A program made the translations under genes and the position numbers. A stretch of DNA of 32,000 nucleotides, from positions 1 through 32,000 of the forward strand of contig JBHLMI010000016.1 in the NCBI GenBank assembly GCA_048938295.1. Direction: 5' to 3'. The notes beneath the pieces are model-generated. The model was not told the DNA's origin. It searched no databases and worked only from the letters and a program-made list of their open reading frames with translations. Of this stretch, positions 1-32,000 are shown one piece after another; the stretch's first letter is position 1, and each line of letters opens with the position of its first letter. This DNA comes from Promethearchaeota archaeon (GTDB lineage: Archaea > Asgardarchaeota > Hermodarchaeia > Hermodarchaeales > Hermodarchaeaceae).

Positions 1-12
1 CTTCGATATTAT

Positions 13-131
13 GCTTTGGCAACTTTACTGGTGCGATAACCGCATAAGAAGAGGATCGACTTTTCCCGTTATCAGCCTAGAAAACTCCTGAAAAAATTTA
101 ATCGGTTATCGCCCTTGAGAACGTTTTCCTA
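13..131. repeat. Dispersed intergenic element, copy 1 of 5
   Basis: GCGATAACCG (33-42) and CGGTTATCGC (103-112) form a perfect 10-bp inverted repeat. Inside are TTTTCCC-GTTATC (61-73), GAAAACTCCTG and GAAAAAATTTAAT; the element ends in AGAACG...CCTAA. The same blocks recur in the same order near 713, 3499, 4765 and 5487. Confidence 0.85.
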
Positions 132-644
132 AGGACTTAATTGAAGTTGATAGGTGGCTAGGCTGAGTTTCTTTCCCCATGGTGTATCAATAGTTGATTC
201 TTTCATCAGCTTGAATCCATTCTTCTCGTAAAACCTTCTAGCATGATCTTCATTCTTACCAGCATTCACTATTATCATTCTGATATCCTTAATCTTCGCA
301 TTCTCGACTACATGTTTTAGAAGATGAGTTCCAATGCCCTTTCTCTCATGACTTGGAAAGACTACAATAAGATCTTGTTCCGCTGTTTTAACATCCTGCT
401 GTATTATCTGAGCAAAACCTACTAATTCGTTTTCTTCAAGGGCTATATAGAAGGTCGCTTCTCCAGAAGTAACAGCCTTCATCAATGGTTCCTCTGCAAG
501 AGCCCTTCTCACATACTCTTCTGGAATGCCAAACCTAACAACATTTTCCTGATACAGCCTACTATTCTTATCCGCTAAATAGTCAAGAAACCTCTTACTG
601 AGAGCTTGAATATCCCTCAGACTAGCCTTTCGTATTAAAACCAT
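129..644 (-). CDS. GNAT-family N-acetyltransferase
   Basis: 171 aa with an acetyl-CoA motif A-like segment (VVFPSHERKGIGTHLL) and the C-terminal N..ARRFYEKNGF motif. Confidence 0.9.
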   Translation of the reverse strand: MVLIRKASLRDIQALSKRFLDYLADKNSRLYQENVVRFGIPEEYVRRALAEEPLMKAVTSGEATFYIALEENELVGFAQIIQQDVKTAEQDLIVVFPSHERKGIGTHLLKHVVENAKIKDIRMIIVNAGKNEDHARRFYEKNGFKLMKESTIDTPWGKKLSLATYQLQLSP

Positions 645-712
645 GAAGAGAACACATCTCCAACAAATTAACTAAAATCCCCTCACCAATCGGTCATTGG
701 GTTTTCGTGCTT

Positions 713-805
713 CTTATAACTAACTTTTCCTGTTATCATACAAAAAACCCCTGGAAATATTATTCTGTTATCGCCCCTAAGAACGCCTTCTTTAGTCTTT
801 GCGGG
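713..805. repeat. Dispersed intergenic element, copy 2 (left part shortened)
   Basis: CTTATAAC...TTTTCCTGTTATCA...AAAAAACCCCTGGAAATATTATT-CT-GTTATCGCCCCTAAGAACGCCTTCTTTAGTCTTTGCGGG. The 3' ~40 bp closely match copy 4. Confidence 0.85.
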
Positions 806-912
806 TACGAATTAGTGTACAGTAAATCTTGCAGGTTAATTTTCTAATCCTAACTTGCGGAGATTTTTCCATTAGGAGTCAGCTAATGAGTTGACTAAAT
901 GGATTCATGATT

Positions 913-1440
913 CTAAAAGGCCGCATGACATTCTTCCATGATAGCACATTTTGTACAGACTTTTCGCCTCGTATAAACCACAATTCCTCCCAGCACAGCT
1001 AGAAAGCCAATTAACGAAATTACCGCAAATATGGAAAAATTCAGAAAGAACGAAATGACAATCAAAACAATTGGTATTAACCATATAATGAAGAAATTAT
1101 ATCCCCATTTTTTCGCGCAAACTACATGTTTCGTTAGGTCCGATTCTTTCCATTGTTCTAAAGGCACTAACCTCTCAACAGTCGACCCATCTTTTGCTGT
1201 GTCCTTTACTTTGTAGTAACAATATTGACAATGCCATAGCGGCATTGCTAAAAAGTAGTAGAGATTCGAATATAGCAAATACACCACGGCTGCCCAGAAA
1301 TTCAGGAATAATATCCCACTGGTGCCAAACGCTATCAAAACTATCGTTAACACCACCATAACAGCTGAACCATAGAAGGGACACTTGGGAAAAACTCCCA
1401 AAAACGTAAGTTTAGCCTCTTGCTCCACCACCATAATCAT
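913..1440 (-). CDS. Hypothetical membrane protein with Cys clusters
   Basis: 175 aa, about four hydrophobic helices; CQYC and CTKC-x4-C motifs lie in the soluble segments. Confidence 0.75.
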   Translation of the reverse strand: MIMVVEQEAKLTFLGVFPKCPFYGSAVMVVLTIVLIAFGTSGILFLNFWAAVVYLLYSNLYYFLAMPLWHCQYCYYKVKDTAKDGSTVERLVPLEQWKESDLTKHVVCAKKWGYNFFIIWLIPIVLIVISFFLNFSIFAVISLIGFLAVLGGIVVYTRRKVCTKCAIMEECHAAF

Positions 1441-1500
1441 TCACTACCCGATCAAATGTATCTATTTTTTTTAGCTCTCACAACTGCAAGTTTCGTAAGA

Positions 1501-1902
1501 TTACTCTTCCTGTTTAGGCCACTTCCATGCATACCAAACAATCAGCGCAGTAAATACAAGGTATAAAATTCCCAAAAATATCTCATAAGCGGGCACAGTT
1601 AAAATTGCTGTGATCAAAAAAACGAGATCAAAACCTACCATGAATATACCTACAATGAGGTTTACCCAACGATTCGCTTTATCCGGTAATGTCAGGGACG
1701 GGAACACCATAACAGCCGGAATCACCGTAATTAGTGTTATTAGCAACAAAAGTTCATTAGTCATTGGTATACCGCCCCAGATTTCTCCGGATATTATTTG
1801 CTCCAACTTCCCTGGCTCAAGAAATCGGATGATATCCCCCACAAAACCTGTTAACAATCGAGTTATCCATAATATTGAAAGCTTTATCTTCACATCTTCC
1901 AT
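1501..1902 (-). CDS. DUF6326-like membrane protein
   Basis: 133 aa, about four TM helices. The N-terminus (KIKLSILW...GDIIRFLEPGKLEQIISGE) and central SLTLPDKANRWVNLIVG resemble DUF6326 proteins as I recall them. Confidence 0.7.
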   Translation of the reverse strand: MEDVKIKLSILWITRLLTGFVGDIIRFLEPGKLEQIISGEIWGGIPMTNELLLLITLITVIPAVMVFPSLTLPDKANRWVNLIVGIFMVGFDLVFLITAILTVPAYEIFLGILYLVFTALIVWYAWKWPKQEE

Positions 1903-1999
1903 AATGGGCTCACGTCCTCAGATTAGCGATATCTTAGGTCATCTGAAACCTTGTATTATTTATTACTTGTGAGTTCCTGAAACTGTGGAAGTGAAAAAA

Positions 2000-2060
2000 A
2001 TGAAAGCGATGGTATGCACGAAATCTGGATCACGCTGAGATCTTCCAACTTTCTAAATTT
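2000..2060 (+). pseudogene. N-terminal remnant of an MDR-family NAD(P)-dependent alcohol dehydrogenase/quinone oxidoreductase
   Basis: ATG at 2000 reads MKAMVCTKSGS. Removing one base near 2033 continues as PEIFQL, matching the family N-terminus MKAIVCTKYGPPEVLQL. Confidence 0.6.
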
Positions 2061-2071
2061 CTGGTAGAGAA

Positions 2072-3109
2072 TTATTTATTCAGACTATCTTTCAAAACAA
2101 CATCTATCAACAGTTCATCGTATCTCTTTTTTTCTTCTATCATTGGCATATGCCCTGAATCTTCAAAAATGATGAGCTTTTTACCTTTTTCAGCATCTAA
2201 GTTGTCATAGAATTTCTCAACAAGAACTGTGGGAGTAACCACATCGTATTTTCCTTCAAAGAAGTAGATGGGAACTCTAATAGATTGTATTTCTTTGATA
2301 AGATTGACATTTTTCAATTCCTCCCACATTGTTTTCATAGTAAAATGGAGTCCCTTGTTTCTGAGCGTTCTAATTCCTTCTGATAGTGAATATTCGGGTG
2401 AAGTTAAGAAATATAACACTAAAGGTATCATTTGCCTAATAGGCTTATCACGTACGAATCCTCCATAGTGGGTAATGTGCCCTTCCATTTTTAGGAACGT
2501 TTTAGGCGACTCATAAGGTGGTGGGCCTATTGCTTTTATTGCATTTTGCCTGCCTACCTCTCCGGATTTTTCAGCTTCTTCAACTAGAAAATTATATGAT
2601 ATTTTTTGCTGTTCATAGCTGTTTATTTCTTGCGCGACTCCAACATATGCATGTATTTTCTCCGGATATTTGTATGCAGTCTTAATTCCTATTATCGTTC
2701 CCCCTGAATGCGCAACAATGAAAACTTTTTGCGTGTGAAATCTATTTCGTAAATAATCAATTAACTCATTACAGTCCTCAACAAATCTATCTAAAGTCAT
2801 TGAATCAACTGGGATATCACGATTAAATGATTTGCCAGCCCCTCGTTGATCCCAATGAACTACTGTAAAATGTTTAATTAACTCAGCATCATATTTACGC
2901 GAACTTGACATCCCTAACAAAGGCGCACCAGGACCACCATGCAAAAATAACAAAACTGGATTATTTTGATCTGTACCTCTGATAAATATCCATTGTTTTA
3001 AATCACCAAGTGTAATCTCCTCCAATGAACTTATACCGTTAGCTGTCTTGATTCTAGTCGAATTTCTCAAATAATATTTATACAATAATAAACCGACATA
3101 GAGAAGCAA
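2072..3109 (-). CDS. Alpha/beta hydrolase (proline iminopeptidase-like), N-terminally anchored
   Basis: HGGPG oxyanion motif, WDQRGAGKS, nucleophile elbow AHSGG, acid GKYD and His in SGHMP. The frame stays open upstream to a TGA at 3170-3172 and adds a hydrophobic helix, so the true start is probably upstream of 3109. Confidence 0.9.
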   Translation of the reverse strand: MLLYVGLLLYKYYLRNSTRIKTANGISSLEEITLGDLKQWIFIRGTDQNNPVLLFLHGGPGAPLLGMSSSRKYDAELIKHFTVVHWDQRGAGKSFNRDIPVDSMTLDRFVEDCNELIDYLRNRFHTQKVFIVAHSGGTIIGIKTAYKYPEKIHAYVGVAQEINSYEQQKISYNFLVEEAEKSGEVGRQNAIKAIGPPPYESPKTFLKMEGHITHYGGFVRDKPIRQMIPLVLYFLTSPEYSLSEGIRTLRNKGLHFTMKTMWEELKNVNLIKEIQSIRVPIYFFEGKYDVVTPTVLVEKFYDNLDAEKGKKLIIFEDSGHMPMIEEKKRYDELLIDVVLKDSLNK

Positions 3110-3343
3110 AAAGAATCCTGCTATGGATACAACAATTTGTAAAAATAAATTCAGAGTTTTTCCCTTTTTTCAAAACAATTGTAGCTTAAGCATATAAATC
3201 ATGAGTGCTTGCAAGTCTTGATCAAATAAGAGCACTCTAACGAAGTCTAGAACAATTTTCAATTGAATCCTATATCCTGCGAAGTACACCTGTTATAATA
3301 AAAGTCACACCACAGATAGGGCTAATTCTAGGGATATCACCCG

Positions 3344-3463
3344 ATTGAAGGCAACTGGGTCATAGAGAGACGCTATCCGTTGGAACAGATTGCTGAAGCT
3401 TATCGCCATATCGAAAAATGGCATAAAAAAGGCAATGTAGTTGTAACGGTAGACCATAGTTAG
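3344..3463 (+). pseudogene. C-terminal remnant of an MDR-family NAD(P)-dependent alcohol dehydrogenase
   Basis: Plus-strand frame reads [39 protein letters not shown], matching the family C-terminus [31 protein letters not shown]. There is an in-frame TAG at 3329 and no start codon. Confidence 0.8.
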
Positions 3464-3498
3464 ATGAAACGAATCCGTGTATATGCAGCAGAACACGT

Positions 3499-3606
3499 AC
3501 TTTACCGGTGCGATGACAATAGAAGGAGCCTAATTTTCCGGTTCTCACACGAGAAAACACTTGAAAAAGTTAAATCCATTATCACCGTTTAGAACGCCTT
3601 CTTAAA
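3499..3606. repeat. Dispersed intergenic element, copy 3
   Basis: ACTTTACCGGTGCGATGAC (cf. ACTTTACTGGTGCGATAAC in copy 1)...TTTTCCGGTTCTCA...GAAAACACTTGAAAAAGTTAAAT-CC-ATTATCACC...AGAACGCCTTCTTAAA. Confidence 0.8.
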
Positions 3607-3727
3607 TATGGTCTACTCCACAAAGCTTCCAGACTTTCTCTCCATTAAATCCCAAAAGTCAAGATTATTAGTAAGGCTATTAAAGACACATTCCATCATT
3701 TTTGTAAATTTTTCGTAAATTCTTGTC

Positions 3728-4591
3728 TTAGAAAATTTCCTTGAAAAGTAAAAGAAGCGTTTTGACTCCTTTTTTATCATAATCCAGCTTTGGATGGTAA
3801 CAAGTAATACTCATCCCGATTAGTTGGTTTCTTTCCTTTATGAGAGTAAGCAATTCTTGGATTTCGTTGTATGAGAGACCACCCTCAACAGGATACTGTA
3901 TTGCTGGCATGATTTCTTTATCCAAGACATCAACATCAAAATGGAGCCAAAGTGGCAAATCCGGATTCTGGAATGAGCCAAGGCTTCGACGAAAGGTGGA
4001 TCCAATTCCATCTTTTAAGATTGATTTGCGATCAACTAACATGATATTCGACCTTTCAATAGAGTCGAGTTCACCTATTCCGTATGCAATGACATTTTCC
4101 TCAGGCAGTAACGGACCTCGTCCCGTCATGTAGACGATTTCTTTCGACAAATGCCCTGTCAAGGCGGCTAATTCCAAGTCAGCAGGCTCACCGGTTGTTG
4201 ATGTATCAAGAGTGTGAAAATCAGCGTGTCCGTCGAGAAAGAAGAGGTTCAAAGGTTGCTTCATTACATTAAACGCGTCAAAAATCCCCATTAGAATGGC
4301 ACAGTCTCCGCCCAGTACAATCGGGAAACTATCTTGAGCTAATTCATCACCTAGGATTCTGGATAAACTCAGAGATACCTCTCGCCACACATCAAAATTC
4401 AAAACATTTGTAATCGGATCTTTCTTATTTGAAAACATAGGAATGTGCAAATCGCCACGATCAGTTAGGTGGTGTCCTTTGTTCTGAAGTAAGGAAATCA
4501 CCCCTTCGTCTCTAAGGGATTGGGCTGGGTTTTCAACTTCAGGAGGCGTTCCATCTCCATTAAACGGAACTCCAATGATCGTAATTTTCAT
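3728..4591 (-). CDS. Arginase/ureohydrolase-family protein
   Basis: GGDC, DGHADF (DxHxD) and HFDVDVLD (DxD) metal-binding motifs; 287 aa. Confidence 0.9.
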   Translation of the reverse strand: MKITIIGVPFNGDGTPPEVENPAQSLRDEGVISLLQNKGHHLTDRGDLHIPMFSNKKDPITNVLNFDVWREVSLSLSRILGDELAQDSFPIVLGGDCAILMGIFDAFNVMKQPLNLFFLDGHADFHTLDTSTTGEPADLELAALTGHLSKEIVYMTGRGPLLPEENVIAYGIGELDSIERSNIMLVDRKSILKDGIGSTFRRSLGSFQNPDLPLWLHFDVDVLDKEIMPAIQYPVEGGLSYNEIQELLTLIKERNQLIGMSITCYHPKLDYDKKGVKTLLLLFKEIF

Positions 4592-4764
4592 AGACTACGT
4601 CTCTATCTCTAATCACCCAAGGAATTTACTGAAAAATGTATTCAACAAGAACGGATGCCATTGTCGTCTTTAGTCTCGGTGGTAGATGAGCTATCACGGC
4701 AAAGGTGACACATTTTATCTTGGGCGCTCTTTATTAGACAGTATTAATTTAGTCTTCGGCGTTC

Positions 4765-4898
4765 GCTTTTGGCAGACTTTTCTTGAGCGATGACAGGGTA
4801 AGACTACAGCTGTCCTTTTTCCGTTGTCGATTAAAAAAACTCTGAAAAAAATTAAACCCGTTATCGCCCGCAAGAACGCCTTTCTTAGCCTTTGCGGG
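4765..4898. repeat. Dispersed intergenic element, copy 4
   Basis: GCTTTTGGC...GCGATGAC (4787-4794)...TTTTTCCGTTGTCG...AAAAAAACTCTGAAAAAAATTAAA-CCC-GTTATCGC (4860-4867)...AAGAACGCCTTTCTTAGCCTTTGCGGG. Confidence 0.85.
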
Positions 4899-4967
4899 AA
4901 TTCCTAGTTTCCCAGAAATTGTTGTGGGTTGAGTGCACAAAGGCGTCATTTAAGAAGAAACAAGAGA

Positions 4968-4988
4968 GGGTGCCCCAGCAAGGGGCAC
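4968..4988 (-). terminator. GC-rich hairpin, terminator-like, downstream of 5022..5390
   Basis: Perfect 8-bp stem GGTGCCCC/GGGGCACC with a 5-nt loop. On the minus strand it is followed by the pyrimidine tract CTCTCTTGTTTCTTCTT. Confidence 0.55.
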
Positions 4989-5021
4989 CGATGAGTACGT
5001 GGTATGTTTTCGGGGGTGAGT

Positions 5022-5390
5022 TTACTTGAAGGCACTTCGGACGAAGAAGAGATAGATCACGATGATGAGGGGGAGGATGATGTAGACCAGTGAAAAGTAG
5101 TCCATGAGGCCAGAGGACCAGAAGTTGTAGGCTCCGAGAATGATAGAGATAAGGTTGATGATGAAGGTGAGCCACCAGGCCCAGCCCTTCAAGGTCCAGA
5201 GTCCCCAGAAGAGGATGAGGCCGATGATACCCATGATGAGAATGACGGCACCGATTGCCACCAAGATCATTCCGAAGATAGGAATCGCCAAACCACCCAT
5301 AATCTGGAGGGCACCGAGTGCGAGTTGTGCGAGTGCAGCAAGGAGTTGTAGAATAGCGATGATGGTTACGCCCATTGGTCGTTCAGACAT
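5022..5390 (-). CDS. Small four-TM membrane protein (DUF2127-like)
   Basis: 122 aa, RPMGVTIIAILQ N-terminus and GLWTLKGWAW motif; the frame is entirely hydrophobic. Confidence 0.75.
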   Translation of the reverse strand: MSERPMGVTIIAILQLLAALAQLALGALQIMGGLAIPIFGMILVAIGAVILIMGIIGLILFWGLWTLKGWAWWLTFIINLISIILGAYNFWSSGLMDYFSLVYIILPLIIVIYLFFVRSAFK

Positions 5391-5416
5391 TCTTTACACC
5401 AAATATTGGTTTTTTC

Positions 5417-5438
5417 TTACTTCCAAGAGTGGAAGTAA
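5417..5438. promoter_or_regulatory. 8-6-8 palindrome, operator-like
   Basis: TTACTTCC-aagagt-GGAAGTAA, about 30-50 bp upstream of the 5390 start codon. Confidence 0.4.
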
Positions 5439-5486
5439 TTACTTTCCTCTATGTAAACATCTCCCTTAAAAATCAAATATCGCTTA

Positions 5487-5593
5487 GCCATAACTCTTTA
5501 GACCCGGCACAAATCTGCTTTACCCTTAAAAAGCTCCCAGAAAACCCTTGAAAAACTTATGTAGTTATCGTTCCCAGAAACGCCTTCCTAAAT
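5487..5593. repeat. Dispersed intergenic element, copy 5 (most degenerate)
   Basis: GCCATAAC (5487-5494)...AGAAAACCCTTGAAAAACTTAT-GTA-GTTATCGT (5564-5571)...AGAAACGCCTTCCTAAAT. Confidence 0.7.
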
Positions 5594-5743
5594 CTCCACC
5601 ACTCAAGAAAACACGATAAACAAATACTTAACAAACCCCCAGATCTTAAAACATAATTTCGTCTTGAACTCTTTTACTTTAACATTTAAACTACAGGTCA
5701 AAATTGAATAGTTAATTAGTAATTAGCCAAAGGATAGTGTAAA

Positions 5744-8269
5744 ATGAGCCAAGAAAAATCGCCGTTCTGGAGCACATCTCTTCCTGACCTTTTTTCCTTA
5801 CTTGAAGCAACTTCCGAAGGATTGACAAGTGACGAAGCAAAGAATCGTTTGTATCGATTTGGTGCTAATCGTTTAGGATCTAAAAAGAAATCTGGACGTC
5901 TAGCACTTTTTCTTAGTCAATTTAAGAGCCCCATTATTATCCTTTTATTGGCATCATCAATTCTCGCGTTTTTACTTGGGGATCAATTGGATAGTCTCAT
6001 CATTATAGCAATTGTCTTGCTTAGTAGCATACTTGGGTTTTGGCAAGAATATAGTGCCACCAATGCGGTTGAAAAGTTATTGGCCATTATCCAAATCCGG
6101 GTAATGGTGAAGCGAGATAACGAATTCAAGGAGGTACCTCTTGAAGAGGTCGTGCCAGGTGAAATTGTTTTACTCGATGCTGGTGATATCATTCCTGGAG
6201 ATTGCCGTATCATTGAATCCAAGGATTTGTTTGTGAATGAAGCCACATTAACTGGTGAAACATATCCGGTGGAAAAAAGGGAACTGACATTACCGCCTAA
6301 AACGGCACTCAATCAGCGTGAAAATGCGTTATTTATGGGCACTCATGTTGTTAATGGGACTGCAACAGCCGTAGTTATCTATACTGGTGTAAATACTGAA
6401 TTTGGCAAAGTCTCTGAACGATTAAGACTACGTCCACCATTGACTGAATTTGAACGCGGGATTCGACGATTTGGACTTATGTTGATGGAGGTAACATTGC
6501 TTCTATTACTTGTCATTCTTGCCATCAATGTTATTTTAGGTCGTCCATTTTTGGATTCATTTCTTTTCGCTTTGGCTCTTGCAGTTGGACTTACACCCCA
6601 ATTGCTTCCTGCCATTATTACTATCACATTAAGTCAAGGAGCAAAGCGAATGGCCAAAAGCAAGGTAATTATTCGCCGCTTAAACGCAATAGAAAATTTC
6701 GGAAGCATGACGGTTCTATGTACTGATAAAACCGGTACACTTACTGAAGGGAAAATCCAGATTCATTCTGCTGTAGATTTCAATGGACACGAAGCAGAAA
6801 AAGTTCTGCGATTAGCTTATATTAATGCCAGTTTCCAAAGTGGTTACCAAAATCCTATTGATGATGCAATCCGCGATTATGCTAAGCTTGATTTAAGTGA
6901 ATATAAAAAACTTGATGAAGTCCCTTATGATTTTATTCGCAAACGCCTGAGCATTTTAGTGGCAACCGAAGATACTCATGCAATTATATCAAAGGGAACA
7001 CTGCAGAACATCCTCGCTGTTTGCTCTACTGTAGAGACAGATACGGGTTTAACTAGTATTAGTGAGGTGCGAGATCAGATTTTACAATTGCACAAAAATT
7101 TCAGTAACCAAGGTTTGCGAACTCTTGGAATTGCTTATCGTGATGTAGGCTCAACATTGAGCATAAACAAAACTGATGAAACGGATATGACCTTTGTAGG
7201 ATTTCTTATCCTATTTGATCCATTAAAGTCACAAATCGTTGACACTTTATCCCAGATGCATAGTCTAGGTGTCACTCTGAAATTAATTTCTGGCGATAAC
7301 AGCTTCGTTGTATCAAATGTTGGTCAAAAAATAGGGCTTGAAAATCCGAAATTAATAACTGGACCTGTCTTGCGAGAGATGAGTGACGAGGCATTGATCA
7401 AAGTAGTGAATGAAGTATCCCTCTTTGCTGACGTAGAACCCAATCAAAAAGAGCGGATAATTATTGCGTTACGTAAAGCTGGAAACGTAGTCGGTTATAT
7501 GGGTGATGGAATCAATGATGCCTCAGCTATTCATGCTGCGGATGTCGGAATATCTGTTGACAGTGCTGTCGATGTAGCCAAAGCGGCGGCGGATATAGTA
7601 CTTTTAGAAAAGGATTTGCAAGTTTTAATTAACGGAGTTCAAGAAGGACGCCGGACCTTTGCGAATACAATGAAATATGTATTCATCACGATTAGTTCAA
7701 ATTTTGGTAATATGTTTAGTATGGCAGGCGCCTCGTTGTTTCTTCCATTCCTCCCGTTATTACCTGAGCAAATTCTTGCGATTAATTTTTTAACGGATTT
7801 TCCATCAATGGCTATTGCACAAGATAATGTGGATTCTTCAATGGTGACGAAACCCCGTCAATGGAATATTAAGACAATAAGCCAAGTAATGACAACCTTT
7901 GGAATTTGGAGTACAATTTTCGATTTTCTCACCTTTGGTCTTCTCTTGTTTATCTTATACGCAACACCGGAACAATTTCGGACTGGATGGTTTCTCGTAT
8001 CAATAGCAACCGAGATACTCGTTCTTTTTGTAATCCGAACCCAAGGGCCCTTCTATAAGAGCAGACCAGGTCGATATCTATTGATTATATCGCTAATCAT
8101 TATGATTTTCACGCTTATACTCCCATATACTCTCGTTGGCGCGCTCTTAGGCTTAACTCCACTTTCTGCTCCTTTCATCTTTACTCTACTTGGGATTACA
8201 ATTTTGTATTTCTTAACGACCGAATTAGCTAAACGTGTCTTCTTTAGAAGAATTCAAGTCTTCCAATGA
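5744..8269 (+). CDS. mgtA: Magnesium-translocating P-type ATPase (MgtA/P3B type)
   Basis: TGET actuator motif, AVGLTPQLLP in M4, phosphorylation site DKTGT, GDGIND hinge, SSNFGNMFS; 841 aa. Confidence 0.85.
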   Translation: MSQEKSPFWSTSLPDLFSLLEATSEGLTSDEAKNRLYRFGANRLGSKKKSGRLALFLSQFKSPIIILLLASSILAFLLGDQLDSLIIIAIVLLSSILGFWQEYSATNAVEKLLAIIQIRVMVKRDNEFKEVPLEEVVPGEIVLLDAGDIIPGDCRIIESKDLFVNEATLTGETYPVEKRELTLPPKTALNQRENALFMGTHVVNGTATAVVIYTGVNTEFGKVSERLRLRPPLTEFERGIRRFGLMLMEVTLLLLLVILAINVILGRPFLDSFLFALALAVGLTPQLLPAIITITLSQGAKRMAKSKVIIRRLNAIENFGSMTVLCTDKTGTLTEGKIQIHSAVDFNGHEAEKVLRLAYINASFQSGYQNPIDDAIRDYAKLDLSEYKKLDEVPYDFIRKRLSILVATEDTHAIISKGTLQNILAVCSTVETDTGLTSISEVRDQILQLHKNFSNQGLRTLGIAYRDVGSTLSINKTDETDMTFVGFLILFDPLKSQIVDTLSQMHSLGVTLKLISGDNSFVVSNVGQKIGLENPKLITGPVLREMSDEALIKVVNEVSLFADVEPNQKERIIIALRKAGNVVGYMGDGINDASAIHAADVGISVDSAVDVAKAAADIVLLEKDLQVLINGVQEGRRTFANTMKYVFITISSNFGNMFSMAGASLFLPFLPLLPEQILAINFLTDFPSMAIAQDNVDSSMVTKPRQWNIKTISQVMTTFGIWSTIFDFLTFGLLLFILYATPEQFRTGWFLVSIATEILVLFVIRTQGPFYKSRPGRYLLIISLIIMIFTLILPYTLVGALLGLTPLSAPFIFTLLGITILYFLTTELAKRVFFRRIQVFQ

Positions 8270-8336
8270 AAATGGGCTCTGTGGGCAATCATGGTTGTCA
8301 AGTAATTTTTCCAGGTTCAGGGTTTCTCCGAAGTGT

Positions 8337-8663
8337 TTACAGGGCTGATTGATCTACGGCGGATCCCTGAATACAATAATATTCCCACCGCATGCTCATG
8401 GTCTTGGTAATTGGACATTCCGAGCACAAGCACCCTTTCTTATCCTGGATGGAGGTTGATTTTCCGAAGGTACAGTAGACCCTGTTGATCTCCTCATTGT
8501 TGGTGTTAGTCGGACACTTGCTGCAAAGGCAAAGATAGACAGCGTTTTGGGCGGATCGTTTCTGTTGATCCTTGGACATGCTGCTCATCATCATCTGATA
8601 CTTTTCTTCAAAGGACGCCGTGGGCCATTTTTCATCAGGCGTTGTCATGTATTTCACCAACAT
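8337..8663 (-). CDS. DUF2769-like Cys-rich protein
   Basis: CLCSKCPT...YCTFGKS...CLCSECPI...YYC pattern. Confidence 0.7.
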   Translation of the reverse strand: MLVKYMTTPDEKWPTASFEEKYQMMMSSMSKDQQKRSAQNAVYLCLCSKCPTNTNNEEINRVYCTFGKSTSIQDKKGCLCSECPITKTMSMRWEYYCIQGSAVDQSAL

Positions 8664-8865
8664 GCTTGTTATTGTTGTAATACGTGTTATTTTCGGTATC
8701 TTTTCTTGTGTAACTCAGCGTTGACCAGTTTCATGTATATGAGGCTATTGTTGACTAGAGAGGTGATGAATTACATTTGCGAATTGGTCTGATTATGGGT
8801 GCTCTCTTTGATGAAGGGACGGGTTATAATATTCAAACGCCCTATTCTCCTACTTGGTTGGTTCC

Positions 8866-10482
8866 ATGCAGTTTGATATCCTCATAAAAAATGGACACGT
8901 GATTGATGGCACGGGCAACCCATGGTTTCCTGCGGATATTGGCATCAAAGACGAAAAAATCGTAGAAATCCAGCCTGTCATCGAGGGCTCAGCCAAAAAG
9001 GTCATCGACGCTAGCGGAGATGTAGTCTGTCCAGGTTTCATCGACATGCATTCACATTCAGATTCTTCTATCCTTCTATCAGGAGAAACGGATTCCTATA
9101 TTCGCCAAGGAATTACAACCTGTGTGAATGGGCAATGCGGTGAAAGCTTAGCTCCAATCCCTCAGGGGCGTGAGGCAGAAGCGAAAAAGCGGTTTACTGA
9201 TGAGTTTCCTCCTTTTGCAGGCGTGGAAATAACGTGGAATACCTTCTCCTCATATCTTGACCGAATGGAGAATACACCCTGCTATATCAACACTGCTTAT
9301 TTCGTAGGGCTAAATGCGCTGTTGTTCGCTGGTCAACCTGGTGAAGAAGATCGCTCGCCTACATCCGAAGAACTAGAGGTGATGAAATCGTATTTAGATG
9401 AGGGGATGAGGGCCGGTGCATTTGGTCTGTCAACTGGATTAATCTATCCCCCGCAGGCGTATTCAAAATCCAAAGAGATTATTGAGTTAGCCAAGGTGGT
9501 TGCCCAACACAGTGGGTATTACTTCTCTCATATTCGGAGTGAGGGTGAATTCATCATTGACGCGGTCAAAGAGTGCATTGAAATCACGGAAGAATCCGGG
9601 TGCCTTGGTGGGAATATCTCGCATCATAAAGTGTCGGGGCGACCCTTTTGGGGTGCGAGCGAGACCACCCTGCAACTCATCGAAGAAGCCAATGATCGGG
9701 GAGTAAGCATGACTTGCGATCAATATCCGTATAATCGGGGGATGACAACGCTTCGAACTCTTTTGCCACCATGGGTTCATGAAGGAGGGCTCAAGCAGCT
9801 AATGAGGCGGATTCAGAATCCAAAGGACCTAAAACGCATCCGAAAAGAGATCGAGGAGGGAAAAGGGGAGTGGGAGAACTTTGTTCGATCGATTGATTAT
9901 GACCGGGTTTACCTGGCGCAATGTTTCACGGAGAAGTGGAAACCCTTTCAAGCAAAAAGCCTGGTTGAAATCACAGAGATGACAGATTTTGCTGATGAAT
10001 TCAATACGTTAATCAGGATCTTAGTCGATGAAAACGCCGCCTGTTATATGACTGTTGAAACGATGGGTGAAGAAGACATTCGTCGTATCATGAAAAGTCG
10101 ATACCAAATGTTTGGCACGGATGGTGCTGGTATTCCCTTCAATCCTGATTTTGGTGCAGTTCATCCCCGATTCTATGGGACCTTTCCCCGTGTTCTGGGT
10201 AAGTATGTCCGAGAATACGGACTATTGACCCTCGAGGAGGCTGTTCGGAAAATGACTTCATTCCCTGCCCAACGACTCGGATTGAAAGACAGAGGTTTAT
10301 TGCGTGAAGAAATGTGGGCTGATATCGTCGTATTTAATCCTGAGACCGTGGCCGATAGGGCAACGTTTGAACAATCCCACGCTTTCCCTGCAGGCATTCC
10401 ATATGTATTGGTGAATGGAACCCTTGTGATTGAGGGGGAGACAATACATAAAGTGTTTCCAGGTAAAGTGATCAGGCATTAG
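8866..10482 (+). CDS. N-acyl-D-amino-acid deacylase (D-aminoacylase family amidohydrolase)
   Basis: PGFIDMHSHSD, QGITT...GQCG, HIRSE, HHK, GTDG...HPRFYGTFPRVLG and ADIVVF motifs. ATG at 8866 chosen over the upstream TTG at 8854. Confidence 0.9.
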   Translation: MQFDILIKNGHVIDGTGNPWFPADIGIKDEKIVEIQPVIEGSAKKVIDASGDVVCPGFIDMHSHSDSSILLSGETDSYIRQGITTCVNGQCGESLAPIPQGREAEAKKRFTDEFPPFAGVEITWNTFSSYLDRMENTPCYINTAYFVGLNALLFAGQPGEEDRSPTSEELEVMKSYLDEGMRAGAFGLSTGLIYPPQAYSKSKEIIELAKVVAQHSGYYFSHIRSEGEFIIDAVKECIEITEESGCLGGNISHHKVSGRPFWGASETTLQLIEEANDRGVSMTCDQYPYNRGMTTLRTLLPPWVHEGGLKQLMRRIQNPKDLKRIRKEIEEGKGEWENFVRSIDYDRVYLAQCFTEKWKPFQAKSLVEITEMTDFADEFNTLIRILVDENAACYMTVETMGEEDIRRIMKSRYQMFGTDGAGIPFNPDFGAVHPRFYGTFPRVLGKYVREYGLLTLEEAVRKMTSFPAQRLGLKDRGLLREEMWADIVVFNPETVADRATFEQSHAFPAGIPYVLVNGTLVIEGETIHKVFPGKVIRH

Positions 10483-10551
10483 AAGAACATTATAGATAAA
10501 GTATGACTACATTAAGAGTGGCAATTTAAGAAATTAGACTTGGTTGAATCG

Positions 10552-11166
10552 ATGATTACGATAGTGAATTTCGGCATGGGGAACTTGGGATCCATACATA
10601 ATATGTTAACACGATTAGGGTTTGATGCTAAGATTACATCTGACATAGATGAAATCAAAGACGCAGAGAAGCTCATCCTTCCCGGTGTGGGTGCCTTTGA
10701 TCAGGCGATGAGCAACCTCCATTCTTTAGGGTTCATCTCGGTTCTCAATTCATTGGTGTTAGAAAAGCGGATACCCATTCTTGGCATTTGTTTGGGGATG
10801 CAACTGCTGGCTATGCGAAGTGAAGAAGGGAAACAGGAAGGATTAGGATGGATTGACGCTGAAGTGGTCAGATTCCGGTTTGCTCCAGAACAAAATCTCC
10901 GAGTCCCCCATATTGGATGGAATACCATATCAGTCAAACAGGAGTCCTGTCTTTTCAAAAAATCGTATGAAGAATCCAGGTTTTATTTTGTTCATTCCTA
11001 TTATGTGAAATGTCAATCAGACGATACGGTGTTAGCGACGACCCATTATGGATTTGATTTCACCTCTGCAGTCGTCCACGAAAATATTTATGGGGTTCAA
11101 TTTCATCCAGAAAAGAGTCATAAATTTGGAATGTGTCTTCTCAAAAACTATGTGGAATATTGCTAA
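10552..11166 (+). CDS. hisH: HisH-like class I glutamine amidotransferase (WbuY/AglY type)
   Basis: LILPGVGAF, GICLGMQ (catalytic Cys), QFHPEKS (His-Glu). It is translationally coupled (TAATG) to a hisF paralogue that precedes a sugar amidotransferase. Confidence 0.9.
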   Translation: MITIVNFGMGNLGSIHNMLTRLGFDAKITSDIDEIKDAEKLILPGVGAFDQAMSNLHSLGFISVLNSLVLEKRIPILGICLGMQLLAMRSEEGKQEGLGWIDAEVVRFRFAPEQNLRVPHIGWNTISVKQESCLFKKSYEESRFYFVHSYYVKCQSDDTVLATTHYGFDFTSAVVHENIYGVQFHPEKSHKFGMCLLKNYVEYC

Positions 11167-11924
11167 TGCTACACACACGAGTAATTCCAATATTGCTACT
11201 TCGCGAACAGGGTTTAGTTAAGACCATCAAGTTTCAGAATCCCACCTACGTAGGTGATCCGATAAACGCTGTTCGTATCTTTAATGACAAAGAAGTAGAC
11301 GAGCTTGTATTTCTTGATATCACTGCTACTATTGAAAATCGTGCACCAAAGTTTGACCTAATTCATGATATTGCAACAGAGTGCTTCATGCCGTTTGGAT
11401 ATGGTGGTGGCATTCATGACATTGAAACTGCAAGCCAGATTCTCACATTAGGGTCAGAGAAGGTCATATTTAATTCAGCAGCATTGGATTTGGATTTGAT
11501 TAATGAAGCGGCTGAAGCGTTTGGGAGTCAAAGTGTTGTTGTTTCTATTGATGCAAAGCAAGCAAAACGTGGCAAATATGAGATGTACACTCGTTCGGGA
11601 ACATTCAACACAAAGAAAGATCCCGTCCAGTTTGCTCAAGAGGTTGAGGCTGCAGGAGCAGGCGAGCTCATCCTCAATTCCATTGACCGTGATGGAACAA
11701 TGCAAGGATATGATCTCGACTTGTTGAAAGCTGTTACTGAGGTCGTTAATATTCCAGTGGTAGCTGCAGGTGGCGCTGGAAATCTGCAACACTTTCAAGA
11801 CGCAGTCACAAAAGGCGGAGCCTCTGCCGTCGCAGCAGGAAGCATGTTCGTCTTTCATGGACCACTTCGGGCTGTCTTGATTAATTACCCTACTCAGGAA
11901 GAGTTAAAACAGTATCTTAGGTGA
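11166..11924 (+). CDS. hisF: HisF-like cyclase subunit (AglZ/HisF2/WbuZ type)
   Basis: RVIPILLL, YVGDPINAVRIFNDKEVDEL (typical of the HisF2 clade), SIDRDGTMQGYD, AAGSMFVF. Confidence 0.9.
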   Translation: MLHTRVIPILLLREQGLVKTIKFQNPTYVGDPINAVRIFNDKEVDELVFLDITATIENRAPKFDLIHDIATECFMPFGYGGGIHDIETASQILTLGSEKVIFNSAALDLDLINEAAEAFGSQSVVVSIDAKQAKRGKYEMYTRSGTFNTKKDPVQFAQEVEAAGAGELILNSIDRDGTMQGYDLDLLKAVTEVVNIPVVAAGGAGNLQHFQDAVTKGGASAVAAGSMFVFHGPLRAVLINYPTQEELKQYLR

Positions 11925-11925
11925 A

Positions 11926-13041
11926 TTGCGCAGGGAAGCGAAATTGACCCGTGAATATCAGATCTGCACTCGCTGTGTAATGGATACCACAGATCCTGAA
12001 ATCGCCTTTGATGAAAAAGGCGTCTGCAACCATTGTACAAATTATCTCAAGCTTTTGAACCAAAATATCCTTCAGGAACCAGAAAGAACGACCACGCTAA
12101 AACGTCTTATCTCAAAGATTCATGAAGAAGGAAAGAACAAGGAGTATGATGCAATTCTTGGCGTTTCAGGCGGTGTGGACAGCACCTTTATGGCGTTCAA
12201 AGCAAAGGAATTGGGGCTAAGGCCTCTAGCCGTACACCTGGATAACGGATGGAACTCGAAATTAGCCGTTTCGAATATTGAACGGGTCTTAAAACGAATA
12301 GATGTGGACCTATATACCCACGTCATTGATTGGGAAGAATTCAAGGATTTACAACTAGCCTATTTCAAAGCCTCCGTAATTGATATCGAAGCTATCACAG
12401 ACCATGCTATCGTGGCTGTAATTTATGACATTGCTGTCAGACATAAGGTCAAATACATCATAAGCGGATACAATCTTGCTACGGAAGGCATTCTGCCACG
12501 AAGCTGGGTCTGGAATAAGACCGACGTTGTTAACCTGCGAGATATCCATTCCAAGTTTGGAACAAAGAAACTGAAAACCTTCCCCACCATGGGATTCTTG
12601 AAGTATGCCTATCGCCGGAAAATCAGGGGATACAAGAGCATACAACTCCTAAACTATCTTGATTATAATCGAGCTAAGGCAAAGCAGTTTTTAATGGACG
12701 ATTTTGGCTGGGAAGATTACGGGGGAAAGCATCATGAATCGCTCTTCACTAAGTTCTACCAAGCCTATGTTCTTCCCACGAAATTTAATGTCGATAAACG
12801 GAAAGCCCACCTCTCAACCTTGATACTGTCTGGTCAAATTACCCGTGAAGATGCCCTGAAAACGCTTGAAGAACCATTATATGATGAAATAGAGCTGAAA
12901 CGTGATAAAGAGTATGTGCTGAAGAAACTTGGGCTCACCGAAAGCGAATGGGAACACCTTATGACTTTGCCCATAAGACGACATGACGAATTCAAAACAG
13001 ATCTCAGGCTAAGAAAGTTAATCCAGTTCATAAGATCCTAA
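11926..13041 (+). CDS. N-acetyl sugar amidotransferase (WbuX/WbpG/AglX type)
   Basis: N-terminal CTRCVMDTTDPEI...CNHC, PP-loop GVSGGVDS, HLDNGWNS, WEDYGGKHHES. Confidence 0.9.
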   Translation: MRREAKLTREYQICTRCVMDTTDPEIAFDEKGVCNHCTNYLKLLNQNILQEPERTTTLKRLISKIHEEGKNKEYDAILGVSGGVDSTFMAFKAKELGLRPLAVHLDNGWNSKLAVSNIERVLKRIDVDLYTHVIDWEEFKDLQLAYFKASVIDIEAITDHAIVAVIYDIAVRHKVKYIISGYNLATEGILPRSWVWNKTDVVNLRDIHSKFGTKKLKTFPTMGFLKYAYRRKIRGYKSIQLLNYLDYNRAKAKQFLMDDFGWEDYGGKHHESLFTKFYQAYVLPTKFNVDKRKAHLSTLILSGQITREDALKTLEEPLYDEIELKRDKEYVLKKLGLTESEWEHLMTLPIRRHDEFKTDLRLRKLIQFIRS

Positions 13042-13099
13042 ACTCTATTCCAACTAAGCCACTACCATTGACCTAATCTGTATGGTTTGAATAGCTAAT

Positions 13100-13128
13100 A
13101 AAACGGTTTTCCCTTGAAAGAACCCTTG
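13100..13128. promoter_or_regulatory. Pseudo-palindromic AAACGGTTTTCC + AACCCTTG motif, copy A
   Basis: AAAAC-G-GTTTT palindrome at 13100-13110. The same 12-mer followed by AACCCTTG recurs at 16071-16100. Confidence 0.4.
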
Positions 13129-13187
13129 TGCCTGCACGAGTTATTGCGAATCGATACATAGACCCATGCAATTAAAGACCTAAAGCC

Positions 13188-13200
13188 CAAAAGTATAATA
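13188..13200 (+). promoter_or_regulatory. BRE-TATA-like promoter of the ESCRT-III pair
   Basis: CAAAAGTATAATA ends 39 bp before the ATG at 13239. Confidence 0.45.
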
Positions 13201-13238
13201 GTCCCGATTTGAAGGGTGTCAATGGTAGGTTAACGACA

Positions 13239-13850
13239 ATGTCTGCTATTCGACGATTTATGAGCTGGCTTGGTGGCGGACCCGATCTGAAGAAGCTCAT
13301 CTTTCGCCTCGATGTTTTCTGCCGGAAGCTCGATTTGCAACGAAAGATGCTTGAAAAAGAAGCGAGTAAAAGCCGTGAACGCGCGAAAAAATATCGCCTT
13401 TCTGGTAATATGGATGCTACGCGGATGTACTTGCAACACCATCTGCGATTCCAAAAATGGGCCCTGAGCGTAGATGCCTATCGTCTCCGTATTGAAGGTT
13501 TACAAACACAATTACGCCAAAGCGAAGCCATGGGTGAAGTGGCCAAAATCCTAGGACAGCTCAACTCTGCCCTTGGCGGACTGAAGAACCAAGTCAAGGT
13601 TCCTGAGGTTGCACAACTCGTCGATCAGATTGAAGGCAACCTCCGTCACTTCGAAATGACCCAAGAAGTCGCCGAAGCGGGAATGGAACGAATGGCCGTT
13701 TCCACCGAGGTCACTGATGGCGAAGTGAAAGACGCACTTCGGGAGCTCGATTCAGAAATCGAAGTTGAAACAGGTACTTCACTCCCCGAACCCGAAAAAC
13801 GCGTCTCTGAACTAGAAAAAGAAATTGAACGATTAAAGGAGGAGGGCTAG
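13239..13850 (+). CDS. ESCRT-III protein, Vps2/24/46 (CHMP1-3)-like
   Basis: Amphipathic N-terminus MSAIRRFMSWLGG, basic helical hairpin, acidic C-half, C-terminal helix ELEKEIERLK. ATG at 13239 chosen; the ORF track starts at TTG 13209. Confidence 0.8.
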   Translation: MSAIRRFMSWLGGGPDLKKLIFRLDVFCRKLDLQRKMLEKEASKSRERAKKYRLSGNMDATRMYLQHHLRFQKWALSVDAYRLRIEGLQTQLRQSEAMGEVAKILGQLNSALGGLKNQVKVPEVAQLVDQIEGNLRHFEMTQEVAEAGMERMAVSTEVTDGEVKDALRELDSEIEVETGTSLPEPEKRVSELEKEIERLKEEG

Positions 13851-13854
13851 AAAA

Positions 13855-14487
13855 ATGGTTAAATTCTGGGAAAAACTCTTTCCGAAAAAACCTGAACCTA
13901 AAGAAGACACGATTGCCCGGATTCATCGGGTTACAGACAAACTTGAAGTCCGTAGCCGTCAATATGAAACGAAGGCTAAGGACTCGAGGATTAAGGCTAT
14001 CCGTAATGTACGCCGCGGTGATCGAAAGGCTGCTAAATTACAGCTACGTCGACGCCAACGCTATCTGCGCAAAGCCCGTCTTATTGAGCAAGAAATCGAT
14101 TTGATGGAGCGTGGTGTTGAAGCCATCGATCAAGCTCGTGGAGAAACCGAAGTTATAAGCGCCCTCAAAGGTATCGGTTCTGAACTGGAGAACTTACGAG
14201 AGACCGCTTCACCAGAAGTTGCACGTGAGGTTATTCTTGAAACACAAGCCCTCATTGAGGAAGCTGAAGCCACTGAAGAAATCCTAGGTCTCGGCCTTGA
14301 GGACGAAGAAATGGACGCTGAAGTTGATGCTGAACTTGAGGACATCGAAACCATGATCGCCCTCGAAGAAGCGGGTCAGCTACCTTCTGTACCTGAAGGC
14401 GAAGAAGAGCTCCTCGAAACCTCAGAGGAGCGACGCGAGCGAACAAAGCGAGAACTTGAACGCCTGAAAAAGGAAGTCAAAGAATAG
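13855..14487 (+). CDS. ESCRT-III protein, Vps20/32/60 (Snf7/CHMP4)-like
   Basis: N-terminal FWEKLF amphipathic helix; A...RRGDRKAAKLQLRRRQRY matches the Snf7 helix 1-2 pattern; DAEVDAELEDIE helix; MIM2-like LPSVP; terminal helix RELERLK. Confidence 0.85.
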   Translation: MVKFWEKLFPKKPEPKEDTIARIHRVTDKLEVRSRQYETKAKDSRIKAIRNVRRGDRKAAKLQLRRRQRYLRKARLIEQEIDLMERGVEAIDQARGETEVISALKGIGSELENLRETASPEVAREVILETQALIEEAEATEEILGLGLEDEEMDAEVDAELEDIETMIALEEAGQLPSVPEGEEELLETSEERRERTKRELERLKKEVKE

Positions 14488-14501
14488 CTGATGTGCGCTT
14501 T

Positions 14502-16028
14502 CTAGCGCTTAGTTGCTCCTCGAGTGTCTTCAAGACCTCTATGTAATCGTATCTCTCGAATCTGGGCTTCCACCAGATACAATTCTTGAGTTAGGGAACG
14601 GTACTGTTTGAAGAATTTCTCATCAGATAGCTTCCCTTCCTCGAATTGCTTCTTGAGCAACTCCATAGTGGATTCGATACTAAACCGTTGCTGCTCTAGC
14701 TGAAAGACGGGATCTCGTTCCAACCCATCAGAACGTGGAGAAAACCGAGGATAATACCCATCGGGGTATGGATAGGGTCGAGCCCCCTCAGGTTGGCGAG
14801 ATTGGTCTCCGTCCTCAGGTGAGATTGCATAGTTGATGAGCTTGTCAAGTTCATCCCGTAGAGCTGTTACATCGACTTTCAGATTCAAAATACGTAGCGA
14901 ACCAGATGTTGTAACCAGACTATGTTCCGGGAAGCTGGTCGCCAAGTTAATGGCATCCGGGATGTCTTCTAGTACTTTCGAAGGCCCCCCAATTTTTAAC
15001 TCATCGTTTTCAGTGACTAGTCGAAGCCGTTTACGAATCCGTCCTTGAAGTTCTATGTCGTTAATTTCAGCAAGTGCCAATGTGTGAATAACTCGAGTTT
15101 CTTTGTTAAAGAAGCCTTTTCGTCCAAGAAAAAGCAGGCGTTTGTTAGTGATGAATAAGATTCCATTACCCATGCCTTCATTGGTGTCAGTCTTGTTAAG
15201 GTTCACTGGCTGAATAGCGGCAACAGGTCGTTCATTTTCGATAAGTTGCAGATGTTCGATGTGATTATCGAAGAGCTTGTGCCATTCAGCAATCTGGGTT
15301 AACCGGACCTCGATGTTAGCAAGCTTCACGTCTAGCTCATCGACAAGATCGCGACAATAGGCTTGGTAGTCTGCCACGTCTTCTTGGATCGCCTCGATTA
15401 GTCCCGCCAGCAAGGGAAAGTCTGTGATGGTCCAACGTTCTGGGTGCAAAAAGCGAATCTTGCTTGCCCGATGCCGTTCGACTACATTCCGTGCACGAAA
15501 GAGAATACGTTCCTGGACGCTAGCCAAGTCTGTTTTTATCAGGTCAAGGAGTTCCTTTTCAACATCAGGGTCATGCAGAAAACTCGCTGTTCGTAATTCT
15601 CGGATTCGCCAGCGTAAAATTCGCAACCGAGCAGCAAATCCTGATAGCAGTTCATGACCTGTTCTAAGCCGGTAATAAGTCGTCCCATAGCGACCAACCA
15701 GTTCTTGTCGCATGTTGTGAATTGGGACGATTCCTTCGGATCCACAATTGGGGCAAAGATAAACTCGGCGCGTCGCCAACTGGGCTGGTTCATCACATTG
15801 GGTGCAAACCCATTCACCCTCTTCCCGTTCTTCGATGGCGTCCGGTCCACAGCGAGCACAGGTGTAGAATTCGTTGTTGTCTTGACGTGAACAGGGGAGG
15901 CAAAAGACTTGTCCACATTCTTTGCAGTATCGTTCTGCCATATTGATATGGCAGGAGGGACAGAAACCACTGTTTTTTGGATCCACCGCTGGCTGGGACA
16001 TGAGCCTTCCGTTTCTTGGAAACCACAT
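14502..16028 (-). CDS. Multidomain protein: FYVE/B-box-like Zn finger + Zn ribbon + coiled coil + PH/GRAM-like domain + Vps23-like steadiness box
   Basis: Six CxxC pairs at the N-terminus (including CKECGQVFCLPCS), helical middle, GNGILFITNKRLLF PH-like strands, Pro/Tyr-rich linker, and C-terminal SIESTMELLKKQFEEGKLSDEKFFKQYRSLTQE. Alternative start ATG at 16001. Confidence 0.75.
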   Translation of the reverse strand: MWFPRNGRLMSQPAVDPKNSGFCPSCHINMAERYCKECGQVFCLPCSRQDNNEFYTCARCGPDAIEEREEGEWVCTQCDEPAQLATRRVYLCPNCGSEGIVPIHNMRQELVGRYGTTYYRLRTGHELLSGFAARLRILRWRIRELRTASFLHDPDVEKELLDLIKTDLASVQERILFRARNVVERHRASKIRFLHPERWTITDFPLLAGLIEAIQEDVADYQAYCRDLVDELDVKLANIEVRLTQIAEWHKLFDNHIEHLQLIENERPVAAIQPVNLNKTDTNEGMGNGILFITNKRLLFLGRKGFFNKETRVIHTLALAEINDIELQGRIRKRLRLVTENDELKIGGPSKVLEDIPDAINLATSFPEHSLVTTSGSLRILNLKVDVTALRDELDKLINYAISPEDGDQSRQPEGARPYPYPDGYYPRFSPRSDGLERDPVFQLEQQRFSIESTMELLKKQFEEGKLSDEKFFKQYRSLTQELYLVEAQIREIRLHRGLEDTRGATKR

Positions 16029-16068
16029 ATACTTTTCCTAATTCGGTAAAACGGGCTCAAAGAGGCTT

Positions 16069-16100
16069 GGAAACGGTTTTCCGTCCGACTTAAACCCTTG
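16069..16100. promoter_or_regulatory. AAACGGTTTTCC + AACCCTTG motif, copy B; includes a minus-strand TATA-like CAAGGGTTTAAG
   Basis: GGAAA-CGGT-TTTCC palindrome 41-54 bp upstream of the 16028 start, between the TATA-like box and the gene. Confidence 0.45.
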
Positions 16101-16134
16101 AGATAGCGCGCCGCTTCTCTTCACAAGAACCCGA

Positions 16135-16842
16135 TTATAGTCGCTTGATGACGACAATCCGTCGATTCAAAGGGAGGGCAACGTTGTAGATTCGCACTTT
16201 GTTCAGCTTGGCTTTAGGCAATCCGCGGTGTGCGTGTCCGTGAATTGCAAGCATTGGTGAATGCTTTTTGAGCAAGTTTTCGACCCGTTGACTGCCCATT
16301 TGAGCATGGGCTCGTCGTGTTTCACCTTTTAATGTCACAAAGGTTGGGGTGTAATGTGTGAGAAGAATCGAATATGGACTCAGTGCCTTTGCCTGCTCGA
16401 GTAAGGTATCGAGAGTATCAAGTCTTTTTGCATACACTTCTTTTATCCCCTTGATGTTTCGAGTCTGCCAAAAAGTGGGTTGATCAAGGACACCACGGCT
16501 CCCAACGATTGAGACCTGTTTTCCTCGAATTGGGAGTGTCACAAGTTCATCATCTAAGAATTGTATGATGTCTTGTCCTTGTGTGCGCATTGTATCTTTA
16601 ATAGAATCATAATCATCGTTCCCAAAACAAGCGAATATCGGGCACTCAAGTTTAGCTTCATTCAGCTTTCCAATGACAGGAGCAATGCTGCGTGGGTTCC
16701 CCCGATTCACAAGGTCACCTGCAATGAGTAAAAGGTCAAGTTTTGGCAGTTGTCGTAAAGATTTAATGAACAATCCCTGATACTGGGGCCAATGAATGTC
16801 ACTGGTGGCAGCAATTCGCAGCCTCGTTTTCTCCCCTTTCAT
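16135..16842 (-). CDS. Calcineurin-like metallophosphoesterase
   Basis: SDIH, AGDL, FGNDD, THY and HGHAH motifs. Confidence 0.9.
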   Translation of the reverse strand: MKGEKTRLRIAATSDIHWPQYQGLFIKSLRQLPKLDLLLIAGDLVNRGNPRSIAPVIGKLNEAKLECPIFACFGNDDYDSIKDTMRTQGQDIIQFLDDELVTLPIRGKQVSIVGSRGVLDQPTFWQTRNIKGIKEVYAKRLDTLDTLLEQAKALSPYSILLTHYTPTFVTLKGETRRAHAQMGSQRVENLLKKHSPMLAIHGHAHRGLPKAKLNKVRIYNVALPLNRRIVVIKRL

Positions 16843-17753
16843 ATAATAATGATTGATCCAAGCAGGTAGTTTAGCAGGCCTAAGTAAGCACCTAGTTTGT
16901 CAAAGAAACTAGCCCTTGTTGCGTCCTTCTTAGGGTTCCGTAGTATGATGATTGCTGATATTGCTACACAGAGGGACCCTGGAATTAACAACACGATGTA
17001 AAGAATGCCGGTCCATTGTAAACCCTGCATTTTAGCAATCCATGGTATCCAGAAGCCGATAATACCGATGGCATTACAGCTGGCTGCAGCGATAGCTGCT
17101 TTACGAGCTCCGTACTTTCGGGCAATTGTGTGAACATCACGAAGCGCATCGCCTTCTATATCTTCAATTCCTTTGATTATTTCTCGTCCCTGCAGAACAC
17201 TAGCAGCGGTTAAGAAATAGATGAAGATCACTGGTGGAATGAGCAAAAATGTGACCAGAGACCCATAGAACAGGCCGAAGGCAAAGCTAATCGCGACGGT
17301 GAAGTTCCCCCATATACCCATTAGCTTTCCTTTAGCTGCATAAGCTAGTCCGACAAGCGCAAACAGAGCCGCAATGGCAACCGTCCAAATACCAATCGCT
17401 GAGTATGGAATGGTCAGGGCTGAAAAGAACAGGGAGATTAGAACAAGTATCACAGTCCAAACCCTTGCTTGGCGTACTGTGATTTGTCCACTGGGTAAAG
17501 GCCGTTCAGGACGGTTGACCTTGTCCACCTCAATGTCGTAGATATCGTTGACCACATTGCCTGCTGAGGCGAGAAAAATGTAGGTGAGTGCTGTTAGAAA
17601 CAAGACGATGAAGAGTTCCAGAATTGTCCAGCGCACTAATGCAAAGTTGGTGATGATGAAGTAGTTTGTGGTGAGAATGCCGATAATGGCGGTGAGGCTA
17701 CCAAATAACGGATTTGCGGGGCGCATTATTGAGATGAATGGTTTCACTTTCAT
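16839..17753 (-). CDS. UbiA-family prenyltransferase, probably digeranylgeranylglyceryl phosphate synthase (DGGGPS)
   Basis: MRPAN, GNVVNDIYDIEVDKVNRPERPLPSG, GREIIKGIEDIEGD, multiple TM helices. Overlaps the phosphoesterase start by 4 nt. Confidence 0.85.
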   Translation of the reverse strand: MKVKPFISIMRPANPLFGSLTAIIGILTTNYFIITNFALVRWTILELFIVLFLTALTYIFLASAGNVVNDIYDIEVDKVNRPERPLPSGQITVRQARVWTVILVLISLFFSALTIPYSAIGIWTVAIAALFALVGLAYAAKGKLMGIWGNFTVAISFAFGLFYGSLVTFLLIPPVIFIYFLTAASVLQGREIIKGIEDIEGDALRDVHTIARKYGARKAAIAAASCNAIGIIGFWIPWIAKMQGLQWTGILYIVLLIPGSLCVAISAIIILRNPKKDATRASFFDKLGAYLGLLNYLLGSIIII

Positions 17754-17774
17754 GGGCTTCGCCTCATCGATGAA

Positions 17775-18923
17775 ATGAGCATTACCGCTTATCGCTTAAA
17801 TAGGAAACGGCATCGAGGATTAAACTCGGCAATTACTTTCAGTGACCCCTCTGCAGCATGTCTGTCTATTACAACAGACTGTCACGAATATCTAAAAAAG
17901 GGGTGGAATCCGCATGAAAAGCTGGGAAACAGCTTGTCGGACGAAAGTTCACATTTCAACTTCGAATCGCACCACACGACCGGGTTAATCCAACTCGGAT
18001 ACCTAATACAGAACCACCAAACCCACCCCTTTTCATTGACCCTTCAAGACCTCAACAACCTCTTTGTTGTCGGCCCCAGAGCTCAAGACATCTACTTCAA
18101 TCTACTCATACAACTTCATGACGATCACCGCATCCCAGTCATTGTCATTAAAGGAATGCCCTCGGAGGGTCTCGAAGAACAAGTCTGTGAAGGTCCGCTA
18201 TGGCATCTCGACTTAGAAAAGGATGGAATCACCTTCAACGCCTTGGACCTAGGCCATGGACAGCATACCTCGAAACAGGTTAGTATCCTCATTAGTCTCT
18301 TTGAAGAGTTTTATCCTCTCTCTCCAACAGCTCGGAATCTTCTTCATGTAATTATTTGGAAAACAATCCTGTCGGCTGCTCAACCGTCAATAGAGTATCT
18401 CCAAAATACCCTGCCATTTTATCATCATCATGGTGCTCCTTATCATGAAATACGACGACTAGTCGCTGCCCTCCCCCACGACGTTCTCAAATCTGATTAT
18501 GACAATGTCGCCTTATCTCGTATCACTCATCTTCCAACAATAATCTCGGTTACTGATACACCAACAAGCGTTTTTGCGATGAACCTACTGCTTATGAAGC
18601 TTATTGCACAAGAGGAAAATTCTCTTCCTCCCCTCTTCCTAGTTAATCTACCTGCGCTCTCTCAAAAGGTAGCCCAGTGGCTATTTGCCCGCTATAGGGC
18701 TGTAAAAAGCCCCTTAGTGTTTATTGAAACGAAGGTAACTCACTCAAATCCAATAGTCAATCAGGTTGGTAACTTCATACTCGCAAATGGTCTTGATGCA
18801 GTCCTTTCTCCCCTTGATCAAAGGCTAACAGAACGTGAACGGCATTTCCTCCAGCTGAACAGCGACCATATTGCCGTGCGGCTTCGTAGCGAGCCTGCGA
18901 CCCGATTTATTACCATCTTCTAA
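17775..18923 (+). CDS. Hypothetical protein, possibly a degenerate HerA/VirB4-like P-loop ATPase
   Basis: 382-aa open frame. TLQDLNNLFVVG...IPVIVIKG follows the HerA/DUF87 strand pattern but has no GKT/S. Start uncertain, only 21 bp from the divergent DGGGPS start. Confidence 0.55.
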   Translation: MSITAYRLNRKRHRGLNSAITFSDPSAACLSITTDCHEYLKKGWNPHEKLGNSLSDESSHFNFESHHTTGLIQLGYLIQNHQTHPFSLTLQDLNNLFVVGPRAQDIYFNLLIQLHDDHRIPVIVIKGMPSEGLEEQVCEGPLWHLDLEKDGITFNALDLGHGQHTSKQVSILISLFEEFYPLSPTARNLLHVIIWKTILSAAQPSIEYLQNTLPFYHHHGAPYHEIRRLVAALPHDVLKSDYDNVALSRITHLPTIISVTDTPTSVFAMNLLLMKLIAQEENSLPPLFLVNLPALSQKVAQWLFARYRAVKSPLVFIETKVTHSNPIVNQVGNFILANGLDAVLSPLDQRLTERERHFLQLNSDHIAVRLRSEPATRFITIF

Positions 18924-18958
18924 AGTGAAAACAACGCAGAAAAAATCACGCCACTGAA

Positions 18959-19168
18959 CTACTTGAGCTTTCCAATTTTTCCGTCAATGCGGGAAACAAG
19001 TTCCTTGTTGCCTAATCGTTCATACATCGAACGAGCTTGAGCGTAGAGCTCTTTGGCCTGGGGTACTTCACCAATCGCTGCATGGTGATCCGCTAGCTCT
19101 TCGAGGTTTTCACCCTTCTTTAGAAAATAAGCAGTCATTTGGTCACTTGGTTTTGACATCGCATACAC
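18959..19168 (-). CDS. Small helical hypothetical protein (single TPR-like hairpin)
   Basis: 69 aa; GEVPQAKELYAQARSMYERLG resembles a TPR/SNAP-like helix pair. It lies just downstream of aspS on the same strand. Confidence 0.6.
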   Translation of the reverse strand: MYAMSKPSDQMTAYFLKKGENLEELADHHAAIGEVPQAKELYAQARSMYERLGNKELVSRIDGKIGKLK

Positions 19169-19221
19169 CGTTCTACCCTGTATGCTGTTATCCTCTTGAA
19201 CTTACCTGTCTTAAGACATCT

Positions 19222-20541
19222 TTAGGGGACAAGTCGGGTTCGGTCCCGTGGAAAAAGAACTGCTTCACGGATGTTGGAGCAACCCAGCATTTGCATTGTC
19301 AACCTTTCGACGCCAATGGCGAGTCCTCCATGAGGTGGAGCTCCAAACTTGAAGGGCTCTACATAGAAGGCAAAGGTCTTGGGATTCAATCCTGTTTCCT
19401 TTAGTTTCTCGACTAACAGGTCATAGTTGTGGATCCGTTGACTTCCAGTAGTGACTTCCATTCCCCGATATATTAAATCGAAGCCCCGAGTGAGCGTTGG
19501 ATCACTTTCCAATGGCATTGTATAGAAAGGTCGAATGGCAGTTGGGTATCGGGTCAGAAAGAAGAACTCCTCGCCTGTTTCCGCTTTCACGCGGTTGTAG
19601 AGCTTTTCTTCCCCATCGCTAGGAATGTCAGAATCTGGAGGAAGGTCAAGCCCCTCATCACGCAACAATTCAAGGGCTTCCCGAACCTGAATCCGTTTAA
19701 TCGGAATTTTGGGTACATTAATCTCCGCATTGAGCTCTTTGAGTTCCTCTGCACAGGTTTTCTTGACCGTCTTGAAGGCATCTACAAGCATGTGCTCTTC
19801 AAGGCGCATTACTTCTTCTTCGTCTTGGATCCAAGCTATTTCATAATCAAAACTCGTGTATTCATTCAGGTGGCGTGGTGTATTGTGCTTCTCTGCGCGG
19901 TAGACTGGAGCAACTTCATAGACTCGGTCAAAGCCTGCCACGAGGCTCAGCTGCTTGTAAAACTGGGGGCTCTGGGCCAAGAAGGCCTTCCGTTCAAAGT
20001 ATTGCACTTCAAATAGGTCAGCTCCACCTTCAGTGGCTGTGGCAACGATTTTTGGAGTGTGAATTTCACGAAAACCATGCTCTTCGAGGAAGTGTCGCAT
20101 TCGAGAAACAGTGAAGTGCTGTATTTTGAAAAGGTGTTGTGCTTCTATTCGACGTAAATCAATGACACGATTATCGAATCGTGTGCCAATGTCTGCTTCA
20201 ACCTTCCCTGATGTATCTAGGGGCAGAGTTGCAGGAGCAGAATTTACCAATATAATTTGTTCAGGGATGAGTTCAACACCTCGTTGGGCCTGCTTCTCTG
20301 CCTTGAGCTTACCTTTCACCACAACGGCGTATTCATTATCCAGCTTGTCCAGCATCTCAAGGAGTTTAGGGGCTGTTTTTGCATGGGGGAGCGTACATTG
20401 TATCATTCCCTCTCGATCTCGAACCAAAAGAAAGCTAATCTTGCTTAAGCGTCGAATACGCTGCACCCATCCAGCAACCGTAATACTCGCTCCAGCCAAT
20501 TCCGGATTGAGCTCATTGGAATAGTGGGTTCGTTGTAGCAT
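19222..20541 (-). CDS. aspS: Aspartyl-tRNA synthetase, archaeal type
   Basis: OB-fold N-terminus, [26 protein letters not shown] (motif 2), [15 protein letters not shown] and [11 protein letters not shown] (motif 3). Confidence 0.95.
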
Positions 20542-20648
20542 TCCGTTGCTGGTTTTTTTCAGTAATCTTGGTTTTGGCGTGATCTTTATCTACTCCTGCG
20601 GTTTCTCGGTCGATGCGCGTCTTAAACGTTTCTTCCTCAAGCTTCCGT

Positions 20649-21236
20649 TCATTTCTCGGATTTGATCGTAAATATCTCCTGTAACTCCTTGATCAAATCC
20701 ATTGCGTGGGGTACTTGGAGTTTGGTCACGGTTAATTGAGCGTGATCTAAGAATGGTTGAAAGGTTTCAGCTGGGAAACCTGTTTTAACTAGTTGCGCCG
20801 CATGTAAGACGGTGGCTAAGCGGTCCGCTGCTTCGACGAGCCGCGCAGCAAGAGATGCGCCTTTCTGATACTCTTTCCACAAATCCATGAGCGTTACTTG
20901 AAGTTTGGGTGGAAGATGGGCAAGGATGTTTCGCATCGCGCTATCCTCTGCCTTTTCCTTGGCTTTTCGAAAGTCAGAATCTATCCGTTGAGCACTCATC
21001 GGAATGTCACCGATTTCTGCTTCAGGGAGATCATGAATTAATGCCATGGCAAGAAGCCGTTGAATATCCACGGGCTCCTCTGATTGGAGCCCGAGAAGAA
21101 AGGCGAGTAAAGCTGTGGTGTGTGAATGTGCAGCAACGTTTTCAGCACTCGAGGGCGGGAGACCTCGAAGTAGCCAGCCAGTTCGGGGAATCCACTTAAG
21201 ACTATCACAAATTGAGAGAAATTGAAATAATGTCAT
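20649..21236 (-). CDS. HD-domain 5'-deoxynucleotidase (YfbR/HDDC2-like)
   Basis: LKWIPRTGW, ENVAAHS, IHDLPEAEIGD, EAADRL. Confidence 0.9.
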   Translation of the reverse strand: MTLFQFLSICDSLKWIPRTGWLLRGLPPSSAENVAAHSHTTALLAFLLGLQSEEPVDIQRLLAMALIHDLPEAEIGDIPMSAQRIDSDFRKAKEKAEDSAMRNILAHLPPKLQVTLMDLWKEYQKGASLAARLVEAADRLATVLHAAQLVKTGFPAETFQPFLDHAQLTVTKLQVPHAMDLIKELQEIFTIKSEK

Positions 21237-21270
21237 CCCTCACACTAAGGACTGGTCCTTGAAAAAAGGC

Positions 21271-21666
21271 TCACTTTTTAGCAAATAACGAGGCGATTTC
21301 GCGTCCAAAGTGTCGGAACACAGATACGACGTGTCCCAATGATTCAATCTTGACTCCTGCCCCAATGAGCACTAAAGGCCCAGCGTCTGTGACCACGATA
21401 ATGCCCTTTTCTCCACGAACGATAAGTTCAAACAATGGTTCGAAAGCCAGTTTTTGCACCGCTTCGATACCTGTCTGTAATAAGACCGCCGAAATGGCCG
21501 ATAGTAAATCTGGATCAATGTCAACACCCTTCGTGGAGCTGAAGGCTACCCTTCGGCCCGCTTTTGTAACCACTGCCAGCGTTTCAAGTTCTGTATACAA
21601 CGTGATTTCGCGTAGATACATTGCAAGTTGTTTGGCTTCTTCCTCGCTCATGGCAAACTGTTGCAT
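21271..21666 (-). CDS. Roadblock/LC7 (MglB-like) domain protein
   Basis: AVVTKAGRRVA...DLLSAISA...ELIVRGEKGIIVV...LGHV helix/strand pattern; 131 aa. Confidence 0.8.
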   Translation of the reverse strand: MQQFAMSEEEAKQLAMYLREITLYTELETLAVVTKAGRRVAFSSTKGVDIDPDLLSAISAVLLQTGIEAVQKLAFEPLFELIVRGEKGIIVVTDAGPLVLIGAGVKIESLGHVVSVFRHFGREIASLFAKK

Positions 21667-21684
21667 TTTATCCCCTCGTAAATC

Positions 21685-22512
21685 CTATGATTTTTGACGA
21701 CTCTTTTCACTTCGAGATGCTTCAATTAGTTCAGTAATCTGTCGTGCCATCTCTTCCTTTACAGCTTCCTTTTCATGAACATATTCTTCTTCCTCTAGAT
21801 GTTTGAGGAATTCGATAGCTAATACTTGTCCATCCTTAATCACTACCCGTGGGGTATATCCTTGGGCGAAGACAGTACCTTCAGGTAGCGAATCAATGCG
21901 CTGTAATTTTCGTGTTTTTATCGTTTTGCCTAAGACGCTAGTAGATTCCTCGGTGATGCCAAAGGCGTCGAACCCAATCAACACGAATTCTCGACGAAAA
22001 CCTGGAACTGGTTCTAGTTTTTCAACCTGTTCAATAATTTCAGATGGCACATGCGGAACATGTACCATTTGACGGTCTGATGTTCTAGTCGCTGTCACCA
22101 CAGCTTCCCGATAGTCTGCAGGTTTTGTTCCTTGGATTGGCGTTGGTTTAGGTGGTACAGCTACTGACTCCGCGGCTTGCCTTGGCATGGGTGGAGCAGC
22201 AGGTGGTGCTTTCATGGCCTCATCCGGCTTGGTTGACAGTGGTAATCCCATACATTCCAGGAATTTCTCTCCCTCTTGGCCTTGGTCCTCAGATAAGATC
22301 TTGTAGACAAGGCCTCGCTGGTCTCGGATTCCAGAAGCACGACGGGCTGCAATGAACTTTCGTCGAACGGGAGCGTCATTCCCTTTCCATATCCAAATTA
22401 GACGTTCCTCATCGTCGATGATAATGAGAACTTCATCGTCTTTCATATGGGTCTTCGCTGGAGCTCCATCGCTGATTTGTACTGTTTCACCGGTGTCAAC
22501 AATGCGGAGCAT
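21685..22512 (-). CDS. Gelsolin-like domain protein with Pro-rich linker and a C-terminal extra domain
   Basis: DEVLIIIDDEERLIWIWKG...RRKFIA...DQGQEGEKF is a single gelsolin repeat. ATG at 22512 chosen; the ORF track starts at TTG 22548. Confidence 0.8.
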   Translation of the reverse strand: MLRIVDTGETVQISDGAPAKTHMKDDEVLIIIDDEERLIWIWKGNDAPVRRKFIAARRASGIRDQRGLVYKILSEDQGQEGEKFLECMGLPLSTKPDEAMKAPPAAPPMPRQAAESVAVPPKPTPIQGTKPADYREAVVTATRTSDRQMVHVPHVPSEIIEQVEKLEPVPGFRREFVLIGFDAFGITEESTSVLGKTIKTRKLQRIDSLPEGTVFAQGYTPRVVIKDGQVLAIEFLKHLEEEEYVHEKEAVKEEMARQITELIEASRSEKSRQKS

Positions 22513-22607
22513 CACTAATTCTCTAGGCACGCAGGTCACCAACCCCAACGGACAGAACTACTTACCTCTATGTGTTAATAATTGTTTTCTGGGACTTGAG
22601 AGTTTAC

Positions 22608-24040
22608 TCCTAATATTTAGTGGTCATTAATATTTTCCTAAGACACATTTATCAGAGTGAATATGTATCCGCACCTCCCTACAGACGTATAAAGGATAAT
22701 TTGCACTTCTTCTACAGAATGAATTCAATGACCATCACAAGAAGAACTCGTATCTTTCCTACGTCACAACAAGAACAGGTCTTATGGGCGCTATCCGAGA
22801 AATGTCGTCTCCTCTATAATTTCGCATTGGCAGAACGTAGACGAAATTGGGAGCTCAACCAAGAGAAACTACCTGACGAACGAACTTACATCACATATTC
22901 AAAACAACAAAACGACCTTCCTTCCATCAAAAAACGTTACCCCGGATATGCCTGGGTTTATTCAAAAGTTCTTCAAATGGTGTTACGACGTCTGGATGCC
23001 GATTATAGATCCTTCTTCGCTAGATGGAAAAAAGGTGATCAAAATGCTCACCCACCTCGCTTCAAAGGTAAGTACTATTTCACAACATTATGCTATAATC
23101 AATCGGGCTTCATAATAGATGTTGTAAACAAACAAATCCGGTTTTCTCATAATCATCCATCAGGCATGGAACTCACTTTCAATCTAGTTTGGCTGCCACA
23201 CCTTTCAGGAAAGGTTAAACAGGTTGAGATTTTCCAGGATCGGTCGTGTCGCTGGTTCGTTGCTATTGTTATTGACGAGAAAGTTCCTATGTATGATGAT
23301 AACAGATTATACCAAGCCATTGATTTAGGTATCATCAATTTAGTTACAACAGTCAACCTTCATGGTAAATTCGTTCAAGTTCGGAACCGCCGGGCAGACC
23401 TGTATTGGCGGAAAAAAATACGAGAAGTACAATCTAAACGCGATCATTGCAAACAATTCAGCAACAAATGGTATCGATATGATGTGAAATTAAAGAAGAT
23501 GAAACAAAGAATGGTCCATCAGCTTCGAGATTTCCAACACAAAACATCAAGTCGTTTGGTGAAAAATACTAAAGCGAATACGATTATCCTCGGTGATCTT
23601 AGAGTAAAAGATATGGTTCAAAAGCAAGTGCTTGGTAGCAATCGACAAACCAAAGCTAAAAAGACCCTTAACCATTCCACTCAGAACACAGGTTTTCTTG
23701 GGCGATTTGCCGAATTCTTGACCTACAAAGCTCAGCGAGTAGGTAAAAAAGTTGTAAGAATTGACGAATCGTATACTACACAAACTTGCTGTATCTGTAG
23801 AAAGGTGATGCGGCGACAATTATCCGACCGTCTTATTCAATGCGATTGTGGAAATACATTGGATCGAGATAAGAATGCAGCGGTCAACATTATGGTCCGA
23901 TTCCTATCGCAACAACCCCCTGTGAACGGGGAGCCATTACAGATTTTTTTGGATGGCTTGTATCGACACACAGCCCTATCCCTCTCTACTCGGGTAGAGG
24001 ACTCGATAGAAGCCCCTGTATGATTTACGGGGCAGTTCAC
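22608..24040 (+). mobile_element. Non-autonomous IS200/IS605-family (tnpB-only) element
   Basis: No tnpA is present. The right end is GCCCC(T)GTA-tgatt-TACGGGGC followed by AGTTCAC ending at 24040. The left end is uncertain and is placed just after TTTAC (22603-22607). Confidence 0.7.
22719..24023 (+). CDS. tnpB: RNA-guided endonuclease TnpB (IS200/IS605 family)
   Basis: HTH N-terminus (RIFPTSQQEQVL...CRLLYNFAL), RuvC-I AIDLG, Zn ribbon CCIC...CDC, RuvC-III DRDKNAAVNI. ATG at 22719 or 22728; the ORF track extends to GTG 22620. Confidence 0.95.
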   Translation: MNSMTITRRTRIFPTSQQEQVLWALSEKCRLLYNFALAERRRNWELNQEKLPDERTYITYSKQQNDLPSIKKRYPGYAWVYSKVLQMVLRRLDADYRSFFARWKKGDQNAHPPRFKGKYYFTTLCYNQSGFIIDVVNKQIRFSHNHPSGMELTFNLVWLPHLSGKVKQVEIFQDRSCRWFVAIVIDEKVPMYDDNRLYQAIDLGIINLVTTVNLHGKFVQVRNRRADLYWRKKIREVQSKRDHCKQFSNKWYRYDVKLKKMKQRMVHQLRDFQHKTSSRLVKNTKANTIILGDLRVKDMVQKQVLGSNRQTKAKKTLNHSTQNTGFLGRFAEFLTYKAQRVGKKVVRIDESYTTQTCCICRKVMRRQLSDRLIQCDCGNTLDRDKNAAVNIMVRFLSQQPPVNGEPLQIFLDGLYRHTALSLSTRVEDSIEAPV

Positions 24041-24060
24041 TCCTAACGGATACGCCAATT
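23850..24060 (+). ncRNA. Putative TnpB omega/reRNA (scaffold overlapping the tnpB 3' end, plus flank-derived guide)
   Basis: Inferred from established TnpB biology and the visible right-end hairpin. The 5' boundary is approximate; the guide would begin TCCTAACGGATACGCC at 24041. Confidence 0.4.
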
Positions 24061-24081
24061 CAAGACGATTAGTAGCCGGTA

Positions 24082-25482
24082 TCATTTCCGTTTCAGATGA
24101 GCTGGAATGATGTATTTGTCTGGGGCGGTTTCGATGGGTTGAAGATAGGGTTGAAGGGGTTTCGGGATTAGAATCCGTCCGTCTGGTTGGAGGTTATTCT
24201 CCAGCACAGCGGTTATGGATCGGGTGGTAGCAATCACTGTTGAGTTCAAGGTGTGTACGAAGCCCTTTGTTGGGTGTCCACGCGTTTTAGCGTAGCGAAT
24301 ATTGAGGCGATATGCTTGGTAATCAGTACAGTTGCTGCAGGATACGAATTCTCGATATCGCCCTTGAGAGGGCATCCAGAGCTCCAGATCATAGGTCTTG
24401 GACGCTACTCGACCGAAGTCTCCACTGGGTAAAATCACGATTCGAAATGGTATGCCTAGTGGTGCCCAGATTTCCTCTTCGATGGCAATCATTTTCTCAA
24501 TCCAATCCCAGGAATCGTTAGGAAGACAAAAAACGAACATTTCGACTTTGGAGAATTGGTGGACGCGGAATATTCCCTTGGTGTCTTTCCCATGGGCTCC
24601 GGCTTCCTTCCGGTAGCAGGGGCTATAACCAGCGAATTTGAGAGGGAGTTCATCGATTTCGAGGACTTCGTTCATATACTGGGCGGCAATCGGATGTTCA
24701 GAGGTGGCAATAAGATAGAGGTCCTGATCTTCGAGCTTGTACAGTGAGTCCTCAAAGGCACTGATATCTGTGACGCCGCTGTATGCTGCTTGGTTGAGTA
24801 AATGTGGGGGGATGAGTGGAGTAAATCCCCGTTTTGTAATGTTATCTAGGGCATAGAGTGCCAATCCAAGATCGAGCCAGACGATATCATCAATAAGATA
24901 GTAGAACCGGGATCCGGCGACCTTGGCTGCACGAGTCGTATCGATTAAACCGATCTCCTCTGAGATAACATAGTGGCTTTTCGGCAGGTCTTCAACGACT
25001 TCGTATTCGGGTTCCAAGCCCTGGGCAGCTGCGATGAATTGGTCTACATGATTGGTCCAAATCCGTGGTTTACCAATGTACTTCACAGGTTTCGCTTCTG
25101 TCTCATCCATGCCATCAGGAACAGAATCATGTACAATGTTGGCAATGCCCCAGAGTTTGTCCATCCGCTGCTTCTCAAGATCAGTAAGTTGTCTCTCTCC
25201 TGCCTCGACTTTCTTTGAGAGCTGTTTAGATTTTTTGATAAGGGCTTCTCGTTTGGTCTTATCTTTAGTTTTTCCAATTTCTTTGGCCACTTCATTTCGC
25301 TGGCGTTGGAACTCCGCAAGGTCCGATCGTGTTTTTCTCCACGTTTCATCTAGTTTGATAGCTTCATCAACGATGGCAGGATCGAGTCCTCGACGTCGTT
25401 GAGACCTTCGAAGTATTTCAGGGTCTTCACGCACAGCTGTAAGTATAGACCACGTACTCAATTTCTTCTCCTCGGGGAGCAC
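24082..25482 (-). CDS. serS: Seryl-tRNA synthetase
   Basis: N-terminal coiled-coil arm, LIATSEHP, YRKEAGAHGKDTKGIFRVHQFSKVE, EFVSCSNCTDYQ, HTLNST. Confidence 0.95.
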   Translation of the reverse strand: MLPEEKKLSTWSILTAVREDPEILRRSQRRRGLDPAIVDEAIKLDETWRKTRSDLAEFQRQRNEVAKEIGKTKDKTKREALIKKSKQLSKKVEAGERQLTDLEKQRMDKLWGIANIVHDSVPDGMDETEAKPVKYIGKPRIWTNHVDQFIAAAQGLEPEYEVVEDLPKSHYVISEEIGLIDTTRAAKVAGSRFYYLIDDIVWLDLGLALYALDNITKRGFTPLIPPHLLNQAAYSGVTDISAFEDSLYKLEDQDLYLIATSEHPIAAQYMNEVLEIDELPLKFAGYSPCYRKEAGAHGKDTKGIFRVHQFSKVEMFVFCLPNDSWDWIEKMIAIEEEIWAPLGIPFRIVILPSGDFGRVASKTYDLELWMPSQGRYREFVSCSNCTDYQAYRLNIRYAKTRGHPTKGFVHTLNSTVIATTRSITAVLENNLQPDGRILIPKPLQPYLQPIETAPDKYIIPAHLKRK

Positions 25483-25558
25483 TCACTATTTTGCGATTAA
25501 AAAACCTTCCCTCCGCTCTCAACCCATTTGTTGTTTTCCTTTTGGAGTCGCTTGGGTT

Positions 25559-26767
25559 CTAGAATACTTCAGCTCGACGAGCGATAATGATGCACAATAC
25601 GATTACTACGACTACTACGACTACAGCGACAATCCACCATGGAAAGACAAAAAGGTCGGGTCCCACTGGCAGGAGAAGTTGGTCAAGTTGGTCGAGTAGG
25701 GCTAGAGTGGAAACTGCGAAATTTGTTTGGGTGGCAGTTCCATTTGTTCCGCTAATATCGTTGAAGCCACCGTCAAGAGTCTGTTTGCTAAGTATCCATG
25801 CTGTGATATCCTCTGTAACTAGCTGACTGTCTGCGCTGAGGATTTGTAGACTAGCTACCGCATAAAAGGTTGCTAGAAGGGTAGCAACAGGGTTGTCTGG
25901 CGTATAACTGAAGCCCCCTTGGTATTGAGGATAATTCATATCATCGCGATAATGGGGAAGAATGTAATCAATCGCTGCTTGTTCATCGATTATTGATAGG
26001 GCTCCGAGTATTTGGAGACTACGCAGGGCCATGTAAGTTGTTTGCAAGTCTGCTACTGTAGAGTTCCGTCCGTTAGCAAATCCTCCATAGCTGGGCGAAA
26101 GCGGATCTGATAGAAGCTGGCTGGAATTCAGCCAGTCAATTGCTAAGGAGGTATTCATTTGCGAAATCGCATTGTACACGTCAAGAATTTGAATCGCAGA
26201 ATAGGTGGCCGACACCGTAGCAGAGATATTAGCCCAATCCATGAACCCGCCAACCGTGTCAGGATACAAAGTGGCGTTAGTGTGTTGTAGGTTGATAGTG
26301 AAATCTATGAGAATAGTGAAATCAATATTATCTGTATGATTAAGGAGATCGAGCGTCTGGGCTCCAAAGGCACTTGCCGAGAGCGTTGCATTCGGGTAGC
26401 CATAATACGGTGGGAATCCCCCATAGCTTGGATCTGAAGACATTTCATCGACTTGAAGTTCGGTAACCCATTCTGTCATGTTCTCAATTAAGACCCGATC
26501 CGGAGTAAGGAGGTCCGCCGCGATCCAGGCATCAAGGGTATCAAAGACGTTAGCGATGGCAAAGGTATTAGATATTGTGGGAAGTGGTTCGCCTGGTCGC
26601 AAAACTGCACCACCAGAGCCGTCTAAACAAGTCACGGAGAAGGCAATGATAACATCCTGTCGAGAGGGCGCGGCTAAGGCAGTCAGAGGGCTAGCCAATA
26701 CAAGGAGAATGAGCCCAAGAATCAAGGTGTTAGTGAACCTACGCAAGCAATGGTCCTCCAAATTCAC
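25559..26767 (-). CDS. Exported, C-terminally anchored protein with prenyltransferase/squalene-oxidase-like repeats
   Basis: Signal-peptide-like N-terminus; repeated YGGF/VGGF/QGGF/QTLDGGF motifs, each followed by a helix; C-terminal TM (WWIVAVVVVVVVIVLCIII) and RR stop-transfer. Confidence 0.75.
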   Translation of the reverse strand: MNLEDHCLRRFTNTLILGLILLVLASPLTALAAPSRQDVIIAFSVTCLDGSGGAVLRPGEPLPTISNTFAIANVFDTLDAWIAADLLTPDRVLIENMTEWVTELQVDEMSSDPSYGGFPPYYGYPNATLSASAFGAQTLDLLNHTDNIDFTILIDFTINLQHTNATLYPDTVGGFMDWANISATVSATYSAIQILDVYNAISQMNTSLAIDWLNSSQLLSDPLSPSYGGFANGRNSTVADLQTTYMALRSLQILGALSIIDEQAAIDYILPHYRDDMNYPQYQGGFSYTPDNPVATLLATFYAVASLQILSADSQLVTEDITAWILSKQTLDGGFNDISGTNGTATQTNFAVSTLALLDQLDQLLLPVGPDLFVFPWWIVAVVVVVVVIVLCIIIARRAEVF

Positions 26768-26820
26768 GTGTACCGACGTTCACGGCAAAATATACCTTAA
26801 AACCTTGTGGTCAGCGACAA

Positions 26821-27744
26821 TTATTGAATAGGTCTGACCATAAGCCAATGGGTAACAGCTTTTACTGCATCACCACAAGCTCTTACAATCTGTCGGGGTT
26901 CACCAGTTATATCCCCTACGGCATAGACACCTTTAATGTTCGTTTGCTGATTTGCATCCACTATGATATTTCCTTTATCGTCAAGATTTACTCCTACTGA
27001 TTCACAAAATGAGCTGTTAGGAGTGCAACCGACGGCAATAAACACACCATCAGCTTCCAGGGTCCATTCCTTGTCGGTTTTCTTGTTACGTAATTTCACC
27101 CCTGTGACCCCTTCCTCCCCTAAAACTTCTAGCAGAATGGTGTCCCAAAGGATTTCAACATTAGACATCGCTTTCAGTCGATCTGCATAGGTTTTTTCTG
27201 CTCGGAGTTGATCCCGGCGATGCACTATATACACTTTTTCAACGATATTAGCTAGAAAGAGGGCATCCATTGCAGCGGTATTTCCTCCACCCACAACAAC
27301 CACGCATTTTCCACGATAGAGGGGGCCATCACAGGTGGCACAATAACTGATCCCACGTCCGTGATATTCAGTTTCGCCCGGTACACCTAGTTCCATATCA
27401 CAAGCTCCCATCGCCAATACCACAGCCGGAGCGTGGAATTCTTCCCCATCTGCAGTGACCACCACTTTTGTTGGTTTCGAAAATCGGAATTCCTGTGCTG
27501 CAGTCATCTCCCGGATTTCTACTCCCGCGTTTTCCGCTTGGGTTTTCATTTTCGTGGCCAAAGCGCCTCCACTGATCTTCTCAAAGCCCGGGTAGTTTTC
27601 GATTTCCCAGGCATTCATCATTCGGCCACCACAAATCCCCGTTTCCAAAATTATTGCATTCAAGCCCATTCGTGCGGCGTATAAGCCTGCAGTCATACCG
27701 GCAGGTCCACAGCCAACGATTATGAGGTCACGCTTCTCTGCCAT
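26821..27744 (-). CDS. trxB: Thioredoxin-disulfide reductase
   Basis: GCGPAG FAD motif, ENYPG, SYCATCDG active site, GGGNTA NADPH motif, HRRD, AVGD. Confidence 0.95.
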   Translation of the reverse strand: MAEKRDLIIVGCGPAGMTAGLYAARMGLNAIILETGICGGRMMNAWEIENYPGFEKISGGALATKMKTQAENAGVEIREMTAAQEFRFSKPTKVVVTADGEEFHAPAVVLAMGACDMELGVPGETEYHGRGISYCATCDGPLYRGKCVVVVGGGNTAAMDALFLANIVEKVYIVHRRDQLRAEKTYADRLKAMSNVEILWDTILLEVLGEEGVTGVKLRNKKTDKEWTLEADGVFIAVGCTPNSSFCESVGVNLDDKGNIIVDANQQTNIKGVYAVGDITGEPRQIVRACGDAVKAVTHWLMVRPIQ

Positions 27745-27836
27745 TACTTAACTCGCCTCATTTCCGCCTTCACAGTGTGTCCGCTATATGTAGATTTTGG
27801 CTTTGTACATCATGCTCTCCAAAACATGAAGAGCAG

Positions 27837-28454
27837 TTACAGTTCTTGGGCCTTCCCTTGAGCAACTTCTTCAAGTTTTTCGACTGCTTCCTTATAACCG
27901 CCAGCATAGATGATGTCGCCAGGAAGAAGTTTGAATCGTCCATGTGGATCATAGGTCCACTGGTCTTTGCGCTTCACGACGAAGATCCGTGTGCCATGGT
28001 CCTCCAATCGGAGCTGTCCTAGGGTTTTGTTGGCAAGGATGGATTTGGCATCAACAATCTGACGGCTGACCCTTTCATCAGCGTCTTTCAATGCCAGGCG
28101 CATGAGAGGATGGACATCGACGCCACGAAGCACAATTTCCGCCATTTGTGCGGCAGCATCTACGAGGTTTTCAGCTGCAACGCCAAGCCTGATGAGGCCC
28201 AGTCGGCGTTTCTCTTCTCCCTCTTCGAGCTCCATGCGTAAAACTTCAAGTTCAAATTCAGTATGAAAGCCATCGAAGGTTTCTTCTAATTCAAAGATGT
28301 CTTCGGCTATGTCTTTATTATTAGTTAGCAACGCAGTATAAGCTAGGCTTATGAGAAGCTCAGAGGTATCCTTCAATTGGATAAGCATTGTGAGAATACG
28401 TTCCCCTGGCGTCTGTTCTCCAGTAGGGGTTTTAAGCAATCTTTTCAAGCTCAC
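27837..28454 (-). CDS. PhoU-like + TrkA-C domain protein (COG3273-like), paralogue B
   Basis: LKDTSELLISLAYTALL...AAENLVDAA helical bundle followed by an RCK_C-like domain (SILANKTLGQL...IFVVKR...GD). Confidence 0.8.
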   Translation of the reverse strand: MSLKRLLKTPTGEQTPGERILTMLIQLKDTSELLISLAYTALLTNNKDIAEDIFELEETFDGFHTEFELEVLRMELEEGEEKRRLGLIRLGVAAENLVDAAAQMAEIVLRGVDVHPLMRLALKDADERVSRQIVDAKSILANKTLGQLRLEDHGTRIFVVKRKDQWTYDPHGRFKLLPGDIIYAGGYKEAVEKLEEVAQGKAQEL

Positions 28455-29040
28455 CAGAGGCTAACTCCTGCAGTTTCTTTATACTATCAGCTGAACCCCG
28501 AGCGATGACTCGATCGCCTTTTTGCAATTCAAAAGTTTCAGATGGGTCGATTGTCCATTTTCTCTTTCGTTGAATTGCAATGATATCAGCGCCAATTTCT
28601 TCTTCGAGATTGATATCAGCTAGAGTCTTCTCTACCAGCATTGATTTTTTCAGAATGGTTGCCCGTCCAACAATTTCGTCAGCTTGACTCATCGCGAGCC
28701 ATAATATTCCCGGTATGCCAATATCATGCAGGACGAGTCCAGCGATGTCTGCAGCGGCGTCACTGATTTTGTTTGCAGATGAAGCTGTTTTCATGATACT
28801 GACGATTTGTTCGGCGTCTTTTTTGTCACGAACGGCCAGCGATGCGTTCATGAGTAATAGGTAGCCAAGGTAATCGACACGTTCTTCCATATCCATGACT
28901 TCTTCAGCTAAATCGCGGTCATTGAACATGACCGCTGAGTAAGCCAGGTCAATCATTAACTCACTGAGGTCTTTCATTTCTACTAGTAATTCACGGACTG
29001 GGATGGGTTGATACTCGACTTCGTGAAGTTCCTCTTGCAT
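28432..29040 (-). CDS. PhoU-like + TrkA-C domain protein (COG3273-like), paralogue A
   Basis: VRELLVEMKDLSELMIDLAYSAV...ANKISDAAADIA followed by RCK_C (IGADIIAIQR...GDRVIARG). Confidence 0.85.
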   Translation of the reverse strand: MQEELHEVEYQPIPVRELLVEMKDLSELMIDLAYSAVMFNDRDLAEEVMDMEERVDYLGYLLLMNASLAVRDKKDAEQIVSIMKTASSANKISDAAADIAGLVLHDIGIPGILWLAMSQADEIVGRATILKKSMLVEKTLADINLEEEIGADIIAIQRKRKWTIDPSETFELQKGDRVIARGSADSIKKLQELASGELEKIA

Positions 29041-29188
29041 AACGGTGTCACGAGCTCCCAGAAAAAATGGAGATCCAATATTCCAATACCTTATCTGCAG
29101 AAAACACGCTTTTCAGTCTTTCGAGTTATCCAATGATGCGAAGAAACTTAATAGGCACACCTCCACAGGAATGTAATCAAACTAGAGT

Positions 29189-29860
29189 GTGGTTACGATG
29201 GTCGTCGGACGCATCAAAGAACAATTCAAGCGTGCTTTTTCACCAGTTGCACGTATCATTGCAAAGTCACGCGTCCCCCCCAATGCACTCACTCTCTTAG
29301 GACCAGTTATTGCTAGCTTTGCCGCTTGGATGTATATTCAACAGCAACTGGCACTGGCACTTCTACTTCTATTGCTTTCAGGTTTTGTGGATGCCCTTGA
29401 TGGTGCCGTGGCTCGGGAGATGGGGAAGACATCAGCATTTGGCGGAGTGCTAGACAGCATCTGCGATCGTTATAGCGATGCCATTGTCCTCTTTGGGATA
29501 ATTCTTGGTGGCTGGGTCTCCACTCTTTGGGGTATCGTTGCTATTGTTGGGAGCCTGCTGGTCAGCTATGTTCGGGCACGCGCAGAAGCCGCAAGGGTTA
29601 CCCAACTGGGTATAGGAATTGCAGAACGTCCTGAACGCTTAATCATTCTAATGGTTGTAACCCTCTTACAGTATCTTACCGTAATTGGTGTCCTCTTTGC
29701 CCCACCGATTTTCTTCGGTCTCGAGAACTGGATAGCTTATGGTGTTGTGCTTGTAGCCATCCTTGCCCATGTCACAGTGATTCAACGCGCAATTTCTGCC
29801 TACCGTGTACTTTCTAGGATGGAGTCAGAGTCCGAGCAAGCAAATCAAGAAAAAGCCTAG
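29189..29860 (+). CDS. CDP-alcohol phosphatidyltransferase, probably archaetidylinositol phosphate synthase
   Basis: PNALT, DALDGAVAR...FGGVLDSICDRYSD signature, SLLVSYVRARAE, ERPER. Confidence 0.85.
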   Translation: MVTMVVGRIKEQFKRAFSPVARIIAKSRVPPNALTLLGPVIASFAAWMYIQQQLALALLLLLLSGFVDALDGAVAREMGKTSAFGGVLDSICDRYSDAIVLFGIILGGWVSTLWGIVAIVGSLLVSYVRARAEAARVTQLGIGIAERPERLIILMVVTLLQYLTVIGVLFAPPIFFGLENWIAYGVVLVAILAHVTVIQRAISAYRVLSRMESESEQANQEKA

Positions 29861-30203
29861 CCTGATTGAGGGTTTTTCGGCCCAGGTCGGTAATCCGATA
29901 ATATTTCCGAGGTGGTCGGCGTCCTTCTTTTCTTTCCTCACTGAGCTCCACTAATCCATCACGTTGGAGTTTATGTAAGAGCACATACGCTGTAACTGAA
30001 GCCATTTTCACTCCAAACCGTTCTTTGACAATTCCTTGCACCTCATATCCGAAGTAATCCCTCTCTTCCAACAGGGTCAAGACATACAGCCAGAGATTGT
30101 CTTTAGTCGTCCGAGAAACTAACCGTCGCATAGCTTTCGTTTGATGGTTTGAATACTTGTCCAGAGCCTGAACAAACTCGGAATTATCGGTCATGACGTC
30201 CAC
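29814..30203 (-). CDS. PadR-family transcriptional regulator
   Basis: YFGYEV...TAYVLLHKLQRDGLV...RKYYRITDLGR winged-helix pattern. Confidence 0.85.
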   Translation of the reverse strand: MDVMTDNSEFVQALDKYSNHQTKAMRRLVSRTTKDNLWLYVLTLLEERDYFGYEVQGIVKERFGVKMASVTAYVLLHKLQRDGLVELSEERKEGRRPPRKYYRITDLGRKTLNQARLFLDLLARTLTPS

Positions 30204-30216
30204 GTCTTTAGTCTCA

Positions 30217-30828
30217 TTATGTTCCTTCTCGTCGAAGCAGATCGAGTAGAAATAAACTAATCACCTGGCTTCCCAAAAGGCTTCTCGTTCCAATGCTAAC
30301 TTCTTGGACTACCTTCGCTCTGACCTCTTTTTCATGAGCTGGGGAAAGCCCCTGGTCATCGCCTAAAATCACTACGATTGGCTCATTCAACCTCAACTTT
30401 ACTTGCTCTAGCGGCTGACCGGTTTCCACTAAATACAGAACCTGTTTTTTATCTTGGATAACATCCTCAAGGGTTTGCCCAAAGTCTTGGGGTGTGATTG
30501 TAAATTGGGGCCAATTCGGATCCTGTGAAACAGATTGGGATCGATATCGATAAAGCAAGCCTTTCAAAATGAGCGCGCATTCAAGTTCACTCTCAGGGAA
30601 ATCTTCCGGGTTTACATTCGTGACTTGGAGTCGAAGTGGTGGGTTTGGAGGGCCTCCAAAAATAGCATCAAGTTGAATGGCAGATGAGAACGTCGGAACT
30701 GTCCGATACGCAGATACGAGAATCCGGCAGATAACATCCAGTCGCCCACTTGTTCCTGGTACATCCCGTATCAGAAACTCGTCTGAGGTGCGTACCCGCA
30801 AAGCGTCTACAATGATGTACAGGTCCAA
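30217..30828 (-). CDS. trmY: SPOUT methyltransferase, tRNA pseudouridine(54)-N1 methyltransferase-like
   Basis: DVPGTSGRLDVICR, YLVETG, ILGDDQGL, SIGTRSL knot motifs; divergent. Confidence 0.75.
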   Translation of the reverse strand: MDLYIIVDALRVRTSDEFLIRDVPGTSGRLDVICRILVSAYRTVPTFSSAIQLDAIFGGPPNPPLRLQVTNVNPEDFPESELECALILKGLLYRYRSQSVSQDPNWPQFTITPQDFGQTLEDVIQDKKQVLYLVETGQPLEQVKLRLNEPIVVILGDDQGLSPAHEKEVRAKVVQEVSIGTRSLLGSQVISLFLLDLLRREGT

Positions 30829-30885
30829 AATCTGCCACTCCAGCGACTAGCCCTCTGCTGTAAGGAGAACCTGCTTTATTGCCGG

Positions 30886-31161
30886 TTACTTTCCTTTTCG
30901 ATCTTTGCGACTCCGGATGGTTACAACTCCACTATGCACGGCGCAACTGATACAATACCACTTGGTGGTCTGTCGCGCAGGAATGAAGGTGCCTGCACGC
31001 CGTAGTTCTCGCGCCATCTGTGGGTCGACAAAAGAAGTACGTGAGGTTCGTTTTTTTGCTTTATCTCGAGGGACTATTTTTCCACACTTAGTACACTGAA
31101 CTGTGGCTCCACGGCCTGTCGCACCTTTGCTGCGACCGCCACTTTTCCGTTTAGATGGCAA
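30886..31161 (-). CDS. rps26e: 30S ribosomal protein S26e
   Basis: PSKRKSGGRSKG, VQCTKCGKIVPRDKAKK, YCISCAVHSGVV. TTG at 31161 chosen; the ORF track extends to 31221. Confidence 0.95.
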   Translation of the reverse strand: MPSKRKSGGRSKGATGRGATVQCTKCGKIVPRDKAKKRTSRTSFVDPQMARELRRAGTFIPARQTTKWYCISCAVHSGVVTIRSRKDRKGK

Positions 31162-31279
31162 TATGCGATCATCTCGAAGATTCACAGCGGGTGTTGTCAG
31201 CCTTCCTGTAAGCTGAGTCAACGACCGCTTGAGTGGAGCATGTATCCTTGATTGAAAAACTTTGTGCTCTCACACGCAT

Positions 31280-31702
31280 CTAATCAATAGTTCTACCAGA
31301 CTCCGAAAGCGGATGCCCATAACATTCAAGTTTGAAGGCTTTGTACCAGCCGAATGGGCTTTGATGCACCACGAAACCTTGTTCTTGTAAGGTCTTTAGC
31401 AGGGCTTGCAATAGCTTAACAGCGAACTTAGGTTTGGCAAGTTTTCGGGGAAAGATATGAGCGTGTGGATACAAGATAATCCTCTTCACCTTGACTCGTT
31501 GAGCCACTAACTGAATTTCTTCTGTTGCTTTTCGCACAATTTCGGATAATTGTTCTTCGTCGGTGGCTTCCACAGCGCAAAAGACAATTAAGCAGTTTTC
31601 GAATTCTTGCCATACATCCTCCTCCGCTTCATCACGAACACTGATCTTTACCGGTTCAGTTGGTTTGTAGGCTAGATTTCCGTGAAAAATTAACAAACGC
31701 AA
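31280..31702 (-). CDS. Stand-alone archaeal threonyl-tRNA synthetase editing domain
   Basis: MRLLIFH, VFCAVE..D, LYPHAHI, SPFGWYKAFKLECYGHPLSE. It stops after 140 aa with no catalytic domain. Confidence 0.85.
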   Translation of the reverse strand: MRLLIFHGNLAYKPTEPVKISVRDEAEEDVWQEFENCLIVFCAVEATDEEQLSEIVRKATEEIQLVAQRVKVKRIILYPHAHIFPRKLAKPKFAVKLLQALLKTLQEQGFVVHQSPFGWYKAFKLECYGHPLSESGRTID

Positions 31703-31719
31703 CGCATTTCACCATACTC

Positions 31720-32000
31720 TTACTTTACTTTCAGATCTTCGAGAGCATCAGATACGATTTGGAGTCCTTGGTTGACTAATGTCTTTACTCGGGTTTCAGT
31801 TTTTGCTTCTGCAAAGACACGAAAGATAGGTTCTGTTCCAGAGGGGCGGAGAAGAACCCAACCATCGGTGTATCGAAATTTGATTCCATCGATGGTGCTG
31901 CACTCCGCTTCTGAGGGGGCATATCCTTTGATGAGCTCAAGGAGGTCCTCTTTCTCCTGATGACTGCAGTGAACGCTCTCTTTAACTTGATGATAAGTGG
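31720..32000 (-). CDS. Alpha-D-phosphohexomutase (GlmM/PMM-PGM), 3' part only
   Basis: Not in the ORF track. The minus strand reads ...TIDGIKFRYTDGWVLLRPSGTEPIFRVFAEA...EDLKVK*, the domain-IV RxSGTEP motif, and runs off the window end. Confidence 0.9.
   Translation of the reverse strand, partial: TYHQVKESVHCSHQEKEDLLELIKGYAPSEAECSTIDGIKFRYTDGWVLLRPSGTEPIFRVFAEAKTETRVKTLVNQGLQIVSDALEDLKVK

Follow-up and report, generated by a model that had tools for sequence, protein, structure and literature searches.

A genus-specific, integron-like gene-cassette array in Candidatus Hermodarchaeum, lying between vps4 and ESCRT-III and probably joined by site-specific recombination

The 32,000-nt stretch analysed here (the window), from a Candidatus Hermodarchaeum assembly of 2.5 Mb in 66 contigs, opens with copies of a repeat that separate small unrelated genes, and it raises the question of how these genes came together and whether the repeats took part in their arrival. 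The initial annotation had described five homologous, co-oriented copies arranged like an integron-cassette array. Using nhmmer with a five-copy profile, we recovered all of them on the plus strand, at 4755-4899, 2-144, 3477-3618, 691-805 and 5472-5598, with E values from 2.5e-33 to 1.9e-19, and a repeat search and alignment gave the same picture. At E ≤ 10 the 66 contigs yielded nothing further beyond one weak reverse self-hit, in agreement with the annotation's remark that the element is clear at these five window sites only. Position 1 of the window is the start of contig C6, and the array is truncated there. The two-box layout first described was retained in part. The right box is GTTATCG in four copies and ATTATCA in copy 3; the left box is present in copies 1, 3 and 4, where the start-to-start distance between the boxes is 72, 68 and 73 nt, and is reduced to a degenerate ATAAC word in copies 2 (CTTATAAC, ~713) and 5 (GCCATAAC, ~5488). 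A third, middle box (GTTATC) lies 36-37 nt ahead of the right box. Conservation peaks just right of the right box, where a variable 5-nt spacer leads into a 9-nt core, AACGCCTTC, and the core is followed by one of a few alternative modules of ~55-60 nt, so that the repeat extends further right than had been drawn (Table 1).

Table 1. Positions of the repeat copies, their parts and the neighbouring genes in the window
Feature	Position	Strand	Details
Copy 1 (arm and core, cut by contig start)	2..128	+	profile, 96.6 bits; left box GCGATAAC 33-40; middle box 68-74; right box GTTATCG 105-111; spacer TTGAG 115-119
Copy 1 core AACGTTTTC	120-128	+	
GNAT acetyltransferase, 171 aa	129..644	-	Pfam PF00583, 4.6e-17
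Copy 2 (short arm, left box unclear)	692..790	+	73.3 bits; middle box 732-738; right box GTTATCG 767-773; core AACGCCTTC 782-790
Module A	791..850	+	TTTAGTCTTTGCGGG, ~20 variable nt, then TTGCAGGTTAA; TTGCRGG words 799-805 and 829-835
Cassette 2 cargo	913..3109	-	three ORFs
175-aa membrane ORF	913-1440	-	
DUF6326	1501-1902	-	
Decayed zinc-ADH cassette gene	1997..3463	+	N-terminal remnant 1997-2029; C-terminal remnant 3359-3460
Alpha/beta hydrolase	2072-3109	-	
Copy 3	3478..3601	+	86.4 bits; left box GCGATGAC 3510-3517; middle box 3541-3547; right box ATTATCA 3578-3584; core 3593-3601
Arginase cassette, mobile unit core to core	3593..4883	+	module B 3602-3660; own arm = copy 4, 4756-4874
Arginase-family gene	3728-4591	-	Pfam PF00491, 4.4e-28
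Copy 4	4756..4883	+	97.1 bits; left box GCGATGAC 4787-4794; middle box 4823-4829; right box GTTATCG 4860-4866; core AACGCCTTT 4875-4883
Module A variant after copy 4	4884-4935		TTGCGGG 4892-4898; TTGTGGG 4922-4928
DUF2127-like membrane protein, 122 aa	5022..5390	-	
Copy 5 (last, weakest)	5472..5587	+	63.6 bits; degenerate left box ~5488-5495; right box GTTATCG 5564-5570; core 5579-5587
Type C flank beyond last core	5588..5718	+	
ESCRT-III (Snf7) gene pair, conserved far island border	13209..14487	+	Pfam PF03357

Our best reading is that the window holds the distal end of a genus-specific mobile cassette array in the short divergent intergenic region between vps4 and ESCRT-III of Candidatus Hermodarchaeum. 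Of 14 Hermodarchaeum genomes, 11 carry the element; none of four genomes of the sister genus does. When GTDB, JGI metagenome and IMG/VR contigs were scanned for exact patterns, multi-copy or model-confirmed matches came only from Hermodarchaeum-type contigs. In the 11 carrier genomes the elements always occupy one strand, are clustered and often lie at contig ends. The arrays sit between vps4, which is accompanied by ESCRT-I/II genes, and the Snf7 pair; in the sister genus vps4 and Snf7a are direct, divergent neighbours with no array between them. In the source assembly vps4 is on another contig (C53:1-801). Core-to-core intervals (n = 30) have a median of 1365 nt, and 23 of the 30 hold a single ORF. 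The elements all point one way and the cassette ORFs (n = 44) do not, 27 being on the minus and 17 on the plus strand, which argues against a gene-specific promoter. Content and order of the cassettes vary among relatives between co-oriented sites, as in integrons; neither the genome-wide scatter nor the fixed gene order that would have spoken against a cassette array was found.

These distributions bear on the view that the repeats are small non-autonomous transposon copies (MITE or IS remnants) or relics of tandem segmental duplication. A repeated non-coding unit of ~100-140 nt with internal inverted words, in a window that has a TnpB element at another place, could suggest such an origin, but all copies share one orientation and one locus, and the cargo between them is unrelated and varies between species. 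In addition, terminal inverted repeats and target duplications are absent (the 5 nt before and after the core differ), and neither a Y1 transposase nor a serine recombinase was found in the source genome. We regard this as the least probable of the explanations considered.

All six intact ORFs between the window copies are on the minus strand, as the annotation had it, although a remnant of an alcohol dehydrogenase (ADH) gene sits on the plus strand. The GNAT gene ends 3 nt from the copy 1 core, and no homologue of it was found in other arrays. In cassette 2, the hydrolase gene is inverted between two ADH remnants; tblastn matched the remnant to an intact ADH in L025 (59% over 34 aa, E 2e-10), and an intact ADH cassette adjoins an element in L025 and L036. 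Window positions 1506-3073 are 89.9% identical to L037, from the closest species, which is without the 175-aa ORF. The DUF2127-like gene has a GC content of ~0.51 compared to 0.33-0.45 in the adjoining cassettes.

Cassettes were compared between species. Two genomes of the genus, G011 and G012, differ by a clean indel of one cassette carrying an MFS gene; their cassettes are 89-94% identical compared to 73% for core genes, and the genes past the last element are core-like (67-79%). A GNAT cassette was 92% identical between species whose core genes are 82.5% identical. The arginase cassette of the window is 93% identical to that of G011 and 90% to that of G012, compared to 73.7% and 79.8% for the respective core genes. 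Per 50 nt, its identity to G011 rises from 70 immediately left of 3593 to 100 at that position and drops to 36 beyond 4883. Within the unit, the gene is 92-100% and the arm 78-88% identical to G011; an arm less alike than its gene is not what one would expect if the whole unit had simply moved, and it counts against our best reading. Furthermore, Logan contigs aligned to the window contain alternative arrangements. The annotation had also suggested looking for junctions of excised circles; neither an excised circle nor excision within a population was seen among the Logan contigs over the window. Taken together, the comparisons demonstrate that species acquire, drop and reshuffle cassettes, the junction being the core, and that some cassettes moved recently between species.

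The same comparisons weigh on the proposal that the repeats are regulatory DNA only, a promoter, operator or terminator for co-regulated accessory genes, with no role in their arrival. Several features suit it: the core is native vps4-upstream sequence, probably a promoter or leader; beyond the core there is a TATA-like TTWAR word; GGTTATC and TTGCRGG form direct word pairs that resemble protein-binding sites; and most genes are on the minus strand, with the arm upstream of them. However, the direction of the element is independent of the genes (17 of 44 ORFs have the opposite strand), homology blocks between species start and end at the core, cassettes are far more alike between species than core genes, and the element is confined to this island. 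Regulation and joining could both be functions of the element, but regulation alone leaves these facts unexplained, and we consider it improbable as the whole explanation.

The position of the junction was then defined by pairwise profiles and three-way alignments. In 17 of 18 profiles homology switches on or off at the core, with 80-100% identity on one side and background on the other; the exception, L029.3420/L031.5098, shares both neighbouring cassettes and is alike across the core. Three-way alignments placed the switch point between the spacer and ~5 nt beyond the core, so that the mapped junction, at AACGCCTTC, lies 10-15 nt downstream of the right-box GTT. In the window, the arm of copy 1 has orthologues in L025.303, L026.476 and L030.2498 (86-100% per 15-nt bin over most of its length, 73-80% near the core), and these three have three different right neighbours. 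The copy 3 arm resembles L027.759, and from the core rightwards copy 3 is identical to L026.476.

A native counterpart of the core was found in the array-free sister genus, where AAAACGCCTTCTTTA(G)(TCTTTGTGG) occurs ~45 nt upstream of vps4; the same sequence is present at every cassette junction. The direct repeats thus share an identity segment with an unoccupied native site, as att sites do. The vps4 border carries the core region alone. Module A follows ~30 of 45 cores in the genus, and the opening ~15 nt of this module occur as native sequence upstream of vps4 at the sister-genus locus L103. The type C flank directly abuts the vps4-side core in genome G013, and window positions 5578-5718 are 84.4% identical to L036 6765-6905. 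In contrast to the core, the arm had no detectable derivation from native sequence on either side, which marks it as cassette-borne and conserved. On these alignments, the core and the bases following it count as native vps4-upstream sequence, and the ~130-nt arm on the left moves with the cassette.

Focused junctions could also arise with no dedicated recombinase, by homologous recombination at the repeats, with arm, core and module serving as portable homology; cassettes would loop out and re-enter by Campbell-type single crossovers, or be exchanged by double crossovers after DNA uptake. This is the main rival. One arm, that of L032.6350, is mosaic, and its breakpoint ~60 nt to the left of the core indicates that homologous exchange within arms does happen. 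No other invariant stretch is as long as the core region, so that crossovers by homology would also tend to resolve there. Campbell insertion naturally yields co-oriented direct repeats, transfer is seen within the genus only, where homology exists, neither a recombinase in cis nor an IntI was found, and the core at the vps4 locus being native sequence fits as well. However, all mapped junctions but one fall within ~20 nt around an 11-nt identity, even though 130 nt of arm with 70-90% similarity are on offer. The diverged right box of copy 3 leaves almost no homology left of the junction, and module A/module B junctions have just AACGCCTTCTT in common. Finally, the non-native arm is kept across unrelated cargo, suggesting a sequence-specific role. 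We view homologous recombination as a possible but rather unlikely sole route.

We favor an integron-like gene-cassette array joined by site-specific recombination in trans, with a probability of roughly 0.58. Each cassette extends from one core AACGCCTTC to the next and comprises an optional module of ~55-60 nt, cargo of one gene (occasionally several) in either orientation, and an arm of ~130 nt. The arm has an invariant direction; it contains an inverted box on the left, a pair of direct GGTTATCRCCC-AGAAAC motifs spaced by 37 nt, and the variable 5-nt spacer. A site-specific recombinase acting in trans would join cassettes at the core, arm and module may act as accessory binding sites, much like those of a complex attP, and new cassettes would enter at the vps4-proximal end. 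No recombinase gene was found in or beside the array loci (23 of 23). The sole candidate enzyme that we can name is a single Xer-type tyrosine recombinase of 313 aa, which scored 262.7 bits against NF040815 (XerA; cut-off 220) and also exceeded the cut-off of NF001399. It occurs in 13 of 14 genomes of the genus with vertical-looking identities and is the only conserved tyrosine recombinase there; it was not found in three of four sister-genus genomes, and the fourth gave only a weak partial match. The link to Xer rests on this two-genus contrast, and the patchy presence of Xer homologues in other Asgard archaea without the element counts against it. No 11-6-11 Xer-like site was evident at the core, where short inverted words, AAGAA and TTCTT, flank CGCC, and the element is unlike a candidate dif at ~57786 of contig C32.

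Integron integrases are tyrosine recombinases with an IntI-specific extra domain. In the source genome and 14 others of the genus, no match to TIGR02249 exceeded the 265-bit cut-off; the best full-length scorer was the Xer-type protein (154 bits). G013 carries a 137-aa IntI-like N-terminal fragment (148.7 bits, model positions 1-125) on a 4.4-kb contig unlinked to arrays. In an alignment of 35 elements, the right box GGTTATCGCC has T and C at positions that call for R, the left box reads GCGATRAC, and only the AAC/GTT triplets fit RYYYAAC/GTTRRRY, as the initial annotation had cautioned. It had further noted that the A-to-G change in the left box of copies 3 and 4 keeps a G:T pair on the plus strand. 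That pairing exists, and the inverted boxes do pair better on this strand (23 G:T pairs), but across the 35 elements it is not accompanied by covariation: the boxes are 81.2% paired, which equals the shuffled mean, and one pair is changed on both sides. Single-stranded folds of the five copies, which had been proposed as a check for attC-like structure, were no better than shuffles on either strand (z -0.06 to -1.68). The element is conserved at the sequence level, many elements are without the left box, and no Rfam match was found even at E ≤ 1.

Archaeal CALINs have been published and are enriched in Asgard archaea, and one Hermodarchaeum MAG is listed with two attCs, on another contig (Ghaly et al. 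2022, PMC9668308). That precedent, the co-oriented sites between mostly single-gene cassettes, the better plus-strand pairing of the inverted AAC/GTT boxes and the IntI-like fragment of G013 are what can be said for a canonical cassette array with divergent attC sites and an integrase encoded elsewhere or supplied from outside. Against it stand the lack of any hit at the IntI cut-off in the 15 genomes, the misfit of the boxes, folding no better than shuffles and no covariation, the left box missing in many functional-looking elements, a junction 10-15 nt beyond GTT, and a primary site adjoining vps4 instead of an intI. Three contigs that carry elements (JAEOSK010000033.1, JAEOTD010000128.1 and JAEOUH010000039.1) do not appear in the attC tables of PMC9668308, which may not cover their assemblies. 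We consider this reading very improbable. Of the earlier proposal, the cassette array is supported and the integron, attC or CALIN label is not: the array is integron-like in its working, yet falls outside the integron family.

Compared to sedentary chromosomal integrons and CALINs (PMC9668308), the array shares mostly single-gene cassettes, co-oriented sites that resemble each other within a genome, a fixed chromosomal place, content and order that differ between close relatives, accessory cargo (GNAT, hydrolases, transporters), and a younger-looking end near the primary site. Unlike them, it has no IntI, no attI beside an integrase, no R or L boxes and no structure signal; its junction lies outside the inverted boxes, at AACGCCTTC, and its core is native sequence upstream of a housekeeping gene. 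Relative to the orientation of most genes, the conserved ~130-nt arm is found at the upstream and not the downstream end, and the cassette genes read towards the primary site, which makes a common Pc-type promoter impossible. In our best reading, the working may resemble that of an integron or of an accreted row of att-flanked elements. Such elements without an integrase of their own accrete in tandem, as CIMEs do beside ICEs in Streptococcus and satellite islands at tRNA genes. As there, successive integrations at one att site would yield co-oriented direct repeats of the identity segment, itself a copy of a terminal part of a host gene region, and the units carry no recombination genes and would depend on an enzyme in trans. 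With 0.6-3 kb and usually a single gene, the units of the array are much smaller, the site they target is a promoter region and not a gene 3' end, and we know of no helper element with an integrase for these cassettes.

The pdif modules of Acinetobacter plasmids have 28-bp 11-6-11 sites in alternating orientation (PMC11705084). Like these and other Xer-dependent modules (IMEX), the cassettes are small and without a recombinase, and the host chromosome-dimer resolvase that moves such modules is the candidate here; unlike pdif sites, the sites of the array are ~150-200 nt long, all direct, and have no recognisable dif-like core. Minimal mobile elements of Neisseria exchange cassettes by homologous recombination in conserved flanks. 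They resemble the array in having alternative cargo at a fixed locus, exchanged among related species with no dedicated enzyme, but they use whole flanking genes with one cassette per site, whereas the Hermodarchaeum array has stacked cassettes, a dedicated repeat and junctions concentrated on a core of 9-11 nt.

A search profile made from the five copies recovered exactly the five places at which the initial annotation had set same-orientation elements, all in plus orientation on contig C6 (E 2.5e-33 to 1.9e-19), and found no further copies in the 2.52-Mb, 66-contig assembly. The left and right boxes claimed for every copy were likewise found where they had been placed, although the left box is degenerate in copies 2 and 5. 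Copy 1 lies at an assembly break, window position 1 being the contig's first base. The anatomy was refined on 35 elements read on the plus strand, and each element consists of an arm of ~130 nt that ends at a 9-base core. The core is followed 3' by one of a few alternative modules, of which copy 5 has a third type; because the stop codon of the GNAT gene lies 3 nt past the core of copy 1, the modules are dispensable. A relation of the core to the other AACGCCTTCTT sites in the genome was rejected, as all four lie in unrelated contexts, and no strand-skew sawtooth was evident across the window array at 300-nt resolution. The word TACTCCACAAA is shared by module B and the native vps4-side arm just left of the core (loci L028, L034 and L036). 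It resembles TACTCACAAA, a 10-mer found at the sites of another array (contig C32, seven co-oriented copies); with only 10 nt to compare, the likeness may reflect a common motif or coincidence.

Parts of the element, cassette contents and neighbouring features (window positions unless a contig or locus is named)
Feature	Position or sequence	Strand	Remark
Left end, defined	ATCTTCGG...TTTGGCAG	+	full element, 35-element alignment
Left box	GCGATGAC, then ~20 variable bases	+	full element
Middle motif	TTTTCC-GGTTATCACCC-AGAAAAC, then A-rich stretch	+	full element
Right motif	GGTTATCGCCC	+	full element; direct repeat of middle motif, 37 nt further on
Spacer	5 nt, variable	+	full element; between right motif and core
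Core	AACGCCTTC(TT)	+	full element; near-invariant
Module A	TTTAGTCTTTGCGGG, ~20 variable nt, TTTTGCAGGTTAA		after ~30 of 45 cores; two direct TTGCRGG words
Module B	TTAAATATGGTCTACTCCACAAA...CATCAAATCCCAAT		3' of core
TACTCCACAAA in module B	3614-3624		
Cores of copies 1-5	120, 782, 3593, 4875, 5579	+	
Cargo ORFs		-	GNAT acetyltransferase, membrane ORF, DUF6326 protein, alpha/beta hydrolase, arginase-family protein, DUF2127-like protein
Zinc-ADH remnant, N-terminal	1997-2029	+	
Alpha/beta hydrolase gene	2072-3109	-	
Zinc-ADH remnant, C-terminal	3359-3460	+	
Arginase cassette	3593-4883		own arm is copy 4
DUF2127 cassette	4951-5400		
Block 1			one side of array: vps4 and ESCRT-I/II genes (UEV/Vps23-like, Vps28, EAP30, Vps25)
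Block 2	13209-14487 (Snf7 pair)		other side of array: two Snf7 genes, then known zinc-PH adaptor
Older variable island, this genome			P-type ATPase, DUF2769, amidohydrolase, HisH, HisF, 371-aa ORF
vps4 of this assembly	G000:C53:1-801		
C32 array	G000:C32:249-14712		
Repeat of vps4 codons, sister genus	L102 ~5926-6030		also in L104
Integrase-like fragment	G013:C49:2-376		locus L106

As the initial annotation had stated, the intact genes between the window copies all lie on the minus strand (6/6 ORFs). Across 30 core-to-core intervals from 12 loci (median 1365 nt, with one ORF in 23), the orientation of the ORFs was mixed (27 minus and 17 plus) and that of the elements was constant. The cargo of these core-to-core units, hereafter cassettes, is accessory: enzymes (arginase-family protein, zinc alcohol dehydrogenase (ADH), amidase, alkyl sulfatase, nitroreductase, GNATs and hydrolases), MFS and ABC transporters and many membrane proteins, with no recombinase among the cargo of the arrays. 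In the window, a decayed zinc ADH gene on the plus strand surrounds the hydrolase gene, which is inverted between the two remnants; an intact ADH cassette is present in two other genomes of the genus, G012 and G013. Content and neighbours vary between species, and even the closest one (~90% core-gene identity) has just the DUF6326-hydrolase-ADH-remnant cassette in common with the window, flanked left and right by other cassettes than here. In both L033 (G004:C48) and L034 (G011:C30), an element has the four-gene block fam56-59 to its left, but the orientation of the block relative to the element is opposite in the two, which implies an inversion inside a cassette.

The array sits between the same two conserved blocks in every array-bearing genome. 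The vps4 gene of this assembly is on a separate contig and is cut at residue 119; thus, the assembly lacks the vps4-proximal part of the array. In the sister genus (loci L102-L104), vps4 and Snf7a are divergent neighbours ~200 nt apart, and the array was therefore built inside the vps4-Snf7a spacer, so that the ESCRT cluster of the genus looks split, with an ESCRT-III pair without adjacent vps4. Between vps4 and the Snf7 pair lie both the cassette array and an older variable island. When searched with the element model, 11 of the 14 other genomes of the genus but none of the four of the sister genus had the element, and more distant Asgard genomes gave borderline matches only (E about 0.01). 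Wherever copies occur, they form a cluster with a single orientation, and the arrays often reach contig ends. Furthermore, exact-pattern scans of GTDB representative genomes, JGI metagenomes and IMG/VR added only Hermodarchaeum-like contigs. The bacterial matches and three large metagenome contigs from these scans were rejected as single chance matches within coding sequence; IMG/VR gave nine single pattern matches, none confirmed by the model, and no match to the module A word. No virus or plasmid with the site was found in the scans, IMG/VR included.

To locate the junction, identity profiles in 15-nt bins were drawn for 18 site pairs. Pairs sharing the left cassette were 80-100% alike up to the core and fell to background from the second bin past it, pairs sharing the right cassette gave the mirror image with the switch at the core, and a pair sharing both neighbouring cassettes was alike across the core. 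In three-way alignments, the informative sites placed the switch in homology between the spacer and ~5 nt past the core. Window copy 3, for example, is the arm of element L027.759 joined to the arginase cassette of element L026.476, and the arm of copy 1 was found in four species, among which it has three kinds of right neighbour. Furthermore, a single complete cassette with an MFS gene, inserted or excised exactly core to core, distinguishes G011 from G012. One arm, that of L032.6350, was an exception, being a mosaic with its breakpoint ~60 nt left of the core.

These units move between species whose core genes are only ~74-80% identical. Compared with G011, the window is 70% identical just left of core 3593, 100% from that core, 92-100% through the arginase gene, 78-88% in the cassette's own arm and 36% after core 4883; the ESCRT flanks of the two genomes are 73.7% identical. 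Between G012 and G011, identity declines with distance from vps4, from 94.3% in the copy-1-type arm and arginase block to 93.1% in the amidase cassette, 89.3% in fam37 and 67-79% in the genes past the last element (core genes, 73%), indicating that the part with strong elements is young and exchanged and that the distal island is old and vertically inherited. Element scores also tend to drop with distance from vps4, and both gradients would fit an entry of new cassettes at the vps4 end.

The core and the arm differ in origin. At the vps4 border only TTATC, ~12 nt and AAAACGCCTTC plus a module are present, and ~45 nt upstream of vps4 the sister genus, which has no array, carries AAAACGCCTTCTTTA(G), accompanied in L103 by TCTTTGTGG. 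Native sequence, probably from the promoter or leader of vps4, thus makes up the core and the first bases of module A. Local alignments of the arm with the vps4 5' region and with the sister-genus vps4-Snf7 spacer scored no better than shuffles; the idea that the arm is a worn native copy was rejected on these scores, and matches made by eye (GCGATG to the vps4 start; AACTTATG) were dropped too. Derivation from sequence beside a conserved gene thus holds for the core but fails for the arm, which is cassette-borne and conserved across unrelated cargo. In L102 and L104 of the array-free sister genus, the first ~7 vps4 codons recur in the 22 nt that follow the native AACGCCTTCTTTA on its right (AAGATATTGTGCGCTGCTCAAC versus AAGGTATTGTGCACTGCTCAAC), which looks like a short direct duplication around the site.

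To our knowledge, the only cassette system described in archaea is the canonical integron, found through attC and IntI searches, and arrays like this one would therefore have been missed. The initial annotation had suggested a non-canonical cassette array or CALIN. Its cassette behaviour was borne out by the core-to-core exchange, but its integron identity was not: searches of 15 genomes from the genus found no IntI, the boxes do not match the R-box consensus, the single-stranded DNA of all copies folded on both strands no better than shuffles, the left box showed no covariation with the right box that would indicate pairing, and the junction is not at GTT. Rfam gave no match at gathering score in the whole window, nor at E<=1 in 1-6000. 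Asgard CALINs have been reported, including one in a Hermodarchaeum MAG, which lies on another contig and has a macro-domain cassette (PMC9668308); the element-bearing contigs JAEOSK010000033.1, JAEOTD010000128.1 and JAEOUH010000039.1 are absent from the tables of that work. In G013, a 137-aa fragment matched positions 1-125 of the integron-integrase model with 148.7 bits; it starts a 4.4-kb contig that has a second tyrosine recombinase at its other end and is without link to the arrays. This fragment may be related to the canonical CALIN of PMC9668308, if G013 is that assembly.

The focused junction, the segment of identity with the native site, the constant polarity and the conserved non-native arm with its repeated words together fit site-specific recombination, which would join the cassettes in trans at a complex att-like site. 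Accreted att-flanked elements have the same pattern, and integrons resemble it at the functional level. The chief competing explanation, homologous recombination at the repeats, is kept plausible by the mosaic arm of L032.6350 and the lack of a cis enzyme in the arrays; the junction focused at the core favours the site-specific reading. The element may also act as a promoter or terminator, which is compatible with either mechanism, but such a role alone cannot account for the data. The most far-reaching reading, put at slightly below even odds (about 0.45), is an undescribed gene-capture system of Hermodarchaeum in which small cassettes with conserved one-way arms are stacked at short native sites beside housekeeping genes, here the vps4/ESCRT-III divergent promoter region, and traded without IntI or attC by a host Xer-type recombinase acting on a complex site, or by an unrecognised kind of enzyme.

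The recombinase that the initial annotation supposed to lie outside the window did not come to light: the contig ends at position 1, and tblastn of both tyrosine recombinases of the genome against 23 array loci gave no match. The genome has no serine recombinase or Y1 transposase. The sole tyrosine recombinase conserved in the genus is an Xer-type protein of 313-315 aa (in this genome 313 aa, G000:C32:33154-34092) that scores over the XerA cut-off. It was found in 13 of 14 genus genomes, with identities that track species divergence, and was not found in three of the four sister-genus genomes, the fourth giving a weak partial match only. We regard this protein as a candidate array enzyme and a lead. 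The other, a 443-aa protein (contig C33), was ruled out, since the remaining genomes of the genus did not yield it.

Little is understood of gene acquisition in Asgard archaea, to which eukaryotes are more closely related than to any other known group. The array bears on this question, as discrete units lacking integron parts cross species at a fixed junction of 9 bases, and the foreign genes sit in the control region of cell-division and membrane-remodelling machinery. Which enzyme joins the core sites is directly testable, and the mechanism, if new, might be developed for inserting DNA at chosen sites in archaea.

Read-level data consisted of assembled Logan contigs only, in which uncovered parts of the window are uninformative. 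The window's own arrangement was found in contigs of two runs from the source sediments, and no circle junction, as expected of excised cassettes in the initial annotation, was seen in the contigs aligned to the window. One contig of run X4 has the G011-type junction, with the copy 1 arm beside the arginase cassette (joint 114-to-3591); excision in this strain was rejected as its cause, since the arrangement and variants are those of a G011-like species. The short side of another joint, 806-to-1997, is only 21 nt. In contigs of runs X1 and X2 at about genome depth, a vps4-side arm (CTATCATGAACACTTAACTTATCTCTGGAA) joins the core at 782 and module A, and the contigs then jump to 1997 and run past 2017 into an intact ADH gene. 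These contigs are probably the unassembled vps4-proximal first slot of this genome's array.

The GC content is 0.51-0.52 in the DUF2127 cassette and 0.31-0.37 in the hydrolase cassette (genome, ~0.46), and such mixed GC among adjoining cassettes fits separate origins. The alpha/beta hydrolase belongs to a family with >6000 homologues, and homologues 70-88% identical occur across Asgard lineages, Bathyarchaeia, Thermoproteota and Anaerolineales. Wide sharing of the gene in these sediments seems likely; the depth of Logan contigs was 250-2400 over it, compared with 15-35 over the rest of the window.

Follow-up and report, generated by a model that had tools for sequence, protein, structure and literature searches.

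Asgard archaea are the closest known relatives of eukaryotes. Among other archaea, the Crenarchaeota and their TACK kin possess CdvA, a membrane-binding adaptor encoded next to ESCRT-III genes, which has a PRC-barrel and binds the CdvB winged helix through its E3B peptide. Clear homologues of Vps37, Vps36 and ESCRT-0 are lacking in Asgard archaea (Hatano et al. 2022). The closest described relative of the gene analyzed here is Znr_CC_PH_SB (also written Znr_PH_CC_SB; asCOG cog.011556), an Asgard-only family proposed as a likely component of ESCRT-I by Makarova et al. (2024, mBio 15:e00335-24, PMC10936438), who also reported that the hairpin of CdvA is similar to the steadiness box.

The gene lies within a window of 32,000 nucleotides (the whole stretch of DNA analyzed) from a member of the Hermodarchaeia. 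Its open reading frame (P0001) occupies positions 14502..16028 of the minus strand and codes for 508 amino acids; all the domains described below are on that strand. The true coding sequence probably runs from M10 (ATG at 16001; 14502-16001, minus strand, 499 amino acids), since the relatives and the family profile begin there. With the later start at M30 chosen in a database gene call (P0004), the first of the invariant CxxC pairs would be lost.

Modular architecture of the protein

The AlphaFold2 model of the 508-amino-acid protein (mean pLDDT 81.9) contains, from the N to the C terminus, a zinc module, a set of helices, a PH domain, a disordered linker rich in proline and tyrosine and a steadiness-box hairpin. 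The modular architecture perceived in the initial annotation is thus confirmed, apart from the FYVE label given to the zinc module.

Six CxxC pairs, as originally counted, begin at residues 23, 35, 43, 57, 75 and 92, a number that 20,000 shufflings of the sequence never reproduced, and in 27 homologues spanning the phylum 11 of the 12 cysteines are invariant and the other nearly so. Four of these pairs, with invariant cysteines, make up a cross-brace, B-box/RING-like module (residues 23-60, 15849..15962) spaced C-x2-C-x8-C-x2-C-x4-C-x2-C-x10-C-x2-C, which could bind two zinc ions. The third predicted zinc site is a ribbon, C-x2-C-x13-C-x2-C (residues 75-95, 15744..15806), with weak matches to zinc-ribbon Pfam families, whose four cysteines are invariant even in N-terminally truncated relatives. 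The spacing in residues 23-60 agrees with that of eight cross-brace ligands and is closer to the consensus pattern of B-box 1 than to that of RING, while the matches in sequence and fold are weak. Pfam zf-B_box scored 18.4 bits against a cut-off of 24.1, with ANCHR-like_BBOX likewise below its cut-off; VIA-align gave Z scores of 4.1-4.8 to RING and B-box domains over about 50 aligned residues, the best (4.8, still weak) being to RING, B-box and U-box, and Foldseek found no match with E < 0.1. Profile searches pointed to RNF4, TRIM and COP1 (E 1.6e-7 for RNF4, driven largely by the cysteine spacing), and for residues 19-104 the comparisons of fold and profile ranked highest, if weakly, the RING E3 ligases Bre1, RNF4, c-Cbl and TRIM21, together with B-boxes. 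The module could bind protein or ubiquitin.

A FYVE identity, initially suggested by the pattern of cysteines, is not supported. The FYVE motifs WxxD, R(R/K)HHCR and RVC are missing from both the protein and the family alignment, and Pfam FYVE, at 12.6-18.2 bits, falls well short of its cut-off of 27.8 (the matches to FYVE and FYVE_2 are weak, with E between 0.003 and 0.4). The top 50 matches from Foldseek, the top 50 from VIA-align and the top 60 from the profile search of the PDB included no FYVE entry, an absence that is no proof by itself, every fold match of the zinc module being weak (Z ≤ 4.8).

The helical or coiled-coil stretch that had been anticipated is present in the model as three long helices (residues 103-147, 154-185 and 203-260; region 103-260, 15249..15722), corresponding to the "CC" of the published family name. 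No Pfam family matched residues 100-262, nor did any sequence relative in the PDB (best E 0.19). DH-PH (RhoGEF) entries headed the Foldseek list and were discarded, since their query-length TM-scores of 0.16-0.22 and rmsd of about 20 Å indicate that they reflect only the PH domain and the neighboring helices.

The PH/GRAM/GLUE fold assigned to the middle of the protein was also borne out. The PH domain (residues 265-382, 14883..15236) is modeled as a beta sandwich (268-347) followed by a C-terminal capping helix (350-382), includes the stretch GILFITNKRLLF at residues 289-300 and matches Pfam bPH_3 above the cut-off (26.3 versus 23 bits). Foldseek retrieved the GLUE domain of yeast Vps36 (2cay, TM-score 0.58 by target), a bacterial PH domain (3dcx), the GRAM domain of MTMR2 and Lam6. 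GLUE, bacterial PH and GRAM are inseparable here, as the fold scores are similar; profile E values were 0.023 for bacterial PH, 0.43 for Vps36 and 2.6 for GRAM. With a net charge of +4, this is the sole basic domain of the protein; R297, R330 and R332 are its invariant basic residues.

The linker that follows (residues 405-438, 14715..14816; pLDDT < 50 at 407-436) does contain the expected proline- and tyrosine-rich stretch, RPYPYPDGYYPRFSP, at residues 417-431. As a defined motif, however, the stretch is not supported: it is disordered, it differs in length and sequence among lineages, from the ~35 amino acids found here to ~250 in Loki-type members, and none of the patterns P[ST]xP, YPxL or PPxY occurs in the linker.

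Residues 440-496 (14541..14711) are confirmed by sequence comparison as a predicted Vps23-type steadiness box, the identity first proposed for them. AlphaFold2 models two helices (440-463 and 469-496), with a Vps23-like string at residues 450-484. The family profile run against the PDB gave yeast Vps23 (E 9.2e-9, over the whole hairpin) and TSG101 (E 2.2e-4) as top matches; the four best entries were all Vps23/TSG101 hairpins, followed by two at chance level and then by Vps37B (E 0.12). Vps23_core was the only Pfam family to match residues 400-508 (E 9.5e-5), although its 20-22.8 bits fall below the cut-off of 26.8, which we count against the docking scheme discussed below. A SHOCT or generic coiled-coil assignment was dropped, no such Pfam match appearing at E values up to 10. 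By hhalign, the hairpin also aligned with residues 218-271 of the genome's own Vps23-like protein (91%, E 1e-6) and residues 16-67 of its Vps28 (79%, E 1.7e-5). A six-frame search found exactly three steadiness-box hairpins in this genome, which is 91.6% complete; a 97-amino-acid ORF located between Vps22 and Vps28 on contig C53 was considered as a free steadiness box and rejected for want of similarity.

A predicted complex of the hairpin with Vps28 (residues 10-100) and the Vps23-like protein (196-272) gave a weak ipSAE of 0.42, the best control reaching 0.01; three runs yielded 0.40, 0.42 and 0.50, with at least 97% agreement in contacts and partner pLDDT of at least 84. Of 80 solved complexes, 58 attained the mark for ipSAE, as did 2 of 110 mismatched pairs; both of these mismatches but no more than 7 of the 80 did so with values not above 0.60. 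These counts are only rough because our own alignment was used. The pass may furthermore only mirror the known likeness, as the eukaryotic headpiece has been solved (2F66, 2CAZ, 6VME).

Family membership and genomic context

The gene is very probably the Hermodarchaeial member of Znr_CC_PH_SB (cog.011556), a placement that rests on a profile match and a shared locus order. The profile seeded by our protein recovers a 701-amino-acid open frame (called as an ORF of 671 amino acids) in a genome of GTDB family f20 with an E value of 2.4e-56, and the order there (PepD-C69, L35Ae, the family gene, MetE, a convergent ESCRT-IIIB gene and 3-dehydroquinate synthase) is the same six-gene order as in the published cog.011556 locus of Lokiarchaeum GC14_75 (PMC10936438). 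The fusion, which had not been recognized as described, is therefore real but already known under that name, and the present gene is another orthologue. It shares with the published family the same modules in the same order (three zinc sites, a helical/coiled-coil region, PH and a C-terminal steadiness box) and, as in the Lokiarchaeum locus, the vicinity of an ESCRT-III gene of the Vps20 family. Nothing essential is different: the first two zinc sites appear here as one cross-brace finger, whereas they were published as separate ribbons, and the linker is much shorter than in Loki-type members. Of 400 genomes sampled from the phylum, 295 contain a family match, as do 71 of the 90 high-quality ones. 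Among named relatives, Hermodarchaeota MAGs come closest, with 91% identity. A variant present in one other genus has a Vps22-like EAP30 core in the position of the steadiness box, joined to the same module, which is thereby linked with the ESCRT-I/II layer.

The C-terminal hairpin and the helical region upstream of it recall Vps23/TSG101, but the adaptor has no UEV domain and carries zinc fingers and a PH domain instead, the genome coding for a separate UEV-Vps23. As in the case of Vps37, which is found only in eukaryotes, it could be a third steadiness-box protein beside Vps23 and Vps28; its hairpin, however, is nearer to Vps23, and beyond the hairpin the two have no domains in common. The pairing of zinc fingers with a PH fold similar to that of the yeast GLUE domain is reminiscent of Vps36, from which the protein differs in lacking the EAP30 winged-helix core (no Pfam EAP30 match), in having its zinc fingers at the N terminus rather than inserted in the PH domain, and in a PH domain equally close to bacterial PH and GRAM by fold and sequence. 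Only the one-genus variant, through its EAP30 core, has a Vps36-like plan. Unlike ESCRT-0 (Vps27/Hrs), the protein yielded no VHS, FYVE or UIM Pfam matches at the cut-off and has no P[ST]xP, and neither the PRC-barrel nor the E3B peptide of CdvA was seen in it.

Downstream of the gene lie the only two Snf7 genes of the genome, both on the plus strand: ESCRT-IIIA (CHMP1/2, Vps2/24/46-like; 13209..13850; Pfam Snf7 1.2e-16, PDB CHMP1B 1.5e-7) and, following it, ESCRT-IIIB (Vps20/32/60-like; 13855..14487; Pfam Snf7 6.9e-17, PDB 9fn1, Vps20/32/60-like, 7e-13). The adaptor gene does abut this pair, as the initial annotation had noted, with 14 bp (14488..14501) between the facing stop codons; the two do not form one operon, since convergent genes that face each other stop to stop are not co-transcribed. 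No terminator-like hairpin or promoter signal was detected in the spacer, a result of little weight because the scan was built for bacterial signals. The adjacency itself is conserved. Fifty loci were sampled throughout the phylum, and in 48 of the 50, across at least 12 GTDB families, the next gene downstream codes for an ESCRT-III protein and is in every case convergent, with a stop-to-stop gap of -4 to 140 bp in 44 of the 48 and of 0-4 bp in one large family. ESCRT-IIIB is the neighbor in 24 loci and ESCRT-IIIA in the other 24. No other neighbor is conserved, and the arrangement is kept across the classes of the phylum where the remaining neighbors differ.

The three genes had been pictured as a compact membrane-remodeling system, a view contradicted by the presence on another contig of the same genome (C53) of Vps4, Vps25, Vps22, Vps28 and UEV-Vps23, with genes for a RING protein, E2 and E1 beside the ESCRT-I/II cluster. 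The position of the adaptor gene, next to ESCRT-III and away from this cluster, is likewise compatible with its being connected to ESCRT-III directly.

Possible roles in the ESCRT pathway

Taking all the evidence, we lean towards a member of Znr_CC_PH_SB acting as a membrane-binding adaptor docked on ESCRT-I. The mechanism by which it would do so has, in our estimation, an even chance of being right. The PH domain, proposed for membrane binding because it is the only net-basic domain, would hold the adaptor on the membrane, and the steadiness box would let it dock with Vps28 and UEV-Vps23 in the headpiece of ESCRT-I. There it may occupy the slot filled by Vps37 in eukaryotes, a proposal based on the three hairpins of the genome, the same number as in the eukaryotic headpiece. 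The complex would then reach ESCRT-III through Vps22/Vps25. Against this scheme we count the Odinarchaeal ESCRT-I, which consists of two Vps23 and one Vps28 without a third protein (Hatano et al. 2022), the separation of the adaptor gene from Vps28, Vps23 and Vps22, which are carried by another contig, its convergent orientation, which excludes co-transcription with ESCRT-III, the weak score of the predicted complex, a PH domain that is no nearer to GLUE than to bacterial PH or GRAM, and the fact that no bench test of any Znr_CC_PH_SB member was found in the literature surveyed.

One rival is a recruiter similar to CdvA, which would sit on the membrane by its PH domain and recruit or nucleate ESCRT-III, bypassing ESCRT-I and ESCRT-II. 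The ESCRT-III gene as sole conserved neighbor, the separation from the ESCRT-I/II genes and the reported resemblance of the steadiness box to the hairpin of CdvA speak for it; we nevertheless hold it to be unlikely, given that the even split between ESCRT-IIIA and ESCRT-IIIB leaves no single partner conserved and that the hairpin resembles Vps23 in particular and has matches in the Vps28 and Vps23 hairpins encoded by the same genome. Alternatively, the protein could be functionally unrelated to ESCRT, with the adjacency being inherited gene order and the hairpin a SHOCT-like element or a coiled coil of generic type; helical hairpins are common and convergent genes are not co-transcribed. This appears very improbable in view of an adjacency that outlasts changes of the other neighbors across the classes, of PDB matches led by Vps23/TSG101, of a Pfam search that gave no SHOCT match at E values up to 10, and of a genus that swaps the hairpin for an ESCRT-II core.

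Two further explanations depend on the zinc module. As a RING/B-box-type E3 or a ubiquitin binder like the NZF of yeast Vps36, it would link ubiquitylated cargo to ESCRT, which suits both the RING and B-box entries among its matches and the E1, E2 and RING genes that adjoin the ESCRT-I/II cluster. Those matches, however, are weak by VIA-align, Foldseek and Pfam alike and owe much to cysteine spacing, with B-box 1 fitting better than RING, so that we judge such a role improbable. The initial reading, an ESCRT-0-like FYVE finger binding phosphoinositides and joined to ESCRT-I and ESCRT-II modules in a self-sufficient three-gene system, retains a partly FYVE-like cysteine spacing and the weak Pfam hits; with the diagnostic motifs missing, Pfam FYVE far under its cut-off and a full ESCRT-I/II/Vps4 set elsewhere in the genome, its likelihood is close to negligible.

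A broader version of the adaptor docked on ESCRT-I, which we offer as speculative and doubtful, is that it represents the third subunit with a steadiness box that Asgard ESCRT-I seemed to lack (the Vps37 slot), combined with the PH module that eukaryotes carry in Vps36. The family would then be the archaeal form from before the functions of the Vps37 slot and GLUE were divided, and the near-zero stop spacing would couple its expression to that of ESCRT-III through overlapping 3' ends.

Znr_CC_PH_SB is the foremost candidate for the part of the Asgard ESCRT machinery that recognizes membranes. The family is widespread, its conservation is strong and its gene order connects it with ESCRT-III, and the value of the present gene is to provide a clean construct for biochemistry, with a short linker, 499 amino acids and well-predicted domains.

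Domain architecture of the adaptor protein

The ORF at 14502-16028 (minus strand) encodes 508 residues. Since both its relatives and the family profile start at M10 (ATG at 16001), the true adaptor protein is probably 499 residues long; a database gene call (P0004, 479 aa) begins at M30 and would lose the first, invariant CxxC pair (window 15940-16028, minus strand). Among its 37 database homologs, those named at source are all Thorarchaeota, Hermodarchaeota, or "Promethearchaeota" MAGs, the closest named genomes being Hermodarchaeota MAGs (91% identity). The fusion, which the initial annotation did not recognize as described, is already known: exactly this architecture was published as Znr_CC_PH_SB (asCOG cog.011556), an Asgard-specific family, probably ancestral in the phylum, considered a likely ESCRT-I component with a PH domain expected to be membrane-associated (Makarova et al. 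2024, PMC10936438). In the table of that study, the Lokiarchaeum GC14_75 member is flanked by L35Ae and MetE, after which comes a convergent gene of the Vps20 family. Our family profile matched a locus of the GTDB family f20 (E 2.4e-56) with the same six-gene order as the Lokiarchaeum locus, which ties the window's protein to Znr_CC_PH_SB.

All six CxxC pairs of the initial annotation were found (starting at residues 23, 35, 43, 57, 75, and 92), and the motif strings it quoted lie where it had placed them. Shuffling the protein 20,000 times never produced six pairs, and 11 of the 12 cysteines are invariant, the remaining one nearly so, in 27 sequences spanning the phylum. In the AlphaFold2 model, which is based on 17 sequences and has a mean pLDDT of 81.9, residues 33-102 form a small zinc region rich in beta structure. 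Residues 19-104 were modeled separately (pLDDT 92.7); a Foldseek search with this model gave no match below E 0.1, and a full VIA-align search gave weak but consistent matches to RING, B-box, and U-box folds (Z 4.1-4.8, about 50 residues). At the sequence level, the profile of the module matches RNF4, TRIM2, TRIM21, and the B-boxes of COP1 and CONSTANS and, over the last two CxxC pairs, zinc-ribbon proteins. The FYVE-like reading initially proposed is not supported, as the signature motifs WxxD, R(R/K)HHCR, and RVC are absent from the protein and its family and the Pfam FYVE score is far under the cut-off. We tentatively read the module as a zinc ribbon preceded by a B-box/RING-like cross-brace finger, given that the match scores depend largely on cysteine spacing.

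Three long helices (residues 103-260) follow the zinc module, and after them come a beta sandwich (268-347) with a capping helix (350-382) and a disordered stretch (407-436). The sandwich bears out the proposed PH/GRAM/GLUE-like domain: it matches Pfam bPH_3 (26.3 bits, cut-off 23) and, more weakly, GRAM and Vps36 GLUE, and Foldseek retrieved PH folds from the PDB, namely, yeast Vps36 GLUE (2cay, TM-score 0.58 by target), a bacterial PH protein (3dcx, 0.65), the GRAM-PH domain of MTMR2, and the PH-like domain of Lam6. GLUE, bacterial PH, GRAM, and Lam6-like domains are inseparable by the family profile. The PH domain has a net charge of +4, and no other part of the protein is net basic; this would fit membrane binding. 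The linker has 35 residues, whereas in the Loki-type members of f20 (L062, L063, and L066; about 670-700 aa) the N/Q/Y/P-rich linker joining the PH domain to the steadiness box has about 250.

The steadiness box

The C terminus is modeled as a helical hairpin (residues 440-463 and 469-496). Vps23_core is the sole Pfam match of residues 400-508, under its cut-off, but a profile of 25 hairpins drawn across the phylum matched yeast Vps23 along the entire hairpin (E 9.2e-9), confirming the proposed steadiness box. TSG101 came next (2.2e-4) and Vps37B lower down (0.12), and the best four PDB matches are all ESCRT-I hairpins. The profile also aligns with the Vps23-like protein (residues 218-271, 91%) and the Vps28 (residues 16-67, 79%) of the same genome, and a six-frame search of this genome (91.6% complete) found exactly three such hairpins, in these two proteins and the adaptor. 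Odinarchaeal ESCRT-I is reported to consist of two Vps23 and one Vps28, and Asgard archaea to lack a clear Vps37 or Vps36 homolog (Hatano et al. 2022).

Linkage to ESCRT-III and the remaining ESCRT genes

The plus-strand genes upstream of the adaptor gene are ESCRT-IIIA (CHMP1/2-like, 13209-13850) and ESCRT-IIIB (Vps20/32/60-like, 13855-14487); the genome has no further member of the Snf7 family. The initial annotation had the adaptor gene abutting this pair: the 14-bp gap to ESCRT-IIIB is correct, but the genes converge, stop codon facing stop codon, so that one shared transcript is impossible. The other neighbors are unrelated housekeeping genes (amidohydrolase, HisH/HisF-like, metallophosphoesterase, UbiA prenyltransferase, and AspRS). 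Two ORFs without a Pfam family at E 1e-5 flank the ESCRT block, 11926-13041 (plus strand, 371 aa), which sits after the HisH/HisF-like genes and has an N-terminal CxxC...CxxC, and 17775-18923 (plus strand, 382 aa).

Of 400 genomes in the phylum, 295 have a match to the family profile, including 71 of the 90 of high quality. We compared 50 loci, 30 from close relatives and 20 from 12 or more GTDB families, and in 48 an ESCRT-III gene lies downstream of the adaptor gene, convergent every time, so that the ESCRT-III linkage initially noted is conserved. Of the two exceptions, one locus runs into a contig end; the other (L058, G127:C5:547882-565357), the sole complete locus without an ESCRT-III gene within 8 kb, has an intact steadiness box (Pfam Vps23_core, E 1e-4). 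In 24 loci the neighbor is ESCRT-IIIB and in the other 24 it is ESCRT-IIIA; hence, what is conserved is adjacency to some ESCRT-III gene, not to a particular subunit. ESCRT-IIIA is the neighbor in the large family f31 (L030-L046 and L048-L054), ESCRT-IIIB elsewhere. The stop codons are -4 to 140 bp apart in 44 loci and 0-4 bp apart throughout f31, where the 3' ends of both transcripts must therefore overlap; antisense or interference coupling of the adaptor and ESCRT-IIIA transcripts is possible there.

Another contig of the same genome (C53, 1-12000) carries its canonical ubiquitin-ESCRT cluster with Vps4 (interrupted by the contig end), Vps25, Vps22, Vps28, a UEV and Vps23_core protein, a RING protein, E2, and E1. 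The three genes of the window are therefore not the self-contained membrane-remodeling system first suggested; the initial observation was sound and its interpretation right in part. The cluster includes two ORFs without a Pfam family or steadiness-box similarity, 2311-2604 (minus strand, 97 aa, between Vps22 and Vps28) and 4135-4671 (minus strand, 178 aa).

A putative membrane-binding ESCRT-I-type adaptor

The best-supported reading is that the window's protein is a membrane-binding ESCRT-I-type adaptor, whose PH domain would be seated on the membrane and whose steadiness box would be docked on Vps28/Vps23. A three-chain complex prediction scored ipSAE 0.42 (runs 0.40, 0.42, and 0.50) against 0.01 for the best control, which the tool grades as "weak support", with contact agreement of at least 97% between runs and partner pLDDT of at least 84; the score fell to 0.01 when Vps28 was swapped out. 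Of 80 solved complexes, 58 met the ipSAE mark, as did 2 of 110 mismatched pairs; with scores no higher than 0.60 it was met by just 7 of the 80 and by both mismatches. These counts are approximate here because our own alignment was fed to the prediction. As solved eukaryotic headpieces exist, the prediction shows likeness rather than binding. A serious rival is a direct, CdvA-like link of the adaptor to ESCRT-III, which the gene order favors, and an E3 or ubiquitin-binding role of the zinc module is possible.

A syntenic ortholog in one genus (G298 and G299, from a "Promethearchaeota" MAG), the only one among the 400 genomes sampled with this variant, retains the zinc, helical, and PH parts, and a C-terminal Vps22-like EAP30 winged-helix core replaces the steadiness box (L064:7986-9797, plus strand, on G298:C138; also L068 and L069 in G299). 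It matches Pfam EAP30 (1.8e-11) and Vps36_ESCRT-II GLUE (1.8e-4), a Vps36-like plan. The contig additionally carries an ordinary, separate Vps22 gene at a distance of about 10 kb. This variant supports a role for the zinc-helical-PH module at the level of ESCRT-I/II.
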